Assembly: GCF_056746865.1 (NCBI RefSeq)
Contig: NZ_CM163382.1
Reading direction: 5' to 3' (one strand)
Length of the DNA stretch: 64,000 nt
The translations under genes and the position numbers were made by a program. Shown piece after piece: positions 1 through 64,000 of this stretch; positions within the stretch are counted from its first letter, which is position 1, and every line of letters begins with the position of its first letter. The notes under the pieces are model-generated. The model was not told where the DNA came from. It did no database searches and was given only the letters and a program-made list of their open reading frames with translations.

Positions 1-11837: not shown

Positions 11838-12533
11838 TTAATTACGTTTTTCCAGCAGGGTCCGGTAAATCAGACCACCGATAATGCCGCCGACAATTGG
11901 CACCACCCAGAAGAACCACAGTTGTTCTAATGCCCAGCCGCCCTGGAAGATAGCAACCGCGGTGCTGCGCGCCGGGTTAACAGAAGTGTTAGTCACCGGA
12001 ATACTGATTAAGTGAATCAGGGTTAAGGCCAGACCAATAGCGATCGGCGCAAAACCAGCAGGAGCGAATTTGTCGGTTGCGCCGTGGATCACCAGCAGGA
12101 AACCTGCACTCAATACCAGTTCAACTACCAGTGCGGAAAGCATGGAATAACCGCCTGGCGAATGCTCGCCATAACCGTTAGAAGCAAAACCGCTGGCTGC
12201 CGCGTCAAAACCCGTTTTACCACTGGCAATTAAATACAGCAGCGCCGCCGCAACAATACCGCCGACAACCTGGGCAATTACGTAGCCAACGACTTCTTTT
12301 GCCGGGAAACGTCCGCCAGCCCATAAACCAATAGTGACCGCCGGGTTAAAATGACCACCAGAAATATGACCAACTGCAAAGGCCATCGTCAGAACGGTCA
12401 GACCGAATGCCAGCGCCACGCCGGCAAAACCAATGCCTAATTCCGGGAAGCCTGCGGCCAGTACGGCACTACCACAGCCACCAAAAACAAGCCAGAAAGT
12501 ACCAAAACATTCAGCTGCTAATTTTCTGAACAT
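11838..12533 (-). CDS. aqpZ: Aquaporin Z
   Basis: ORF 11838..12539; two NPA motifs (HFNPAVT and NPARS); start at [16 protein letters not shown] gives 231 aa. Confidence 0.93.
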
Positions 12534-12958
12534 ATCCACCTCAATTAAAAATTGACCCTGTGAAAAATATGGTCGTTTTATAGGGTCGTCGTAAAAAAGT
12601 GACGACGGAAATAATGCGCGGCTATTTTAAAAACGAAGGCGAGTCATTCACCAGATAAATAAATCCAGTAAATTTGATTTAGGGCAACAGCGGGTTGCCC
12701 CATATAGTCATTTGTCTGATTGACAGTGTAGTGCAAGCAAAAGATTTAATCCTTTAGGCGTAATAAAAAATAATTTATCATGCTAATTATTTGATTTTGT
12801 TGTTTTTGCAGGCTTATCAGCAAGAGGGAGTATAACGCGATTATTCGCTCATTTTTCAGACATTTGCCATGCTTAAATGTGATGTCATCACGTATTAGCA
12901 TGGCCTTTCCCGTTATACTGCCAGCGTAAAGGATAAGTCACATATTTCTGGAGGGGAT

Positions 12959-14617
12959 ATGATTCTTGAGCGCGTTGAAATTGTGGGTTTTCGCGGTATC
13001 AACCGTTTGTCGTTGATGCTGGAACAAAACAACGTCCTGATTGGGGAGAACGCGTGGGGTAAATCCAGCTTGCTGGACGCCTTAACCCTGCTGCTATCGC
13101 CAGAATCAGATCTCTACCATTTTGAGCGCGACGATTTCTGGTTCCCGCCGGGAGATATCAACGGGCGAGAACATCATCTGCATATTATTTTGACCTTCCG
13201 CGAATCGCTGCCAGGCCGACATCGGGTTCGCCGCTATCGGCCGCTGGAAGCGTGCTGGACGCCATGCACTGATGGCTATCACCGTATTTTTTATCGTCTG
13301 GAAGGGGAGAGTGCGGAAGACGGCAGCGTGATGACACTGCGCAGTTTTCTCGATAAAGACGGACATCCGATTGATGTCGAGGATATTAACGACCAGGCAC
13401 GCCATCTGGTGCGTTTAATGCCGGTGCTGCGCTTGCGTGATGCCCGTTTTATGCGCCGTATTCGTAACGGCACGGTGCCAAATGTCCCTAATGTGGAAGT
13501 CACCGCGCGCCAGCTCGATTTCCTCGCCCGTGAGTTATCCTCACATCCGCAAAATCTCTCTGATGGGCAGATTCGTCAGGGACTTTCCGCAATGGTACAG
13601 CTGCTTGAGCATTATTTCTCTGAGCAGGGGGCCGGACAGGCGCGATATCGTTTAATGCGGCGGCGAGCCAGCAATGAGCAACGAAGCTGGCGCTATCTGG
13701 ATATCATCAACCGGATGATTGACCGACCTGGAGGGCGCTCGTATCGGGTTATTTTGCTCGGCCTGTTTGCTACTTTGTTGCAGGCAAAAGGCACATTGCG
13801 ACTGGATAAAGACGCCCGTCCATTGTTGCTGATCGAAGATCCAGAAACCCGTTTACACCCCATTATGCTTTCAGTTGCCTGGCATCTGTTGAATCTTCTG
13901 CCATTGCAGCGCATTGCCACCACCAACTCGGGTGAGTTGCTTTCGTTAACGCCGGTAGAGCATGTTTGCCGACTGGTACGTGAGTCCTCGCGCGTTGCCG
14001 CCTGGCGTCTGGGGCCGAGTGGTTTGAGTACCGAAGATAGCCGACGCATCTCTTTCCACATTCGTTTTAATCGTCCATCATCGCTGTTTGCACGCTGCTG
14101 GCTGCTGGTGGAAGGGGAAACGGAAACCTGGGTTATCAATGAACTGGCGCGTCAGTGCGGACATCATTTTGATGCTGAAGGGATCAAGGTCATTGAGTTT
14201 GCCCAGTCCGGGCTAAAGCCACTGGTTAAATTTGCCCGGCGAATGGGGATTGAATGGCATGTACTGGTCGATGGCGATGAAGCAGGGAAGAAATATGCCG
14301 CTACGGTACGCAGCCTGTTGAATAACGATCGGGAAGCCGAACGAGAACATTTAACGGCGTTACCGGCGCTGGATATGGAACATTTTATGTATCGCCAGGG
14401 ATTTTCCGATGTGTTCCACCGCGTGGCGCAAATCCCGGAAAATGTACCGATGAATCTGCGCAAAATTATCTCGAAAGCGATCCATCGCTCTTCCAAACCC
14501 GATCTTGCCATTGAAGTGGCAATGGAGGCAGGACGTCGTGGTGTGGATTCCGTACCGACGCTGCTGAAAAAAATGTTCTCACGCGTGCTGTGGCTGGCGC
14601 GCGGTCGCGCGGATTAA
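12959..14617 (+). CDS. ybjD: OLD-family ATP-dependent endonuclease YbjD (AAA ATPase N-terminus, Toprim-like C-terminus)
   Basis: 552-aa ORF MILERVEIVGFRGINRLSLMLEQNNVLIGENAWGKSS (Walker A GENAWGKSS); recognised as YbjD; overlaps the ybjX stop by 4 bp. Confidence 0.85.
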   Translation: MILERVEIVGFRGINRLSLMLEQNNVLIGENAWGKSSLLDALTLLLSPESDLYHFERDDFWFPPGDINGREHHLHIILTFRESLPGRHRVRRYRPLEACWTPCTDGYHRIFYRLEGESAEDGSVMTLRSFLDKDGHPIDVEDINDQARHLVRLMPVLRLRDARFMRRIRNGTVPNVPNVEVTARQLDFLARELSSHPQNLSDGQIRQGLSAMVQLLEHYFSEQGAGQARYRLMRRRASNEQRSWRYLDIINRMIDRPGGRSYRVILLGLFATLLQAKGTLRLDKDARPLLLIEDPETRLHPIMLSVAWHLLNLLPLQRIATTNSGELLSLTPVEHVCRLVRESSRVAAWRLGPSGLSTEDSRRISFHIRFNRPSSLFARCWLLVEGETETWVINELARQCGHHFDAEGIKVIEFAQSGLKPLVKFARRMGIEWHVLVDGDEAGKKYAATVRSLLNNDREAEREHLTALPALDMEHFMYRQGFSDVFHRVAQIPENVPMNLRKIISKAIHRSSKPDLAIEVAMEAGRRGVDSVPTLLKKMFSRVLWLARGRAD

Positions 14618-15606
14618 CCGCGAAACATCGTGGCCATTTGTGGCTGAATAGCGTCGAGCATCTCATAGCGCCGACGGTATTCAGCCCGTTTTTTACTGGC
14701 GATTTCGGCAATCTCTTTTCGTGCTATCTGTGCTGGAAGGCGGTAATGGCGTTCAGCATCACATACGCCGCCAACCGACTCCCAGAACGCGTTGTAATCA
14801 GCATGGATCTTGCCTTCTTTATCGCGATAACGCAGGCTGCGGTAAATATGTGTTTCATTGCTGACGGCAATGATCTGCTCTACCTGCAAACGTTGGGCAA
14901 ACAGACAGGCCGCTTCCATCACAAGGCGTTTGGGAAATAGCCCGTGGCAGGCTTTCGTCGCATTCTGGATTTCCTGATGTGGAATTTCCCATTTTGCGCC
15001 TTGCAGTCCGCCAATAAACATTGTTCTTTTCCCCTGATATTCACACAGGGTAAACGTGATCTCTGCCAGAGGAATACCTTCGCTGTTGCGGAACAGGATT
15101 GTACTGTCACCTTCTTTATCCATTGAGATCATCATGGTCAGCTCAAGTGTGAACTGCTCGCCGTTTTTGCCTTCCAGCTTCGCCAGTTGCAGCCCGGGGG
15201 TATTCAAATATAAGCTGAATTCTTCCGCCGACATACACCCGCGGAGTAACGCATAATGGTAACGTAACGCCTCCAGCAATTGCTTACGGCTAAGATTCGC
15301 CGCAAGGTAAGGGCGATGCAGACGCACAGGCAGTCGCGGCTGGCGCGTTAACAACACATTGAGATTAGGCCAGTGGGAAAGTTCGTTCATCCACTCAACG
15401 CTTAAACGCGGCATAATCAACGAGCGCAGCAAAAATTTCTGGCGAAAACTACGGCGATGCCAGAATTTACCCGGCCGACACTGTCCACGTGCCAGACTAA
15501 GAAAAAGTGACAGGCTGCTGAGAGATTCAGATGGCGTAAAGGTCCGTTCAGTTAGCTGCGACATATTCATGAAATCAATGGTTATACATGACGTCGATTT
15601 CACCAT
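14614..15606 (-). CDS. ybjX: DUF535/VirK-family protein YbjX
   Basis: 330-aa ORF; exact start uncertain (ATGs at 15606, 15570 and 15564); convergent with ybjD. Confidence 0.78.
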   Translation of the reverse strand: MVKSTSCITIDFMNMSQLTERTFTPSESLSSLSLFLSLARGQCRPGKFWHRRSFRQKFLLRSLIMPRLSVEWMNELSHWPNLNVLLTRQPRLPVRLHRPYLAANLSRKQLLEALRYHYALLRGCMSAEEFSLYLNTPGLQLAKLEGKNGEQFTLELTMMISMDKEGDSTILFRNSEGIPLAEITFTLCEYQGKRTMFIGGLQGAKWEIPHQEIQNATKACHGLFPKRLVMEAACLFAQRLQVEQIIAVSNETHIYRSLRYRDKEGKIHADYNAFWESVGGVCDAERHYRLPAQIARKEIAEIASKKRAEYRRRYEMLDAIQPQMATMFRG

Positions 15607-15720
15607 TGCGTATCTTAACCAAACATCAATAGTGTGATTACTAACGTAAATTTTAGGGTTTTGTTGATATTTCGTTGAAGTTAATGACCCGGATTGGCAT
15701 ATGGAGTATTCAGAATATTT

Positions 15721-16836
15721 ATGAAAAAGCGGAAAACCGTGAAGAAGCGTTACGTTATTGCGCTGGTGATAGTCATTGCCGGGCTGATTACGTTATGGAG
15801 AATTCTTAACGCACCCGTGCCGACTTATCAGACGCTGATTGTGCGCCCCGGTGATTTACAGCAAAGCGTGCTGGCGACCGGAAAGCTGGACGCGCTGCGT
15901 AAGGTTGATGTGGGCGCGCAGGTCAGCGGTCAGTTGAAAACGCTGTCGGTGGCGATTGGCGATAAAGTAAAAAAAGACCAGCTTTTAGGGGTTATTGATC
16001 CTGAACAGGCTGAAAACCAGATTAAGGAGGTGGAAGCAACGCTGATGGAGCTACGCGCGCAGCGGCAGCAGGCGGAAGCGGAGCTGAAACTGGCGCGGGT
16101 GACGTATTCCCGTCAGCAACGTCTTGCACAAACGCAAGCGGTTTCACAGCAGGATCTCGATACCGCCGCGACGGAGATGGCTGTGAAACAGGCGCAAATT
16201 GGCACCATTGACGCGCAAATCAAGCGCAATCAGGCCTCACTCGCTACGGCTAAAACCAATCTCGATTACACCCGCATCGTTGCTCCGATGGCCGGGGAAG
16301 TCACGCAAATCACCACTCTGCAAGGCCAGACGGTGATTGCCGCACAACAAGCACCGAACATTCTGACGCTGGCAGATATGAGCACCATGCTGGTAAAAGC
16401 GCAGGTTTCTGAAGCGGATGTAATCCACCTGAAGCCGGGGCAAAAAGCCTGGTTTACGGTACTTGGCGATCCACTGACGCGCTACGAGGGGCAAATCAAG
16501 GATGTACTACCGACGCCGGAAAAGGTTAACGACGCTATTTTCTATTACGCCCGTTTTGAAGTCCCCAACCCCAATGGTTTGCTGCGGCTGGATATGACCG
16601 CGCAAGTGCATATTCAGCTCACCGATGTGAAAAATGTGCTGACGATCCCTCTGTCGGCGTTAGGCGATCCGGTTGGCGATAATCGTTATAAAGTCAAATT
16701 GTTGCGTAATGGTGAAACACGCGAACGTGAAGTGACGATTGGCGCACGTAACGATACCGATGTTGAGATTGTCAAAGGGCTGGACGCGGGCGATGAAGTG
16801 GTGATTGGTGAGGCCAAACCAGGAGCTGCACAATGA
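15721..16836 (+). CDS. macA: Macrolide export membrane-fusion protein MacA
   Basis: ORF 15694..16836; start at [18 protein letters not shown] gives 371 aa; HlyD-like periplasmic adaptor; 4-bp overlap with macB. Confidence 0.9.
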
Positions 16837-18779
16837 CGCCTTTGCTCGAATTAAAGGATATTCGTCGCAGCTATCCTGCCGGTGATGAGCAGGTTGAGGT
16901 GCTGAAGGGCATCACCCTCGATATTTATGCTGGTGAGATGGTGGCGATTGTCGGCGCTTCGGGTTCCGGTAAATCGACCCTGATGAATATTCTCGGCTGC
17001 CTGGATAAGGCCACCAGCGGCACCTATCGCGTAGCCGGTCAGGATGTTGCCACGCTGGACGCCGATGCGCTGGCGCAACTGCGTCGCGAACACTTCGGCT
17101 TTATTTTCCAGCGTTACCATTTGCTTTCGCATTTAACCGCCGAGCAGAACGTTGAAGTACCCGCCGTCTATGCCGGTCTTGAGCGGAAACAGCGGCTGCT
17201 TCGCGCCCAGGAGTTGCTGCAACGACTGGGGCTGGAAGACCGTACAGAGTATTATCCGGCACAGCTTTCGGGTGGTCAGCAACAGCGCGTCAGCATCGCG
17301 CGGGCATTGATGAACGGCGGTCAGGTAATTCTTGCCGATGAACCAACCGGCGCACTGGACAGCCATTCTGGCGAAGAGGTGATGGCGATCCTGCATCAGC
17401 TGCGTGATCGCGGGCATACGGTGATTATCGTTACCCACGATCCGCAGGTCGCTGCTCAGGCCGAGCGGGTGATCGAAATTCGCGACGGCGAAATTGTGCG
17501 CAATCCTCCCGCCGTTGAAAAAGTGAATGTTGCTGGCGGGACGGAACCTGTTGTCAACACGGCCTCTGGCTGGCGGCAGTTTGTCAGTGGTTTTAACGAG
17601 GCGCTGACGATGGCATGGAGGGCGCTGGCAGCGAATAAAATGCGTACTTTACTGACCATGCTGGGGATTATTATCGGTATTGCGTCGGTGGTTTCAATTG
17701 TCGTGGTGGGCGACGCCGCCAAACAAATGGTGCTGGCGGATATTCGTTCTATTGGTACGAATACTATTGATGTCTATCCCGGGAAAGATTTTGGCGATGA
17801 CGATCCGCAATATCAGCAGGCGCTGAAGTACGATGACTTAATCGCCATCCAAAAACAACCGTGGGTCGCCTCAGCCACACCTGCCGTCTCGCAAAACCTG
17901 CGCCTGCGTTATAACAATGTTGATGTTGCTGCCAGTGCCAATGGCGTGAGCGGCGATTATTTTAATGTCTATGGCATGACCTTCAGTGAAGGGAACACCT
18001 TTAATCAGGAGCAGCTGAACGGTCGTGCGCAGGTGGTGGTGCTCGACAGTAATACTCGCCGCCAGCTTTTCCCCCATAAAGCAGATGTGGTTGGCGAGGT
18101 GATTCTGGTCGGCAATATGCCCGCCAGAGTCATTGGTGTGGCGGAAGAAAAACAGTCGATGTTTGGTAGCAGTAAAGTGCTGCGTGTCTGGCTACCTTAC
18201 AGCACGATGTCCGGGCGAGTTATGGGCCAGTCGTGGCTGAACTCCATTACTGTCAGGGTGAAAGAAGGATTTGACAGCGCCGAGGCGGAACAGCAACTCA
18301 CGCGTTTACTTTCACTGCGCCACGGTAAGAAGGATTTCTTTACCTGGAACATGGACGGCGTCTTGAAAACCGTTGAAAAGACCACACGTACTTTACAACT
18401 GTTTCTTACGCTGGTGGCGGTGATTTCGCTGGTGGTGGGCGGTATTGGTGTAATGAATATTATGCTGGTGTCAGTGACCGAGCGGACGCGGGAAATTGGC
18501 ATTCGCATGGCTGTAGGTGCGCGAGCAAGCGATGTTTTGCAACAGTTCCTGATCGAAGCCGTGCTGGTTTGCCTGGTCGGTGGCGCGTTGGGAATAACAC
18601 TGTCACTGTTAATTGCTTTCACCTTGCAGCTTTTCTTACCCGGCTGGGAGATTGGTTTTTCACCTTTGGCGCTGCTGCTGGCGTTTCTCTGCTCGACGGT
18701 CACCGGGATTTTATTTGGCTGGTTACCCGCACGAAATGCGGCACGACTGGATCCAGTAGATGCTCTGGCACGAGAGTAA
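16833..18779 (+). CDS. macB: Macrolide export ABC transporter ATP-binding/permease MacB
   Basis: 648 aa; Walker [13 protein letters not shown] signature [16 protein letters not shown]-terminal FtsX-like permease. Confidence 0.93.
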
Positions 18780-18789
18780 TTTTGAGATA

Positions 18790-18822
18790 AAAATGCCAGC
18801 CGATCGGGCTGGCATTTTGCCT
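18790..18822. terminator. Putative bidirectional terminator between convergent macB and cspD
   Basis: Hairpin gccagcc-gatc-gggctggc flanked by A-run and T-run (aaaatgccagccgatcgggctggcatttt). Confidence 0.6.
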
Positions 18823-18850
18823 TTAGGATGTACACAATGAGACAGAAGAG

Positions 18851-19075
18851 CTATGCGACTGCCGCTTCTACTTCGACGGGCACAATAACACTGGCGTGAT
18901 TGCCTTTTGGCCCCTGGTGGACATCAAACTGAACGGATTGTCCAGCTTTTAGCGTTCTGTAACCATCCATCTGAATGGTGGAATAATGAGCGAAAATATC
19001 TTCGCCGCCGCCTTCAGGGCAGATGAAACCAAACCCTTTGGCATTGTTGAACCACTTAACAGTACCCTTTTCCAT
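18851..19075 (-). CDS. cspD: Stationary-phase cold-shock-domain protein CspD
   Basis: ORF 18851..19105; start at MEKGTVKWFNNAKGFGFI (RNP1 motif) gives 74 aa. Confidence 0.9.
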   Translation of the reverse strand: MEKGTVKWFNNAKGFGFICPEGGGEDIFAHYSTIQMDGYRTLKAGQSVQFDVHQGPKGNHASVIVPVEVEAAVA

Positions 19076-19397
19076 GCTTCGACATCCTTCGCAAATCTTA
19101 TACAAGTAAGATGGAATAAACCGGGGTCAGAGAGGGGGCTGTTCAAAACCTCGCCAACTCTAGAAATACAATTTAGAGAATTAGGGCGAGCCGTCAAGCA
19201 TTTGACAGGGGCCAGGGGGCAGGTATGAATCAAAAATTTGAAGCAGTTAACGCTATTGACAGGAATGTGACAGATGTCGCTGATGCCAACGATAGATGAT
19301 AGTTATCTATCATGTGGAGTAGATTGGTCAGGCAAATAAGCTCTTGTCAGCGGCAGGGCGTTCTGCCGATAACCGTAACCGAAGATGATAACTGACA

Positions 19398-19718
19398 ATG
19401 GGTAAAACGAACGACTGGCTGGACTTTGATCAACTGGCGGAAGAAAAAGTTCGCGACGCGCTAAAACCGCCATCTATGTATAAAGTGATATTAGTCAATG
19501 ATGATTACACTCCGATGGAGTTTGTTATTGACGTGTTACAAAAATTCTTTTCTTATGATGTAGAACGTGCAACGCAATTGATGCTCGCTGTTCACTACCA
19601 GGGGAAGGCCATTTGCGGAGTCTTTACCGCCGAGGTTGCAGAAACCAAAGTGGCGATGGTGAACAAGTACGCGAGGGAGAATGAGCATCCATTGCTGTGT
19701 ACGCTAGAAAAAGCCTGA
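19398..19718 (+). CDS. clpS: ClpA adaptor protein ClpS
   Basis: 106 aa [43 protein letters not shown]; immediately upstream of clpA. Confidence 0.93.
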
Positions 19719-19748
19719 ATGCAGGCATAAAAATTGGGGGAGGTGCCT

Positions 19749-22025
19749 ATGCTCAATCAAGAACTGGAACTCAGTTTAAATATGGCTTTCGCCAGAGCGC
19801 GCGAGCACCGTCATGAGTTTATGACCGTCGAGCACTTGTTACTGGCGCTGCTCAGTAACCCATCTGCCCGGGAGGCGCTGGAAGCGTGTTCTGTGGATTT
19901 GGTTGCGCTCCGTCAGGAACTGGAAGCCTTTATTGAACAAACCACACCCGTTCTGCCTGCCAGTGAAGAGGAGCGCGACACACAGCCGACGCTGAGTTTT
20001 CAGCGTGTACTGCAACGTGCGGTCTTCCATGTCCAGTCCTCCGGTCGCAATGAGGTTACCGGTGCAAACGTTCTGGTCGCTATTTTTAGCGAACAGGAGT
20101 CGCAGGCGGCATATCTGTTGCGTAAACATGAAGTCAGCCGTCTCGATGTGGTGAACTTTATCTCTCATGGCACGCGTAAAGACGAGCCGACACAGTCTTC
20201 TGATCCTGGCAGCCAGCCAAACAGCGAAGAACAAGCTGGTGGGGAGGAACGTATGGAGAATTTCACGACGAACCTGAATCAGCTTGCGCGCGTGGGAGGA
20301 ATCGACCCACTGATTGGTCGTGAGAAGGAGCTGGAGCGTGCTATTCAGGTTCTCTGCCGTCGCCGTAAAAACAACCCGCTGCTGGTGGGGGAATCTGGTG
20401 TCGGTAAAACCGCGATTGCGGAAGGTCTTGCCTGGCGAATTGTTCAGGGCGATGTGCCGGAAGTGATGGCTGACTGTACGATTTACTCTCTCGATATCGG
20501 TTCTCTGTTAGCGGGCACAAAATATCGCGGCGACTTTGAAAAACGTTTTAAAGCGTTGCTCAAGCAGCTGGAGCAGGATACTAACAGCATCCTGTTTATT
20601 GATGAGATCCACACCATTATCGGTGCGGGTGCAGCCTCTGGTGGCCAGGTCGATGCGGCTAACCTGATCAAACCGCTGCTCTCCAGCGGTAAAATTCGCG
20701 TAATTGGTTCGACAACCTATCAGGAGTTCAGCAACATTTTCGAGAAAGACCGTGCTCTGGCGCGTCGCTTCCAGAAAATTGATATTACTGAACCGTCGAT
20801 CGAAGAAACTGTTCAAATCATCAATGGCCTGAAACCGAAGTATGAAGCGCACCACGACGTGCGTTATACCGCAAAAGCGGTGCGTGCAGCGGTAGAGCTG
20901 GCGGTGAAATACATTAACGATCGTCATCTGCCGGATAAAGCCATTGACGTTATCGACGAAGCGGGCGCTCGCGCACGCCTGATGCCGGTAAGCAAACGCA
21001 AGAAAACCGTTAATGTGGCGGATATTGAGTCCGTGGTGGCCCGTATTGCGCGCATTCCAGAGAAGAGTGTTTCGCAGAGTGACCGCGATACCCTGAAAAA
21101 CCTCGGCGATCGCCTGAAAATGCTGGTCTTCGGTCAGGATAAAGCCATTGAGGCGCTGACTGAAGCCATTAAGATGGCGCGTGCAGGTTTAGGTCACGAA
21201 CATAAACCGGTCGGTTCGTTCCTGTTTGCAGGCCCTACCGGGGTCGGGAAAACAGAGGTGACGGTACAGCTTTCGAAAGCTTTGGGCATTGAGCTTCTGC
21301 GCTTTGATATGTCCGAGTATATGGAACGCCATACCGTCAGCCGTCTGATTGGTGCGCCTCCGGGATACGTTGGTTTTGATCAGGGCGGTTTGCTGACTGA
21401 TGCGGTCATCAAGCATCCACATGCGGTGCTGCTGCTGGACGAAATCGAGAAAGCGCACCCGGACGTGTTCAATATTCTGTTGCAGGTGATGGACAACGGT
21501 ACGCTGACCGATAACAACGGACGCAAAGCGGACTTCCGTAACGTGGTATTGGTGATGACCACCAACGCTGGGGTACGAGAAACTGAGCGTAAATCGATTG
21601 GTCTTATCCACCAGGACAACAGTACCGATGCGATGGAAGAGATCAAGAAGATCTTTACGCCGGAGTTTCGTAACCGTCTCGACAACATTATCTGGTTCGA
21701 TCATCTCTCCACCGACGTGATCCATCAGGTAGTGGATAAATTCATCGTCGAGTTGCAGGTTCAGTTGGATCAGAAAGGTGTTTCTCTGGAAGTGAGCCAG
21801 GAAGCGCGTAACTGGCTGGCCGAGAAAGGTTACGACCGGGCAATGGGCGCACGTCCGATGGCGCGTGTCATCCAGGACAACCTGAAAAAACCGCTCGCCA
21901 ACGAACTGTTGTTTGGTTCGCTGGTGGACGGCGGTCAGGTGACGGTTGCGCTGGATAAAGAGAAAAATGAGCTGACTTATGGATTCCAGAGTGCACAAAA
22001 GCACAAGGCGGAAGCAGCGCATTAA
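19749..22025 (+). CDS. clpA: ATP-dependent Clp protease ATP-binding subunit ClpA
   Basis: ORF 19734..22025; start at [10 protein letters not shown] gives 758 aa; two AAA+ modules (GESGVGKT and GPTGVGKT). Confidence 0.95.
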
Positions 22026-22050
22026 TCTGATTGTCAGGTAGGTTGGTGAA

Positions 22051-22086
22051 GTCCGTAATCTCGAAAGAGGTTACGGACTTTTTGTT
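22051..22086 (+). terminator. Putative rho-independent terminator of clpA
   Basis: Hairpin gtccgtaatctc-gaaa-gaggttacggac followed by tttttgtttg. Confidence 0.7.
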
Positions 22087-22139
22087 TGTAGGCTGGGGCG
22101 GTGAAAACCCTATTTTTGGAGGTGAAGGTAAGTTGTTGA

Positions 22140-22237
22140 TAATTAATGGTGCTGGAAGGTAAGAATAAAAAAGGGTGCCAGCAGGAAAATGAGATGATTT
22201 TGCTTTATTAACAACGAGCTAAACGTGTAGTATTTGA
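22140..22237 (+). promoter_or_regulatory. Putative AT-rich CRISPR leader
   Basis: AT-rich stretch directly upstream of the first repeat; the degenerate repeat is at the opposite end, consistent with leader-proximal polarity. Confidence 0.4.
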
Positions 22238-22445
22238 GTTCACTGCCGTACAGGCAGCTTAGAAATCGACGGGGTGCGGTAAAACCTTTGCGAACGCGTT
22301 CACTGCCGTACAGGCAGCTTAGAAAGCTGTATTCGGCAAATGAAGTGGATGTTGATGGTTCACTGCCGTACAGGCTGCTTAGAAATTCGTACTTAACGAA
22401 CTGTTGCTCCTCTGCTGGTTCACTGTCGAACAGGCAGATAAAATG
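22238..22445 (+). CRISPR. Type I-F (Ypest-type) CRISPR array: 4 repeats and 3 spacers, with no adjacent cas genes (orphan)
   Basis: 28-bp repeats GTTCACTGCCGTACAGGCAGCTTAGAAA at 22238-22265 and 22298-22325, a one-mismatch copy at 22358-22385 and a degenerate terminal repeat at 22418-22445; 32-bp spacers at 22266-22297, 22326-22357 and 22386-22417. Confidence 0.9.
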
Positions 22446-22844
22446 CGAAAAAAGCTCGTACTTTCGTACGCGCTTTTCTTTAAATATGACGGTGAGGGGG
22501 GGATTGACTCGCTTCGCTCGCCCTGCGGGCAGCCCACTCACTGTGTTCGTGGTCTGTCCAACTGGCTGCGCCAGTTGTCGAACCCCGGTCGGGGCTTCTC
22601 ATCCCCCCTGGAGTGCAATATGCGAAAAAAAAGCTCGCACTTTCGTACGAGCTCTTCTTTGAATATGGCGGTGAGGGGGGGATTGACTCGCTTCGCTCGC
22701 CCTGCGGGCAGCCCACTCACTGTGTTCGTGGTCTGTCCAACTGGCTGCGCCAGTTGTCGAACCCCGGTCGGGGCTTCTCATCCCCCTTGGAGTGCAATAT
22801 GCGAAAAAAAAGCTCGCACTTTCGTACGAGCTCTTCTTTGAATA
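22445..22844. repeat. Tandem direct repeats (~2.3 copies of a ~178-bp unit), each containing the serW terminator plus a ~17-nt copy of the tRNA-Ser 3' end
   Basis: Unit starts gcgaaaaaa(aa)gctcg at 22445, 22622 and 22801; copies 1 and 2 are near-identical over ~175 bp; each contains cggtgagggggggatt, which matches the 3' acceptor/T-arm of serW. Confidence 0.85.
22803..22838 (-). terminator. Putative rho-independent terminator of serW (a copy of this element is present in each tandem unit)
   Basis: On the minus strand, hairpin agctcgtacg-aaag-tgcgagct followed by a T-run, immediately 3' of the tRNA. Confidence 0.65.
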
Positions 22845-22932
22845 TGGCGGTGAGGGGGGGATTCGAACCCCCGATACGTTGCCGTATACACACTTTCCAG
22901 GCGTGCTCCTTCAGCCACTCGGACACCTCACC
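22845..22932 (-). tRNA. serW: tRNA-Ser (anticodon GGA)
   Basis: Reverse complement reads GGTGAGGTGTCCGAGTGGCTGAAGGAGCACGCCTGGAAAGTGTGTATACGGCAACGTATCGGGGGTTCGAATCCCCCCCTCACCGCCA, with long variable arm and encoded CCA. Confidence 0.95.
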
Positions 22933-23113
22933 AAATTGTTTTGCTGCCAAACCTCATGGGTGGCAACGGGGCGCTACTATAGGGAGTTGGAGTAAAACGG
23001 TCAAGAAGAATTTTAATGATAATTATTGTTTGCTCATACTGTAAACAAGTTGTGCAGTATATCTACATCGAGACAAGTTATGGATTTATACTTCCAAAGT
23101 ACTTCATACATAT

Positions 23114-23148
23114 CACAAAATAAAAAGGCCGGTTAAACCGACCTTTTA
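23114..23148 (-). terminator. Putative terminator downstream of infA
   Basis: Hairpin aaaggccggtt-taa-accgaccttt (one G-U pair) with an A-run on + upstream, giving a T-run on the minus strand. Confidence 0.5.
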
Positions 23149-23185
23149 CTCGTTCTTTCTCTTCGCCCATCAGGCGGTAAAACAA

Positions 23186-23407
<222 letters not shown>

Positions 23408-23688
23408 ATCCTCTGGGGTATCACTACCGTAATTTGAACCGGCAAGATAATGCCGAAGTTCTGTAAATAAGTAAAGATTTGCGCGCTAAATCGCAACAAA
23501 CAGGTTCGGCACATTACTCCGAAAACACACGGCTAAGCCGCACCAAAAGCGCAACGTATAAGGGAGCGGTGAGATAAACGATGGGCGTTACCTGACGCGA
23601 AAAATTCCTTATCGGCAGCGGGGTAATGAGCGTAACCAACTCTGCGACCGCAATTATAACACTCTGGGGAGAAATGTGCCGAAAACAT

Positions 23689-24393
23689 TCATTCTTGTGG
23701 TGAAAACAAGCACCGTGGTACCCAGAAATTATTCGGCAATCGTCCGAGGCGCATTTGATTGAGATAATTGAGGTAATCCCGGCGGGGAATTTCGCAGGCA
23801 CCAAGCGACGCTGTGTGATCGTTAAGGACCTGGCAGTCGATAAGTTTACCGCCATGACCAATAAATTCCTCACAGAATACCAGAAGCGCCGTTTTAGACG
23901 CATTTTCCATCCGGCTGAACATGGACTCGCCACAAAATAGCGTTCCCTGGGCCACGCCGTACATACCGCCGACAAGCTCATCTTCACGCCAGACTTCAAT
24001 AGAGTGGGCATGACCGAGTTCGTGAAGGCGATGGTAGGCTTCGACCACGCCACGCGTGATCCAGGTTCCTTCTTCGCGATCGCTGGCACAGCCTTCAATG
24101 ACCTGACCAAAAGCGTAATTCATCGTGACTCGATAGGGCGAGCGTTTATGAAATCGCTTCATACTACGGCTGATATGCAGTGATTCAGGCCAAAGCACCG
24201 CGCGAGGATCGGGCGACCACCAGAGGATGGGGTCGCCTGGAGAAAACCACGGAAAAATACCACGCTGGTAAGCCATTAACAGGCGCGCAGGGCTAAGATC
24301 GCCCCCCAGTGCCAGCAGGCCGTTAGGCTCACGTAATGCGCCTTCCGGGGAAGGGAAGGCTATTGAATGGCGAGAAAGCTGAACCAGGCGCAT
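23689..24393 (-). CDS. aat: Leucyl/phenylalanyl-tRNA--protein transferase
   Basis: 234 aa [50 protein letters not shown]. Confidence 0.92.
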
Positions 24394-24434
24394 GACCGCA
24401 AAACTCCACGCAAGTCGGATCGTTCAATAATAGC

Positions 24435-26156
24435 TTACAAACCCTGCTTGAACTGGTAATAACGCCCCTGTCTGGCAAGCAGTTCTGCGTGAGTACCTTG
24501 CTCAATAATTTGCCCGTTGTCCATCACTATTATTTGTTGGAAACGAGAGAGTCCGCGAAGTCGATGGGTGACCATTAACACCGTTTTCTCATGCATCATT
24601 TCTGCAAGCAATTCAAGGATCTGACTTTCGGTTGTGGCATCTAAGCCTTCTGTAGGTTCATCCAGCAATACCAGCGGCGCATCATGTAACAGCGCACGGG
24701 CGATAGCCAGACGGCGCAGTTCACCACCGGAGAGCTGGCGTCCGCCTTCACCCAACCAACTGTTGAGACCTGCATCCTCGAGCAGCTTCTCCAGACCAAC
24801 GCGACGCAAGATCTCCGCCAGAGCCTCATCACTACTGCCAGGTGAGGCGAGTAACAGATTATCACGCAGCGTGGCGCTAAACAGATGCACTCGCTGAGGA
24901 ACAACGCTGATGGTCTGTCGTAGAGCCGCTTCATTCAGGCTGGCTATGGGGCTATCGTTAAGCAAAATCTTGCCTTGTTGCGGGTCCCATGCGCGGGTCA
25001 GCAGTTGTAACAGTGTTGATTTGCCGCATCCGGTTCGCCCGAGAATCGCTATATGTTCCCCGGCGTTTACCTGAAGAGAAATCCCTTTAAGTGCCTGTTG
25101 GGATTGCTCCGGATAAGTGAATTGAACATCCCGTAACGTCAGCGAAACGCGATCGGCAACACGAGTTTGGGTATCAGGGAAGGTGACTTCCGGTTTTTGA
25201 TCCGTTAAGTCAGTGATCCGAACGGCAGAGGCAATGACTTGCCCCAGATGCTGAAATGCACCCGTTACTGGTGCCAGTGCTTCAAACGCGGCTAACGCGC
25301 AGAAGACAAACAGGGCAATTAACGCGCCGGGTTGAGCATTGCCGCCAACGCCGCCAGACGCCATCCACAGCATCAGGATCACCGCTAACGCGCCAATGAG
25401 CAGCATTATCGCTTGCGACAATGCGGTGAGTTCAGATTGACGACGTTGCGCTTCCAGCCACTGAATTTCGGTATTCTCTAACTGCGTGCGATAACGATCG
25501 CTGGCACCAAAAATGGTCAGCTCAGCTTGCCCTTGCAGCCAGGCCGTCAGTTGTTGGCGATACTGCCCGCGAAGATGAGTCAGATTTTGCCCGGTGCTTT
25601 TTCCCGCACGATAAAACAGTGGTGGCATAAGGAAAAGCGTCAGTAACATAATGCCGCCCAGCGTAAAGGCGAGGGTGAAATCAAGGAAACTTAACCCGAT
25701 TGTCACCACCATAATCACCACAAAAGCGCCCACCAGCGGCGAGATAACGCGCAGGTAAAGATGATCGAGCGTATCAACATCCGCCACCACGCGGTTGAGC
25801 AATTCGCCCTGACGATAGCGCGCCAGTCCTGCAGGGGAGAGGGGCAGCAATTTGCTGAAGGTATAAATGCGCAGATGCTGCAACACGCGGAAAGTCGCGT
25901 CGTGACTTACCAGACGTTCAAAATAGCGCCCGGCAGTACGGGTGATTGCTGCACCACGCACGCCCGCAGCGGGTAGCATATAGTTGAAGCTGTACAGTCC
26001 GGCAACCCCCGCTACCGCTGAGGCCGAGAGGAACCAGCCGGAAAGTGTCAACAGACCGATACTGGCGAGCAGCGTGACAATTGCCAGCACAATACCAAGA
26101 CTTAACATCCATTTATGACGTTTATACAGTGCCAGATAGGGTAGCAAAGCGCGCAT
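24435..26156 (-). CDS. cydC: Cysteine/glutathione ABC exporter subunit CydC
   Basis: 573 aa; N-terminal transmembrane domain, Walker A GRTGCGKSTLL and ABC signature LSGGELRRLAIARAL; abuts cydD. Confidence 0.93.
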   Translation of the reverse strand: MRALLPYLALYKRHKWMLSLGIVLAIVTLLASIGLLTLSGWFLSASAVAGVAGLYSFNYMLPAAGVRGAAITRTAGRYFERLVSHDATFRVLQHLRIYTFSKLLPLSPAGLARYRQGELLNRVVADVDTLDHLYLRVISPLVGAFVVIMVVTIGLSFLDFTLAFTLGGIMLLTLFLMPPLFYRAGKSTGQNLTHLRGQYRQQLTAWLQGQAELTIFGASDRYRTQLENTEIQWLEAQRRQSELTALSQAIMLLIGALAVILMLWMASGGVGGNAQPGALIALFVFCALAAFEALAPVTGAFQHLGQVIASAVRITDLTDQKPEVTFPDTQTRVADRVSLTLRDVQFTYPEQSQQALKGISLQVNAGEHIAILGRTGCGKSTLLQLLTRAWDPQQGKILLNDSPIASLNEAALRQTISVVPQRVHLFSATLRDNLLLASPGSSDEALAEILRRVGLEKLLEDAGLNSWLGEGGRQLSGGELRRLAIARALLHDAPLVLLDEPTEGLDATTESQILELLAEMMHEKTVLMVTHRLRGLSRFQQIIVMDNGQIIEQGTHAELLARQGRYYQFKQGL

Positions 26157-27923
26157 TTAAATCTCCTCCTGACGATGGGCCAGTAATGTGGCGAATGGGC
26201 CACCAGCCACACTTAATTCCGCGTAACGTCCTTGCTCAATAATCTGACCATCCTGCATTACCCAAATGACATCCCAGTCAGCAAGATCTTCTAACTGGTG
26301 GGTGACCATTAACGTTGTCTGGCGCAGAGAGGCGGCATTAAGCGCCTCCATTACGCGCTGTTCACTGTGAGCATCAAGGCTGGCAGCGGGTTCATCCAAC
26401 AGTAATAGCGAACAGGGATTTAGTAATGCTCGGGCCACCGCCACGCGCTGTGCCTGCCCCACGGAAAGGCGGGCAGCCTGGTCGCCAACAGGCGTATCAA
26501 CGCCTTGTGGCAGGAGCGGTAGAAACTCACTGACCCAGGCGTTATCCAGCGCTGTTTGTAACTCGTGTTCGCTGGCATCAGGTCGTGCCAGTAGTACGTT
26601 ATCCCGTAGTGTTGCTGCCGGTAATTGTGGGTTTTGCCCAACCCAGGAGAGATGTTTACGCCATGATTCCGGTGATAAATCGCGTAATTCTATCCCGTTG
26701 ATTCGTAGCGATCCCTGATATGAGAGAAAACCAGAAAGCGCGTTCAGCAGTGAGCTTTTACCTGAACCGCTGCGACCAACCAACACTGCACGTTGGCCTG
26801 CTGGCAAAGTAAAGTTCAGCGGTCCAGCCAGCGTTTTACCTTCTGGTGATGTAATAAACAGATCCTCGGCTTCAATGGTCACCGGATCGGTTGATGCTAA
26901 TTCCGCCTCACCACGTTGCGGATGGGCGAGCGGGGTTTCCATAAACGTTTTCAGACTGTCAGCTGCGCCAACAGCCTGGGCTTTAGCATGATAAAACGTA
27001 CCGAGATCGCGTAATGGCTGGAAAAACTCCGGCGCAAGGATCAGGGCCAGAAAACCCGCAGCCAGCGTCACGCCAGTATCATAGTGACCAAAATCCAGCT
27101 CGCCGAGATAGGAAAAACCAAAGTAGACCGCCACCAGAGCAATTGACAGCGAGGTAAAAAATTCGAGAATGCCGGAGGATAAAAACGCCAGCCGTAGCAC
27201 TTCCATTGTCCGTTGGCGGAAATCTTCCGAAGCAGAACGAATACTTTCAATTTCAGCTTCACCACGACCAAAAATACGCAATGTTTCCATGCCGCGCAGG
27301 CGATCGAGAAAATGCCCACTTAAGCGAGCAAGAGCGAGAAAGTTACGTCGGTTAGCATCGGCAGCCCCCATTCCAACCAGCGCCATAAACAACGGAATTA
27401 ACGGAGCAGTGCCCAGCAGAATGAGCGCCGCAGCCCAGTTAGAGGGGAAGATAGCCACCACAATCAGCAACGGCACCGACACTGCCAGCGCCATTTGCGG
27501 CAGGTAGCGTGCATAGTAATCATGCATATCGTCAATTTGCTCGAGTACCAGCGTCGCCCAGCTCCCCGCCGGTTTACCCTGAATCCACGCTGGCCCTGCT
27601 TGTTGCAGACGGTCGAGAACCTGACGGCGGATGGCAAAGCGGATATGCTGCCCGGCGTGATAACCCACCCGTTCGCGTAACCAGACCACCCATGCGCGCA
27701 GTACAAAGGTCAGAACCAGTAACGTAAAGGGAAGCAGCAGGGCTTCACGGGGAATATTCTCCATAATCATATGTTGCAGAATTCGCGCCATGAACCAGGC
27801 CTGGGCAATGATCAATATGCCGCTCACAAAGCCCAGCAGACGAGAAATATTCAGCCAACGTTGGGAGATGACGCTTTGCTGTTTTAACCAGCGGGTTAAC
27901 TCTTTTTGACGGGATTTATTCAT
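26157..27923 (-). CDS. cydD: Cysteine/glutathione ABC exporter subunit CydD
   Basis: 588 aa; Walker [12 protein letters not shown] and signature LSVGQAQRVAVARAL. Confidence 0.93.
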   Translation of the reverse strand: MNKSRQKELTRWLKQQSVISQRWLNISRLLGFVSGILIIAQAWFMARILQHMIMENIPREALLLPFTLLVLTFVLRAWVVWLRERVGYHAGQHIRFAIRRQVLDRLQQAGPAWIQGKPAGSWATLVLEQIDDMHDYYARYLPQMALAVSVPLLIVVAIFPSNWAAALILLGTAPLIPLFMALVGMGAADANRRNFLALARLSGHFLDRLRGMETLRIFGRGEAEIESIRSASEDFRQRTMEVLRLAFLSSGILEFFTSLSIALVAVYFGFSYLGELDFGHYDTGVTLAAGFLALILAPEFFQPLRDLGTFYHAKAQAVGAADSLKTFMETPLAHPQRGEAELASTDPVTIEAEDLFITSPEGKTLAGPLNFTLPAGQRAVLVGRSGSGKSSLLNALSGFLSYQGSLRINGIELRDLSPESWRKHLSWVGQNPQLPAATLRDNVLLARPDASEHELQTALDNAWVSEFLPLLPQGVDTPVGDQAARLSVGQAQRVAVARALLNPCSLLLLDEPAASLDAHSEQRVMEALNAASLRQTTLMVTHQLEDLADWDVIWVMQDGQIIEQGRYAELSVAGGPFATLLAHRQEEI

Positions 27924-27977
27924 TGCACGCTTAGCAGGTGAGTTATCAGAATTATTTGCAGAGCAATGTTACAACGA

Positions 27978-28018
27978 GGAAAAAATAAAGGCGACCCATA
28001 GTCGCATGGTGTCGCCTT
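27978..28018 (-). terminator. Putative rho-independent terminator of trxB
   Basis: Hairpin aaggcgac...gtcgcctt with an A-run on + upstream (T-run on the minus strand), ~30 bp past the trxB stop. Confidence 0.55.
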
Positions 28019-28045
28019 CTTTACTTTTGTTACTGATTTGTAAAA

Positions 28046-29128
<1,083 letters not shown>

Positions 29129-29556
29129 TCAAATTCTCCCGTCATTATCACCTCTGCTACTTAAATTTCCCGCTTTATAAGCCAATTAAATGATGAATAA
29201 ACGCCTCTGGTAATGAATATCTGGCATGTTGTACTAAAAATCGATGTTTTGCTTTGACAATCCCCTGGTGTTTTGCGAAAACATTCGAGGAAGAAAAAAA
29301 AACAGTATTCTTATATGCGCATAACCATGCATGTAAATACCATGTTTACCGTGCTAGTGAAATCTACGTATGGCGTGGACAGACGCCATTCGTGATGTCG
29401 ATAGCTGCCACAAGGCAACGGTCTTCTCACCGTAGACCCAGGCATTGCGCGCCGTGAATCTTCATGATTTCGGTCTATCGTGACGGGTAGCGACTCTGAA
29501 CAGTGATGTTTCAGGGTCAGACAGGAGTAGGGAAGGAATACAGAGAGACAATAATA

Positions 29557-30051
29557 ATGGTAGATAGCAAGAAGCGCCCTGGCAAAGATCTCGACCGTAT
29601 CGATCGTAACATTCTTAATGAGTTGCAAAAGGATGGGCGTATTTCTAACGTCGAGCTTTCTAAACGTGTGGGACTTTCCCCAACGCCGTGCCTTGAGCGT
29701 GTGCGTCGGCTGGAAAGACAAGGGTTTATTCAGGGCTATACGGCGCTGCTGAACCCCCATTATCTGGATGCATCACTTCTGGTATTCGTTGAGATTACTC
29801 TGAATCGTGGCGCACCGGATGTGTTTGAACAATTCAATACCGCTGTACAAAAACTTGAAGAAATTCAGGAGTGTCATTTAGTATCCGGTGATTTCGACTA
29901 CCTGTTGAAAACACGCGTGCCGGATATGTCAGCTTACCGTAAGTTGCTGGGGGAAACCCTGCTGCGTCTGCCTGGCGTCAATGACACACGGACATACGTT
30001 GTTATGGAAGAAGTCAAGCAGAGTAATCGTCTGGTTATTAAGACGCGCTAA
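29557..30051 (+). CDS. lrp: Leucine-responsive regulatory protein
   Basis: ORF 29503..30051; start at MVDSKKRPGKDLDRIDRNILNELQKDGRISNVELSKRVGLSPTPCLERVRRLE gives 164 aa; AsnC-type HTH. Confidence 0.96.
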   Translation: MVDSKKRPGKDLDRIDRNILNELQKDGRISNVELSKRVGLSPTPCLERVRRLERQGFIQGYTALLNPHYLDASLLVFVEITLNRGAPDVFEQFNTAVQKLEEIQECHLVSGDFDYLLKTRVPDMSAYRKLLGETLLRLPGVNDTRTYVVMEEVKQSNRLVIKTR

Positions 30052-30185
30052 CACGGAACAGGTGCAAAATCGGCGTATTTTGATTACACTCCTGTTAATC
30101 CATACAGCAACAGTACTGGGGTAACCTGGTACTGTTGTCCGTTTTAGCATCGGGCAGGAAAAGCCTGTAACCTGGAGAGCCTTTC

Positions 30186-33100
30186 TTGAGCCAGGAATAC
30201 ACTGAAGACAAAGAAGTCACATTGACAAAGTTAAGTAGCGGCCGCCGCCTTCTGGAGGCGTTGCTGATCCTTATTGTCCTGTTTGCCGTCTGGTTGATGG
30301 CTGCCTTACTAAGCTTTAACCCTTCGGACCCCAGCTGGTCGCAAACGGCCTGGCATGAACCTATCCATAATTTAGGTGGGATGCCCGGTGCGTGGCTGGC
30401 AGATACGCTGTTCTTTATTTTTGGCGTGATGGCTTACACCATTCCCGTCATTATTGTCGGCGGTTGTTGGTTTGCCTGGCGTCATCAGTCCAGCGACGAA
30501 TACATTGATTATTTTGCCGTTTCGCTACGCATCATTGGCGTTTTGGCGCTCATCCTTACCTCCTGTGGTCTGGCGGCAATCAACGCTGACGATATCTGGT
30601 ATTTTGCCTCCGGTGGCGTCATTGGCAGCTTACTAAGCACTACGCTACAACCACTGCTACACAGTAGCGGGGGAACTATTGCGCTGCTCTGCGTTTGGGC
30701 AGCGGGCCTGACGCTGTTCACCGGTTGGTCATGGGTGACCATTGCTGAAAAACTCGGCGGCTGGATTTTAAATATTCTTACCTTCGCCAGTAATCGTACC
30801 CGTCGCGATGATACCTGGGTCGATGAAGATGAGTATGAAGATGACGAAGAGTATGAAGATGAAAATCACGGCAAACAGCATGAATCACGCCGTGCTCGTA
30901 TTCTTCGCGGCGCGCTAGCGCGTCGTAAACGGTTGGCGGAAAAATTCATTAATCCGATGGGGCGGCAAACAGACGCTGCGTTGTTCTCCGGTAAGCGGAT
31001 GGATGATGACGAAGAGATTACCTACACTGCACGCGGTGTGGCTGCCGACCCTGACGACGTCCTCTTTTCGGGCAATCGTGCAACGCAGCCAGAATATGAC
31101 GAGTACGATCCATTATTAAACGGTGCGCCAATTACCGAACCTGTTGCTGTAGCAGCTGCTGCTACCACGGCGACGCAAAGCTGGGCTGCACCGGTTGAAC
31201 CTGTGACTCAGACGCCATCTGTTGCCTCTGTTGATGTTGCACCTGCACAACCTACAGTAGCCTGGCAGCCTGTACCGGGGCCACAAACGGGAGAGCCGGT
31301 GATTGCTCCTGCACCGGAAGGTTACCCACAGCAGCCACAATATGCGCAGCCTGCAGTGCAATATAATGAGCCGCTGCAACAACCTGTACAGCCACAGCAG
31401 CCGTATTATGCGCCTGCGGCGGAACAACCTGTTCAGCAACCGTATTACGCAACTGCGCCGGAACAGTCTGCGCAACAGTCGTATTACGCCCCTGCGCCAG
31501 AACAATCGGTGGCAGGTAACGCCTGGCAAGCCGAAGAGCAGCAATCCACTTTTGCTCCACAGTCTACATACCAGACTGAGCAAACTTATCAGCAGCCAGT
31601 CGCTCAGGAGCCGTTGTACCAACAGCCGCAACCTGTTGAACAGCAGCCTGTTGTGGAGCCTGAACCCGTTGTAGAAGAGACAAAACCCGCGCGTCCGCCG
31701 CTTTACTACTTTGAAGAAGTGGAAGAGAAGCGAGCCCGTGAACGTGAACAACTTGCGGCCTGGTATCAACCGATTCCAGAACCGGTTAAAGAACCAGAAC
31801 CGATCAAATCTTCGCTGAAAGCACCTTCTGTTGCAGCAGTACCTCCAGTAGAAGCCGCTGCCGCTGTTTCTCCGCTGGCATCTGGCGTGAAAAAAGCGAC
31901 ACTGGCGACGGGGGCTGCCGCAACCGTTGCCGCGCCAGTCTTCAGTCTGGCAAATAGCGGTGGACCGCGTCCGCAGGTCAAAGAGGGGATTGGCCCGCAG
32001 TTGCCACGACCGAAACGTATCCGCGTGCCAACTCGTCGTGAATTGGCGTCTTACGGTATTAAGCTGCCCTCACAGCGTGCGGCGGAAGAAAAAGCCCGTG
32101 AAGCCCAGCGCAATCAGTACGATTCTGGCGATCAGTACAACGATGATGAAATCGATGCGATGCAGCAGGATGAACTGGCACGTCAGTTCGCCCAGACACA
32201 GCAGCAACGCTATGGCGAACAGTATCAACATGATGTGCCCGTAAACGCAGAAGATGCAGATGCTGCGGCAGAGGCTGAACTGGCTCGTCAGTTTGCGCAA
32301 ACTCAACAACAACGTTATTCCGGCGAACAACCGGCTGGGGCGAATCCGTTCTCGCTGGATGATTTTGAATTTTCGCCAATGAAAGCGTTGCTGGATGATG
32401 GTCCACACGAACCGTTGTTTACGCCAATTGTTGAACCTGTACAGCAGCCGCAACAACCGGTTGCACCGCAGCAGCAGTATCAGCAGCCACAACAGCCGGT
32501 TGCGCCACAGCAGCAATATCAGCAGCCGCAACAGCCGGTTGCGCCGCAGCAGCAGTATCAGCAGCCACAACAGCAGGTTGCGCCGCAGCCACAATATCAG
32601 CAGCCGCAACAACCGGTTGCGCCACAGCAGCAATATCAGCAGCCGCAACAGCCGGTTGCGCCGCAGCAGCAGTATCAACAGCTGCAACAACCGGTTGCAC
32701 CGCAGCCGCAGTATCAGCAGCCACAACAGCCAGTTGCGCCACAGCCGCAGGATACCCTGCTTCATCCGCTGTTGATGCGCAATGGTGACAGCCGTCCGTT
32801 GCATAAACCGACGACGCCGCTGCCTTCTCTGGATTTGCTGACGCCGCCGCCGAGCGAAGTGGAGCCGGTAGATACCTTTGCGCTTGAACAAATGGCGCGC
32901 CTGGTGGAAGCGCGTCTGGCTGATTTCCGTATTAAAGCCGATGTCGTCAATTACTCTCCGGGGCCGGTTATCACTCGCTTTGAACTTAACCTGGCACCGG
33001 GCGTAAAAGCGGCGCGCATTTCTAACTTGTCACGGGACCTTGCCCGTTCACTTTCGACGGTGGCGGTGCGTGTCGTTGAAGTTATTCCTGGCAAACCCTA

Positions 33101-34292
33101 TGTAGGTCTGGAGTTACCGAATAAAAAACGACAAACCGTTTATCTGCGCGAAGTATTGGATAACGCCAAATTCCGCGATAATCCGTCGCCATTAACCGTG
33201 GTGCTGGGTAAAGATATCGCCGGTGAGCCGGTGGTTGCCGATCTGGCGAAAATGCCGCACTTGTTGGTTGCGGGGACTACCGGTTCCGGTAAGTCTGTCG
33301 GGGTGAACGCGATGATCCTGAGCATGCTTTATAAAGCACAGCCAGAAGATGTGCGTTTCATCATGATCGACCCGAAAATGCTGGAGCTTTCGGTTTATGA
33401 AGGCATTCCGCATCTGTTAACGGAAGTCGTTACCGACATGAAAGATGCTGCCAACGCTTTGCGCTGGTGCGTAAATGAAATGGAACGTCGTTATAAGCTG
33501 ATGTCCGCCCTAGGTGTGCGTAATCTGGCGGGTTATAACGAAAAAATTGCTGAAGCCGATCGCATGATGCGTCCGATTCCAGACCCGTACTGGAAGCCGG
33601 GTGACAGTATGGATGCCCAGCATCCGGTGCTGAAAAAAGAACCGTACATTGTGGTGTTGGTGGACGAATTTGCCGACCTGATGATGACGGTAGGTAAAAA
33701 AGTGGAAGAGCTTATAGCACGTCTGGCGCAAAAAGCCCGTGCCGCGGGTATCCACCTCGTACTGGCAACGCAGCGTCCATCGGTTGATGTTATTACTGGT
33801 CTGATTAAAGCGAATATTCCGACCCGTATCGCCTTTACCGTATCCAGTAAGATTGACTCACGTACCATTCTTGATCAGGCTGGCGCGGAATCACTGCTGG
33901 GTATGGGGGATATGCTTTACTCTGGGCCGAACTCCACGTTGCCGGTACGTGTTCATGGTGCTTTTGTTCGCGATCAGGAAGTTCATGCCGTGGTGCAGGA
34001 CTGGAAAGCGCGTGGTCGCCCACAGTATGTTGATGGCATCACCTCCGACAGTGAAAGCGAAGGTGGCGCGGGCGGTTTCGATGGCGCTGAAGAACTGGAT
34101 CCGTTGTTCGATCAGGCGGTGCAGTTTGTCACTGAAAAACGCAAAGCATCAATTTCTGGCGTACAGCGTCAGTTCCGCATTGGTTATAACCGTGCAGCGC
34201 GTATTATCGAACAGATGGAAGCGCAGGGGATTGTCAGCGAACAGGGGCACAACGGTAATCGTGAAGTGCTGGCCCCACCGCCGTTTGACTAA
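30186..34292 (+). CDS. ftsK: DNA translocase FtsK
   Basis: 1368 aa (likely TTG start) [29 protein letters not shown]; N-terminal membrane domain, long PQ-rich linker, C-terminal motor with Walker A GTTGSGKS and winged-helix gamma domain. Confidence 0.95.
32443..32750 (+). repeat. In-frame 39-bp tandem repeat (~8 units) encoding the ([13 protein letters not shown])n linker of FtsK
   Basis: Near-identical 39-bp units cagcagccgcaacagccggttgcgccgcagcagcagtat...; the protein shows 8 consecutive 13-aa units. Confidence 0.9.
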
Positions 34293-34298
34293 TTAATG

Positions 34299-34340
34299 CA
34301 TCGTAGGCCGGATAAGGCGCGGTAGCGTTGCATCCGGCAC
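34299..34340 (-). repeat. REP (repetitive extragenic palindromic) element
   Basis: cgtaggccggataaggcgcggtagcgttgcatccggca; the reverse complement matches the GCCGGATGC...GCCTTATCCGGCCTACG REP palindrome; sits in the ftsK-lolA spacer. Confidence 0.8.
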
Positions 34341-34450
34341 TCTATCAACTGAAAATTCAGTATTTTCTTCTTTCCTCAAGCTGATTATTAGCCTGGAATA
34401 GAGAGTAGAGGGAACTCCCGGTCGGGAGTGACGTAATTTGAGGAATAATG

Positions 34451-35062
34451 ATGAAAAAAATTGCCATCACCTGTGCATTACTCTCAAGCTTAGTAGCAAG
34501 CAGCGTTTGGGCTGATGCCGCAAGCGATCTGAAAAGCCGCCTGGATAAAGTCAGCAGCTTCCACGCCAGCTTCACACAAAAAGTGACTGACGGTAGCGGC
34601 GCGGCGGTGCAGGAAGGCCAGGGCGATCTGTGGGTGAAACGTCCAAACTTATTCAACTGGCATATGACTCAACCTGATGAAAGCATTCTGGTTTCTGACG
34701 GTAAAACACTGTGGTTCTATAACCCGTTCGTTGAGCAAGCTACGGCAACCTGGCTGAAAGATGCCACCGGTAATACGCCGTTTATGCTGATTGCCCGCAA
34801 CCAGTCCAGCGACTGGCAGCAGTACAATATCAAACAGAATGGCGATGACTTTGTCCTGACGCCGAAAGCCAGCAATGGCAATCTGAAGCAGTTCACCATT
34901 AACGTGGGACGTGATGGCACGATCCATCAGTTTAGCGCGGTGGAGCAGGACGATCAGCGCAGCAGTTATCAGCTGAAATCCCAGCAAAATGGGGCTGTGG
35001 ATGCAGCGAAATTTACCTTCACCCCGCCGCAAGGCGTCACGGTAGATGATCAACGTAAGTAG
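34451..35062 (+). CDS. lolA: Outer-membrane lipoprotein carrier protein LolA
   Basis: ORF 34448..35062; [21 protein letters not shown] signal peptide; 203 aa from the second Met. Confidence 0.93.
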
Positions 35063-35072
35063 AGGCACCTGA

Positions 35073-36416
35073 GTGAGCAATCTGTCGCTCGATTTTTCGG
35101 ATAACACTTTTCAACCTCTGGCCGCGCGTATGCGGCCAGAAAATTTAGCACAGTATATCGGTCAGCAACATTTGCTGGCTGCGGGGAAGCCGTTGCCGCG
35201 TGCAATCGAAGCCGGGCATTTGCATTCGATGATCCTCTGGGGGCCACCGGGTACCGGCAAAACAACCCTCGCTGAAGTGATTGCCCGCTATGCGAACGCT
35301 GATGTGGAACGTATTTCTGCCGTTACTTCTGGCGTGAAAGAGATTCGCGAGGCGATCGAGCGCGCTCGGCAAAACCGCAATGCTGGTCGCCGCACTATTC
35401 TTTTTGTTGACGAAGTTCACCGTTTCAACAAAAGCCAGCAGGATGCGTTTCTGCCACATATTGAAGACGGCACCATCACTTTTATTGGTGCAACCACTGA
35501 AAACCCGTCATTTGAGCTTAATTCGGCACTGCTTTCCCGTGCCCGTGTCTATCTGCTGAAATCCCTGAGTACAGAGGATATTGAGCAAGTACTGACTCAG
35601 GCGATGGAAGACAAAACCCGTGGCTATGGTGGTCAGGATATTGTTCTGCCAGATGAAACACGACGCGCCATTGCTGAACTGGTGAATGGCGACGCGCGCC
35701 GGGCGTTAAATACGCTGGAAATGATGGCGGATATGGCCGAAGTCGATGATAGCGGTAAGCGGGTCCTGAAGCCTGAATTACTGACCGAAATCGCCGGTGA
35801 ACGTAGCGCCCGCTTTGATAACAAAGGCGATCGCTTTTACGATCTCATTTCCGCACTGCATAAGTCGGTACGTGGTAGCGCACCCGATGCGGCGCTGTAC
35901 TGGTATGCACGAATTATTACTGCCGGTGGCGATCCGTTATATGTCGCGCGTCGCTGTCTGGCGATAGCGTCGGAAGATGTGGGTAATGCTGATCCACGAG
36001 CGATGCAGGTGGCAATTGCGGCCTGGGATTGCTTTACCCGAGTTGGCCCGGCGGAAGGTGAACGCGCCATTGCTCAGGCGATTGTTTACCTGGCCTGCGC
36101 GCCAAAAAGCAACGCTGTCTACACTGCGTTTAAAGCCGCGCTGGCGGATGCTCGCGAACGTCCGGATTATGACGTGCCGGTTCATTTGCGTAATGCGCCG
36201 ACGAAATTAATGAAGGAAATGGGCTACGGGCAGGAATATCGTTACGCTCATGATGAAGCAAACGCTTATGCTGCCGGTGAGGTTTATTTCCCGCCGGAAA
36301 TAGCACAAACACGCTATTATTTCCCGACAAACAGGGGCCTTGAAGGCAAGATTGGCGAAAAGCTCGCCTGGCTGGCTGAACAGGATCAAAATAGCCCCAT
36401 AAAACGCTACCGTTAA
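35073..36416 (+). CDS. rarA: Replication-associated recombination protein A (AAA+ ATPase)
   Basis: 447 aa; Walker [10 protein letters not shown]; MgsA/RarA family. Confidence 0.93.
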
Positions 36417-36485
36417 TGTTATCGTTGCGGTAATGTTGTTACTGTATCCCTGTGGTCGCAGGCTGTGGCCACATCTCCCATTTAA

Positions 36486-37799
<1,314 letters not shown>

Positions 37800-37820
37800 T
37801 ACCCAATTTTTCTGAATCTA

Positions 37821-37846
37821 AAAAGCGCCTGCGGGCGCTTTTTTTG
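37821..37846 (+). terminator. Putative rho-independent terminator of serS
   Basis: Hairpin agcgcctgcgggcgct followed by ttttttt. Confidence 0.75.
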
Positions 37847-38037
37847 TCTCCCTTTGATACCGAACAATAATTACTCCTCACTTACACGTAATACTACTTT
37901 CGAGTGAAAATCTACCTATCTCTTTGATTTTCAAATTATTCGATGTATACAAGCCTATATAGCGACCTGCTATAGAAATAATTACACAATACGGTTTGTT
38001 ACTGGAATCAATCGTGAGCAAGCTTGAGTGAGCCATT

Positions 38038-40482
38038 ATGAAAACGAAAATCCCTGATGCGGTATTGGCTGCTGAGGTGAGTCGCCGTGGTTTGGTAAAA
38101 ACGACAGCGATCGGCGGCCTGGCAATGGCCAGCAGCGCATTAACATTACCTTTTAGTCGGATTGCGCACGCTGTCGATAGCGCCATTCCAACAAAATCAG
38201 ACGAAAAGGTTATCTGGAGCGCCTGTACAGTTAACTGTGGTAGTCGCTGCCCGCTACGTATGCACGTCGTGGACGGTGAAATCAAATATGTTGAAACGGA
38301 TAATACTGGCGATGACAACTATGACGGCCTGCACCAGGTGCGCGCCTGTCTGCGTGGTCGTTCCATGCGTCGCCGTGTCTACAATCCGGACCGCCTGAAA
38401 TATCCGATGAAACGAGTCGGGGCGCGCGGTGAAGGCAAATTCGAGCGCATTAGCTGGGAAGAAGCCTACGACATCATCGCGACCAATATGCAGCGCCTGA
38501 TCAAAGAGTACGGCAACGAATCCATCTATCTGAACTATGGCACCGGTACGCTGGGTGGCACCATGACCCGCTCCTGGCCGCCGGGAAATACCCTGGTCGC
38601 TCGCCTGATGAACTGCTGCGGCGGTTATCTGAACCATTACGGTGACTACTCTTCCGCGCAAATTGCGGAAGGTTTGAACTATACCTACGGCGGCTGGGCA
38701 GATGGTAACAGCCCGTCGGATATCGAAAACAGTAAACTGGTAGTGCTGTTTGGTAATAACCCTGGCGAAACGCGAATGAGTGGCGGTGGGGTGACTTACT
38801 ATCTTGAACAGGCGCGTCAGAAATCTAATGCTCGCATGATCATCATCGATCCGCGCTATACCGACACCGGAGCCGGGCGCGAAGATGAGTGGATCCCTAT
38901 TCGTCCGGGAACAGATGCCGCACTGGTTAACGGTCTGGCGTATGTCATGATCACCGAAAACCTGGTGGATCAGGCATTCCTCGATAAATATTGCGTTGGC
39001 TACGACGAGAAAACACTGCCAGCCAGTGCGCCGAAAAATGGTCACTATAAAGCTTATATTCTGGGTGAAGGGCCAGATGGCGTGGCTAAAACGCCGGAAT
39101 GGGCCTCGCAAATCACCGGTGTTCCGGCAGACAAAATCATCAAACTGGCTCGTGAAATCGGTAGTACCAAACCGGCGTTTATCAGCCAGGGATGGGGCCC
39201 GCAGCGTCACGCTAACGGTGAAATCGCAACCCGTGCTATCTCGATGCTGGCGATTCTGACCGGTAACGTTGGTATTAACGGGGGGAACAGCGGCGCGCGT
39301 GAAGGTTCATACAGCTTACCGTTTGTCCGTATGCCGACCCTCGAAAACCCGATCCAGACCAGCATTTCGATGTTTATGTGGACCGATGCCATTGAACGTG
39401 GCCCGGAAATGACGGCGCTGCGTGATGGTGTGCGCGGGAAAGATAAGCTGGATGTGCCGATCAAAATGATCTGGAACTATGCTGGTAACTGCCTGATTAA
39501 CCAGCATTCTGAAATCAACCGTACCCATGAAATCCTTCAGGATGATAAGAAGTGCGAGCTGATTGTGGTTATCGACTGCCACATGACCTCATCGGCGAAA
39601 TATGCTGACATCCTGCTGCCTGACTGCACCGCTTCCGAACAGATGGACTTTGCACTGGATGCATCCTGCGGGAATATGTCTTACGTGATTTTCAACGATC
39701 AGGTGATTAAACCGCGCTTTGAATGTAAGACCATCTATGAAATGACCAGCGAACTGGCAAAACGTCTTGGCGTTGAGCAACAGTTTACTGAAGGCCGTAC
39801 CCAGGAAGAGTGGATGCAGCATCTGTATGCCCAGTCGCGGGAAGCGATTCCTGAACTGCCAACGTTTGAAGAGTTCCGCAAGCAGGGGATCTTTAAAAAG
39901 CGCGACCCACAAGGGCATCACGTTGCTTATAAAGCCTTCCGTGAAGATCCGCAGGCAAATCCACTGACCACGCCATCGGGTAAAATTGAGATTTATTCGC
40001 AGGCGCTGGCTGACATTGCCGCTACCTGGGAATTGCCAGAAGGCGATGTGATCGATCCACTGCCGATCTACACGCCGGGCTTTGAAAGTTATCAGGATCC
40101 GCTGAACAAACAGTATCCGCTGCAGCTTACGGGTTTCCACTATAAATCTCGCGTTCACTCAACTTACGGCAACGTTGATGTGCTGAAAGCGGCTTGCCGT
40201 CAGGAAATGTGGATCAACCCGCTTGATGCCCAAAAACGCGGTATCAACAACGGCGATAAAGTCAGGATCTTTAACGATCGTGGTGAGGTTCATATTGAGG
40301 CGAAAGTGACGCCACGAATGATGCCGGGTGTGGTCGCACTGGGTGAAGGTGCCTGGTATGACCCGGATGCAAAACGTGTCGATAAGGGCGGTTGTATCAA
40401 CGTACTGACCACTCAACGTCCGTCTCCTCTCGCTAAGGGGAATCCGTCACATACAAACCTTGTTCAGGTTGAAAAGGTGTAA
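38038..40482 (+). CDS. dmsA: Anaerobic DMSO reductase catalytic subunit A (molybdopterin)
   Basis: 814 aa; twin-arginine signal VSRRGLVKTTAIGGLAMA; N-terminal Cys cluster CTVNCGSRCPLR. Confidence 0.94.
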   Translation: MKTKIPDAVLAAEVSRRGLVKTTAIGGLAMASSALTLPFSRIAHAVDSAIPTKSDEKVIWSACTVNCGSRCPLRMHVVDGEIKYVETDNTGDDNYDGLHQVRACLRGRSMRRRVYNPDRLKYPMKRVGARGEGKFERISWEEAYDIIATNMQRLIKEYGNESIYLNYGTGTLGGTMTRSWPPGNTLVARLMNCCGGYLNHYGDYSSAQIAEGLNYTYGGWADGNSPSDIENSKLVVLFGNNPGETRMSGGGVTYYLEQARQKSNARMIIIDPRYTDTGAGREDEWIPIRPGTDAALVNGLAYVMITENLVDQAFLDKYCVGYDEKTLPASAPKNGHYKAYILGEGPDGVAKTPEWASQITGVPADKIIKLAREIGSTKPAFISQGWGPQRHANGEIATRAISMLAILTGNVGINGGNSGAREGSYSLPFVRMPTLENPIQTSISMFMWTDAIERGPEMTALRDGVRGKDKLDVPIKMIWNYAGNCLINQHSEINRTHEILQDDKKCELIVVIDCHMTSSAKYADILLPDCTASEQMDFALDASCGNMSYVIFNDQVIKPRFECKTIYEMTSELAKRLGVEQQFTEGRTQEEWMQHLYAQSREAIPELPTFEEFRKQGIFKKRDPQGHHVAYKAFREDPQANPLTTPSGKIEIYSQALADIAATWELPEGDVIDPLPIYTPGFESYQDPLNKQYPLQLTGFHYKSRVHSTYGNVDVLKAACRQEMWINPLDAQKRGINNGDKVRIFNDRGEVHIEAKVTPRMMPGVVALGEGAWYDPDAKRVDKGGCINVLTTQRPSPLAKGNPSHTNLVQVEKV

Positions 40483-40492
40483 GGAGTAACCG

Positions 40493-41110
40493 ATGACAAC
40501 CCAGTATGGATTTTTTATTGATTCCAGCCGTTGCACCGGTTGCAAAACCTGCGAGCTGGCCTGTAAAGACTATAAAGATCTGACGCCGGAAGTCAGCTTC
40601 CGCCGCATTTATGAATATGCTGGCGGTGACTGGCAGGAAGATAACGGTGTCTGGCATCAGAACGTGTTTGCCTACTATCTGTCGATTTCATGTAACCACT
40701 GCGAAGATCCGGCTTGTACTAAAGTCTGCCCGAGTGGTGCGATGCATAAACGTGAAGATGGTTTTGTTGTAGTCGATGAAGATGTGTGCATTGGCTGCCG
40801 CTACTGCCATATGGCTTGCCCGTATGGCGCACCGCAATATAACGAAACGAAAGGCCATATGACCAAATGCGATGGTTGTTATGACCGTGTTGCGGAGGGG
40901 AAAAAGCCGATCTGTGTTGAATCTTGCCCGCTGCGGGCGCTGGATTTCGGCCCTATCGACGAGCTGCGTAAAAAACATGGCGATCTGGCGGCCGTTGCGC
41001 CGTTGCCGCGAGCTCACTTTACCAAACCGAATATTGTGATCAAACCCAATGCCAACAGCCGCCCGACCGGGGATACCACTGGCTATCTGGCAAACCCGAA
41101 GGAGGTGTGA
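40493..41110 (+). CDS. dmsB: DMSO reductase iron-sulfur subunit B
   Basis: 205 aa; four ferredoxin-type Cys motifs (CTGCKTCELAC, CNHCEDPAC, CIGCRYCHMAC, CDGC...CVESC). Confidence 0.94.
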   Translation: MTTQYGFFIDSSRCTGCKTCELACKDYKDLTPEVSFRRIYEYAGGDWQEDNGVWHQNVFAYYLSISCNHCEDPACTKVCPSGAMHKREDGFVVVDEDVCIGCRYCHMACPYGAPQYNETKGHMTKCDGCYDRVAEGKKPICVESCPLRALDFGPIDELRKKHGDLAAVAPLPRAHFTKPNIVIKPNANSRPTGDTTGYLANPKEV

Positions 41111-41111
41111 G

Positions 41112-41975
41112 ATGGGAAGTGGATGGCATGAATGGCCGCTGATGATCTTCACGGTCTTCGGGCAATGTGTAGCGGGTGGTTTTATCGTTCTGGCTTTGGC
41201 GCTGCTCAAAGGCGACCTGCGAGCAGAAGCCCAGCAGCGTGTTATTGCCTGCATGTTTGGTTTATGGGTGCTGATGGGCATTGGCTTTATCGCCTCTATG
41301 CTTCATCTTGGTTCACCGATGCGCGCCTTTAACTCGCTCAACCGGGTAGGGGCTTCAGCACTCAGTAACGAAATCGCCAGCGGTTCGATCTTTTTTGCTG
41401 TTGGTGGCATCGGCTGGTTGCTGGCAATGCTGAAAAAGCTGTCACCGGCATTGCGTACGCTGTGGCTGATAGTGACGATGGTTCTTGGCGTCATCTTTGT
41501 CTGGATGATGGTGCGTGTGTATAACAGCATTCATACCGTTCCGACCTGGTACAGCATCTGGACGCCGATGGGCTTCTTCCTGACGATGTTTATGGGCGGC
41601 CCGTTACTGGGTTACCTGTTGCTGAGTCTGGCTGGCGTCGATGGCTGGGCGATGCGTCTGCTGCCAGCCATTTCTGTACTGGCACTGGTAGTGAGTGGTG
41701 TGATGTCAGTGATGCAGGGCGCAGAGCTGGCGACTATTCATAGTTCTGTGCAGCAGGCCGCAGCGCTGGTGCCGGACTATGGTGCGCTGATGTCCTGGCG
41801 GATCGTGCTTTTGGCTGTTGCCCTGTGTTTGTGGATTGCACCACAGCTAAAAGGTTATCAGCCTGCGGTTCCGCTACTATCCGTCTCATTCATTCTGCTT
41901 CTGGCAGGAGAATTAATCGGCCGCGGCGTATTCTATGGTTTGCATATGACCGTGGGGATGGCCGTCGCAAGCTAA
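41112..41975 (+). CDS. dmsC: DMSO reductase membrane anchor subunit C
   Basis: ORF 41049..41975; start at MGSGWHEWPLMIFTVFGQ gives 287 aa; polytopic membrane protein. Confidence 0.9.
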   Translation: MGSGWHEWPLMIFTVFGQCVAGGFIVLALALLKGDLRAEAQQRVIACMFGLWVLMGIGFIASMLHLGSPMRAFNSLNRVGASALSNEIASGSIFFAVGGIGWLLAMLKKLSPALRTLWLIVTMVLGVIFVWMMVRVYNSIHTVPTWYSIWTPMGFFLTMFMGGPLLGYLLLSLAGVDGWAMRLLPAISVLALVVSGVMSVMQGAELATIHSSVQQAAALVPDYGALMSWRIVLLAVALCLWIAPQLKGYQPAVPLLSVSFILLLAGELIGRGVFYGLHMTVGMAVAS

Positions 41976-41981
41976 TCAGTA

Positions 41982-42014
41982 ACAACCGGGGTTTCGACCC
42001 CGGTTCTCTTTTAT
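41982..42014 (+). terminator. Putative terminator after dmsC (overlaps the 3' end of convergent ycaC)
   Basis: Hairpin aaccggggtttcgaccccggtt followed by ctcttttatttc. Confidence 0.6.
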
Positions 42015-42637
42015 TTCTGCTTCGTTAATGTGTCATAACTGGTCATCAAATTACGATAATCAGGAATGTGGTTAGAGAACAACGTCGCCAGTCCTTCAAT
42101 ATCATTACGCCAGTCACGGTGCAGCTCGCAAGCCACGCCGAACCATGTCATCAATTGCGCACCAGCTTGCGACATGCGATCCCACGCCGAATGCCGGGTA
42201 ATTTCATTAAAGGTCCCTGATGCATCAGTCACGACAAATACATCAAACCCCTCTTCAATGGCTGAAAGCGCCGGGAATGCCACGCAAACTTCGGTTACCA
42301 CACCGGCAATAATTAACTGTTTTTTACCTGTCGCTTTGACAGCTTTTACAAAATCTTCGTTATCCCAGGCGTTAATATTGCCCGGGCGAGCAATGTAAGG
42401 TGCATCGGGGAACTGTGCTTTCAGTTCTGGAACTAATGGGCCGTTAGGACCGGTTTCAAAACTGGTGGTAAGAATAGTAGGTAAGTTGAAATACTTAGCC
42501 AGGTCGCCCAGCGCCAGCACGTTATTTTTAAACTTATCGGGTTCGATATCCCGTACAAGGGAAAGTAAACCAGCCTGGTGATCAACAAGCAAAACGGCAG
42601 CATCATTTTTATCAAGACGAACATACGGTTTGGTCAT
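42011..42637 (-). CDS. ycaC: Isochorismatase-family hydrolase YcaC
   Basis: 208 aa MTKPYVRLDKNDAAVLLVDHQAGLLSLVRD; cysteine hydrolase family. Confidence 0.9.
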   Translation of the reverse strand: MTKPYVRLDKNDAAVLLVDHQAGLLSLVRDIEPDKFKNNVLALGDLAKYFNLPTILTTSFETGPNGPLVPELKAQFPDAPYIARPGNINAWDNEDFVKAVKATGKKQLIIAGVVTEVCVAFPALSAIEEGFDVFVVTDASGTFNEITRHSAWDRMSQAGAQLMTWFGVACELHRDWRNDIEGLATLFSNHIPDYRNLMTSYDTLTKQK

Positions 42638-42951
42638 CCTCTTCTCCTTTCGAGAGTCAGTGGTACGTCTGAAATCGGTCAGACGCGATGCATTGCTCTG
42701 AAAGCATAGACGGGAAATATGAGTTTGCTGTGACCATGAAATTTTTCGACTGAACGAAGCGTATGAAATTTGTGTTAGATCAATAAAAACAATCAGATGA
42801 GATTAATCGTCTCTCCAGCATTAGCGTTATGAATGAGTAATATAAATCGATAATACCTCAGCTGCGATATGCGCGTATTTTCACCCATTGACAATGTTTT
42901 TGGCGGTGGCATGATGCGCATGAAATTTGAACTTCCTCACGGTTTTAATTC

Positions 42952-44100
42952 ATGTCCACGTATACCCGGCCTGTCATGCTTTTGCTGTCTGGCCTGCTTT
43001 TGTTGACTCTGGCGATCGCAGTGTTAAATACACTCGTGCCGCTTTGGCTCGCCCAGGAACATATGTCCACATGGCAGGTAGGCGTTGTCAGCTCATCCTA
43101 TTTTACCGGCAACCTGGTCGGTACATTGCTGACAGGGTATGTCATTAAGCGCATTGGCTTTAACCGCAGCTATTATCTGGCCTCCTTCATTTTTGCCGCT
43201 GGCTGTGCCGGCCTTGGCCTGATGATTGGATTCTGGAGCTGGTTGACTTGGCGTTTTGTCGCCGGCGTCGGCTGTGCCATGATTTGGGTGGTTGTTGAGA
43301 GCGCGCTGATGTGCAGTGGGACGTCATGTAACCGTGGGCGTTTGCTTGCTGCGTATATGATGGTTTATTACGTGGGAACGTTTTTAGGCCAGTTACTGGT
43401 CAGCAAAGTTTCAACCGAGCTGATGTCCGTATTGCCGTGGGTTACAGGTTTGACGTTGGCAGGGATCTTACCGCTGTTGTTTACGCGTGTGCTGAATCAG
43501 CAGGCTGAAAACCATGATTCGACGTCAATTACGTCAATGCTAAAACTCCGTCAGGCGCGGCTTGGCGTGAATGGCTGCATTATCTCAGGAATCGTTCTGG
43601 GATCTCTATATGGCCTGATGCCGCTGTTCCTCAATCACAAAGGGGTGAGCAATGCCAGCATTGGTTTCTGGATGGCGGTACTGGTCAGTGCGGGTATCCT
43701 TGGACAATGGCCGATTGGACGTCTGGCGGATAAGTTTGGTCGACTGCTGGTGTTGCGTGTTCAGGTCTTTGTCGTCATTCTCGGCAGTATCGCGATGCTT
43801 AGCCAGGCGGCGATGGCCCCAGCGTTATTCATCCTCGGTGCCGCTGGCTTTACGCTATATCCGGTGGCGATGGCCTGGGCTTGCGAGAAAGTTGAACATC
43901 ATCAACTGGTGGCGATGAACCAGGCCTTACTGTTGAGCTATACCGTGGGAAGTCTGCTTGGCCCGTCATTTACCGCTATGCTAATGCAGAATTTCTCCGA
44001 TAATTTATTGTTTATCATGATCGCCAGCGTATCGTTTATCTATTTGCTGATGCTGCTTCGCAACGCCGGTCATACGCCGAAACCCGTTGCTCACGTGTAA
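42952..44100 (+). CDS. ycaD: MFS transporter YcaD
   Basis: 382 aa; 12-TM-like hydrophobic profile; [27 protein letters not shown]. Confidence 0.88.
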
Positions 44101-44108
44101 ATGAATTC

Positions 44109-44150
44109 AAGCAGAGTGTGAACTTACTGTTTCACACTCTGCTTTTTTGT
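44109..44150 (+). terminator. Putative rho-independent terminator of ycaD
   Basis: Hairpin aagcagagtgtgaa...ttcacactctgctt followed by ttttttg. Confidence 0.7.
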
Positions 44151-44309
44151 TTCTTCTATCTGACTTGCTTTATTCCAAATTTTATTCGTTTAAAAATAAA
44201 ATGTGCAGCAGGTTATAATTTTGCATTTCGCTATTTCCGCACTTCTTATTTGCCGCGCATAATCCCTCGTTTTACAGATGCCCCTTTAATTTTGGCGAAG
44301 GATTTGTCT

Positions 44310-45740
44310 ATGGCTGGGAATGTTCAGGAAAAACAGCTGCGATGGTACAACATTGCGCTGATGTCTTTTATCACTGTCTGGGGTTTTGGCAACGTTGTTA
44401 ATAACTACGCCAACCAGGGGCTGGTGGTTGTTTTTTCATGGGTGTTTATCTTTGCGCTCTATTTCACACCTTATGCGCTAATTGTTGGTCAGTTAGGCTC
44501 GACCTTCAAAGATGGGAAGGGCGGGGTCAGTACCTGGATTAAACACACGATGGGACCCGGACTGGCTTACCTCGCCGCGTGGACCTACTGGGTAGTGCAT
44601 ATTCCCTATCTGGCACAAAAACCCCAGGCAATACTGATTGCGCTCGGTTGGGCGATGAAAGGCGACGGTTCGTTAATCAAAGAATATTCAGTCGTAGCGT
44701 TACAGGGGTTAACGCTGGTGCTGTTTATCTTCTTTATGTGGGTTGCTTCACGCGGTATGAAATCGCTGAAAATCGTCGGTTCTGTGGCAGGGATTGCGAT
44801 GTTTGTTATGTCGCTCCTGTATGTGGCGATGGCGGTAACCGCGCCTGCAATTACTGAAGTGCATATTGCGACCACAAACATTACCTGGGAAACGTTCATT
44901 CCTCATATCGACTTTACCTACATTACCACTATTTCAATGCTGGTTTTCGCGGTTGGCGGAGCAGAGAAGATTTCTCCTTACGTTAATCAAACGCGCAACC
45001 CAGGAAAAGAATTTCCAAAAGGGATGTTATGCCTGGCGGTGATGGTTGCGGTTTGTGCCATTCTGGGCTCACTGGCGATGGGGATGATGTTTGACTCGCG
45101 TAATATCCCGGATGACTTAATGACTAACGGTCAGTATTACGCCTTTCAGAAGCTGGGCGAGTATTACAACATGGGTAATACTTTAATGGTGATTTATGCC
45201 ATTGCGAATACCCTGGGACAAGTAGCTGCGCTGGTATTCTCGATTGATGCGCCGCTTAAAGTGTTATTAGGCGATGCTGACAGCAAATATATTCCAGCCA
45301 GTTTATGTCGTACCAACGCTTCTGGTACGCCCGTTAATGGCTATTTTCTGACCCTGGTGCTGGTGGCGATCCTGATAATGCTACCGACTCTCGGCATTGG
45401 TGATATGAACAATCTCTATAAATGGCTGTTGAATCTTAACTCGGTAGTGATGCCGCTGCGTTATTTATGGGTATTTGTTGCATTTATTGCAGTCGTTCGC
45501 CTGGCGCAGAAATATAAACCAGAATATGTCTTTATTCGTAATAAGCCTCTGGCAATGACCGTCGGGATTTGGTGTTTTGCCTTTACCGCCTTTGCCTGTT
45601 TGACGGGGATCTTCCCGAAAATGGAAGCCTTCACTGCAGAGTGGACCTTCCAGTTGGCGCTGAATGTTGCAACGCCGTTTGTGTTGGTAGGATTAGGACT
45701 GATATTCCCGCTGCTGGCGCGTAAAGCGAATGATAAATAA
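44310..45740 (+). CDS. ycaM: APC-family amino-acid transporter YcaM
   Basis: ORF 44118..45740; start at MAGNVQEKQLRWYNIALMSF gives 476 aa; polytopic membrane protein. Confidence 0.85.
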   Translation: MAGNVQEKQLRWYNIALMSFITVWGFGNVVNNYANQGLVVVFSWVFIFALYFTPYALIVGQLGSTFKDGKGGVSTWIKHTMGPGLAYLAAWTYWVVHIPYLAQKPQAILIALGWAMKGDGSLIKEYSVVALQGLTLVLFIFFMWVASRGMKSLKIVGSVAGIAMFVMSLLYVAMAVTAPAITEVHIATTNITWETFIPHIDFTYITTISMLVFAVGGAEKISPYVNQTRNPGKEFPKGMLCLAVMVAVCAILGSLAMGMMFDSRNIPDDLMTNGQYYAFQKLGEYYNMGNTLMVIYAIANTLGQVAALVFSIDAPLKVLLGDADSKYIPASLCRTNASGTPVNGYFLTLVLVAILIMLPTLGIGDMNNLYKWLLNLNSVVMPLRYLWVFVAFIAVVRLAQKYKPEYVFIRNKPLAMTVGIWCFAFTAFACLTGIFPKMEAFTAEWTFQLALNVATPFVLVGLGLIFPLLARKANDK

Positions 45741-45904
45741 TTATTGTGGTCGGTGACGCTGACTCTGGCAGATCTGACCCGTTTTTACATAATCGAGAAA
45801 TGCGCGTAAGCCGCAGGACATATACTGGCGGTTTGGGTAATACATTTGGAAGCTGTGCTGTAAGGGCGTTAGAAATAGAGCTCTGAATTATTTATGCAGA
45901 GCGG

Positions 45905-45940
45905 AATAAAAAAGCGGCAACTCAAAAAAGTTGCCGCTTT
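45905..45940 (-). terminator. Putative rho-independent terminator of pflA
   Basis: Hairpin aaagcggcaac-tcaaaaaa-gttgccgcttt with an A-run on + upstream (T-run on the minus strand), 10 bp past the pflA stop. Confidence 0.65.
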
Positions 45941-45949
45941 ACGGGGAAA

Positions 45950-46690
45950 TTAGAACATTACCTTATGACCGTACTGCTCAAGAATGCCTTTCACGCGTTC
46001 CATGGTCTCTTTCTTCGGTGGTTTAACACCATCAAGTTTGTATTCTTCACCCATCGCCACCCATTTGTGTTTGCCAAGTTCGTGGTAGGGGAGAAGCTCG
46101 ATTTTCTCAACGTTGCCCATATCACGGGTAAATTCACCGAGGCGATGCGCTGAATCGTCATCGTCAGACCAGCCTGGGACAACAACGTAGCGGATCCACA
46201 CCTTCACATTTTTGTTCGCCAGATATTTGGCGAACTCCAGCGTGCGGTGGTTGGAAACTCCAACCAGATTTTGGTGGATCTCGTCGTTCATCTGTTTGAG
46301 ATCGAGCATTACCAGGTCGGTTACTTCCAGCAGTTCATCAATCACCGGATCGTAACGACGAACAAAACCGTTGGTATCCAGACAGGTATGAATGCCTTCT
46401 TTTTTGCAGGCGCGGAACCAGTCACGAACAAACTCAGCTTGCAGGATTGCTTCACCGCCGGATGCGGTAACGCCGCCGCCGGAAGCGTTCATAAAGTGGC
46501 GATAGGTCACCACTTCCTTCATCAAATCTTCAACGGTAACTTCTTTACCGCCATGCGTGTCCCAGGTGTCGCGGTTATGACAATACAGGCAGCGCATCAG
46601 GCAGCCCTGGAAAAAGGTGATAAAGCGAATACCCGGGCCGTCTACGGTTCCACAGGATTCAAAGGAGTGAATGCGACCAATAACTGACAT
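45950..46690 (-). CDS. pflA: Pyruvate formate-lyase activating enzyme (radical SAM)
   Basis: ORF 45950..46717; start at [23 protein letters not shown] gives 246 aa; radical-SAM [10 protein letters not shown]. Confidence 0.95.
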
Positions 46691-46812
46691 TGCGGTGTTT
46701 CTCCAGATGTGGCCCATCTGAGGCCGTGTTGGTGCGCAGCTCGAAGGCTACGTCGAGTCTGTTTTGGCAGTCACCTTAAAGTATAGATAGCTGACAAAAA
46801 AGGCTCTCGTGC

Positions 46813-46843
46813 TAAAAAAGGCCCCACTTTCGTGGAGCCTTTA
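46813..46843 (-). terminator. Putative rho-independent terminator of pflB
   Basis: Minus-strand hairpin aaggctccacgaaagtggggcctt followed by a T-run, ~40 bp past the pflB stop. Confidence 0.65.
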
Positions 46844-46881
46844 TTGTACGCTTTTTACTGTACGATTTCAGTCAAATCTAA

Positions 46882-49164
46882 TTACATAGATTGAGTGAAG
46901 GTACGAGTAATAACGTCCTGCTGCTGTTCTTTAGTCAGCGAGTTGAAACGTACTGCGTAGCCAGATACACGGATGGTCAGCTGCGGATATTTTTCCGGGT
47001 TTTCCATCGCGTCGAGCAGCATTTCACGGTTCATCACGTTAACGTTCAGGTGCTGACCACCTTCGATGGATGCTTCGTGGTGGAAGTAACCATCCATCAG
47101 ACCAGCCAGGTTGGTCTTACGAACTTCGTCGTCTTTACCCAGTGCGTTCGGAACGATAGAGAAGGTGTAGGAGATACCATCTTTAGCGTAAGCAAACGGC
47201 AGTTTAGCAACGGAAGTCAGAGAGGCTACTGCACCTTTCTGGTCACGACCGTGCATCGGGTTAGCACCCGGTCCGAACGGCGCGCCAGCACGACGACCGT
47301 CTGGGGTGTTACCAGTTTTCTTACCATACACAACGTTAGAAGTGATGGTCAGAACAGACTGAGTCGGGATAGCGTCACGGTAGGTGTGCAGTTTCTGAAT
47401 TTTCTTCATGAAACGTTCTACCAGGTCAACAGCCAGGTCATCTACACGCGGATCGTTGTTACCAAACTGCGGGTATTCGCCTTCGATTTCGAAGTCGATA
47501 GCCAGACCGTCTTCGTCACGAATCGGTTTAACTTTCGCATATTTGATTGCAGACAGGGAGTCAGCAGCAACGGACAGACCAGCGATACCACACGCCATGG
47601 TGCGGATAACGTCACGGTCGTGCAGCGCCATCAGAGAGGCTTCGTAGCTGTACTTGTCGTGCATGTAGTGGATGATGTTCAGTGCAGTGATGTACTGTTT
47701 AGCCAGCCAGTCCATGAAGTGATCCATGCGCTCCATCACTTCATCGTAGTTCAGGAGATCGCCTTTGATCGGTTCAGACTTCGGACCAACCTGCATTTTC
47801 AGTTTTTCGTCAACGCCGCCGTTGATTGCGTACAGCATGGTTTTCGCCAGGTTTGCACGCGCACCGAAGAACTGCATTTGTTTACCAACGATCATCGGGC
47901 TTACGCAGCAAGCGATAGCGTAGTCATCGTTGTTGAAGTCCGGACGCATCAGGTCATCGTTCTCATACTGCAGAGAAGAGGTGTCGATGGACACTTTAGC
48001 AGCGAATTTCTTGAAGTTCAGCGGCAGTTTTTCGGACCACAGAATGGTCATGTTCGGTTCCGGAGACGGACCCATGGTGTACAGGGTGTTCAGGAAACGG
48101 AAGCTGTTTTTGGTAACCAGGGTACGACCGTCGAGGCCCATACCACCGATAGATTCGGTTGCCCAGATCGGGTCGCCAGAGAACAGTTCATCGTATTCCG
48201 GAGTACGCAGGAAGCGAACCATACGCAGTTTCATGACCAGGTGGTCAACCATTTCCTGCGCTTCTTGTTCGGTGATCTTGCCAGCTTTCAGGTCACGTTC
48301 GATGTACACATCCAGGAAGGTGGAGGTACGACCGAAGGACATTGCAGCACCGTTCTGAGACTTAACAGCAGCCAGGTAGCCGAAGTAAGTCCACTGGATA
48401 GCTTCCTGAGCGTTGGTAGCCGGACCAGAGATGTCGTAGCCGTATTTCGCAGCCATTTCTTTCATCTGACCCAGAGCGCGGTGCTGTTCAGCGATTTCTT
48501 CGCGCAGACGGATAGTCTGTTCCAGGTTTACGCCGTTTTCCAGATCAGCCTGCAGAGAGGTGAACTGTGCAAGTTTGTCTTTCATCAGGTAGTCGATACC
48601 GTACAGCGCAACGCGACGGTAGTCACCGATGATACGACCACGGCCATAAGCATCTGGCAGACCGGTCAGAACACCGGATTTACGGCAACGCAGGATGTCC
48701 GGAGTGTAAACGTCGAACACGCCCTGGTTGTGAGTTTTACGGTATTCAGTGAAGATTTTTTTGATCATCGGGTCCAGTTCGCGGTTGTACGCTTTGCAGG
48801 AACCTTCGATCATTTTGATACCACCGAACGGGATAAGAGCACGTTTCAGCGGAGCTTCAGTCTGCAGACCAACAACTTTTTCCAACGCTTTGTTGATGTA
48901 GCCAGCGTCGTGAGAGGTGATGGTGGAAGCAACAGCGGTGTCAAAGTCAACTGGCGCGTGAGTGCGGTTTTCCAGTTTAACGCCTTCCATTACTTTGTCC
49001 CACAGGGTGGTGGTCGCTTCAGTAGCGCCAGCCAGGAAGGACTCGTCACCCTCGTACGGAGTGTAGTTTTTCTGAATGAAGTCACGGACGTTTACTTCAT
49101 TCTGCCAGTCACCTTTGGTAAAACCTTCCCAGGCTGTGGCTAACTTTTCATTAAGCTCGGACAT
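46882..49164 (-). CDS. pflB: Pyruvate formate-lyase (formate C-acetyltransferase 1)
   Basis: 760 aa [61 protein letters not shown]; C-terminal glycyl-radical motif RVSGYAV. Confidence 0.97.
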
Positions 49165-49218
49165 GTAACACCTACCTTCTTAAGTGGATTTTTTATTTAC
49201 TGCGTACTTCGACAACCA

Positions 49219-50076
49219 TTAATGGTGATCGTTTTCACGCAGGTAAATGACCCAGTATGTCAACCCAACCAACAAACCACCGCCGATAATATTACCGATC
49301 GTAACCGGAATCAGGTTATCAGTGATGAAGTTCATTACGGTCAGGTGAGAAAAATTTTCCGGTGCAGAACCGACAGCGGTCCAGAATTCCGGAGATGCGA
49401 AGTCGCGGATTACAATACCCATCGGGATCATAAACATGTTTGCGATACTGTGCTCAAAACCGCTGGCAACAAACATCGCGACCGGCAGCACCATAATGAA
49501 CGCTTTGTCCATCAGGCTGCGGCCAGAATAACTCATCCATACTGCCAGACATACCATCAGGTTTGCCAGGATACCAAGACAGACGGCCTCAATAAAAGTA
49601 TGGTGCACTTTGTGGTCGGCGGTTTGTAGGACGTTGAGTCCCCATTGACCATTCGCGGTCATATACTCGCCGGAAAGCCACATTAAAAGTACAAACAGCA
49701 GTGCGCCGACCAGGTTGCCAAAATAGACATTTAGCCAGTTTTTCGCCAACTGACCCCAGGTGATGCGCCCACTCGCCTTAGCAACAACAATCAACACTGT
49801 GGAAGTAAAGAGATCGGCTCCGCAGACAACACAAAGAATCAGCCCCAGAGAGAAGCAAATACCGCCAACCAGTTTTGCCATGCCGAAGGGCATTGTTCCT
49901 GTGCCAGTGGTTGCTGTGATATAGAAGACGAATGCGATTGAGATGAAAACACCGGCGGTAATCGCCAGATAGAAAGTCTTAAGCGGATGTTTCGTTGCTT
50001 TATAGACACCTGCCTCTTCGGCCACTTTGGCCATTGCTGCAGGAAGTAAAAGATCAAAAGGGTTGTCAGCTTTCAC
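49219..50076 (-). CDS. focA: Formate channel FocA (FNT family)
   Basis: ORF 49219..50250; likely GTG start at VKADNPFDLLLPAAMAKVAEEAGVYKATKHPLKTFYLAITAGVFI gives 285 aa. Confidence 0.9.
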   Translation of the reverse strand: MKADNPFDLLLPAAMAKVAEEAGVYKATKHPLKTFYLAITAGVFISIAFVFYITATTGTGTMPFGMAKLVGGICFSLGLILCVVCGADLFTSTVLIVVAKASGRITWGQLAKNWLNVYFGNLVGALLFVLLMWLSGEYMTANGQWGLNVLQTADHKVHHTFIEAVCLGILANLMVCLAVWMSYSGRSLMDKAFIMVLPVAMFVASGFEHSIANMFMIPMGIVIRDFASPEFWTAVGSAPENFSHLTVMNFITDNLIPVTIGNIIGGGLLVGLTYWVIYLRENDHH

Positions 50077-50481
50077 ACTAACTCTCTCTTTATTAAGTCG
50101 GCGACGAGATACTAACAAAGCATTATAGATGAGAAATTGATATAGATCATATCTCGCCTGGCTTATAGGCCCGTAACTCGCATGGTTTTTATGCAAATAC
50201 GGAGTAAATATTTGATTATCCAAATAAAAATAAATTTTAAAAATTAACAAATGAGTTGAATTTTTTCCGCATCCTCCGCTAAAACAGTTAATTAAAAGGG
50301 AGCATCAGGCGAATAAAGTAACAATATCGATCGTATTTATTAAATACAAATTACCGATATTTAACTTTATAATTACAATTATTTTATTAATGCAAATATA
50401 TGTAAAGCGGGGCATTAAAAAAACGCCCCGTAATATAACTCAGACGAATCATTAAGCCTACATTGCGTAGGCTATTTGATT

Positions 50482-52242
50482 TTATTTTGCCCAGAATGCT
50501 GCTTTGGCGCGCTGCAGCTTTTCGTAGGCCTTCAACAACGACTGATGTGCAGCAAACGCGTGCAGATCGCTATCTACTGGTTGCAAACCATAAAACGCCG
50601 CTTCGCCGCTCATTGCCGCACTGGCGGCTTCCACGGCATCTGCGCCGTACATGCGAACAAACGCATTCAGATATTGCAGCGGCTGGCGATCTTCTTCCTG
50701 CGCCAGTAATAACAACGTTTGCAGGCAGCGATAATAGTTGGCGCGTTCCGGGCTGAATACCGATGAGTTAAACTCCATCGTCCATTCGGTCCAGACCAGA
50801 GCCTGTTCCAGATCGCCACCAGCCAGCGCCAGCATGGCTTTTAATTCACCGATACGCAGGGTGTACCAACCGTTATCCGACCCGGTCGCCAGACCCAACA
50901 GCTCACGCACGCGGGTAAAGTCATCAAAACCTTCTTCATCCAGTTGCTCGATGAGGTTCAGGTAATCTTCTTTTTCCCACTCGCTGCCTGGTAACGAAAG
51001 AATCGTTTCACGTAAATGGCTGCCCATACTGTTATTCGCCAGCCACAGATCTTCAGCCGGATAAATATCGGACATGCCAGGTACGATAATTCTGCATGCA
51101 TAAACGCCCAGATGCTCGTAATCGGCAATATAAACTTCTTTATCTTCTTTGTTGAAGATAGCCATCAGCGTAGCAAACTCTTCTTCCGTAGTGCCGGAGA
51201 AATTCCAGTCCACAAACGGATAATCGGCATCCTGCTTGAACAGATCCCAGGAGATTAAACCGCTGGAATCGATAAAGTGCGTTTCGAGGTTGGTATGTTC
51301 AGCAACTTCTTCATCATCGAAGGTTGGCGGAGTAAACACATCCAAATCTTTCAGGCCACGACCTTGCAGCAGCTCGGTCACGGTACGTTCCAGTGCTACG
51401 CCAAAATCAGGATGTGCACCGAAAGAGGCAAAGCAGGTGCCGTTAGCAGGATTGAACAGTACCACGCAAATCACCGGATACTGGCCGCCAAGCGAACCAT
51501 CATAAGCAAAGATTGGGAAACCTTCTGCTTCCAGCGTTTCGATGGCTTCAACCACCGCTGGGTAACGCGCCAGCACGTCTGCCGGGATTTCCGGCAAGCT
51601 GATGCTTTCAGCAATAATGCGGTTTTTCACGTAGCGTTCGAAAACTTCGGACAACCCCTGAACGCGTGCTTCGTTGCGGGTATTGCCAGCGGACATACCG
51701 TTAGAAACGTACAGGTTACCAATGATATTCATCGGAATATAAACGGTCTGATTGTCGGACTGGCGCGTAAACGGCAGACCGCAAATACCACGATCTTCGT
51801 TACCGGATTGCAGGTCAATCAGCATACTGCCGGCCAGTTCATTCTCCGGATCGTAAAATGCGCGCAGACGGTCATCGAGCAGCCCTTCTGGCACATCGTC
51901 ATTTTCGCTCAGTGGGAACCATTTTTCGTTGGGATAATGCACGAACGGACCGTTGGCGATGGTTTCGCCCAGCCAGAAATCAGCAAAAAAGTAGTTGGTT
52001 GAGAGACGCTCGAAATATTCACCGAGTGCAGAAGCCAGCGCCGCTTTTTTGGTTGCGCCTTTACCGTTGGTAAAACACAGTGCGCACTCTTTGTCGCGAA
52101 TATGTACAGACCAGACGTTAGGCACCGGATTCAGCCAGGAGGCCTCTTCAATCTGAAAGCCGAGGTCTGAAAGTTTTTGCTGGAAGCGAGCGATGGAATC
52201 TTCCAGTGCGGCATCTTTGCCGGGGATAAATGTTTGCGTCAT
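50482..52242 (-). CDS. ycaO: YcaO-domain protein (ribosomal protein S12 methylthiotransferase accessory factor)
   Basis: ORF 50482..52275; start at MTQTFIPGKDAALEDSIARFQQKLSDLGFQIEEASWLNP gives 586 aa. Confidence 0.9.
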   Translation of the reverse strand: MTQTFIPGKDAALEDSIARFQQKLSDLGFQIEEASWLNPVPNVWSVHIRDKECALCFTNGKGATKKAALASALGEYFERLSTNYFFADFWLGETIANGPFVHYPNEKWFPLSENDDVPEGLLDDRLRAFYDPENELAGSMLIDLQSGNEDRGICGLPFTRQSDNQTVYIPMNIIGNLYVSNGMSAGNTRNEARVQGLSEVFERYVKNRIIAESISLPEIPADVLARYPAVVEAIETLEAEGFPIFAYDGSLGGQYPVICVVLFNPANGTCFASFGAHPDFGVALERTVTELLQGRGLKDLDVFTPPTFDDEEVAEHTNLETHFIDSSGLISWDLFKQDADYPFVDWNFSGTTEEEFATLMAIFNKEDKEVYIADYEHLGVYACRIIVPGMSDIYPAEDLWLANNSMGSHLRETILSLPGSEWEKEDYLNLIEQLDEEGFDDFTRVRELLGLATGSDNGWYTLRIGELKAMLALAGGDLEQALVWTEWTMEFNSSVFSPERANYYRCLQTLLLLAQEEDRQPLQYLNAFVRMYGADAVEAASAAMSGEAAFYGLQPVDSDLHAFAAHQSLLKAYEKLQRAKAAFWAK

Positions 52243-52371
52243 GAAAATCACTTTAGTCGTACGGAAAGCGCGCAATAATACGGGTTTTATCTCAAAGGCG
52301 CTATCACCGCCGCCATGCCGATGAACTGTTGACTATGCTTTTAGTGGATAAACCACGATAAGAGCATAAAA

Positions 52372-53064
52372 ATGAAGGCGTTTGATCTCCACCGTATGGC
52401 ATTTGATAAAGTGCCTTTTGATTTCCTTGGCGAAGTGGCACTACGTAGTCTTTATACCTTTGTACTGGTTTTTTTGTTCCTCAAAATGACCGGAAGACGC
52501 GGTGTGCGGCAGATGTCGCTTTTTGAAGTGTTAATCATTCTGACGCTGGGATCAGCGGCGGGAGATGTGGCGTTTTATGATGATGTGCCGATGGTCCCGG
52601 TACTTATCGTCTTTATTACTCTGGCGTTGTTATACCGCCTGGTAATGTGGTTGATGGCACACAGTGAAAAACTGGAAGATCTTCTGGAAGGTAAGCCGGT
52701 TGTCATTATTGAAGATGGCGAGCTGGCCTGGTCGAAACTCAATAACTCCAACATGACGGAATTTGAGTTCTTTATGGAGCTACGATTGCGCGGTGTAGAG
52801 CAGTTGGGGCAAGTACGTCTGGCGATTCTCGAAACCAACGGGCAAATCAGTGTCTATTTCTTTGAAGATGACAAGGTGAAACCGGGCTTACTTATTTTAC
52901 CCAGTGACTGTACTCAGCGTTACAAAGTGGTACCCGAGTCGGCGGACTATGCCTGCATTCGTTGCAGTGAAATCATTCATATGAACGCGGGGGAAAAACA
53001 ATTATGTCCGCGCTGTGCAAATCCAGAATGGACGAAGGCAAGTCGGGCAAAACGGGTGACGTGA
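52372..53064 (+). CDS. ycaP: DUF421-family membrane protein YcaP
   Basis: 230 aa; N-terminal TM segments; MKAFDLHRMAFDKVPFDFLGEVALRSLYTFVLVFLFLKMTGRRGVRQMSLFE. Confidence 0.85.
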   Translation: MKAFDLHRMAFDKVPFDFLGEVALRSLYTFVLVFLFLKMTGRRGVRQMSLFEVLIILTLGSAAGDVAFYDDVPMVPVLIVFITLALLYRLVMWLMAHSEKLEDLLEGKPVVIIEDGELAWSKLNNSNMTEFEFFMELRLRGVEQLGQVRLAILETNGQISVYFFEDDKVKPGLLILPSDCTQRYKVVPESADYACIRCSEIIHMNAGEKQLCPRCANPEWTKASRAKRVT

Positions 53065-53262
53065 CAGTAAAAACATCGGCTTTTTGCTAATAATCCGAGA
53101 GATTCTTTTGTGTGATGCAAGCCACATTTTTGCCCTCAACGGTTTTACTCATTGCGATGTGTGTCACTGAATGATAAAACCGATAGCCACAGGAATAATG
53201 TATTACCTGTGGTCGCAATCGATTGACCGCAGGTTAATAGCAACGCAACGTGGTGAGGGGAA

Positions 53263-54351
53263 ATGGCTCAAATCTTCAATTTTAGTTCTGGTCCGGCAAT
53301 GCTACCGGCAGAGGTGCTTAAACAGGCTCAACAGGAACTGCGCGACTGGAACGGTCTTGGTACGTCGGTGATGGAAGTGAGTCACCGTGGCAAAGAGTTC
53401 ATTCAGGTTGCAGAGGAAGCCGAGAAGGATTTTCGCGATCTTCTTAATGTCCCCTCCAACTACAAGGTATTGTTCTGCCATGGCGGCGGTCGCGGTCAGT
53501 TTGCTGCTGTTCCGCTGAATATTCTCGGTGATAAAACCACCGCAGATTATGTTGATGCCGGTTACTGGGCGGCAAGTGCCATTAAAGAAGCGAAAAAATA
53601 TTGCACGCCTAATGTCTTCGACGCCAAAGTGACTGTTGATGGTCTGCGCGCGGTTAAGCCAATGCGCGAATGGCAACTCTCTGATAATGCTGCTTATATG
53701 CATTACTGCCCGAATGAAACCATCGACGGTATCGCTATCGACGAAACGCCAGACTTCGGCAAAGATGTGGTGGTCGCCGCCGACTTCTCTTCAACCATTC
53801 TTTCCCGTCCGATTGACGTCAGCCGTTATGGCGTGATTTACGCTGGCGCGCAGAAAAATATCGGCCCGGCAGGCCTGACAATCGTCATCGTTCGTGAAGA
53901 TTTGCTGGGCAAAGCGAATATCGCGTGTCCGTCGATTCTGGATTATTCCATCCTCAACGATAACGGCTCCATGTTTAACACGCCGCCGACATTTGCCTGG
54001 TATCTGTCTGGTCTGGTCTTTAAATGGCTGAAAGCGAACGGCGGTGTAGCTGAAATGGATAAAATCAATCAGCAAAAAGCAGAACTGCTGTATGGGGTGA
54101 TTGATAACAGCGATTTCTACCGCAATGACGTGGCGAAAGCTAACCGTTCGCGGATGAACGTGCCGTTCCAGTTGGCGGACAGTGCGCTTGACAAATTGTT
54201 CCTTGAAGAGTCTTTTGCTGCTGGCCTTCATGCGCTGAAAGGTCACCGTGTGGTCGGCGGAATGCGCGCGTCTATTTATAACGCCATGCCGCTGGAAGGC
54301 GTTAAAGCGCTGACAGACTTCATGATTGAGTTCGAACGCCGTCACGGCTAA
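53263..54351 (+). CDS. serC: Phosphoserine aminotransferase
   Basis: 362 aa [54 protein letters not shown]. Confidence 0.97.
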
Positions 54352-54368
54352 TGCCGAAATTTTGCTTA

Positions 54369-54400
54369 ATCCCCACAGCCAGCCTGTGGGGTTTTTATTT
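54369..54400 (+). terminator. Intercistronic hairpin with T-run between serC and aroA (putative attenuator or partial terminator)
   Basis: ccccacagccagcctgtgggg followed by tttttattt, 20 bp before the aroA start. Confidence 0.5.
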
Positions 54401-54421
54401 CTGTTGTAGAGAGTTGAGTTC

Positions 54422-55705
54422 ATGGAATCCCTGACGTTACAACCCATCGCTCGTGTCGATGGCACTATTAATCTGCCCGGTTCCAAGAGCGTTTCTAACC
54501 GCGCTTTATTGCTGGCGGCATTAGCACACGGCAAAACAGTATTAACCAATCTGCTGGATAGCGATGACGTGCGCCATATGCTGAATGCATTAGCAGCGTT
54601 AGGGGTAAGCTATACGCTTTCAGCTGATCGTACGCGTTGCGAAATCATCGGTAACGGCGGTCCATTACACGCAGAAGGTGCCCTGGAGTTGTTCCTCGGT
54701 AACGCCGGAACGGCAATGCGTCCGCTGGCGGCAGCTCTTTGTCTGGGTAGCAATGATATTGTGCTGACCGGTGAACCGCGTATGAAAGAACGCCCCATTG
54801 GTCATCTGGTGGATGCGCTGCGCCTGGGCGGGGCGAAGATCACTTACCTGGAACAAGAAAATTATCCACCATTGCGTTTACAGGGCGGCTTTACTGGCGG
54901 CAACGTTGAAGTTGATGGCTCCGTTTCCAGCCAGTTCCTCACCGCACTGTTAATGACTGCGCCTCTTGCGCCGGAAGATACGGTGATTCGTATTAAAGGC
55001 GATCTGGTTTCTAAACCTTACATCGACATCACACTCAATCTGATGAAGACGTTTGGTGTTGAAATTGAAAATCAGCACTATCAACAATTTGTCGTTAAAG
55101 GCGGGCAGTCTTATCAGTCTCCGGGTACTTATTTGGTCGAAGGCGATGCATCTTCCGCTTCTTACTTCCTGGCAGCAGCAGCAATCAAAGGCGGTACTGT
55201 AAAAGTGACCGGCATTGGACGCAACAGTATGCAGGGTGATATTCGCTTTGCTGATGTGCTGGAAAAAATGGGCGCGACCATTTGCTGGGGCGATGATTAT
55301 ATTTCCTGCACGCGGGGTGAACTGAACGCTATTGATATGGATATGAACCATATTCCTGATGCGGCGATGACCATTGCCACGGCGGCGTTATTTGCAAAAG
55401 GCACCACCACGCTGCGCAATATCTATAACTGGCGTGTTAAAGAGACCGATCGCCTGTTTGCGATGGCAACAGAACTGCGTAAAGTTGGTGCGGAAGTAGA
55501 AGAGGGGCACGATTACATTCGTATCACTCCACCGGAAAAACTGAACTTTGCCGAGATCGCAACATACAATGATCACCGGATGGCGATGTGTTTCTCGCTG
55601 GTCGCATTATCAGATACGGCTGTGACGATTCTTGATCCAAAATGTACCGCTAAAACTTTTCCAGACTATTTCGAGCAATTGGCGCGGATAAGTCAACCCG
55701 GCTGA
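54422..55705 (+). CDS. aroA: 3-phosphoshikimate 1-carboxyvinyltransferase (EPSP synthase)
   Basis: 427 aa [53 protein letters not shown]. Confidence 0.97.
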
Positions 55706-55750
55706 ATGAATAACGGGCGATAACATAGACAATCCTTTCTTTTCAAAGAC

Positions 55751-55777
55751 GTCGGCACATTGCCGGCGTTTTTTTTC
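55751..55777 (+). terminator. Putative rho-independent terminator of the serC-aroA operon
   Basis: Hairpin cgtcggcacattgccggcg followed by ttttttttc. Confidence 0.7.
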
Positions 55778-55874
55778 GGACCTTGTGGGGTATTTTTATT
55801 AATGGTAGCGTTAATTATCAATGTAACTTGTTGATACATAATGTTTATATATAATTAATCAACGGATGATTCAC

Positions 55875-56639
55875 ATGAAGAATACTAAATTATTGCTGGC
55901 GATTGCGACCTCTGCAGCCTTACTGACAGGATGTCAGAATACGCACGGTATTAATACCGATTTGGCTATCAGCTCAGGTCTGAATGCTTATAAAGCCGCA
56001 ACATTAAGCGATGCTGATGCTAAAGCAATCGCCAATCAGGGCTGTGCCGAAATGGACAGCGGCAATCAAGTCGCAAGTAAATCCAGCAAGTACGGTAAAC
56101 GTCTGGCAAAAATCGCCAAAGCATTGGGTAACAATATTAATGGCACGCCGGTCAACTATAAGGTTTATATGACCAGCGACGTCAACGCATGGGCGATGGC
56201 GAACGGCTGTGTTCGTGTCTACAGTGGCCTGATGGACATGATGAACGACAACGAAATTGAAGGCGTTCTGGGTCATGAACTGGGCCACGTCGCGTTGGGT
56301 CACTCGCTGGCTGAAATGAAAGCTTCTTATGCGATCGTTGCCGCACGTGATGCGATTTCCGCTACCAGCGGTGTGGCTTCCCAGCTTTCTCGCTCACAAT
56401 TAGGTGATATCGCAGAAGGCGCGATCAATGCTAAATACTCCCGCGATAAAGAGTCCGAAGCAGATGATTTCTCCTTTGATCTGTTGAAGAAACGTGGCAT
56501 CAGCACCCAGGGGCTGGTTGGCAGCTTTGAAAAATTGGCCAGCCTGGATGGCGGTCGTACCCAGTCCATGTTTGACTCTCACCCACCATCAACAGAGCGT
56601 GCGCAACACATCCGTGATCGTATCGCCTCTGGTAAGTAA
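55875..56639 (+). CDS. ycaL: M48-family metallopeptidase lipoprotein YcaL
   Basis: ORF 55866..56639; MKNTKLLLAIATSAALLTGC lipobox; zinc motif HELGHVALGH; 254 aa from the MKNTK start. Confidence 0.88.
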   Translation: MKNTKLLLAIATSAALLTGCQNTHGINTDLAISSGLNAYKAATLSDADAKAIANQGCAEMDSGNQVASKSSKYGKRLAKIAKALGNNINGTPVNYKVYMTSDVNAWAMANGCVRVYSGLMDMMNDNEIEGVLGHELGHVALGHSLAEMKASYAIVAARDAISATSGVASQLSRSQLGDIAEGAINAKYSRDKESEADDFSFDLLKKRGISTQGLVGSFEKLASLDGGRTQSMFDSHPPSTERAQHIRDRIASGK

Positions 56640-56811
56640 ATCATTGTCATCTTTCGGGCTGGTCTTCTGCCAGCCCGCTATAATTGCGCAATAAATCCCC
56701 ATCTGAATACAGACAAAACTGGTTTTTGCACACAACGTTAACGATTTGTGGCGTCGGCGCGTATAATGCGCGCGGTTATGTTAACGGTACGCCTGTTTTA
56801 AGGAGATAAAG

Positions 56812-57495
56812 ATGACGGCAATTGCCCCGGTTATTACCATTGATGGCCCAAGCGGTGCAGGGAAAGGCACCTTGTGTAAGGCTATGGCGGAAGCGTTGCA
56901 ATGGCATCTGCTGGACTCGGGTGCAATTTATCGCGTACTGGCACTGGCGGCATTACATCACCATGTTGATGTTGCATCGGAAGATGCGCTGGTGCCGCTG
57001 GCATCCCATCTGGATGTACGTTTTGTGTCGACCAATGGCAATCTGGAAGTGATCCTCGAAGGGGAAGATGTCAGCGGCGAAATTCGTACTCAGGAAGTGG
57101 CGAATGCTGCTTCACAAGTCGCGGCATTCCCACGCGTTCGTGAAGCATTATTGCGTCGCCAACGCGCGTTTCGCGAATTACCAGGCTTGATTGCCGATGG
57201 CCGCGATATGGGAACGGTGGTATTCCCTGATGCGCCAGTGAAAATTTTCCTTGACGCCTCCTCGGAAGAACGTGCGCATCGCCGCATGCTACAGTTGCAG
57301 GAGAAGGGCTTTAGTGTTAACTTTGAGCGCCTTTTGGCCGAGATCAAAGAACGCGACGACCGCGATCGTAACCGAGCGGTAGCGCCACTGGTTCCGGCAG
57401 CCGATGCTTTAGTGTTGGATTCCACCACCTTAAGCATTGAGCAAGTGATTGAAAAAGCGCTACAATACGCGCGCCAGAAATTGGCTCTCGCATAA
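56812..57495 (+). CDS. cmk: Cytidylate kinase
   Basis: 227 aa [41 protein letters not shown] (P-loop). Confidence 0.96.
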
Positions 57496-57605
57496 GCGAC
57501 CGAATTTGCAGTACCCCCGTTGCAATGGAATGACAGCGGGTATGTTAAACAACCCCATCCGGCATGGAGCCAGGTGGACGTTAAATATAAACCTGAAGAT
57601 TAAAC

Positions 57606-59279
57606 ATGACTGAATCTTTTGCTCAACTCTTTGAAGAGTCCTTAAAAGAAATCGAAACCCGCCCGGGTTCTATCGTTCGTGGCGTTGTTGTTGCTATCGA
57701 CAAAGACGTAGTACTGGTTGACGCTGGTCTGAAATCTGAGTCCGCCATCCCGGCTGAGCAGTTCAAAAACGCCCAGGGCGAGCTGGAAATCCAGGTAGGT
57801 GACGAAGTTGACGTTGCTCTGGACGCAGTAGAAGACGGCTTCGGTGAAACTCTGCTGTCCCGTGAAAAAGCTAAACGTCACGAAGCCTGGATCACGCTGG
57901 AAAAAGCTTACGAAGATGCTGAAACTGTTACCGGTGTTATCAACGGCAAAGTTAAGGGCGGCTTCACTGTTGAGCTGAACGGTATTCGTGCGTTCCTGCC
58001 AGGTTCTCTGGTAGACGTTCGTCCGGTGCGTGACACTCTGCACCTGGAAGGCAAAGAGCTTGAATTCAAAGTAATCAAGCTGGATCAGAAGCGCAACAAC
58101 GTTGTTGTTTCTCGTCGTGCCGTTATCGAATCCGAAAACAGCGCAGAGCGCGATCAGCTGCTGGAAAACCTGCAGGAAGGCATGGAAGTTAAAGGTATCG
58201 TTAAGAACCTCACTGACTACGGTGCATTCGTTGATCTGGGCGGCGTTGACGGCCTGCTGCACATCACTGACATGGCCTGGAAACGCGTTAAGCATCCGAG
58301 CGAAATCGTCAACGTTGGCGATGAAATCACTGTTAAAGTGCTGAAGTTCGACCGCGAACGTACCCGTGTATCCCTGGGCCTGAAACAGCTGGGCGAAGAT
58401 CCGTGGGTAGCTATCGCTAAACGTTATCCGGAAGGTACCAAACTGACTGGTCGCGTGACCAACCTGACCGACTACGGCTGCTTCGTTGAAATCGAAGAAG
58501 GCGTTGAAGGCCTGGTACACGTTTCCGAAATGGATTGGACCAACAAAAACATCCACCCGTCCAAAGTTGTTAACGTTGGCGATGTAGTGGAAGTTATGGT
58601 TCTGGATATCGACGAAGAACGTCGTCGTATCTCCCTGGGTCTGAAACAGTGCAAAGCTAACCCGTGGCAGCAGTTCGCGGAAACCCACAACAAGGGTGAC
58701 CGTGTTGAAGGTAAAATCAAGTCTATCACTGACTTCGGTATCTTCATCGGCCTGGACGGCGGCATCGACGGCCTGGTTCACCTGTCTGACATCTCCTGGA
58801 ACGTTGCAGGCGAAGAAGCAGTTCGTGAATACAAAAAAGGCGACGAAATCGCTGCAGTTGTTCTGCAGGTTGACGCAGAACGTGAACGTATCTCCCTGGG
58901 CGTTAAACAGCTCGCAGAAGATCCGTTCAACAACTGGGTTGCTCTGAACAAGAAAGGCGCTATCGTAACCGGTAAAGTAACTGCAGTTGACGCTAAAGGC
59001 GCAACCGTAGAACTGGCTGACGGCGTTGAAGGTTACCTGCGTGCTTCTGAAGCATCCCGTGACCGCGTTGAAGACGCTACCCTGGTTCTGAGCGTTGGCG
59101 ACGAAGTTGAAGCTAAATTCACCGGCGTTGATCGTAAAAACCGCGCAATCAGCCTGTCTGTTCGTGCGAAAGACGAAGCTGACGAGAAAGATGCAATCGC
59201 AACTGTTAACAAACAGGAAGATGCAAACTTCTCCAACAACGCAATGGCTGAAGCTTTCAAAGCAGCTAAAGGCGAGTAA
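57606..59279 (+). CDS. rpsA: 30S ribosomal protein S1
   Basis: 557 aa [46 protein letters not shown]; six S1 domains. Confidence 0.98.
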
Positions 59280-59438
59280 TTCTCTGACTCTTCGGGATTT
59301 TTATTCCGAAGTTTGTTGAGTTTACTTGACAGATTGCAGGTTTCGTCCTGTAATCAAGCACTAAGGGCGGCTACGGCCGCCCTTAATCAATGCAGCAACA
59401 GCAGCCGCTTAATTTGCCTTTAAGGAACCGGAGGAATC

Positions 59439-59723
59439 ATGACCAAGTCAGAATTGATAGAAAGACTTGCCACCCAGCAATCGCACATTCCCGCCAAGAC
59501 GGTTGAAGATGCAGTAAAAGAGATGCTGGAGCATATGGCCTCGACTCTTGCGCAGGGCGAGCGTATTGAAATCCGCGGTTTCGGCAGTTTCTCTTTGCAC
59601 TACCGCGCACCACGTACCGGACGTAATCCGAAGACTGGCGATAAAGTAGAACTGGAAGGAAAATACGTTCCTCACTTTAAACCAGGTAAAGAACTGCGCG
59701 ATCGCGCCAATATTTACGGTTAA
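59439..59723 (+). CDS. ihfB: Integration host factor beta subunit
   Basis: 94 aa [94 protein letters not shown]. Confidence 0.98.
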
Positions 59724-59749
59724 GTTTTTACTCAAACTTGAACGCGAGA

Positions 59750-59775
59750 AAAGCACCTGTCGGGTGCTTTTTTCA
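59750..59775 (+). terminator. Putative rho-independent terminator of ihfB
   Basis: Hairpin agcacctgtcgggtgct followed by tttttc. Confidence 0.75.
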
Positions 59776-59929
59776 TTTCTCTAATCTGGAACTGGAAGCT
59801 GCCTCGCAGAGTTTTGAGCAGTTTTCACCCTCTCGTTAAATTCTTCTGAACGTGCCTCGGGGAACGCAAAATTCCCACCAGACAACCGCTCAACAAAGTT
59901 GCACACTTTCCATAAACAGGGAGGGGTGC

Positions 59930-64000: not shown

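Follow-up and report, generated by a model that had tools for sequence, protein, structure and literature searches.

The stand-alone OLD-family gene ybjD (oldB) of Escherichia coli is a vertically inherited core gene with a conserved Toprim nuclease site

Does a single OLD-family gene fixed on the chromosome of E. coli exist to exclude phages, as homology would suggest, or does its product act on the cell's own nucleic acids? The question is raised by a 552-codon open reading frame with an ATG start (12959-14617, + strand), identified from the ORF list and the sequence itself in a stretch of 64,000 nucleotides of contig NZ_CM163382.1 (assembly GCF_056746865.1), hereafter the window. The reading frame is ybjD. 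The window DNA is 100% identical to that of E. coli 118UI, where the gene is annotated as "ybjD: ATP-dependent endonuclease", and the region is 98.8% identical to a K-12-type O16:H48 strain. There is no gene-level difference from YbjD/OldB of E. coli K-12 (b0876), and the K-12 protein studied experimentally agrees with the window copy in its length of 552 residues, K35, the Toprim boundary at ~377/378 and the aqpZ/ybjX context (PMC13261556). The gene is already known, and both its family and its first phenotypes are published: YbjD served as a search seed in a 2019 study that reported it as Class 1 (PMC6755086), and a micropublication of May 2026 named it oldB, a Class 1 OLD (PMC13261556). We regard it as very probable that the window carries ybjD (oldB is its recent name) as an intact gene that is expressed as a single-gene unit and encodes an OLD-family enzyme working without partner genes. 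What we add is a core-genome, synteny and selection analysis, together with evidence that the nuclease site does not vary across the family. The coordinates of the features discussed are collected in Table 1.

Table 1. Features of ybjD and its surroundings, in window coordinates (residue numbers are those of YbjD)
Feature	Position	Strand	Basis
Probable sigma-70 -10 hexamer TATACT, ybjD's own promoter	12914..12919	+	Upstream conservation
Shine-Dalgarno GGAGG, 4 nt before ATG	12950..12954	+	Conserved in 22 Enterobacteriaceae upstream sequences
ybjD (oldB) CDS, 552 aa + stop	12959..14617	+	ORF list, RefSeq annotation, Pfam
Walker A/P-loop, residues 29-37, GENAWGKSS (K35)	13043..13069	+	Sequence
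Helical insertion in ATPase head, residues ~177-277	13487..13789	+	AF2 model
Walker B and D-loop, residues 289-301, LLLIEDPETRLHP (E293, H300)	13823..13861	+	BLASTP vs P2 Old
H-loop, residues 321-325, TTNSG (Asn323 replacing canonical His)	13919..13933	+	Alignments
Toprim core, residues 376-470	14084..14368	+	Pfam PF20469, model strands
EGETE: E385 (metal A), E389 (metal B)	14111..14125	+	Alignment
DxD motif, D438-G-D440 (metal A)	14270..14278	+	Alignment
C-terminal helical region, residues 471-552	14369..14614	+	
D472-M-E474, putative second half of metal site B	14372..14380	+	Conservation and position
K513, putative catalytic Lys	14495..14497	+	Conservation and position
TTAA, overlapping ybjD (+)/ybjX (-) stops	14614..14617	.	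Sequence
ybjX (VirK/DUF535), convergent neighbour	14614..15570	-	Pfam DUF535, E 3e-102

A preliminary description, made from the sequence alone, had read this locus as a stand-alone OLD-family gene whose Walker A motif is GENAWGKSS and whose stop codon overlaps that of ybjX by 4 bp, and each of these points holds: the reading frame and the motif are where it placed them, the neighbours in the RefSeq annotation are aqpZ (-), ybjX (-) and macAB (+), and the overlap is TTAA. No helicase or reverse transcriptase adjoins ybjD among the annotated neighbours, no helicase lies within 9 kb on either side, and an Rfam scan near the gene returned no RNA family and no retron. Membership of the OLD family is carried by sequence profiles, predicted fold and a residue-by-residue match to validated motifs. 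Pfam assigns residues 1-375 to DUF2813 (E 2e-160) and residues 376-440 to OLD-like_TOPRIM (PF20469, E 4e-16), and the N-terminus additionally matches AAA_15, AAA_21 and SMC_N. Among the PADLOC profiles the GajA model scores best (7e-80) and the Old model is also matched (2e-24), while a family profile searched against PDB sequences recovers TsOLD (4e-21) and GajA (2e-19). The AF2 model of YbjD (pLDDT 88.5, pTM 0.88) resembles the solved OLDs in overall fold, with Foldseek matches to GajA (~1e-19 to 5e-20) and TsOLD (1e-17), and BLASTP against P2 Old aligns all of the validated Walker B, D-loop, Toprim Glu pair and DxD residues.

Conservation of the nucleotide-binding motifs in the ATPase head was counted in an alignment of 62 relatives at 28-54% identity. 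Walker A fits the pattern GxxxxGK[ST]; its G29 and E30 never vary, while G34 is kept in 61/62 and K35 in 56/62. The segment LLLIEDPETRLHP follows the OLD Walker B/D-loop pattern hhhh[DE]xPExxLHP; E293 (57/62) aligns in BLASTP with D299 of P2 Old and H300 (61/62) with H306, both of which are experimentally validated residues (PMC7049728). Between the ATPase strands the model inserts helices 177-195, 202-223, 228-234, 242-255 and 259-277 at lower pLDDT; Ts OLD carries its dimerization domain at the equivalent place (PMC7049728), and the modelled insertion of YbjD is probably its counterpart. The family's H-loop His is absent from YbjD, where N323 aligns with H332 of P2 Old and with the His of GajA sTHSpell; in the 62 relatives this column holds Asn 37 times, His 10 times, Gln 9 times and Tyr 5 times. 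His-to-Asn exchange is frequent among Class 1 OLDs (PMC7049728), and Asn323 is therefore a tolerated variant rather than a reason to exclude YbjD from the family, although the motif predicts altered or slow hydrolysis.

Across the family, conservation peaks in the Toprim core, with 53% mean identity to the E. coli protein vs 28% for the ATPase. Its strands in the AF2 model span residues 380-384, 409-413, 432-437 and 465-467. All three Glu and the Gly of EGETE (E385, G386, E387 and E389) are invariant in the 62 sequences, and E385/E389 align with E398/E402 of P2 Old and E400/E404 of Bp OLD. D438 (61/62) and D440 (62/62) align with D453/D455 of P2 Old and D455/D457 of Bp OLD. Just after Toprim strand 4 follow D472 (61/62) and E474 (62/62), which by conservation and position, rather than by residue-level structural alignment, are likely to be ligands of metal B; the counterpart motifs are S478-x-E480 in Ts, T506-x-E508 in Bp and D541-x-E543 in P2 (PMC7049728). 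Helices 500-510, 513-527 and 534-551 of the model follow the metal-B helix, and K513, invariant together with P514 (62/62), begins the second of these in the C-terminal helical bundle. The same two considerations make K513 the putative counterpart of Bp K562, P2 K550 and Ts R487; R479, 5 positions after E474, is variable (Arg 15, His 10, Glu 6, Lys 6), whereas K513, 39 positions downstream, is not. HMM alignments to the solved OLDs end near residue 443, which leaves the C-terminal 110 residues unmapped at sequence level. Taken together, all residues of a two-metal nuclease (E385, E389, D438, D440, D472, E474 and K513) are present and invariant or nearly so.

Where YbjD stands among the OLD classes depends on the feature considered. 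It is a single isolated gene, the Class 1 context, in the window, in 80 genome loci and in five distant homologues, but it departs from the Class 1 structural description: Ts OLD (Thermus scotoductus; 6P74) has no C-terminal helical domain and supplies R487 from a loop (PMC7049728), with an Arg/Lys ~7 residues after the metal-B Glu, whereas YbjD has three extra C-terminal helices that carry the invariant K513. The C-terminal-region profile prefers the Bp and Xcc OLDs, 164 residues of this region superpose at 2.4 Å on the C-terminal region of Bp OLD (B. pseudomallei; 6NK8), and the Lys comes from the C-terminal helical region as Bp K562 does. YbjD is thus Class 1 by context, yet closer to Class 2 in its C-terminal region. 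The likeness to Class 2 extends to GajA (B. cereus; 8SM3/8U7I), whose HMM gives the best PADLOC match; YbjD, however, is 552 residues long vs ~578-594 in a typical GajA, and GajB, a UvrD-like helicase, is absent beside ybjD. We reject Gabija (GajA + GajB) despite the GajA match, as there is no helicase near ybjD or near the five distant DUF2813 homologues (P0122, P0126, P0263, P0155 and P0212; some of their neighbouring ORFs have no Pfam record). These five stand alone, and the two on longer contigs lie among housekeeping neighbours such as thiL-pgpA/dxs-ispA-xseB; we found no literature that names "DUF2813". The adjacent reverse transcriptase and msr/msd ncRNA of Class 3 OLDs (retron Eco8 type) are missing from the annotation and the Rfam results, and annotated neighbours and Rfam likewise speak against a retron or PARIS-type context. 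The "ybjD" of SGI1 (S024; PMC9035990) is a different, helicase-paired OLD that shares only the label.

The archetypal Class 1 protein is P2 Old of bacteriophage P2, also a single-gene OLD with an ABC ATPase and a Toprim domain whose motifs align residue for residue. The two proteins are, however, 28% identical over about a third of the protein, and they differ at the H-loop (His in P2 Old, Asn in YbjD) and in the catalytic Lys, which in P2 Old (K550) lies 7 residues after the metal-B E543 and in YbjD is K513, the only invariant Lys, on a separate helix. Unlike P2 Old, YbjD does not kill recBC cells (PMC13261556). They also differ in genomic setting: P2 old is prophage-borne and rare, found in 17/5426 complete E. 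coli genomes (0.3%), whereas ybjD is chromosomal and universal, present as a single copy in 5424/5426 (99.96%).

This universality extends beyond the species. The preliminary description had proposed a check of conservation across Enterobacteriaceae, and 80/80 kept loci of the genera sampled (one record among them is titled Chryseobacterium) proved to have a ybjD orthologue at 80-99% identity whose flanking genes are conserved; all 80 encode a full-length ORF and 78 match residues 1-552. The order lysO-(aqpZ)-ybjD-(ybjX)-macA is kept from Escherichia to Yersinia and Proteus, with lysO-ybjD-macA in Yersinia (65% identity) and Proteus (56%). In three families of Enterobacterales the locus has kept its place and been passed on vertically. 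Values of dN/dS against orthologues are 0.015-0.09, no higher than those of aqpZ, macA and lysO, although dS is saturated (>1.5) in most genus-level comparisons, so that trust can be placed only in the ratio for E. albertii and in the comparisons of dN. In 8/8 comparisons dN of residues 376-552 is below that of the ATPase half, with ratios of 0.33-0.61, mostly about half. Purifying selection is very strong and there is no sign of diversification. Among 50,697 phage records there is no close homologue, the sole close match being an unannotated 2-kb record with a ybjD fragment. Close plasmid matches (at least 56% identity) are mostly megabase records, likely mislabelled chromosomes, the rest being a few small E. 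coli records that carry ybjD-ybjX; the other ~180 plasmid matches fall below 60% identity. We therefore reject a phage or plasmid origin. The gene is a vertically inherited Enterobacterales core gene, unlike P2 old, Gabija or retron OLDs.

It could be objected that such a gene is a decaying remnant, a GajA-like orphan without its former helicase that is drifting towards loss of function, as the best PADLOC match to GajA, the change of the H-loop His to Asn and the silent deletion (PMC13261556) might suggest. We consider this very improbable. The level of purifying selection effectively refutes a pseudogene or relic, and the full-length ORF in every kept locus and the near-invariant catalytic residues in 62 relatives point the same way; the Asn H-loop is common in functional-looking OLDs (PMC7049728). 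The expression signals are conserved too, and ybjD expression has been detected by RT-qPCR (PMC13261556). TATACT is kept in 21/22 aligned upstream regions (the E. coli window and 21 other species), Buttiauxella being the one without it, and besides the Shine-Dalgarno it is the only conserved block of the alignment; it was not reported by a simple consensus promoter scan, and its pattern of conservation suggests that it serves as the promoter. A 39-bp palindrome at 12866-12904, upstream of ybjD, is single-copy, conserved within Escherichia and predicted to fold strongly. Unlike the -10 hexamer and the Shine-Dalgarno, it is not conserved in the other genera of the upstream alignment and so does not belong to the ancestral gene; we accordingly reject it as a conserved ybjD operator.

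A partner for ybjD might be sought in ybjX, whose longest ORF is 14614-15606 (330 aa; 318 aa in RefSeq). The stops are TAA at 14615-17 on the + strand and TAA at 14614-16 on the - strand, so that the coding overlap is exactly 4 bp, and it is kept in 57/63 Enterobacteriaceae loci that have ybjX even though YbjX identity drops to 46-57%. The two genes could on this ground be a pair linked in function or in regulation, as an excludon or a two-gene system in which the stop overlap forces mutual antisense transcription. There is no space for an intergenic terminator, and only weak terminator-like hairpins occur, inside the partner's coding region; ExcludonFinder lists the pair among E. coli convergent excludons (PMC12288877), and ybjD was reported as "induced" alongside arnF by a cathelicidin-derived peptide (PMC6737244), which, we speculate, would fit ybjX read-through if those data were unstranded and ybjX were induced. 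Against a pair, ybjX is missing from 18/81 loci (Klebsiella, Raoultella, some Enterobacter and others) while ybjD is unchanged there at 82-87% identity; ybjX evolves fast (46-98% amino acid identity and dN/dS 0.06-0.25, 2.5-7 times that of ybjD at 80-99% identity); and the genes are split by a ~1.1-kb insertion in Kluyvera and a 136-bp spacer in Yersinia. Frequent loss and fast evolution indicate that ybjX is not a partner of ybjD. Moreover, a ybjD ending in GAY-TAR automatically creates an opposite-strand stop in that frame, and the overlap can therefore persist without selection. We reject an obligatory functional pair and consider a regulatory one improbable; antisense interference between the two genes is possible.

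The preliminary description had called the function of YbjD essentially uncharacterized, which is now outdated, since phage assays with deletion and over-expression have been published (PMC13261556). The Keio deletion is viable and unchanged for 68 BASEL phages. Over-expression from pBAD reduces plaquing of Bas18 and Bas20 and plaque size of Bas64-68, a weak effect on few phages at a non-toxic inducer level. It is independent of the Toprim domain, of its three acidic residues and of Walker A K35; K35A keeps the phenotype and is more toxic, YbjD over-expression being toxic in itself (PMC13261556). Of the checks proposed earlier, then, that on the Toprim catalytic residues found them fully intact in the alignment with 62 relatives, while that on phage sensitivity divided: deletion gives no phenotype, and over-expression gives one that does not use the nuclease. 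The literature on ybjD yielded no biochemical data on the protein and, among papers mentioning the gene, no growth, repair or RNA-processing phenotype; in a study of lesion tolerance the aqpZ-ybjD intergenic region was simply the place chosen for an insertion (PMC9203016).

One account of these data is that ybjD is a dedicated single-gene anti-phage defence (Class 1 "OldB") whose fixation in the core genome is incidental, with YbjD sensing infection and killing phage or cell as P2 Old and Vc OLD do. Family membership and the over-expression effect on Bas phages at a non-toxic level favour it, as does the protection that other stand-alone OLDs give; the native level may be too low in the deletion comparison, or the cognate phages may be missing from the BASEL set. 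Vibrio cholerae OLD, a Class 1 protein, is like YbjD stand-alone, bacterially encoded and independent of RecBCD in its action, but it defends at the level tested and needs its ATPase residues (PMC12392090), whereas the YbjD phenotype survives both K35A and deletion of the Toprim domain. The neutral deletion and the dispensability of nuclease and Walker A Lys weigh against defence, and so do the presence of ybjD in nearly every E. coli genome, its fixed locus, its strong constraint, its position among housekeeping neighbours outside defence islands and the lack of a close copy in phage records. A core distribution, a fixed locus and strong constraint are atypical of known dedicated defence genes. 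None of the genomic hallmarks of defence (patchy distribution, defence island, mobile element) was found for ybjD. We hold dedicated defence to be quite possible, somewhat short of an even chance; the preliminary description had rightly labelled a defence role as speculation.

Universal presence and synteny sit more easily with a housekeeping role than with a mobile gene for phage defence. The constraint is strong and greatest on the nuclease domain, and the selected function therefore needs the nuclease; as the phage phenotype is Toprim-independent, selection must act on a function that the published assay missed, and the over-expression effect is at best part of YbjD biology. A second account accordingly makes ybjD a housekeeping enzyme of genome or RNA maintenance, an SMC/Rad50/RecF-like ATPase with a Toprim nickase whose target is the host's nucleic acid, as might be needed to repair DNA, process the chromosome or mature RNA, its anti-phage effect being a side-effect of an over-produced DNA-binding ATPase head. 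In its favour are the core, syntenic and strongly constrained nature of the gene, with conservation highest at the nuclease site, distant homologues that lie amid housekeeping genes on longer contigs, an ATPase head whose closest folds after the OLDs are SMC, Rad50, RecF and RecN, an OLD active site that mirrors RNase M5 (PMC6755086), and a phage phenotype that ignores Toprim in an over-expressed, toxic protein (PMC13261556). There is also a precedent in Cran1 of Saccharolobus islandicus, a chromosomal OLD ATPase-nickase that is apparently not antiviral and whose over-expression is toxic via its ATPase domain (PMC12796447); Cran1, compared here by description and not by sequence, is however archaeal, essential and cell-cycle regulated, whereas ybjD is non-essential. 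On the other side, the literature reports no growth, repair or RNA-processing phenotype, no co-conserved partner gene indicates a pathway, no regulatory tie to repair or stress responses emerged in passing, and the support consists of evolutionary pattern and analogy. We put housekeeping forward tentatively, as a possible rather than a probable role.

In its predicted fold YbjD has an N-terminal ABC/SMC-like ATPase head with a helical insertion, fused to a C-terminal Toprim nuclease and a small helical bundle. A dimer would form through the insertion, and nucleotide binding at the heads (K35, E293, H300, N323) would act as a switch more than a motor, for which the Asn H-loop and the phenotype retained by K35A both count. 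The switch would gate a two-metal Toprim site that nicks or cleaves nucleic acid, with E385/D438/D440 holding metal A, E389/D472/E474 holding metal B and K513 stabilizing the transition state. From homologues we infer nuclease activity on a DNA or RNA substrate, a dimeric oligomeric state and ATP dependence or gating, and any physiological role is likewise a proposal.

As it stands, the result correctly annotates a y-gene that was already known, and it is mainly useful as a sanity check. What deserves a specialist's notice is a mismatch: the feature kept most strictly in this universal, vertically inherited gene is its nuclease site, and the sole phenotype reported so far ignores that site. 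It is possible, though less likely than not, that YbjD/OldB is not primarily immune and is a housekeeping ATP-gated Toprim nuclease of the Enterobacterales, and beyond them of the stand-alone DUF2813 clade, whose substrate is the DNA or RNA of the cell itself. If so, YbjD would be a bacterial counterpart of Cran1, over-expression of the ATPase head would produce the anti-phage effect as an artefact, and an entire clade of "Class 1 OLD" proteins would have been assigned to defence on homology alone. The mismatch could mean that the E. coli core genome encodes a constitutive OLD defence aimed at targets other than the phages assayed so far, or that bacterial OLD enzymes, like Cran1 in archaea, have a housekeeping role. 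Either reading would refine the inference of defence from homology, and either would offer, through K-12 genetics, a tractable entry to what stand-alone OLD proteins do.

ybjD is a known gene, and the preliminary description of it was correct. The region is 100% identical to that of E. coli strain 118UI, where it is annotated as ybjD ('ATP-dependent endonuclease') and ybjX, and the encoded protein, YbjD, carries the Walker A motif GENAWGKSS at residues 29-37, as described. Its assignment to the overcoming lysogenization defect (OLD) family of Toprim nucleases with an ATPase is upheld by Pfam, in which DUF2813 covers residues 1-375 (E 2e-160) and OLD-like_TOPRIM residues 376-440 (E 4e-16), with generic matches at the P-loop (AAA_15, AAA_21, SMC_N); by PADLOC, where GajA (7e-80) and Old (2e-24) are the top-ranking models; by Foldseek on a predicted structure; and by residue correspondences with the bacteriophage P2 Old protein. 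No NCBIfam model reached its cut-off in a search of YbjD. Among 1.84 billion representative proteins, 1979 were relatives, of which 335 scored below 1e-30, and 62 full-length relatives (28-54% identity) were aligned as input for the AlphaFold model (mean pLDDT 88.5, pTM 0.88). Against PDB sequences, the family profile matched the Thermus scotoductus protein TsOLD (4e-21) about as well as GajA (2e-19).

Features of the window discussed in the text
Feature	Position	Strand	Description
Palindrome	12866-12904		39 bp, near-perfect
-10 hexamer TATACT	12914-12919	+	Conserved across genera upstream of ybjD
ybjD ORF	12959-14617	+	ATG start, 552 codons
TTAA	14614-14617		Common to the ybjD and ybjX stop codons; 4-bp overlap
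ybjX (DUF535/VirK family)	14614-15570 (RefSeq); 14614-15606 (longest ORF)	-	Next gene to ybjD
WP_012602745.1	~22143-22541	-	RefSeq 118UI 'hypothetical protein', overlying the CRISPR array
CRISPR-DR4 repeats (RF01317, type I-F-like)	22238-22385	+	Three 28-nt repeats, 60-bp period
sRNA STnc130 (RF02084, enterobacterial)	37813-37947	-	Full-length match, 140 bits

The Shine-Dalgarno sequence GGAGG of ybjD is kept across genera together with the -10 hexamer, a pattern that fits an ancestral, independently expressed gene. Directly upstream of this hexamer, 55-93 bp 5' of the ATG, lies a palindrome, GCCATGCTTAAATGTGATG T CATCACGTATTAGCATGGC, which folds as RNA at -20.2 kcal/mol (z -5.9) and could be an operator or the terminator of an upstream transcript. 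It is single-copy and found in 5400 of 5426 E. coli genomes, is limited to Escherichia, and conservation in other genera was not seen. Elsewhere in the window an enterobacterial sRNA was matched, and the number and period of the CRISPR-DR4 repeats, located between clpA and tRNA-Ser/infA, indicate a small CRISPR array with no annotated cas gene in the ~2 kb downstream or the ~13 kb upstream; the hypothetical ORF annotated over the array is probably spurious.

The catalytic residues of YbjD were located by BLASTP alignment to P2 Old, read against mutagenesis-validated residue numbers (PMC7049728). In the ATPase, Walker B E293 corresponds to P2 Old D299, D-loop H300 to H306 and H-loop N323 to H332; in the Toprim domain, the metal A glutamate E385 corresponds to E398, the metal B glutamate E389 to E402, and the DxD pair D438/D440 to D453/D455. 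Directly after Toprim strand 4 comes D472-x-E474, the presumed counterpart of S478-x-E480 in TsOLD and D541-x-E543 in P2 Old, with K513-P514 downstream. Loss of the Toprim catalytic residues, the outcome that the preliminary description had set against its own reading, is clearly not seen: E385, G386, E387, E389, D440, E474, K513 and P514 are invariant among the 62 aligned relatives, and D438 and D472 are each kept in 61. The ATPase motifs are slightly looser (K35 in 56/62, E293 in 57/62), and the H-loop column holds Asn (37), His (10), Gln (9) or Tyr (5), Asn in place of His being documented for Class 1 OLDs (PMC7049728). At the level of the family, the Toprim core averages 53% identity to E. 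coli versus 28% for the ATPase, and the nuclease site is the family's best conserved feature. ybjD is intact, expressed (PMC13261556) and stand-alone, an OLD-family gene whose ATPase motifs and two-metal nuclease motifs are both complete.

Under a context-based definition YbjD is Class 1, as published (Schiltz et al., 2019, PMC6755086; PMC13261556), since the gene is isolated and lacks a helicase, retron or split partner, which bears out its earlier description as standalone; the family search of Schiltz et al. (2019) was itself seeded with YbjD. Judged from sequence and model, the C-terminal region nevertheless looks more like that of Class 2, the GajA/helicase-linked proteins. In TsOLD, which has no helical domain at its C-terminus, R487 comes from a loop seven residues after the metal B glutamate (PMC7049728), whereas YbjD carries three extra helices (500-551) in which K513, 39 residues past E474, is the sole invariant basic residue; R479, at +5 from E474, is not conserved in the alignment. 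Searched alone, a profile of this region ranks the C-terminal regions of the Class 2 OLDs from B. pseudomallei (1.7e-6) and Xcc (6.6e-6) ahead of TsOLD (2e-3). No helicase neighbours any of five distant DUF2813 homologues sampled, all of which stand alone, surrounded on the longer contigs by housekeeping genes. Six DUF2813/OLD-Toprim relatives reach 800-1900 aa (P0149, P0162, P0165, P0166, P0175 and P0196) and hold no extra Pfam domain. The two sequences read, P0162 and P0166, keep Walker A, TTNS, EGETE, DGD, DIEH and KPGLA, spaced by long low-complexity inserts, one of them between the metal B helix and the invariant Lys; the neighbours of P0162 are housekeeping genes, and P0149 has a single unannotated neighbour.

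ybjD is a core, syntenic gene. Of 5426 complete E. coli genomes, 5424 have one copy of it, each at no less than 95% nucleotide identity, versus 17 of 5426 for P2 old. A cross-genus scan of a single genome from each species yielded 166 loci, of which 80 were kept. Every one of these, from genera of the Enterobacteriaceae (with one record titled Chryseobacterium), has an orthologue of full length, 80-99% identical in amino acids, and the gene order lysO-aqpZ-ybjD-[ybjX]-macA is conserved; the lysO-ybjD-macA locus extends with its orthologue to Yersinia (65%) and Proteus (56%). Class 1 OLD nucleases are reported by DefenseFinder in only 0.45% of genomes (PMC12392090), a figure that presumably leaves out the YbjD/DUF2813 clade, which occurs in every kept locus of the sampled Enterobacterales genera; the set that defence finders call 'Class 1 OLD' differs from the one that the context-based definition gives. 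No close homologue was found in 50,697 phage records apart from a fragment in OR845570.1, a 2-kb unannotated 'phage' record, and several 'plasmid' records of 0.7-5 Mb contain the chromosomal locus (CP088669.1, CP061270.1, NZ_OL790696.1, NZ_OL790812.1 and others). These close plasmid matches are apparently chromosomal sequence under a wrong label, and both kinds of record suggest mislabelling in the database or contamination from the host, which could mislead inferences on mobility. A further ~180 plasmid matches are more distant OLD-family members (<60% identity).

A system coupling ybjD to ybjX is unlikely. The overlapping stops noted in the preliminary description are real and kept in 57 of 63 loci carrying ybjX, and the pair is listed by ExcludonFinder as a convergent excludon (PMC12288877). 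Since ybjD ends GAY-TAR, however, the opposing frame automatically gains a stop, and we conclude that the overlap is inherited and may cause mutual antisense transcription, but does not mark a two-gene system. Of 81 loci, 18 have lost ybjX, among them those of Klebsiella, Raoultella and some Enterobacter, and in Kluyvera and Yersinia it lies apart from ybjD; YbjX identity falls to 46-57%, and its dN/dS of 0.06-0.25 makes it 2.5-7 times faster than its neighbours. In a UPEC transcriptome, a cathelicidin-derived peptide reportedly raised ybjD (1.31), with arnF in the same list (PMC6737244). ybjX converges on ybjD without a terminator between. Were the RNA-seq unstranded and ybjX itself induced, this signal could, speculatively, be antisense read-through from ybjX instead of ybjD induction.

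ybjD itself is strongly constrained, the nuclease especially. In comparison with E. albertii its dN/dS (NG86) is 0.015, and with other genera 0.03-0.09, the ratios beyond Escherichia being approximate because dS is saturated there; these values equal or fall below those of aqpZ, lysO and macA. The Toprim/C-terminal half (376-552) has a lower dN than the ATPase half in all comparisons, mostly about half as high. That ybjD is a decaying relic is accordingly most improbable.

Experiments of the kind proposed in the preliminary description were published in MicroPubl Biol in May 2026, together with the proposed name oldB (PMC13261556), and the phage-sensitivity phenotype that it suggested looking for appeared on over-expression but not on deletion. 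Plating of 68 BASEL phages was unchanged in the Keio ybjD deletion, whereas pBAD-driven ybjD at 0.001% arabinose gave fewer Bas18 and Bas20 plaques and smaller Bas64-68 plaques. Mutating the three Toprim acidic residues, or deleting the Toprim domain (construct 1-377), changed nothing; ATPase deletion abolished the effect, K35A retained it with greater toxicity, and YbjD spared recBC(ts) cells, which P2 Old kills (PMC13261556). By analogy with its relatives, YbjD would dimerise via its helical insertion, and nucleotide binding may act as a switch (given the Asn H-loop and the hyper-toxicity of K35A) gating a Toprim nickase or nuclease, for which DNA is the likeliest substrate and RNA another candidate. 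P2 Old is reported to cleave tRNAs in the anticodon arm (Govande et al., 2025). Membership of the OLD family and the over-expression phenotype speak for dedicated defence, which we put a little short of an even chance. The core-gene behaviour of ybjD, a selected nuclease of no consequence in the phage assay, and the precedent of Cran1, an OLD protein of Saccharolobus islandicus with a non-defence, cell-cycle role (PMC12796447), speak for housekeeping nucleic-acid maintenance, a serious possibility that we hold at clearly under even probability. What is new here is the analysis of ybjD distribution and selection, and the one lead of value is that the nuclease site is strongly selected, yet irrelevant to the sole reported phenotype.

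Follow-up and report, generated by a model that had tools for sequence, protein, structure and literature searches.

The DNA analysed here is a stretch of 64,000 nucleotides from E. coli (hereafter the window), in which cspD, clpS and clpA are followed by a terminator, a leader, a short CRISPR array, two 179-bp units, serW, infA, aat and cydCD. The remainder keeps the gene order of strain K-12 through pflB, serC, aroA, rpsA and msbA. Positions 1-46692 are identical to strain Yu5, save that the Yu5 array holds one additional repeat-spacer unit carrying a second copy of spacer S1. Past pflA (position 46692 onwards in the window, 14751 onwards in the fetched Yu5 locus), Yu5 carries a P2-like prophage with integrase, Cox, portal and terminase genes and many frameshifted genes, and the window has pflB and focA in K-12 order at this point instead. 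Identity to Yu5 up to pflA without the prophage means that the window derives from a close relative of Yu5. A full-length copy of the enterobacterial sRNA STnc130 (RF02084, 140 bits) lies farther downstream, at 37813-37947 on the minus strand.

The features of the locus, from clpA to infA, are the following:

19749..22025, plus strand: clpA, the upstream core gene bounding the locus (Yu5 RefSeq annotation; open reading frame)
22048..22081, plus strand: intrinsic terminator of clpA, a hairpin followed by a T-run (terminator scan; inverted repeat)
22082..22237, plus strand: A/T-rich leader of the array, a homologue of the CRISPR4.1 leader found in cas-positive strains
22238..22265, plus strand: repeat 1, canonical type I-F, with the Cas6f hairpin (fold of -8.6 kcal/mol)
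22266..22297, plus strand: spacer S1, leader-proximal, target cas3f; 1,801 E. coli genomes have a match
22298..22325, plus strand: repeat 2, canonical (repeat search, Rfam)
22326..22357, plus strand: spacer S2, target cas1f; 32/32 in Rb-50 with 5'-CC
22358..22385, plus strand: repeat 3, with substitution A19T, disrupting the U7-A19 pair of the stem beside the Cas6f cleavage site
22386..22417, plus strand: spacer S3, target cas3f on the strand opposite to that of S1; 32/32 in B7A, M10 and SZQ1
22418..22445, plus strand: degenerate terminal repeat with 7 mismatches, its hairpin retained via a G-U pair (-5.9 kcal/mol)
22457..22470, both strands: terminator-like bidirectional hairpin (terminator scan matches on both strands)
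22845..22932, minus strand: serW, tRNA-Ser(GGA), the downstream landmark (ARAGORN, Rfam tRNA, S88 annotation)
23186..23404, minus strand: infA, the downstream core gene (open reading frame list, annotation)

The array spans 22238-22445 on the plus strand and consists of four 28-nt direct repeats of type I-F, starting at 22238, 22298, 22358 and 22418 with a spacing of exactly 60 nt, and of three unique 32-nt spacers (S1, S2 and S3). A preliminary description made from the letters alone had quoted these same repeats and spacers, together with a terminal repeat degenerate at seven positions, and it was accurate on both counts. Repeats 1 and 2 read GTTCACTGCCGTACAGGCAGCTTAGAAA, repeat 3 departs from this canonical form by the single substitution A19T (GGCAG to GGCTG), and the terminal repeat 4 deviates at 7 of 28 positions. 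A19T does not appear in the preliminary description. Allowing up to three mismatches, the repeat occurs three times in the window and not once in 100 dinucleotide-preserving shuffles. Its assignment to type I-F, likewise proposed earlier, is borne out by 28/28 identity to all non-terminal repeats of strain S88, which flank a genuine I-F cas operon, and by matches to the Rfam family CRISPR-DR4 (RF01317) on the plus strand. Repeats 1, 2 and 3 score 50.1, 50.1 and 40 bits for this family, and the terminal repeat, at 24 bits, falls below the gathering score of 35 bits. The strand of these matches, the A/T-rich leader upstream and the distal position of the degenerate repeat together set the plus orientation of the array.

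When folded, repeats 1, 2 and 4 form a hairpin of the Cas6f type with a 5-bp stem and a 5-nt loop (-8.6 kcal/mol for the canonical repeats and -5.9 kcal/mol for the terminal one). Repeat 3 reaches only -4.5 kcal/mol, as against -8.6 for the canonical sequence, and keeps a stem of only 3 bp. A19 is directly contacted by Cas6f (Csy4), and its substitution may lower the processing and maturation of the S2 and S3 crRNAs; the S1 crRNA is expected to be processed best because both of its flanking repeats are canonical. A19T is common to all three arrays of the S1-S2-S3 type examined (window, CB209 and Yu5) and is therefore a fixed feature of this haplotype. As modelled, the stem-breaking change hints at some decay.

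An open reading frame of 132 codons runs antisense through leader and array (22143-22541, minus strand), and the PGAP annotation places a 'hypothetical protein' over the array in both CB209 (WP_012602745.1) and Yu5 (WP_077698801.1). Such calls would suit a structure that is no CRISPR at all, only a chance tandem repeat or a portion of a minus-strand coding gene. This can be dismissed with near certainty: RF01317 is matched above its gathering score with an exact 60-nt period, the repeat is the same as repeats adjacent to cas genes, and the spacers, as set out below, copy cas gene sequence. The frame itself was considered as a real gene and rejected for its lengthening by 60 nt per added unit. 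It grows from 399 nt to 459 nt in Yu5, by exactly one extra repeat-spacer unit, so it is an artefact of reading through the array and almost certainly a spurious gene call.

Repeat 1 begins 212 nt after the clpA stop codon at 22025, a distance kept in 11 of the 11 strains compared, and the array ends 400 nt before serW. These values agree with the earlier placement of clpA about 210 bp upstream and of serW (22845-22932) and infA (23186-23404) within 1 kb. The terminator at 22048-22081 is predicted to part clpA transcription from that of the array. Together with this terminator, the interval 22026-22237 shares 92% identity with the CRISPR4.1 leader of S88. Relative to the allele of K-12, RM10466 and B7A it carries 25 differences over 212 positions (about 12%), mostly within 22086-22137, which is far higher than typical E. 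coli core divergence. A megablast survey recovered leader plus array at 95% identity or more in only about 400 of 5,421 genomes. A simple sigma-70 consensus scan of the plus strand of the leader returned no promoter match, and a putative leader promoter is inferred from the literature. On the distal side, the hairpin at 22457-22470 is the predicted meeting point of transcription from the array (plus strand) and from serW/RtT (minus strand). The 253-nt gap between serW and infA holds no CRISPR4.2 array, nor any repeat at up to nine mismatches.

Directly 3' of the array lies a 179-bp tandem repeat (22448-22863; 2.3 copies, 97% identical). Each unit carries a copy of the serW terminator hairpin and repeats 18 nt from the 3' end of serW (GGTGAGGGGGGGATT...); a segment of about 120 nt per unit resembles Rfam RtT (RF00391) on the minus strand, with scores of 43.6 and 41.6 bits against a threshold of 45. 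The units are missing in K-12 and RM10466, and in some strains RefSeq annotates 'RtT sRNA' there. In CB209, whose array is identical to that of the window, the first unit is succeeded by a gene for a tyrosine integrase; the units may therefore be remnants of att sites left by serW-integrating elements.

Arrays at this site have received more than one name. The array 3' of clpA is CRISPR3 in Touchon & Rocha (2010; PMC2886076), who reserve the name 'CRISPR4' for the serW-infA array, and CRISPR4.1-2 in papers from the Mojica laboratory (PMC3903273). Searching the 64-kb window by tblastn with six I-F Cas proteins of S88 gave no significant homologue of Cas1f, Cas3f, Csy1-3 or Cas6f; the only matches at the locus are stretches of 11-12 amino acids encoded by the spacers themselves. 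The cas-free stretch thus extends 22 kb upstream and 41 kb downstream of the array, all within the window, as expected from the preliminary description, which had placed no I-F cas genes next to it. A cas-less I-F array 3' of clpA is found in most E. coli. In S88, by comparison, a complete operon (cas1f, cas3f, csy1, csy2, csy3 and cas6f) with two flanking arrays sits between clpA and serW. The same interval holds the I-F operon in all seven cas-positive loci fetched and inspected (S88, B7A, M10, 8178, SZQ1, NC101 and Rb-50), where it lies between array and serW; this upholds the earlier view of the clpA-infA interval as the I-F site.

Whether the spacers match I-F cas genes had been left as an idea in the preliminary description. 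In a local scan of the S88 locus all three do so with the correct PAM: S1 and S3 match cas3f on opposite strands and S2 matches cas1f, each with one mismatch and with CC immediately 5' in the sense of the spacer. This 5'-CC is present at all three protospacers in every allele examined, and it is the same motif as the GG on the leader-proximal side that defines the E. coli I-F PAM (PMC3506596). The three protospacers all fall within a 4.2-kb cas1f-cas3f segment and show no more than one mismatch in at least one allele group; such matches would be expected by chance at a rate of about 1e-13 per spacer. By allele, the matches are distributed as follows:

S1: 32/32 in B7A, SZQ1 and Rb-50; 31/32, mismatch at position 12, in S88, 8178 and NC101; 31/32, mismatch at position 16, in M10
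S2: 32/32 in Rb-50; 31/32, mismatch at position 10, in the B2 type; 29/32 in the B7A type (B7A, M10 and SZQ1)
S3: 32/32 in B7A, M10 and SZQ1; 31/32, mismatch at position 31, in the B2 type and Rb-50

The seed of an I-F spacer comprises positions 1-5, 7 and 8, and the mismatches of the B2-type allele (position 12 in S1, 10 in S2 and 31 in S3) all lie outside it. Every sixth position of the spacer stays unpaired, and position 12 is among these. Every I-F allele group sampled is matched by all three spacers with intact PAM and seed, and each group except the B2 type is matched perfectly by one or two of them; the two-spacer cases are S1 and S3 in B7A and SZQ1, and S1 and S2 in Rb-50. The single spacer of K-12 also matches cas1f with a CC PAM, with 2-3 mismatches that include seed position 4.

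That the spacers copy cas3f and cas1f sequence next to an I-F PAM indicates that they were acquired from I-F cas DNA by an I-F adaptation machinery. The earlier suggestion to compare them with phage and plasmid databases yielded no other target. No phage target of S1-S3 was found by blastn (word size 11) among 50,697 phage records. In PLSDB eight records match the spacers, none of them with a plasmid-borne cas target: seven carry the array itself, mostly in chromosome-sized or fragment records filed as plasmids, and the eighth is a 23/24-nt chance match in Aminobacter. An exact-pattern scan for S2, the three positions known to vary being written as N, covered 100,044 species-representative genomes and returned no match that would point to a cross-species origin; the perfect S2 target was located in E. 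coli Rb-50.

For orphan arrays in other bacteria, use in trans or gene regulation has been proposed (PMC8616872). Applied here, the array would serve another resident system, such as the I-E Cascade, or its transcripts would regulate host genes. The analysis of the window yielded no point in support of either, and both are very improbable. Use by a I-E system conflicts with the specificity of its processing enzyme: I-E Cas6e recognises a different, 29-nt repeat. Regulation of host genes fits poorly with spacers that have no further copy in the window, even at up to eight mismatches, and whose remaining matches in E. coli, once arrays and cas genes are set aside, are a weak chance match of 25/29 (S2) and a chance match of 18 nt (S1).

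The distribution of array and targets was followed in 5,426 complete E. coli genomes. I-F cas1-cas3 is present in 241 of these, always on the chromosome, and forms two groups, one at least 98.7% identical to S88 and the other about 94%. S1 finds a match in 1,801 genomes, perfect in 1,589 and at 31/32 in 212. The perfect matches sampled were all unannotated or 'hypothetical', pointing to the array, and the sampled matches at 31/32 all lay within cas3f. For S2 the corresponding counts are 212 genomes at 100%, 201 at 31/32 and 39 at 29/32. The two sub-perfect bins add up to 240 of the 241 cas-positive genomes, and the perfect bin comprises arrays and at least the cas1f of Rb-50. By subtraction, S2 and S3 belong to the arrays of about 170-210 genomes (3-4%) and S1 to those of about 1,560-1,590.

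S3 is informative on co-occurrence. It was found in 414 genomes at 414 places, with a maximum of one place per genome, and an S3-bearing array and the cas3f protospacer therefore never share a complete genome; if arrays were matched as expected, Yu5 and CB209, both with the S1-S2-S3 spacers, should be among the 414. The lack of co-occurrence is partly trivial, because array and operon share one locus and I-F carriage follows phylogeny. Carriage of I-F systems is mostly a trait of phylogroup B2 (PMC3506596, PMC2886076, PMC12736100). Arrays of cas-positive loci contained no anti-cas spacers in the six loci scanned.

Comparison of spacer content between strains, another step proposed at the outset, shows several array variants at the site. 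The S1-S2-S3 set of the window recurs in CB209, S1 is duplicated in Yu5 (S1-S1-S2-S3), S1 stands alone in RM10466 and many other strains, and K-12 holds one different cas1 spacer. The end of the terminal repeat (...CAGATAAAATG) and its junction to the serW-type terminator CGAAAAAA are common to all of these variants (window, CB209, Yu5, K-12 and RM10466), and the terminal repeat of the window has three internal differences from that of K-12 and RM10466. Terminal repeats of cas-less arrays have been compared before (Table S5 of PMC2886076).

Taken together, the locus is very likely an orphan, cas-less type I-F CRISPR of E. coli, all of whose spacers are directed against cas genes and would block the establishment of I-F systems. 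The anti-CRISPR hypothesis and the phylogenetic arguments for it come from Touchon & Rocha (2010; PMC2886076). According to two reviews from the Mojica laboratory (PMC5972030, PMC8616872), Almendros et al. (2016; Nat Microbiol 1:16081) found orphan arrays of other strains to be constitutively expressed, to interfere with plasmids that bear the I-F cas set and to support primed acquisition. A survey from 2025 (PMC12736100) reports that spacers of clpA-proximal arrays match cas1f, cas3f and csy3. To the anatomy, spacer origin, cas absence and lack of co-occurrence observed here, functional steps can be added by inference and from this literature. The leader would drive constitutive transcription of an array that stays inert without Cas proteins. 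On entry of an I-F operon, the incoming Cas6f would cleave each repeat of the resident transcript after G20 and so release 60-nt crRNAs. Csy1-3 and Cas6f would then load these resident crRNAs and locate, within cas1 and cas3 of the arriving operon, the protospacers flanked by CC. Cas2-3 from the same operon would degrade its own coding DNA, primed adaptation would reinforce the response, and the I-F system would fail to establish.

The same cas matches and PAMs are accounted for equally well by reading the array as a neutral fossil of past autoimmunity: an ancestral I-F system would have taken up spacers from its own cas genes, self-targeting would have favoured loss of the operon, and the array would persist without present function (Diez-Villasenor 2010, as quoted in PMC2886076). 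One ancient deletion would fit the degenerate terminal repeat and the junction common to orphan arrays; A19T in repeat 3 and the duplication of S1 in Yu5 resemble drift or recombination rather than maintenance. Against persistence without function stands the uniformity of S1: 1,589 genomes match it exactly and 212 with one mismatch, the latter number being close to the 241 cas-positive genomes. As the one-mismatch matches sampled all lie in cas3f, S1 varies in very few array copies or in none. It also stays the same between leader haplotypes about 12% diverged. Three arguments for selection made by Touchon & Rocha (PMC2886076) oppose a purely neutral array, as does the interference by native orphan arrays once Cas proteins are supplied, which the reviews describe (PMC5972030, PMC8616872). 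A functionless fossil is thus unlikely. The fossil reading may describe how the array arose, and an anti-cas function is compatible with such an origin.

A stronger claim than anti-cas function is that the three-spacer haplotype is actively maintained as a multi-allele 'vaccine' against I-F. From the sequences at hand this is possible rather than probable. The coverage of all sampled allele groups described above belongs to this proposal, as does the comparison of repeat 1 and S1 between the window and RM10466, which are identical at 60 of 60 positions despite divergent leader haplotypes. Such identity fits a constraint on the spacer; recombination is the other possible cause. An S1 unchanged between leaders about 12% apart would point to purifying selection acting without any Cas protein.

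A separate observation concerns the cas-positive loci themselves. In S88 and the five other loci compared, six in all, a repeat-like unit, GTAAACTGCCGTACAGGCAGC, lies on the minus strand just after cas3f, in the cas3f-csy1 intergenic region. In S88 (13963-14291 of the fetched locus) it agrees with the I-F repeat at 20 of the latter's first 22 positions. In this strain, the only locus read in detail, a more degenerate unit (...CAGCTTAGAAA) and a spacer of about 25 nt precede it; the sole partial PAM-proximal match of this spacer in the 24-kb locus (10/12, CC-flanked) falls in the same region upstream of csy1. Mini-arrays that autoregulate cas expression (CreR, or crRNA-like RNAs) are a known class, and by analogy the cas3f-csy1 unit resembles them.

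The array of the window is real, was rightly interpreted in the preliminary description, and is already published as an anti-cas array. The present analysis adds only a table of matches for each allele, the absence of co-occurrence among 5,426 genomes and minor details of the haplotype; the window is one more confirmed instance and holds no new biology. Orphan anti-cas arrays are a textbook case of a CRISPR array turned against CRISPR-Cas, and they help explain the rarity of I-F systems in E. coli (241 of 5,426 genomes). In annotation, they should be masked as CRISPR, since RefSeq calls spurious 'hypothetical proteins' over them. Resident anti-cas arrays also need consideration when I-F tools are brought into strains that carry them.

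Compared with the complete I-F loci of E. coli (S88, LF82, NC101, B7A, M10 and Rb-50), the window array has the same repeat, 32-nt spacers and site, and a homologous leader 212 nt from clpA. It differs by the absence of the six cas genes and of CRISPR4.2 between serW and infA; the complete loci have longer arrays (5-36 repeats across those fetched) and, in the six scanned, no anti-cas spacers. With self-targeting spacers that cause autoimmunity it shares spacers from the pan-genome of its own species and a functional PAM. The target here, however, is the cognate cas operon, which is probably absent from the carrier genome, so that no autoimmunity is expected. The orphan array of K-12 has one different cas1 spacer and a leader about 12% apart, whereas the window has three spacers and A19T in repeat 3. 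With the E. coli orphan anti-cas I-F array as a known system, the window shares the locus from clpA/clpS to tRNA-Ser, the repeat, the conserved leader, the type of degenerate terminal repeat, the very short length, the lack of cas genes and spacers that match I-F cas1 and cas3 with the I-F PAM, and it differs from that system in no essential respect.

Follow-up and report, generated by a model that had tools for sequence, protein, structure and literature searches.

The tandem repeats that lie beside the tRNA-Ser(GGA) gene serW are an array of RtT-type tRNA-linked repeats (TLRs; Rfam RF00391), a family that has already been described; the repeat is real, and it is not new. Very probably, the array consists of two full RtT-type units attached to serW that form a co-transcribed, structured RNA element, the copy number of which changes through unequal recombination or slippage and not by the action of an integrase. 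The analysis established the identity, anatomy, polymorphism, distribution and structural covariation of the serW units. The features in and around the array, within the window (the whole stretch of 64 kb that was analysed), are as follows:

22238..22445, plus strand: remnant of a type I-F CRISPR array without cas genes; it has four repeats, of which the last is degenerate, and is transcribed towards serW (Rfam CRISPR-DR4 matches; repeat search)
22446..22486, minus strand: outermost (third) terminator block, the copy that has diverged most (58-nt repeat family, 91% to the other copies; terminator scan)
22487..22624, minus strand: distal RtT-type unit, with a 19-nt tRNA 3' copy that has one mismatch, GTCA for GCCA (RF00391 match)
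22625..22665, minus strand: second copy of the terminator block (repeat search; sequence)
22666..22803, minus strand: proximal RtT-type unit, the full-length 'rsW', ending in the 19-nt serW 3' copy including CCA (RF00391 match; 100% identity to its counterparts in strains Yu5 and 405)
22804..22844, minus strand: intrinsic terminator of serW, a 16-bp hairpin followed by U8, and first, proximal copy of the terminator block (sequence; RNA fold of the unit; 58-nt repeat family)
22845..22932, minus strand: serW, coding for tRNA-Ser(GGA), to which the repeats are attached (ARAGORN; Rfam tRNA model, 53.8 bits)
22976..23004, minus strand: predicted promoter-like site upstream of serW, TTGACC, 17-nt spacer, TATAGT (consensus scan only)

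The array extends from 22446 to 22863, between the CRISPR remnant and serW. Tandem Repeats Finder reported a period of 179 with 2.3 copies and 97% matches (score 790, at 22448-22863), and a repeat search of the window yielded two 179-nt copies that are 97% identical (22448-22626 and 22627-22805), as well as a 58-nt block, comprising the terminator and the tRNA 3' end, that occurs three times (at 22448, 22627 and 22806; 91% identical). These values bear out the first-pass annotation of this DNA, which had described a unit of ~178 bp in ~2.3 copies; its unit length and its unit starts (22445, 22622 and 22801) are right, because the homology of the array continues a few bases leftward, to 22440, 22617 and 22796, with spacings of 177 and 179. 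The serW terminator hairpin that had been seen in each unit corresponds to the three copies of the 58-nt block, and the GC-rich segment that had been assigned to copies 1 and 2 is reflected by a 44-nt piece of it that is present in exactly two places in the window (0 expected, from 100 shuffles). Likewise, the third copy does run into the real serW (22845-22932, minus strand), and the array does abut the CRISPR array, where it adjoins the degenerate fourth type I-F repeat (22418-22445). A published description confirms where serW is situated in I-F loci. In every 179-bp unit, the serW terminator is accompanied by a 19-nt copy of the 3' end of tRNA-Ser(GGA); the presence of this tRNA-derived copy had been recognized, and its length, previously given as ~17 nt, is corrected here. 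The copy reads tggcggtgagggggggatt in the proximal unit (22666-22684, 19/19 against the serW 3' end) and tgacggtgagggggggatt in the distal unit (22487-22505, 18/19).

Both units match the RtT model on the serW strand and over its full length (model positions 1-130), with 43.6 bits for the distal unit (E = 8.4e-7, 22487-22623) and 41.6 bits for the proximal unit (E = 2.5e-6, 22666-22800). The gathering score of RtT in Rfam is 45 bits; both units fall just under it, and are therefore missed by strict Rfam annotation and left unannotated in this strain. At the serW locus of other strains, near-identical units exceed the RtT cut-off and carry the label 'RtT sRNA' given by PGAP (RefSeq). In some strains, a spurious 'hypothetical protein' call overwrites a unit. 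The catalogued Ser-type TLRs of K-12, rsX1-3, score 46.3, 46.3 and 36.1, a range that includes the scores in the window, which lie above that of the Arg type (31); members of the family are also located behind tyrT/V, proK, the lysT operon, lysV, arg tRNAs and serX. TLRs are defined by an 18-19-bp 3' end that is identical to that of the upstream tRNA (PMC8144298), and the last 19 nt of the serW units agree with the tRNA 3' end at 19 (proximal) and 18 (distal) positions. Moreover, the units (22487-22803, minus strand) lie directly 3' of serW (22845-22932, minus strand) in the same orientation, the locus holds two full units and a tRNA-proximal block in a family that counts one to five units per locus, and the homology to the K-12 rsX units amounts to 92.6% identity over 140 nt.

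In E. coli K-12, four units are present at serX and only a 40-bp stump, rsW', at serW, in agreement with the supplement of PMC8144298, which places rsW' at serW and rsX1-4 at serX; the rsX1-4 names are those of EcoGene and Rudd 1999, as cited in PMC8144298. The array in the window is the full-length form of the element that is reduced to the stump rsW' in K-12. According to the same paper, the family has been known in E. coli since 1978 (Egan & Landy 1978; Rudd 1999), the former work being quoted there for a '178-bp sequence repeated 3.14 times' at tyrT/tyrV. TLRs are found behind 5S rRNA genes as well as tRNA genes; they are without known function, and one strain in the supplement lacks all 22 of them (PMC8144298).

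At least one unit is present at serW in 969 of the 5,426 complete E. coli genomes (18%). A query-coverage census of genomes with exactly two units was abandoned; since repeated parts of the query inflate coverage, copy number was taken from a sample of 11 evenly spaced unit-positive genomes, five of which have one unit, five two units, and one three units. In these 11 genomes, the numbers of CRISPR repeats and spacers vary independently of the number of units, and the outer junction is constant; an identical outer junction is found in K-12, with 0 units at serW. In the laboratory strain E. coli B REL606, two units are present (NC_012967, ~942,588-942,940). The serW array is a common polymorphism, with 1-3 copies where it is present, that is independent of the I-F CRISPR content and of the island that uses serW as attachment site. 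The serW units constitute a clade of their own, with 98.6-100% identity among themselves and 92.6% to the serX units, and between strains the distal units are orthologous to one another, as are the proximal ones. Units of most other species group by locus, and in the non-coli Escherichia sp. MOD1-EC7003 the serW units carry a serX-like terminator variant. Recent gene conversion from serX to serW was rejected in view of the separate clade and the 92.6% identity, a distance similar to that of the E. albertii serX units; an older exchange between serX and serW may have occurred. The history at serW may have involved loss in 82% of the strains, or gain or introgression in 18%.

Beyond E. coli, Ser-type units were found in more than 10 enterobacterial genera. 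The cross-species set comprised 43 loci with the Ser-type motif, from one genome per species; ARAGORN called a tRNA in 35 of them, in all cases tRNA-Ser(GGA) with the units downstream of it, and eight loci were without a tRNA call. Most of the Ser-type units match their own tRNA at 19/19 positions, and a variant of the tRNA in Pantoea is mirrored in its unit.

The RNA fold of the unit has a z-score of -4.9, and in an alignment of 39 units from more than 10 genera 93.7% of the cells are paired, a fraction that is inflated because the structure was derived from the same sequences. In these 39 units, 14 pairs change on both sides, compared to 7.4 +/- 1.3 after shuffling (0 of 500 shuffles attain 14), and the covariation score is 0.156 versus at most 0.046 for slid registers, a control that is of help without being independent. 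The consensus given by RNAalifold placed the closing stem in another register and missed the GCCC/GGGC hairpin because of homopolymer runs, and it was replaced by an explicit structure. From the Tyr to the Pro and Ser types, stems P1, P2 and P6 vary along with the tRNA, and many compensatory changes across genera leave the pairing of hairpins P3 and P4 intact. Read along the serW strand, a 179-bp unit is composed of a terminator copy followed by a structured element of ~135 nt that ends in the last 19 nt of the tRNA, including CCA. The predicted closing stem of this element pairs GGGGGGAU with the tRNA-derived AUCCCCCC, and encloses a second T-stem-like hairpin (CCCC/GGGG, then UUCGA), two variable hairpins, the GCCC/GGGC hairpin and a C-GA-helix-GA-G motif. 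The compensatory base-pair changes in the Ser-type units across genera speak for selection on this 45-year-old 'function unknown' family as a structured nucleic acid.

Repeated partial tRNA 3' ends next to a tRNA gene and a CRISPR remnant invite other readings. The first-pass annotation had preferred to regard each partial tRNA 3' end as an attL or attR left over from repeated integrase-mediated insertion and excision at serW, a gene that is indeed a genuine integration hot spot, with an ~80-kb tyrosine-integrase island in strain 300033 and OI-43 in O157 EDL933 (PMC3064760). The real islands look different, however: the one in strain 300033, which serves as a natural control, duplicates only 14 nt (TGGCGGTGAGGGGG), and the direct repeat of OI-43/48 in O157 comprises no more than the final 14 nt of the tRNA (PMC3064760). 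In both cases the 14-nt repeats bracket tens of kb with a tyrosine integrase, whereas the units match the tRNA over 19 nt within a 58-bp block and a 179-bp period, and what sits between their repeats is the unit core, from which element genes are absent. ORF translations revealed no credible ORF in or beside the array. Excision of such islands is precise and scarless, restoring serW (PMC3064760), and in strain 300033 the unit is untouched on the displaced native flank. The 103-bp core had 0 matches in 50,697 phage records and none in genuine plasmids, the plasmid matches being mostly chromosome-sized or mislabelled records, and a mobile-element origin of the core was rejected on these grounds. 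Because the 14-nt att core is present in every unit, the question was raised whether a unit could be a secondary attB for islands of the SRL/OI-43 type. A chimeric query (island end, 19 nt and unit core) found an island end joined to a unit core in 0 of 5,426 genomes, where the island end always abuts the true tRNA-Ser, and this candidate was rejected for that family of islands. The check for the 103-bp segment at island boundaries that had been proposed earlier is thereby answered in the negative; as to the outcome that had been named as damaging to the scar reading, an arrangement invariant across E. coli together with a segment never borne by islands, the second part was found, and the arrangement proved variable (0-3 units). 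Together with the existence of related units behind Tyr, Pro, Lys and Arg tRNAs and of TLRs behind 5S rRNA genes (PMC8144298), and with the TLR/RtT membership of the units, these data leave the scar reading highly improbable. It is very unlikely, too, that the repeats extend the I-F array functionally, for instance as a trailer or terminator module that was acquired together with it. The array does follow the degenerate last CRISPR repeat without a gap, and the outermost terminator copy is terminator-like on both strands (scan match at 22457-22470), so that it could stop CRISPR transcription heading to serW; an insulating side-effect of the extra terminators is possible. Against this, K-12 has the identical CRISPR/terminator junction with 0 units, unit and spacer numbers vary independently, in many genera the serX units, beside ghrA, have no CRISPR in their vicinity, and the comparison with I-F-positive E. 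coli that had been suggested turned up two type I-F cas-positive strains that lack units at serW. As these cas-positive strains are without units and Escherichia sp. MOD1-EC7003 has units at serW without CRISPR repeats, the adjacency is incidental, and the CRISPR remnant is a neighbour of the repeat family and not a part of it. The practical point for annotation is that the repeat belongs to the TLR (RtT) family, although it resembles an att scar or a CRISPR trailer.

It is also unlikely that the units are decayed tandem copies of serW, structureless and roleless, that persist by drift alone and are kept uniform by gene conversion with serW. In support of such an origin, the unit contains, beyond the 19-nt 3' end, more pieces of the T-arm of its own tRNA (GGGGUUCGA, CCCC/GGGG), as do the Tyr, Pro and Lys types, and its 3' end tracks the tRNA across species. 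Nevertheless, neither ARAGORN nor the Rfam tRNA model recognizes a tRNA in the units: the search that had been advised to exclude a pseudo-tRNA found one tRNA in the window by ARAGORN, serW, and only 22848-22932 by the Rfam model, with no pseudo-tRNA or second tRNA. A non-tRNA core (GGCCCGMAGGGCGAGC..GCGAGUMAUCC, AUGAGAAG) is common to tRNA types with unrelated bodies, the compensatory changes in hairpins P3 and P4 across genera are not predicted by drift, and in the Tyr and Ser types the closing stem runs 2-4 bp past the T-stem into the acceptor strand, an extension that is not copied from the tRNA. Decay of a tRNA may still be the distant origin of the element. Finally, the conserved ATGAGAAG might be the start of a Tpr-like ('protamine-like') peptide encoded by the units, as it is the exact start of K-12 tpr (b1229) in the tyrT unit; ORFs in the window with MRSPDRGST... 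resemble MRSFDQGST of Tpr. These ORFs are unequal, however (60 aa versus ~42 aa from the equivalent ATG, read by hand from the translations), the Shine-Dalgarno-like GGA has zero spacing to the ATG, and the substitutions are paired changes in RNA stems that are not codon-aware. Because 1-nt and 2-nt indels in close homologues (alignment columns 63, 88, 106-107 and 120) break the frame, Tpr-like coding potential was rejected, and this reading is extremely unlikely.

With the units taken as RtT-type TLRs, the number of copies at serW (0, 1, 2 or 3) would shift when the 58-bp direct repeats of terminator and tRNA 3' end undergo unequal homologous recombination or replication slippage, and an integrase would not be involved. 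Unequal recombination is inferred from the way the arrays vary; the alternative to the scar that had been put forward earlier, amplification of the serW 3' flank by unequal crossing-over, fits the data (0-3 units, constant outer junction). As a strong terminator separates serW from the units, their transcription would depend on read-through of this terminator, which is its most likely route by analogy with RrA/B/F behind 5S rRNA genes, which are transcribed by terminator read-through and processed (PMC8144298). The promoter-like site at 22976-23004 is the presumed source of any read-through transcript over the units. The tRNA-identical 3' end may then be handled by the tRNA 3'-processing machinery to give a stable small RNA, and release of such an RNA has been reported for the rtT RNA of tyrT; transcription and processing of the serW units would follow these precedents. 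A more speculative reading, and a rather doubtful one, is that RtT-type TLRs are selected structured RNAs that mimic the T-arm and 3' acceptor strand of their own tRNA, with the copy number as the dose of decoy or competitor. The predicted closing stem with its tRNA-derived 3' end, the second T-stem copy with UUCGA, a ~70-nt insertion at the T-loop closure and the apparent co-evolution of the units with their own tRNA would suit such mimicry. The decoy targets would be readers of the T-arm and CCA, such as RNase P, RNase E, 3' exonucleases, the CCA-adding enzyme, TruB or TrmA, and strain differences in unit number would, if this reading is true, tune the maturation or stability of tRNA-Ser(GGA).

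Among known systems, the att duplications at serW and serX (OI-43/OI-48, the SRL-PAI family and the 300033 island) resemble the units in that they place a partial tRNA-Ser 3' copy downstream of an intact gene, but they consist of 14 nt, in two copies only, tens of kb apart around an integrase island that excises precisely, and contain nothing like the 179-bp unit or its conserved structured core. The 5S-linked rrA, rrB and rrF belong to the TLR class and, like the serW units, are situated between two terminators downstream of a stable-RNA gene, of which they repeat the last 18 nt (PMC8144298); host gene and internal sequence are different. Their RNAs bind Hfq and CsrA via GGA motifs, whereas tRNA-linked TLRs score <0.01 in the CsrA-binding predictor of that study (PMC8144298).

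The TLRs of tyrT and tyrV (rtT RNA, rttR; RF00391) share with the serW units a period of ~178-179 bp, the tandem arrangement directly downstream of the tRNA on the same strand, unit ends that equal its last 19 nt, a closing stem formed by the 5' end and the tRNA-derived 3' end, and the core motifs AUGAGAAG, GGUUCGAC, GCCCG(A/C)AGGGCGAG and GAGU(A/C)AUCC. They differ in the host tRNA (Tyr versus Ser GGA at serW) and, with it, in the tRNA-matching segments (GAAGG/CCUUC versus GGGGG/CCCCC), in the middle hairpins, and in the RtT score, which is 133-137 bits for the tyrT/tyrV type and 42-44 bits for the serW units. The Ser-type unit has a canonical intrinsic terminator hairpin, whereas inspection by eye of the spacer of the tyrT unit revealed no hairpin followed by a U-run. 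Termination at the tyrT locus is reportedly Rho-dependent (Rossi et al. 1981). The rsX1-4 repeats at serX in K-12 have an identical tRNA, the same architecture as the serW units including the terminator copy, 92.6% core identity to them and similar Rfam scores. The locus (ycdU-serX-ghrA versus clpA-serW-infA) and the locus-specific terminator variant (gcccgtac at serX against gctcgcac at serW) set the two apart, and serX-type arrays, next to ghrA, are present in most of the genera sampled, whereas no more than 18% of E. coli have serW arrays, which make up a clade of their own. The biological gain is modest, and consists of the polymorphism of the serW array and the compensatory changes in the Ser-type units.

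The tandem units described in the first-pass annotation are present and real. Tandem Repeats Finder returned a period of 179 bp with 2.3 copies and 97% matches (score 790, 22448-22863), and a repeat search of the window detected two 179-nt copies with 97% identity as well as a 58-nt block in three copies, starting at 22448, 22627 and 22806; the homology of the array reaches slightly leftward, to 22440/22617/22796. Within the GC-rich segment, one 44-nt piece is found in exactly two places in the window and in none of 100 shuffles. The features concerned are:

22845-22932, minus strand: serW, tRNA-Ser(GGA), the sole tRNA called by ARAGORN in the 64 kb
22666-22684, minus strand: tRNA 3' copy in the proximal unit, nearer serW, tggcggtgagggggggatt, 19/19
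22487-22505, minus strand: tRNA 3' copy in the distal unit, nearer the CRISPR remnant, tgacggtgagggggggatt, 18/19
22238-22445, left of the array: cas-less type I-F CRISPR remnant of four repeats, the last degenerate

The copy of the tRNA 3' end was correctly recognized, but its length is 19 nt by sequence and not approximately 17 nt. ARAGORN called only serW, and no pseudo-tRNA in the units. A 132-aa ORF on the minus strand (22143-22541) covers the CRISPR array and the distal unit, and PGAP annotates a 'hypothetical protein' (WP_012602745.1), matched on equal length and relative position, in several strains (comparison loci L056, L058, and L070). This call looks spurious because the translation reads through the repeats (FLSSLYGSE three times).

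Both units matched the whole Rfam model RF00391 (RtT) on the serW strand, the distal unit at 22487-22623 (43.6 bits, E = 8.4e-7) and the proximal unit at 22666-22800 (41.6 bits, E = 2.5e-6), which is below the gathering score of 45. The RtT RNA comes from the classical 178-bp repeats that follow tyrT, and the wider class has been named tRNA-linked repeats (TLRs), encompassing 22 copies at ten loci in K-12, with one to five per locus (PMC8144298). The K-12 TLR loci scored 133-137 (Tyr), 101 (Pro), 47-60 (Lys), 46.3/46.3/36.1 (serX units), and 31 bits (Arg) with the same model, and since the scores of the window units sit among these, the units are, judged by this model, ordinary Ser-type members. 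In the K-12 lysT operon (lysine/valine tRNA; L052 762-930, 1051-1217, 1355-1521, and 1577-1744) the model matches begin within the tRNA-Lys genes; these units lack the AUGAGAAG module and carry an inverted T-arm copy instead (GAUUCGAACCUGC-AG-CAGGUUUGAG), and represent a distinct sub-architecture. The supplement of PMC8144298 names the K-12 elements, including rsX1-4 at serX and rsW', a 40-bp stump at serW, and in other E. coli strains an 'RtT sRNA' is already annotated by PGAP at this very position. The feature is real and was well described, but its family has been known since 1978, the locus is catalogued as rsW', and sister strains are annotated by automatic pipelines. TLRs are without known function, an early functional claim having been retracted (PMC8144298). 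The present analysis adds how frequent the serW polymorphism is and over what range of copy numbers, shows that the array is independent of CRISPR content and of the island targeting serW, sets a true att event beside the units, and provides covariation evidence for structural selection on Ser-type units.

On the serW strand, from 5' to 3', the unit consists of the following parts:

Part 1: terminator hairpin with U8
Part 2: short linker
Part 3: GGGGGG-AUGAGAAG-CCCC-GACC-GGGGUUCGAC
Part 4: two variable hairpins
Part 5: GCCCGCAGGGC
Part 6: C-GA-GC-GAA-GC-GA-G
Part 7 (3' end): UCAAUCCCCCCCUCACCGCCA

The non-tRNA motifs AUGAGAAG, GGUUCGAC, GCCCGMAGGGCGAG, and GAGUMAUCC are constant in the Ser, Tyr, and Pro types, and comparison of these types revealed four short segments that track the T-stem of the own tRNA (Tyr GAAGG/CUUC/AAGG/CCUUC, Pro GAGG/CCUCC/GGAGG/CCUCU, Ser GGGGG/CCCC/GGGG/CCCCC). 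Because these segments follow their own T-stems, the element looks like a T-arm-like hairpin, a T-arm with approximately 70 nt in its loop, and an acceptor 3' strand with CCA. Most units end in 19 nt identical to the 3' end of their own tRNA, and a tRNA variant of Pantoea is mirrored in the Pantoea unit. The closing stem of the Tyr and Ser types continues 2-4 bp past the T-stem into the acceptor strand, and this extension, not being a tRNA copy, points to selection on pairing. Folding of the unit RNA gives -73.8 kcal/mol (z = -4.9 versus shuffled sequence). Moreover, in an alignment of 39 distinct Ser-type units, with an explicit six-helix structure derived from the same sequences, 93.7% of cells were standard pairs, 14 two-sided pair changes were found versus 7.4 +/- 1.3 in shuffles (0 of 500 reaching 14), and the covariation score was 0.156 versus at most 0.046 in slid registers. 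Compensatory changes cluster in hairpins P3 and P4, and the P3 covariation was found independently by RNAalifold. These data speak for structural selection on Ser-type units.

The element may ultimately have originated from decayed tRNA duplicates, but this leaves unexplained both the non-tRNA core common to the types and the compensatory changes. A Tpr-like peptide encoded by the units could be proposed on the basis that K-12 tpr starts at the conserved ATGAGAAG and that MRSPDRGST... ORFs are present in the window, but it is rejected because close homologues differ by indels of 1 and 2 nt that disrupt the frame. The K-12 tpr gene (b1229, annotated 'protamine-like protein'; L005 1088-1177) starts exactly at the conserved AUGAGAAG motif of an RtT unit and terminates with UGAGUAA, likewise conserved, and its conservation may simply be that of the RNA element.

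The arrangement at serW varies among E. coli, from zero to three units per strain, and is not invariant; invariance, together with absence of the 103-bp segment from island boundaries, had been named as the finding that would speak against an att scar. In K-12, which has zero units at serW, the degenerate terminal CRISPR repeat leads directly to the serW terminator with a junction as in the window (...gataaaatg/cgaaaaaa...). Using a query of core, terminator, serW, and serW-specific upstream flank, which only a serW-attached unit can fully cover, such a unit was found in 969 of 5,426 complete E. coli genomes (18%); in the remainder the alignment ends exactly at the unit boundary. Eleven positives, sampled at even steps down their ranking, contained one (5 strains), two (5), or three units (1), with one to four CRISPR repeats, unrelated to unit number, and no cas genes in the interval. 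In two type I-F cas-positive strains, cas6f is followed after approximately 110 bp by serW, and units are absent, in agreement with the published locus map (PMC12736100). On the distribution of units and CRISPR arrays, in E. coli as in other species, the reading of the repeats as a component of the I-F array is rejected. The outermost terminator copy scores as a terminator on both strands, and as a side effect the extra copies might insulate the CRISPR and serW transcripts, which converge, from each other. In strain YZLc1-3 (L060 1173-1274) an internally deleted third unit of approximately 100 nt, 68.7% identical over the aligned part, sits between two full units and the CRISPR remnant, which shows that units decay by internal deletion too. 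The serW allele of I-F cas-positive strains (L007 23546-23633; L068 2542-2629) has one T-stem pair flipped in a compensatory manner (CGGGGG...CCCCCC to CCGGGG...CCCCGC), which also turns the 14-nt core at which islands attach from TGGCGGTGAGGGGG into TGGCGGTGAGGCGG; integrases of the SRL/OI-43 family may therefore use these strains less readily as targets.

A scan for the Ser-type motif in one genome per species returned 43 loci, from Citrobacter, Klebsiella, Raoultella, Enterobacter, Kosakonia, Pluralibacter, Yokenella, Franconibacter, Pantoea, E. albertii, and other Escherichia. ARAGORN called a tRNA at 35 of these, always tRNA-Ser(GGA) and no other type, with the units downstream wherever both share a locus; the other 8 were without a call. 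Most of the 43 loci adjoin ghrA, which is the serX position, and the infA/clpA position was seen only in Escherichia and one Citrobacter. In Citrobacter sp. Cu233 (L011 2024-5345), 2.8 kb separate infA from the serW-like tRNA and its unit, the tRNA has inserted DNA on either side, and clpA was not found within 6 kb downstream. Escherichia sp. MOD1-EC7003 (L041 11296-11591, L039 1-250, L040) has units at serW and no CRISPR repeats, and its homologue of the clpA-proximal part of the E. coli CRISPR-upstream region abuts a truncated unit, which suggests that this part was intergenic DNA ancestrally and received the I-F array later. L040 also contains a short stretch like the degenerate terminal repeat (aacaggcagata).

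In a neighbour-joining tree of 140-nt cores, E. coli serW units form their own tight clade (98.6-100% mutual identity; 92.6% to E. coli and approximately 90.5% to E. albertii serX units), and units cluster by locus in most other species. Both window units are 100% identical to the corresponding units of strain Yu5, and the proximal one also to that of strain 405. On the basis of this tree the two-unit state is inherited and the arrays evolve in concert locally; recent copying from serX as the source is rejected in view of the separate serW clade. The units would be transcribed by read-through of the serW terminator, the transcripts would be processed at their tRNA-like 3' end, a pathway reported for rtT and RrA/B/F, and the 58-bp blocks would serve as the sites where unequal recombination or slippage shifts the copy number.

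The first-pass annotation preferred an att scar, i.e., units left by integrase-mediated gain and loss at serW, with the 103-bp segment to be looked for at island boundaries. The unit core gave 0 matches in 50,697 phage records and only 15 in 'plasmid' records, most of these chromosome-sized or mislabelled. Since every unit holds the att core, islands within units were also searched for, and a chimeric junction of island end and unit core was found in 0 of 5,426 E. coli genomes. Either half of that query was matched by megablast in only 3,991 of the 5,426, so that at least a quarter have no megablast-detectable Ser-type unit at serW or serX, and the serX array is therefore polymorphic as well. 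Strain 300033 (NZ_CM128588.1, approximately 3,185,750-3,266,000; L067, L069, L070) carries an approximately 80-kb pathogenicity-type island at serW, encoding a tyrosine integrase at the end distant from the intact tRNA, Ag43, afa fimbriae, iro genes, CbtA/YeeU, a type I restriction-modification system with embedded DarTG, and a truncated TOTE conflict-system gene. At the junction facing the tRNA, the CCA end is followed directly by island DNA, which brings its own terminator (...gcgcttataatc/tggcggtgagggggggattcgaaccc). The clpA side matches the window sequence from the three spacers and the terminal repeat to the outer terminator block and a single core, followed by the terminator and tggcggtgaggggg/accgcctgaaat... 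leading to the integrase gene. Both junctions together define an integrase-made duplication of 14 nt, with the unit intact, and the att scar is rejected because the real event leaves 14-nt copies, no scar on excision, and untouched units. The same 14-bp direct repeat (TGGCGGTGAGGGGG) flanks OI-43/48 and SRL-PAI, which have a P4-family integrase and excise precisely, restoring serW (PMC3064760). A true att event at serW thus consists of two 14-nt copies tens of kilobases apart with scarless excision, and the 179-bp unit is neither created nor disturbed by it.

Follow-up and report, generated by a model that had tools for sequence, protein, structure and literature searches.

The array of 39-bp repeats in the ftsK gene of the analyzed window (the whole stretch of DNA, 64,000 nt) is very probably the well-known variable-number tandem repeat (VNTR) CVN001, located in the final portion of the FtsK linker, where P/Q-rich 13-residue modules would form part of a flexible tether, and its eight units make up an ordinary allele. 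A PQ-rich FtsK linker is textbook knowledge, and the locus has been used for the typing of E. coli and Salmonella since the 2000s. The array (hereafter, A2) is thus the already known E. coli MLVA locus CVN001 and is not new.

The ftsK gene and its linker repeat

The gene, the array and the beginning of the motor are located as follows.

30186..34292, plus strand: ftsK, coding sequence of the DNA translocase FtsK, with a TTG start and 1368 aa (ORF list, Pfam, K-12 alignment and RefSeq)
32442..32750, plus strand: A2, the flagged 39-bp repeat array and VNTR locus CVN001, FtsK aa 753-855, eight modules
32820..33122, plus strand: FtsK alpha domain, the start of the motor (Pfam PF17854, aa 879-979), 24 residues after A2

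The window FtsK has the architecture of the FtsK/SpoIIIE family: FtsK_4TM (PF13491) at aa 20-191, FtsK_alpha at aa 879-979, FtsK_SpoIIIE (PF01580) at aa 987-1200 and FtsK_gamma (PF09397) at aa 1303-1363 all exceeded the curated cut-offs. As A2 covers aa 753-855 and FtsK_alpha begins at aa 879, the array forms the final part of the linker, 24 residues before the motor. The array lies between FtsK_4TM and FtsK_alpha, and its in-frame position in the linker had been correctly recognized in the preliminary description. The same DNA sequence is annotated as ftsK by RefSeq in strain 118UI (urine, Mexico City; 4107 nt, WP_000077077.1), and the gene order lrp-ftsK-lolA-rarA, based on the neighboring ORFs and the RefSeq context of 23 loci, corresponds to the orthologous position.

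In the literature, the FtsK linker is described as P/Q-rich, unstructured and of variable length between species; it is required for full activity, some of its segments are in contact with FtsQ, L, I and Z, and linker mutations result in filamentation (PMC5357621). FtsK is reported to be essential in the literature. In a single-sequence AlphaFold model of aa 690-989, coil was predicted across A2, with a pLDDT of about 50 over the full model, alpha domain included, a level so low throughout that disorder and lack of information are inseparable.

Tandem Repeats Finder (TRF) called A2 as 7.9 copies with a period of 39, 87% matches and 0% indels (score 464), confirming the about eight near-identical 39-bp (13-aa) units described from the sequence, whose start had been placed one base off, at 32443. 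The same interval (32442-32750) was also called as 2.6 copies of a 117-bp period (score 525), which is explained by units 3 and 6 being identical over all 39 nt in the unit difference matrix. The self-match of the 309-bp array at lag 39 was 0.874 vs 0.511 +/- 0.027 after shuffling of its codons (z = 13.4), and this signal was the maximum within the 64-kb window. The peptide is composed of seven 13-aa units followed by a final one of 12 aa, the modules end with (Q/P)QY, and P and Q account for 77% of the residues. Typed by their 36-nt cores, the eight units are in the order 0 1 2 3 4 2 5 6. The seventh unit carries a substitution.

32676..32714, plus strand: unit 7 of A2, with CCG>CTG (Pro>Leu) at 32682-32684, giving QQLQQP

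A single base separates this unit from type 16, which occurs in the O145 and O157 alleles, and it was the only Leu-containing one among the 114 units sampled.

Identity with the typing locus CVN001

The published typing primers were mapped to the window, and both sites were found next to the array.

32329..32347, plus strand: CVN001 forward primer site (AACCGGCTGGGGCGAATCC), exact match; primer from PMC8143711 Table 1
32832..32851, minus strand: CVN001 reverse primer site (GGCGGCGGTGTCAGCAAATC), one mismatch

The two primers converge and flank A2 in the window; in K-12 both match exactly and also flank the array. The CVN001 allele is calculated by a published formula as (product - 250)/39 for a 39-bp repeat, and the amplicon of 523 bp in the window gives (523-250)/39 = 7.0, that of 445 bp in K-12 gives 5.0. 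The CVN001 allele number is therefore one lower than the count of peptide modules, the eight modules of the window being allele 7. CVN001 belongs to the generic E. coli MLVA (GECM-7/GECM-10) of Lindstedt et al. 2007, as cited in PMC8143711, PMC3877011 and PMC5217547; no explicit statement placing it in ftsK was found in the searchable literature, and the link is made by primer mapping. The use as a typing marker, which had been put forward as an option, is thus already practice. As a separate observation, the window contains the CVN016 reverse primer sequence as the 5' end of its serW gene, and it lacks that of the CVN016 forward primer.

Copy number in E. coli

In 22 ftsK loci retrieved from E. 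coli, the A2 modules lying between the conserved flanking motifs IVEPV and DTLLHP were counted, with the following results.

1 unit: L007, L021
2 units: L009
4.4 units: L022
5 units: L012
5.8 units: L013
6 units: K-12 (L001)
6.4 units: L006, L014
7 units: O157 (L003), ST131-type (L017, L018), L002, L016, L019
8 units: the window and L020 (identical), L004, L005, O145 (L010), L011
9 units: L008, L015, L023

The observed range was 1-9 units, and the non-integer alleles carry one short QQPQY unit, which represents a 24-bp in-frame deletion.

Allele frequencies were obtained from systematic spread samples (40 and 60 rows) of 5,426 complete E. coli genomes, based on BLAST span lengths and with ambiguous classes settled by the fetched loci. 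Alleles of seven units were found in 17/40 and 26/60 rows (~43%), six units in 14/40 and 21/60 (~35%) and eight units in 4/40 and 5/60 (~8-10%); the remaining rows were spread thinly over alleles of 1, 2, 5 or 9 units and irregular ones. A 701-bp query with short flanks left 27 of the 60 rows partly joined and ambiguous, most of which were cleared by longer flanks and the 22 fetched loci, with row H212 still ambiguous. In Swedish ESBL E. coli, the CVN001 alleles 4, 5, 6, 7 and 8 account for 1, 40, 40, 13 and 5% (PMC5217547 Table 3), and the frequencies from our genome samples agree with these PCR-based ones, alleles 5 and 6 being the commonest. The eight-unit allele of the window is a minority but ordinary one, and the K-12 allele is not modal in E. 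coli. The array had been regarded as expanded, which is true relative to K-12 but not relative to E. coli, where the mode is seven units, eight units have the frequency given above and nine-unit alleles exist.

A2 was stable within clones: the sampled K-12 derivatives all had 6 units, the sampled O157:H7 genomes all had 7, and CVN001 is monomorphic in ST131 (PMC5217547). The array is therefore a slow marker, and the suggested proneness to slippage applies on evolutionary time scales only, not within these clones.

A second array and the length of FtsK

The ftsK gene of K-12 MG1655 is 3990 nt and encodes 1329 aa, and the lengths of 1368 aa and 1329 aa in the preliminary description agree with the window ORF and the MG1655 gene, respectively. 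In a global alignment, the window FtsK was collinear with that of K-12, the exceptions being a few substitutions and three indels of 13 aa each. Two of the three gaps in K-12 FtsK fell inside A2 (8 vs 6 units), and one fell in another repeat ~350 residues upstream, with 3 units in the window vs 2 in K-12.

31395..31505, plus strand: A1, second in-frame 39-bp linker array, about aa 404-440 (TRF, 2.8 copies, 77% matches)

The statement that the window has three units more than K-12 thus holds for the protein but not for A2, as the third unit is in A1, which had been missed. The alignment and unit count that had been proposed as a check showed that copy number differs between strains. K-12 has the A2 unit types 7 8 9 4 10 11, and the comparison with the window indicated two independent single-unit indels rather than one 78-bp event.

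A1 had 2, 3 and 4 units (spans of 562, 601 and 640 bp) in 20, 19 and 20 of 60 sampled E. coli genomes, and its unit counts were also obtained directly in the fetched loci. A common origin of A1 and A2 was considered and rejected: their consensus units share 23/39 bases in register, and 35% of codon-shuffled controls reach the same.

Outside A1 and A2, 19 of 20 compared ftsK genes were exactly 3657 nt, and the other one had a 3-bp insertion. With the non-array length near-constant, the two arrays account for the full spread of FtsK lengths observed (1277-1394 aa). The same protein length was reached by different combinations of A2 + A1 units, i.e., 1368 aa from 8 + 3 (window, L011) or 7 + 4 (L002, L016, L017, L018), and 1329 aa from 6 + 2 (K-12) or 5 + 3 (L012). 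As A1 varies independently of A2, the length of FtsK is an unreliable read-out of the CVN001 allele.

How the array changes

Typing by 36-nt cores distinguished 47 DNA unit types among the 114 A2 units, and adjacent units were 80-100% identical. The O157 allele (0 14 3 4 15 16 6) equals the O145 allele (0 1 26 3 4 15 16 6) minus one unit, and its unit 14 is an exact chimera of the 5' part of unit 1 and the 3' end of unit 26. Duplications were found as well: L015 starts with 0 1 0 1 (78 bp), and L008 has the order 25 26 3 27 26 3 (117 bp). These chimeric and duplicated units would fit either replication slippage or unequal homologous recombination/gene conversion, two routes that are indistinguishable from sequence. 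By either route, in-register mispairing of the near-identical 39-bp units may add or remove whole modules. With a unit length of 13 codons (39 bp) and near-identical units, such gain or loss keeps the reading frame.

Alternative explanations

Several other readings of the array were weighed. An intragenic tandem repeat could in principle make A2 a phase-variable contingency locus, with ftsK turned on and off by changes in repeat number, and the presence of such a repeat is all that speaks for it. The period of 13 codons does not allow for this, all 23 alleles examined are full-length in-frame ftsK ORFs (including the irregular ones with the 24-bp partial-unit deletion), and FtsK is described as essential; the unit length and the intact frames exclude phase variation, to which we give practically no credence. 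The count of eight could also reflect a repeat mis-expanded during assembly, given that among the database matches listed many FtsK proteins are fragments stopping at contig ends near A2, which indicates that short-read assemblies break here. We consider this very improbable for the window, as a 1801-bp query containing A2 matches 175 or more complete genomes with an identity of 99% or higher (those sampled from the top-ranked ones were 100% full-length), and ~175-212 genomes are at this level for queries of 700-1800 bp spanning the array. In addition, A2 is only 309 bp, an independent eight-unit allele with a related unit order is present in O145, and MLVA by PCR sees the same size class in 13% of isolates (PMC5217547). 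A minus-strand ORF across the array (32070-32891, 273 aa) appeared in the mechanical ORF list and might be taken for a real overlapping gene. This ORF translates into a monotonous repeat rich in L and R, as expected from the stop-free complement of a CAG/CCG-rich repeat, and the RefSeq records annotate only ftsK there; an overlapping gene is thus extremely improbable, and the ORF was rejected as a by-product of the repeat lacking stop codons.

A different question is whether the copy number itself is tuned, with the modules as repeated binding or ruler elements and the unit number of each lineage set by selection rather than drift, which we consider unlikely. In its favor, the 47 DNA unit types of A2 encode just 11 peptide types with a pN/pS of ~0.08, and 12 of the 19 variable sites fall on the third base of a codon; the unit peptide is also found in Salmonella FtsK, copy numbers peak at 6-7 with thin tails, and the linker contacts with FtsQ/L/I/Z and the filamenting linker mutants (PMC5357621) point in the same direction. 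A peptide conserved far above its DNA, and recurring as a 13-mer in Salmonella, suggests that the modules may be more than an inert spacer. Against tuning, natural isolates with complete genomes have alleles of 1 and 2 units. Two of these genomes (L007, L021) keep one A2 module each; they have retained different units and are separated by 13 SNPs in ftsK. With two distinct one-unit alleles, most of A2 appears not to be required for viability, unless the repeat collapsed during assembly in both cases. Furthermore, among a few named FtsK fragments, the sequence at the A2 position is P/Q-rich but degenerate in those of Klebsiella and Cronobacter, and no P/Q-rich sequence is present there in Pectobacterium. 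In S. Enteritidis, the swapping of a 28-aa repeat indel between strains was without effect on egg-white survival, the one condition tested (PMC6137255). It is likewise doubtful that the PQ module is a selected element (a multivalent contact or a length ruler) whose copy number in A2 and A1 tunes the coupling of septum closure and chromosome clearance by lineage.

The reading we prefer is that of a flexible spacer, for which copy number is probably near-neutral with regard to FtsK function. The A2 modules would be part of a flexible tether between the membrane/septum anchor (FtsK_N) and the hexameric DNA pump (alpha-beta-gamma). Such a tether would be built of conserved modules, the number of which may be nearly neutral within wide limits.

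Significance

As a discovery the array carries little weight, the feature being long known. Only three points are mildly new: A1 as an independent array, the homoplasy in FtsK size, and a unit peptide that is apparently constrained. A1 is also apparently unexploited. The natural series of 1-9 units, all from viable isolates and with a conserved unit peptide, provides a ready-made test of linker length in FtsK function. For practical purposes, the CVN001 allele should not be read from FtsK length, and assemblies from short reads tend to break at A2.

Comparison with known systems

CVN001 and the window A2 are the same locus, with agreement in primers, 39-bp unit, integer alleles and allele spectrum. 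Nothing substantive differs between them: the numbering is offset by one, and the reverse primer has one mismatch. The linker of K-12 FtsK (FtsK_L) shares the architecture of the window protein (4TM, P/Q-rich linker, alpha, beta, gamma), in which the window has 39 more residues, i.e., two A2 modules and one A1 module.

The phase-variable simple-sequence loci, such as the tetranucleotide repeats of Neisseria and Haemophilus, are likewise intragenic repeats that mutate by misalignment. A2 is unlike these contingency loci and is not a member of the class, as its period is a multiple of three, it does not act as an on/off switch and it is stable within clones.

In Salmonella, SENTR2 is a 39-bp repeat in ftsK with 9.3 copies in S. 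Enteritidis (PMC2430564), and the "variable PQ repeat region" of ftsK is STTR7 (PMC8627665). Two partial Salmonella FtsK sequences (P0010 and P0001) contain 4-9 copies of a homologous 13-mer following HEPLFTP. STTR7/SENTR2 of Salmonella enterica and A2 have in common the gene, the position just before the motor, the 39-bp period, a near-same 13-aa unit and variable copies; the Salmonella locus differs in being from another genus, in its higher copy number in some serovars and in its diverged flanking linker. A2 is the E. coli orthologue, or counterpart, of STTR7/SENTR2.

The CVN001 allele and its variants

The 39-bp in-frame array of the FtsK linker (window 32442-32750, MLVA locus CVN001) carries a substitution in the seventh of its eight units, where CCG is replaced by CTG (Pro>Leu) at 32682-32684, giving QQLQQP. 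Among the 114 units of the 19 alleles sampled, leucine was present only in unit 7 of the window allele, and the change appears to be specific to this allele. About 175-212 complete genomes matched the window's CVN001 allele at a minimum identity of 99%. The alleles of four E. coli ftsK loci fetched for comparison (L006, L013, L014 and L022) were irregular, each with one unit truncated to five residues, QQPQY, by an in-frame 24-bp deletion inside the unit, and PCR sizing of these loci would yield non-integer MLVA calls.

The array is spanned on the opposite strand by an open reading frame.

32070-32891, minus strand: antisense ORF, 273 aa

Its translation is periodic and rich in L/R; we rejected it as a gene, since the lack of stop codons in the repeat almost certainly accounts for it.

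Among the matches listed, the database proteins matching the array region (P0002-P0111) were mostly FtsK fragments from contigs of 0.5-3 kb, and thus, in both E. coli and Salmonella, assemblies from short reads seem to break routinely at this array. Some of the fragment entries hold hundreds of member sequences.

Other repeats in the FtsK linker and a downstream sRNA

Two further repeats were found in the linker, and an sRNA was matched downstream of ftsK.

30822-30863: short acidic D/E/Y repeat at the start of the linker, GATGAA-type, 2.3 copies of an 18-bp period
31395-31505: second in-frame tandem array, 39-bp unit, modules [13 protein letters not shown]
37813-37947, minus strand: match to sRNA STnc130

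The second array has three units in the window versus two in K-12, and its unit number is variable in E. coli, with two, three and four units each found in approximately one third of the complete genomes sampled; we found no MLVA name for it. The acidic repeat encodes [14 protein letters not shown], and its length did not vary among 20 E. coli alleles. STnc130 is a full-length Rfam match (140 bits) located between ORFs 36507-37799 and 38038-40482, which we take to be serS and dmsA based on the K-12 gene order.

Repeats between clpA and serW

22238-22445: small orphan CRISPR array between clpA and serW
22448-22863: tandem repeat of a 179-bp unit (2.3 copies at 97% identity), adjoining the serW 3' end
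22845-22932, minus strand: tRNA-Ser(GGA), serW

Each 179-bp copy includes a partial tRNA-Ser(GGA) 3' end, and the repeat is annotated as 'RtT sRNA' repeats in other RefSeq genomes; the number of copies appears to differ among strains. The reverse primer of the MLVA locus CVN016 corresponds to the 5' end of serW (22909-22932). The forward primer had no match in the window with up to three mismatches allowed, and on this primer search CVN016 would probably fail to amplify from the source strain.

The CRISPR-array region is strongly variable among strains, with only 564 of the 5,426 complete E. coli genomes covering at least 80% of the 911-bp query. No cas genes were noticed near the array. Three 28-nt repeats (starting at 22238, 22298 and 22358) matched Rfam CRISPR-DR4, and a degenerate fourth was recognized by eye at ~22418-22445. 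The matched repeats are spaced by 60 bp, a spacing typical of type I-F CRISPR arrays.

Follow-up and report, generated by a model that had tools for sequence, protein, structure and literature searches.

The DNA analysed here (the window) is a stretch of 64,000 nucleotides from contig NZ_CM163382.1 of assembly GCF_056746865.1, and the locus under study is the short spacer that separates ycaM from pflA. According to the list of open reading frames, the ycaM stop codon lies at 45738-45740 and that of pflA, on the minus strand, at 45950-45952, which agrees with the original prediction that the two stops (45740 and 45950) are 209 bp apart and leaves a spacer at 45741-45949. YcaM is 99.8% identical to its K-12 counterpart over residues 1-476 and PflA is 100% identical (tblastn); PflA also matches the NCBIfam profile NF008356 with 524 bits, and NCBIfam profiles support the identity of the neighbours in general (YcaC, YcaD, the APC-family permease encoded by ycaM, and PflA). 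RefSeq annotates the identical ycaM region in strain 042. The mechanically defined ycaM reading frame opens at a GTG at 44118 (540 aa), whereas RefSeq places the start at the ATG at 44310 (476 aa) in all strains checked, and the 64 additional codons upstream of this ATG (44118-44309) are probably not translated. The features of the locus are as follows:

44310..45740, plus strand: ycaM, APC-family permease (from the ORF list; 476 aa when the RefSeq start is used), left-hand flank of the proposed deletion, intact
45741..45853, minus strand: what is left of ycaN (LysR-type regulator) at its 3' end, the last 36-37 codons and the stop codon, in frame
45854..45863, plus strand: remnant of the ycaK tail, the last 10 nt including the stop codon (from multiple alignment)
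45864..45910, no strand assigned: diverged ycaK-pflA intergenic DNA, which aligns with E. albertii and with the cryptic Escherichia loci L006 and L007
45911..45940, minus strand: intrinsic terminator hairpin of pflA (from a terminator scan; 13-bp stem, T-run on the minus strand)
45950..46690, minus strand: pflA, for the pyruvate formate-lyase 1 activating enzyme (246 aa), right-hand flank of the proposed deletion, intact

In the K-12 reference (NZ_CP014270, locus L001) the order of genes is ycaD, ycaM, ycaN (minus strand, 909 bp), ycaK (plus strand, 591 bp) and pflA, with ycaN and ycaK transcribed divergently from a 99-bp intergenic region. The order given in the original prediction, with ycaN and ycaK between ycaM and pflA, is thus the one seen, and the case that would have spoken against an indel, a K-12 spacer also of about 200 bp, does not apply: the K-12 spacer measures 1680 bp, a net difference of 1471 bp. 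The flanks of the locus are collinear with K-12 (left, 2354 bp at 98.5% identity; right, 1407 bp at 99.1%), and between them (45853 / 45894) blastn finds 40 bp of the window in the place of 1511 bp of K-12, which bears out the claim that both genes are missing through an indel. When the junction is refined by multiple alignment, 45853/45854 corresponds to K-12 positions 2354/3831 of L001, and the missing segment (L001 2355-3830) amounts to 1476 bp rather than the roughly 1.8 kb first estimated. Within it lie the first 796 bp of ycaN, the 99-bp divergent region and all of ycaK except its last 10 nt, and its GC content (0.447) can be compared with that of ycaM (0.472) and pflA (0.503).

The spacer had been described as containing just the pflA terminator, with no repeats or scars in evidence. 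On both points the description needs to be revised, since more than half of the spacer consists of pieces of the two lost genes, 113 nt of the 3' end of ycaN and the last 10 nt of ycaK. The homology to K-12 is unbroken in blastn up to 45853, and tblastn places YcaN residues 267-302 on the minus strand directly past the ycaM stop codon. The ycaN remnant differs from K-12 ycaN at 4 nt and 1 aa, and translates in frame as FQMYYPNRQYMSCGLRAFLDYVKTGQICQSQRHRPQ, followed by the stop codon. In YcaN the Pfam LysR_substrate domain extends to residue 290, and the remnant spans columns that are invariant in the orthologues of Hafnia, Serratia, Pantoea and Shimwellia; no variation is seen in the block YYPNRQYM..LR.F.D among those of Pseudocitrobacter, Hafnia, Shimwellia, Serratia and Pantoea. 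The FQ.YYPNRQYMSCGLRAFLDY block is present in YcaN orthologues elsewhere; its absence there would have indicated that K-12 ycaN recruited its 3' end from existing spacer. The preserved reading frame of the piece, and its coding for the best-conserved C-terminal block of the family, mark it as a gene fragment and not as pre-existing spacer. It does not amount to a functional LysR regulator: only residues ~266-302 are left, with no helix-turn-helix, start codon or promoter.

The fragment has not gone unnoticed by automatic annotation. RefSeq (PGAP) carries a partial pseudogene at the equivalent of 45741-45851 on the minus strand in strains 042, GTEN_97, 702/18 and O157:H7 (EC042_RS29340 in 042, E5R32_RS11095 in GTEN_97), described as an incomplete 'LysR family transcriptional regulator' or 'hypothetical protein' that lacks its N-terminus. 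Unlike the present analysis, this annotation gives neither the name ycaN, nor the ycaK tail, nor the distribution of the allele.

The next 40 nt (45854-45893) have no counterpart in K-12 by BLAST, and local alignment to the 1.5-kb K-12 segment gave nothing convincing, yet they align with the loci of E. albertii, L006 and L007. When three cryptic lineages and E. albertii are aligned together with the window, the stretch resolves into the ycaK tail and diverged intergenic DNA. The tail itself was identified by aligning the window to K-12, E. albertii and the two cryptic loci L006 and L007: it reads TGTGCTGTAA in the window versus TGCACTATAA in K-12, and L006 and L007 retain a clearer version, GATGCACTATAA. 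Compared directly, 45854-45900 is only weakly homologous to the ycaK tail and intergenic region of K-12, and the relationship becomes convincing only through L006, L007 and E. albertii (L008). A filler or templated insertion was considered for 45854-45893 and rejected: a 50-nt query across the junction (45848-45897), run with sensitive blastn against all 5426 E. coli genomes, matched only this locus, in the 1023 genomes with the short allele, and the multiple alignment accounts for the stretch. The K-12-type ycaK-pflA intergenic region (L001 ~3850-3870) is without a stretch of about 14 nt (GCTGAATTAACTCA) that is present in L006 and L007 and, in a diverged form, in the window; from the alignment it is K-12 that appears to have lost it.

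The remaining element is the pflA hairpin, which is kept in all aligned Escherichia loci and also in a larger deletion allele that removes ycaM (described below). Being flanked by an A-run and a T-run it is potentially bidirectional; on the plus strand, that is, for transcripts arriving from the ycaM side, just TTT follows the stem. Beyond this terminator, scans for a functional sRNA or riboswitch in the spacer gave nothing: the Rfam matches were below threshold (21 and 17.7 bits, versus gathering scores of 58.7 and 42), and the promoter scan returned one promoter-like site against 1.1 expected by chance.

These observations make it very probable that the 209-bp spacer is the scar of a 1476-bp deletion of ycaN-ycaK, and that it represents an old and widespread allele. 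The direction of the change, which the original prediction implied and did not show, is now supported by the in-frame, conserved ycaN fragment and the stop-codon tail of ycaK, both of which argue for a deletion here rather than an insertion in K-12. The K-12 breakpoints fall in coding sequences that are unrelated. Neither IS ends nor long repeats, target-site duplications, integrase or tRNA genes were seen there, and the two sides have in common only an imperfect 7-nt microhomology (TGGaAGc / TGGtAGa). The exact breakpoint is ambiguous by a few nucleotides, since in another alignment CTGTGCT falls inside ycaN, with an internal gap of 10 nt. An origin by a mobile element was rejected, as the breakpoints show nothing beyond this microhomology and the junction sequence is unique to the locus in E. 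coli. With neither an IS element nor a long repeat involved, the segment was most likely deleted by replication slippage or by illegitimate recombination at the microhomology. What was lost would have been a self-contained cassette, a LysR-type regulator and a divergent flavodoxin-like NAD(P)H oxidoreductase; ycaM, pflA and the pflA terminator are intact. With ycaN gone, transcripts of ycaM would no longer enter that gene in antisense orientation but traverse about 170 nt of dead sequence on the way to the pflA terminator.

The distribution of the alleles was determined with junction-specific queries against 5426 complete E. coli genomes. The junction of the window, which had been taken for a strain-specific indel, occurs in identical form in 1023 of them (19%), among them 042, O157:H7 and O145:H28, at this locus and nowhere else; an allele carried by about one in five sequenced E. 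coli is an ordinary one. The intact ycaN-ycaK pair is found in 3318 genomes (61%; for example K-12, HB101 and O104:H4), and a larger deletion, in which ycaM is also gone, in 1047 (19%; for example clone D i14 and O25b:H4-ST131). In this larger allele (L004 2602-2697, equivalent to about 44101-45910 of the window) the terminator hairpin of ycaD is joined to that of pflA by CTGTGCAC, which gives a 96-bp spacer. About 38 genomes fall outside the three classes, IS-disrupted variants among them. The window thus carries one of three common, lineage-associated haplotypes at the locus, and the short allele is fixed in large parts of the species (042-like and O157:H7-like lineages). That the adjacency of ycaM and pflA is an artefact of assembly, or a very recent deletion at the laboratory or strain level, can practically be dismissed, given the same junction in 1023 independent complete genomes with up to ~5% sequence diversity and the 100% identity of 25 kb around the junction to many clinical isolates.

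Some individual strains depart from these haplotypes. Strain B1.H1.18 (L049 1936-3140), otherwise 100% identical to the window over 44000-46800, has an IS5 at the 3' end of ycaM (at about 45735 of the window), by which the gene measures 1425 instead of 1431 bp; this is a separate, later event found only in that strain. KE40 has an insertion of about 1.2 kb somewhere within an otherwise 100% identical match to 33000-57999 of the window. In 'E. coli' E69 (CP089930.1, L022 6429-11428) the 3' end of ycaM is 84% identical to the window at the DNA level, and ycaM is followed by no trace of ycaN, while pflA is missing from the next 5 kb, in which genes for a CHASE9-EAL protein (782 aa) and a GAPES2-GGDEF protein (446 aa) are found. 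Either the locus has been rearranged, or the strain belongs to a divergent Escherichia lineage under the label E. coli.

A scan for YcaM with one genome per species yielded 41 loci, and the comparison within the genus bears on the direction and age of the change. All four non-coli Escherichia representatives have a short spacer with decayed ycaN fragments that contain stop codons and frameshifts. The E. albertii type strain (L008) has a junction identical to that of the window. Its spacer runs collinear with the window's through this point and shows a like pattern of intergenic indels; the identity between the two is 85%, about as high as that of the adjacent 3' ends of ycaM (84%). In the cryptic Escherichia L006 and L007 the right breakpoint is the same as in the window and the left differs by about 5 nt. 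The cryptic L005 retains 153 nt of ycaN and no ycaK; its remnant contains stop codons, which confirm the decay of a pseudogene, and its different junction points to an independent deletion. There are accordingly three kinds of junction in Escherichia, keeping 102, 113 and 153 nt of ycaN. The ycaK tail of L006 and L007, together with the differently joined ycaN of L005, implies that an intact ycaN-ycaK preceded the short alleles, and the pair was lost at least three times in the genus (the window junction, the L005 type and the larger deletion that removes ycaM). The shared or nearly shared junctions on one side and the independent deletion on the other characterise ycaN-ycaK as an old and repeatedly lost module.

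The opposite polarity, in which K-12-type strains gained ycaN-ycaK by insertion and the window preserves the ancestral, unoccupied state with no deletion at all, draws on the wider phylogeny. In Citrobacter, Salmonella enterica arizonae/diarizonae, Kluyvera, Yokenella and Pluralibacter, ycaM adjoins pflA without ycaN/ycaK, or with unrelated cargo between them, and the pair was found between ycaM and pflA in none of the sampled non-Escherichia relatives that have ycaM. The short spacers of the four non-coli Escherichia, the cargo that the junction recurrently holds in other genera and the GC content of the missing segment, below that of both flanking genes, point the same way. However, an unoccupied allele cannot gain the 36 in-frame, conserved C-terminal codons of ycaN along with the stop-codon tail of ycaK, and the three junctions fit the erosion of a once-complete gene, which makes an insertion in K-12 highly improbable as the source of the difference. 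An ancient insertion before the radiation of Escherichia is possible, although that would not be the event that separates the window from K-12, and the ycaN-ycaK pair may itself be an insertion at a deeper level.

Within the preferred reading, a deletion, it has to be asked whether the short alleles of E. coli and E. albertii have a single origin. They could have arisen independently, by recurrent deletion at the same microhomology. Short microhomology does exist at the breakpoints, an imperfect internal repeat of ycaN (TCTGGAAGC / CTGGACGC) lies near the left one, and independent deletions are known at the locus (L005 and the larger allele). In addition, the ycaN fragment of the window, with 4 differences in 112 nt, is far nearer to K-12 ycaN than to the fragment of E. 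albertii. Against this, the window and E. albertii have in common the position of the junction, the indel pattern and the following 40 nt, a stretch that is unlike K-12 and occurs in no E. coli bearing ycaN-ycaK, and recombination with intact alleles inside E. coli can account for the K-12-like left part; the near-identity to K-12 ycaN itself suggests such a homogenisation. Independent origins are thus rather unlikely. From the common junction the allele of the window appears to be older than E. coli, and older than most strain-level indels.

This sits awkwardly with the species tree, as all sampled non-coli Escherichia have the short form and the intact allele must have persisted into A/B1-type E. 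coli. A long-lived polymorphism, an old introgression or recurrent deletion could each account for the pattern; of the three, recurrent deletion is ranked lowest, since the two species also have in common the 40-nt haplotype that follows the junction. It can be proposed, only tentatively, that the short haplotype is ancient, by descent or by old introgression, in 042- and O157:H7-type E. coli, in E. albertii and in the cryptic clades, and that the intact haplotype persisted in, or was re-imported into, K-12-type lineages. If true, this would constitute a trans-species presence/absence polymorphism of a regulator-enzyme cassette beside the pfl operon, and it could relate to differences between lineages in formate and anaerobic metabolism, a link suggested by the altered focA expression and formate utilisation of the K-12 ycaN knockout (PMC9068703).

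With regard to function, Pfam assigns HTH_1 and LysR_substrate domains to YcaN and a Flavodoxin_2 domain (NAD(P)H oxidoreductase) to YcaK, which is related to proteins of the KefF/MdaB type. The layout of K-12 ycaN/ycaK is like that of divergent cassettes of a LysR regulator and its target, with YcaK as the putative target; in the window this cassette is gone. A study that combined ChIP-exo sites with the transcriptome of a ycaN knockout reported ycaC and ycaD as binding sites or targets of YcaN (PMC9068703). In the knockout ycaC went down, ycaD and focA went up and the Biolog phenotype for formate utilisation was negative; the role of YcaN was listed as 'unknown' (PMC9068703). An effect of the deletion on the expression of the neighbouring focA-pflB is a matter of speculation. 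YcaN and YcaK are naturally missing from about 38% of the sequenced E. coli, with O157:H7, 042 and ST131 among them, and for this reason the YcaN networks and phenotypes obtained in K-12 (PMC9068703) are not transferable to those strains.

The three alleles can serve as simple lineage markers, and the practical consequences are otherwise small. Small accessory-gene indels, or 'K-islands', have long been catalogued between K-12 and O157:H7 or uropathogenic strains. The present case resembles them in that a segment of about 1.5 kb present in K-12 is absent from O157:H7-type strains, with collinear core flanks, a lineage-wise distribution and no mobile element; it differs in that identifiable stubs of both lost genes remain. 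The literature search found no description of this indel and no paper on the distribution of the allele or on the junction common with E. albertii; it returned only the functional study of YcaN and a paper on a nitroreductase library, in which E. coli YcaK is the naming reference for two Pseudomonas homologues. This is therefore a known kind of polymorphism with a remnant that RefSeq already annotates, to which the distribution and the E. albertii junction are a modest addition, and the deletion raises no new biological question. The locus does exemplify the repeated erosion of a two-gene cassette, and a junction between core genes that gathers genus-specific cargo.

Elsewhere, the closest orthologue of YcaN (79% identity) is that of Pseudocitrobacter corydidari, whose ycaK-ycaN pair is flanked by pflA and ycaD, and Hafnia alvei has the same divergent pair in an unrelated genome context. 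Kept together in both, the pair behaves as a two-gene cassette. As for the ycaM-pflA junction, four Citrobacter/Kluyvera loci (L010, L012, L032 and L041, at about 6400-11200) hold a 4.8-kb cargo with genes for a PTS EIIA, an EIIC-GAT and an EIIB-like component, split transketolase subunits and an RpiR/SIS regulator, and three others (L015, L020 and L033, at about 6420-7360) hold a single gene for a 263-aa secreted protein with a signal peptide and no Pfam match. Judging by these cases, insertions seem to recur at this site across genera.

Three further observations concern the relatives of the flanking genes. In Salmonella arizonae/diarizonae (L014 7877-9540, L016 5654-7338) the gap between pflA and pflB is about 1.7 kb, compared with about 190 bp in E. 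coli, which indicates a separate insertion between those two genes. A 396-bp contig of Corallococcus aberystwythensis (L045, coverage 0.67) that is 99% identical to E. coli ycaM is almost certainly contamination. Full-length relatives of YcaM that are 62-66% identical occur in anaerobic Firmicutes (L034-L040: Clostridium, Pelosinus, Anaerospora and Sporomusaceae), much closer than vertical descent predicts, which suggests transfer of this APC-family permease across phyla.

Follow-up and report, generated by a model that had tools for sequence, protein, structure and literature searches.

A hairpin and U-tract between serC and aroA of Escherichia coli, very probably a constitutive, incompletely efficient Rho-independent terminator

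To our knowledge, the intercistronic terminator of the E. coli serC-aroA operon has already been described in the literature. Duncan and Coggins reportedly defined the operon in 1986, with serC ending 70 bp before aroA and with a shared promoter for both genes, 58 bp upstream of serC. In the work of Man, Pease, and Winkler from 1997, RNase T2 protection is said to have shown that 80–90% of the serC transcripts are single-gene mRNAs; the monocistronic serC mRNA was reportedly attributed to likely Rho-independent termination between serC and aroA, and the serC-aroA cotranscripts are said to end at another Rho-independent terminator after aroA. The rpsU-dnaG-rpoD operon of E. coli also has an internal partial intrinsic terminator, which sets the stoichiometry of the operon genes. 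A hairpin and U-tract are likewise located between two cotranscribed genes in rhlB-gppA-pehV and gcvTHP of Dickeya dadantii (PMC9239193), where the downstream gene is expressed by read-through only, at a reduced level. The efficiency and the condition dependence of such partial internal terminators vary case by case. The trpL and pheL attenuators similarly place an intrinsic terminator before a biosynthetic gene, but they lie in a 5' leader with an antiterminator fold and a sensor (a leader ORF or an aptamer), and serC-aroA has neither. The full-text literature searched on serC/aroA termination contained no discussion of the hairpin that we found.

The locus analyzed here lies in a 64-kb stretch of DNA (the window), the source of which is the E. 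coli chromosome. A 401-base stretch around the hairpin is 100% identical in many complete genomes, and of 5426 complete E. coli genomes, 5425 gave a match to the serC-aroA junction; the remaining one gave none at all, and five of the matches in the genome collection were plasmid-borne. The gene order, according to the RefSeq annotation of an identical E. coli strain, is ycaO, ycaP, serC, aroA, ycaL, cmk, and rpsA. The features of the serC-aroA region are listed below, with the source of each in parentheses.

53171..53199, + strand: promoter-like site upstream of serC, ATGATA-17-AATAAT (consensus scan, 9/12)
53263..54351, + strand: serC CDS, phosphoserine/phosphohydroxythreonine aminotransferase (ORF list, RefSeq annotation)
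54352..54370, + strand: unpaired U-rich spacer from the serC stop to the hairpin, 19 nt (sequence)
54371..54378, + strand: 5' arm of the terminator stem, CCCCACAG (sequence, scan, fold)
54379..54383, + strand: terminator loop CCAGC, 5 nt (fold)
54384..54391, + strand: 3' arm of the terminator stem, CUGUGGGG (sequence, scan, fold)
54392..54400, + strand: U-tract UUUUUAUUU, from the first base after the stem (sequence, scan)
54409..54413, + strand: Shine-Dalgarno-like GAGAG of aroA, 8 nt before the ATG (sequence)
54422..55705, + strand: aroA CDS, EPSP synthase (ORF list, RefSeq annotation)
55748..55776, + strand: second hairpin, GACGUCGGCA-CAU-UGCCGGCGUU, then 8 T (sequence, fold)

The identities of the two genes are clear: the serC ORF matched the NCBIfam equivalog models NF003764 and TIGR01364, and the aroA ORF matched the equivalog TIGR01356, in each case with scores far above the cut-offs. 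The serC stop codon is TAA (54349–54351), and the spacer to aroA is 70 nt. The promoter-like site at 53171..53199 is likely to be the operon promoter that feeds the terminator, as judged from its sequence and position. Its –10 hexamer ends approximately 63 nt before the serC ATG, and a transcription start a few bases downstream thus fits the promoter distance of 58 bp that was reportedly found in 1986. The 70-nt spacer, this promoter-like site, and the hairpin with an 8-T run at 55748–55776 together fit what was reportedly described in 1986 and 1997. Compared with the serC(pdxF)-aroA terminator of E. coli K-12, for which the 70-bp spacer, the upstream promoter, and the second terminator are reported, the locus and the element are the same and nothing is detectably different; the window comes from another E. 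coli strain.

A consensus scan of 54200–54421 found no sigma-70-like promoter between the hairpin and aroA. A perfect TTGACA at 54188–54193 was considered as the –35 element of an internal aroA promoter and was rejected by eye, since the hexamer 17 nt downstream, TCTTTT, is unacceptable as a –10 element. The best promoter-like match in the region, TTAACG-18-TATAAT (10/12) at 56738–56773 on the + strand, lies just upstream of cmk and overlaps a GC-rich palindrome, GCGCGTATAATGCGCGC. The GAGA of the aroA ribosome site is invariant in 19 of 19 Enterobacteriaceae, and more distant genera have GGAGA in the same place.

The hairpin after aroA (–14.7 kcal/mol, z-score –4.3) starts 43 nt past the aroA stop and, with its T-run, is likely the end of the bicistronic transcript; it was not listed by the consensus terminator scan. 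The Rfam family PsrR1 matched over this region (E = 0.11), the only match in 52000–57000; the match is sub-threshold and probably due to chance, and it was discarded.

The sequence between the two genes has the canonical anatomy of an intrinsic terminator: a GC-rich hairpin with a U-tract 3' of it, both on the transcribed strand and past the end of a CDS. The spacer reads TAA-tgccgaaattttgcttaat-CCCCACAG-ccagc-CTGTGGGG-TTTTTATTT-ctgttgtaGAGAGttgagttc-ATG, from the serC stop to the aroA start. The hairpin, carried on the coding (+) strand, is separated from the serC stop codon by 19 nt and folds on its own with –13.4 kcal/mol, accounting for 93% of its ensemble. Release of the serC-only transcript is expected at approximately 54398–54400, as is usual for intrinsic terminators. 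On the minus strand, the copy of the hairpin is followed by ATTAAGC and not by a T-run. A sequence-only reading had already placed a hairpin and a T-run at 54369–54400; that stretch, atCCCCACAGccagcCTGTGGGGTTTTTATTT, does contain both, the T-run being TTTTTATTT at 54392–54400. The details of the stem needed correction. The perfect 9-bp stem described there is in fact one of 8 perfect Watson-Crick pairs, 6 of them G-C, because the ninth pair would be a C-C mismatch, and the right arm quoted as ggctgtggg is absent from the sequence, which has gcctgtgggg. The hairpin had also been located 20 bp upstream of aroA, which is right when counted from the end of the T-run (21 nt to the ATG) but not from the end of the stem (30 nt).

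The combination is far too strong to be expected by chance. With both strands counted, four separate sites in the 64-kb window have a hairpin of 8 or more perfect pairs, 6 or more of them G-C, with a loop of 3–8 nt and 7 or more T in 9 nt. In 100 dinucleotide shuffles of the window, the mean number of such sites was 0.05 and the highest was 2. The three other equally strong sites, at 41984–42005 (+), 45914–45937 (–), and 18794–18814 (–), are presumably the terminators of other genes. The serC-aroA hairpin ranked first in a simple terminator scan of 51000–58000, and a search for its palindrome that tolerated two mismatches gave a single match in the window. The low expectation and the uniqueness of the palindrome in the window indicate that the hairpin is real. 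The spacer sequence occurs at a median of one place in each E. coli genome, and a covariance model matched this spacer only, in 54 sources, besides weak reverse-strand echoes of the palindrome. A REP (repeated extragenic palindrome) family was ruled out by the single copy in the window and in each E. coli genome.

In order to examine the conservation of the stem, the spacers of 19 Enterobacteriaceae were aligned. The serC-aroA spacer ranges from 67 to 76 nt, and in 18 of the 19 the hairpin starts 15–21 nt past the serC stop and ends 29–33 nt before the aroA start; in Kosakonia, the exception, the scan extended the stem into the flanks, hence the readings of 6 and 23 for start and end. The stem occurs in several versions, all of them paired: CCCCACAG/CTGTGGGG, CCCCGCAG/CTGCGGGG, CCCCTGCAG/CTGCAGGGG, CCCCACGG/CCGTGGGG, and CCCCGCGGG/CTCGCGGGG. 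In an unbiased MAFFT alignment of the 19 species, 94.7% of the cells were paired versus 38–66% with the partners slid, and five species showed a swap from G-C to A-U in the stem. The covariance-model alignment, which is biased towards structure, gave 98.8% of the cells paired and 4 of the 8 pairs changed on both sides, a result matched by none of 500 shuffles. Both alignments together thus show 95–99% pairing versus 36–68% in the slid controls and compensatory change in 2–4 of the 8 pairs. In addition, several species have a G·U wobble at one shared stem position (CGCGG/CTGCG), and Pluralibacter has a U·G. Read from the opposite strand or as DNA, these wobbles would become C·A mismatches, which indicates that the selected structure is the RNA of the + strand. 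The loop sequence varies freely among species, and the spacer between the serC stop and the hairpin is poorly conserved in sequence. In E. coli and every close relative, a conserved U-tract comes immediately after the hairpin, and positions T45, T47, and T48 are conserved to at least 90% in the alignment. These patterns suggest that selection acts on the terminator structure and not on its sequence.

Within E. coli, approximately three quarters of the complete genomes share the 76 bases of the window at the spacer, and the variants examined differ outside the hairpin only, at two unpaired spacer positions (54355 C>T and 54368 T>A). One strain carries a larger change. In E. coli P31_YH1_02.21 (NZ_CP085063.1, L083 3040–3790), an IS200C lies directly after TTTTTATT of the serC terminator and separates the terminator from the aroA ribosome site. 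A second IS200C copy lies just after aroA, and both insertions abut terminator T-runs. Judging from this arrangement, aroA in this strain would have to be expressed through or from the IS200C element.

The architecture extends beyond the close relatives of E. coli. A scan for AroA with one genome per species gave 80 loci, of which about 50 have serC as the immediate upstream neighbor of aroA. All of the loci with this neighborhood were from Enterobacterales, except for a rumen metagenome bin labelled only Gammaproteobacteria (L070); in other groups, among them Vibrio and Pasteurellaceae, serC and aroA are not adjacent. Of 51 Enterobacterales serC-aroA spacers, 40 had a single hairpin of –9 kcal/mol or lower with a T-tract, versus 5.8 expected from shuffles. 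The stem sequences of Pantoea, Erwinia, Dickeya, Brenneria, Rahnella, and Serratia, and likewise those of Yersinia, Morganella, Proteus, Providencia, and Edwardsiella, are unrelated, and the combination of hairpin and T-tract recurs among these genera. The fact that distant genera share the architecture with unrelated stems suggests that the function has been retained through turnover of the sequence. The other 11 spacers, e.g., those of Photorhabdus and some Yersinia, have no good T-tract and mostly retain a GC-rich hairpin; in lineages with a poor T-run, the hairpin may be more an RNA stabilizer, or a cofactor may be needed.

The arrangement of the spacer differs in some of these lineages. 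In Morganellaceae (Providencia, Photorhabdus, Moellerella, and Proteus; loci L034, L038, L041, L042, and L045–L049), the hairpin is close to the serC stop and is followed by an AT-rich spacer of 70–270 nt before aroA, and several of the hairpins (Photorhabdus) have no T-run. In Yersinia aldovae (L035 2240–2500), the spacer has grown to 255 nt by an insert that contains ...CAGGAGCTTACACAAGTAAGTGACTGGGGTGAACG... and is placed upstream of the conserved hairpin; from its appearance, we take the insert to be an ERIC/IRU repeat.

Published transcript data from a relative and from E. coli bear directly on termination. In D. dadantii 3937, serC is its own transcription unit and aroA-cmk-rpsA-ihfB is the next, and the serC-aroA spacer has a termination site of the class "strong+pred" 27 nt past the end of serC (PMC9239193, Table S1); this class denotes RNA-seq stop enrichment beside a predicted hairpin (PMC9239193). 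A medium-strength start at 2184093, inside the 3' end of serC, feeds aroA-cmk-rpsA-ihfB in this organism (PMC9239193, Table S1), which shows that read-through is not necessarily the sole route to aroA in every species. The equivalent E. coli region has no promoter-like match, and the route to aroA expression may differ between genera. In E. coli, Miyakoshi and colleagues reported in 2025 that aroA is cotranscribed with serC; the small RNA GcvB pairs with the serC 5' UTR, and the serC and aroA mRNAs are both lowered to similar extents (PMC11878033). Should the hairpin act as a terminator while aroA relies on the serC promoter, only partial termination would account for both. Neither serC nor aroA is listed in the supplementary files of Adams et al. 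2021, which are possibly incomplete; one of these files looks like a list of bicyclomycin-responsive 3' ends.

The canonical anatomy, the compensatory changes in the stem, the recurrence of the architecture in 40 of 51 spacers versus 5.8 expected, the D. dadantii termination site, and the cotranscription of aroA led us to conclude that the element is very probably a constitutive, incompletely efficient Rho-independent terminator within the E. coli serC-aroA operon. The partial terminator that the sequence-only reading had offered as one possibility is thus supported. The Rho independence of the terminator is suggested by its sequence and by what was reportedly concluded in 1997. In the mechanism that we propose, RNA polymerase would start at the serC promoter and transcribe serC, and 19 nt past the stop codon it would produce the 8-bp GC-rich hairpin and then UUUUUAUUU. 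Most polymerases would probably let go of the RNA in the U-tract and leave a serC-only mRNA, and the 3' hairpin would guard this mRNA from exonucleases. A minority of polymerases would read through and make the serC-aroA mRNA, in which a GAGAG ribosome site of its own, 30 nt past the hairpin, would allow aroA to be translated, and which would end at the second hairpin and T-run after aroA. The outcome would be a roughly fixed excess of serC message over aroA message from a single regulated promoter.

An alternative that we regard as improbable is that the hairpin is a post-transcriptional element: read-through would be efficient, the bicistronic RNA would be cut or degraded from its 3' end, and the hairpin would block 3'-to-5' exonucleases, so that serC mRNA would exceed aroA mRNA by differential stability and not by termination. 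Hairpins at 3' ends are known to protect the upstream segments of operon mRNAs, as REP does in malEFG, and the 11 of 51 spacers with a GC-rich hairpin and a weak T-run suggest that the hairpin alone has value. However, the blocking of exonucleases does not require the U-tract that is conserved directly after the hairpin, and the termination site in D. dadantii coincides with a predicted intrinsic terminator. The two roles are, moreover, not exclusive, since a terminator hairpin stabilizes the RNA that ends in it.

It is less probable still, and in our judgment very unlikely, that the element is a regulated attenuator, in which read-through into aroA varies with amino-acid supply, growth rate, a small RNA, Hfq, or NusA and the serC:aroA ratio is adjustable instead of fixed. 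Nothing direct favors such regulation. The operon mixes two pathways of differing demand, and internal termination sites in D. dadantii are in general mostly condition dependent (PMC9239193). Most Enterobacteriaceae have a U-rich stretch (UUUUCAU or UUUUUUCAC) ahead of the hairpin (alignment columns 10–24), and this stretch, the hairpin, and the 3' U-tail together appear to resemble the Hfq-binding module of small RNAs. That module, as reportedly described by Ishikawa and coworkers in 2012, consists of a U-rich stretch with a terminator hairpin and a U-tail.

The folding analyses argue against a switch. RNA was folded in contexts that began 0–470 nt upstream and extended up to 209 nt downstream, and the mean probability of the eight stem pairs over these contexts was 0.92–0.995, about 0.99 on average; one stem pair fell to 0.42 in RNA starting at 54200, the sole upstream context with such a drop. 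A search of the 170 nt upstream and the 130 nt downstream yielded no competing helix of at least 6 nt with the left arm, and the matches to the right arm in the same flanks were weak and G·U-rich only. The RNAalifold consensus of 19 Enterobacteriaceae species contains the terminator hairpin alone. When the spacer is folded as a whole, the minimum-energy structure gains an outer helix of GCUUAAU with GUUGAGU near the aroA ribosome site (z-score –1.84), and this extended fold was dropped, as the 19-species consensus does not retain the outer helix. No Rfam family was found at the hairpin at E-values up to 1, and no leader ORF or antiterminator was found in the spacer and the flanking sequence. 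The 19 nt between the serC stop and the stem, a spacer with an unconserved sequence, leave no room for a leader peptide; the stop is also far enough away that, given the size of the ribosome footprint, a terminating ribosome should be clear of the stem and not mask it. The lack of a rival fold, an Rfam element, and leader room favors a constitutive hairpin over an attenuator driven by a sensor. The attenuator of the sequence-only reading, understood as a regulated switch, is not supported: no alternative pairing, leader ORF, or Rfam element was found for it, and the hairpin itself forms with a probability of about 0.99.

Three further roles for the same sequences, even taken jointly, are given little weight by us. 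The extent of read-through into aroA could be adjusted, for example by growth rate or by Hfq or NusA at the module of U-rich stretch, hairpin, and U-tail; the terminated 3' end of serC could be an Hfq-bound regulatory RNA or sponge; and the U-tract upstream of the aroA ribosome site might double as a translation enhancer that binds ribosomal protein S1 on read-through transcripts. If true, the S1-enhancer role would explain the tight distance of 29–33 nt from the hairpin to aroA in Enterobacteriaceae.

The least tenable explanation, to which we give almost no credence, is a palindrome acting at the DNA level (a protein-binding or recombination site or a REP-like repeat) or a chance inverted repeat: the repeat is perfect and the minus strand folds equally well (–14.9 kcal/mol), but its single copy in the window and median of one place per E. 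coli genome, the wobbles that would be mismatches in DNA and on the other strand of arms that vary with pairing kept, the T-run on the + strand only, and the chance expectation of 0.05 per 64 kb exclude it.

A constitutive partial terminator would suit an operon in which one promoter serves two pathways of very different demand. The flux through SerC for serine plus lysine is approximately 1.03 mmol/gDCW/h in a quoted flux-balance simulation, and the aromatic pathway via AroA, we infer, needs much less. The leaky terminator between the two genes would give the operon a built-in expression ratio, which makes the serC-aroA partial terminator a textbook operon design. Its practical use is confined to annotation and to the engineering of aroA or serC expression, for example in strains that produce aromatic amino acids or vitamin B6 and in vaccine strains based on aroA.
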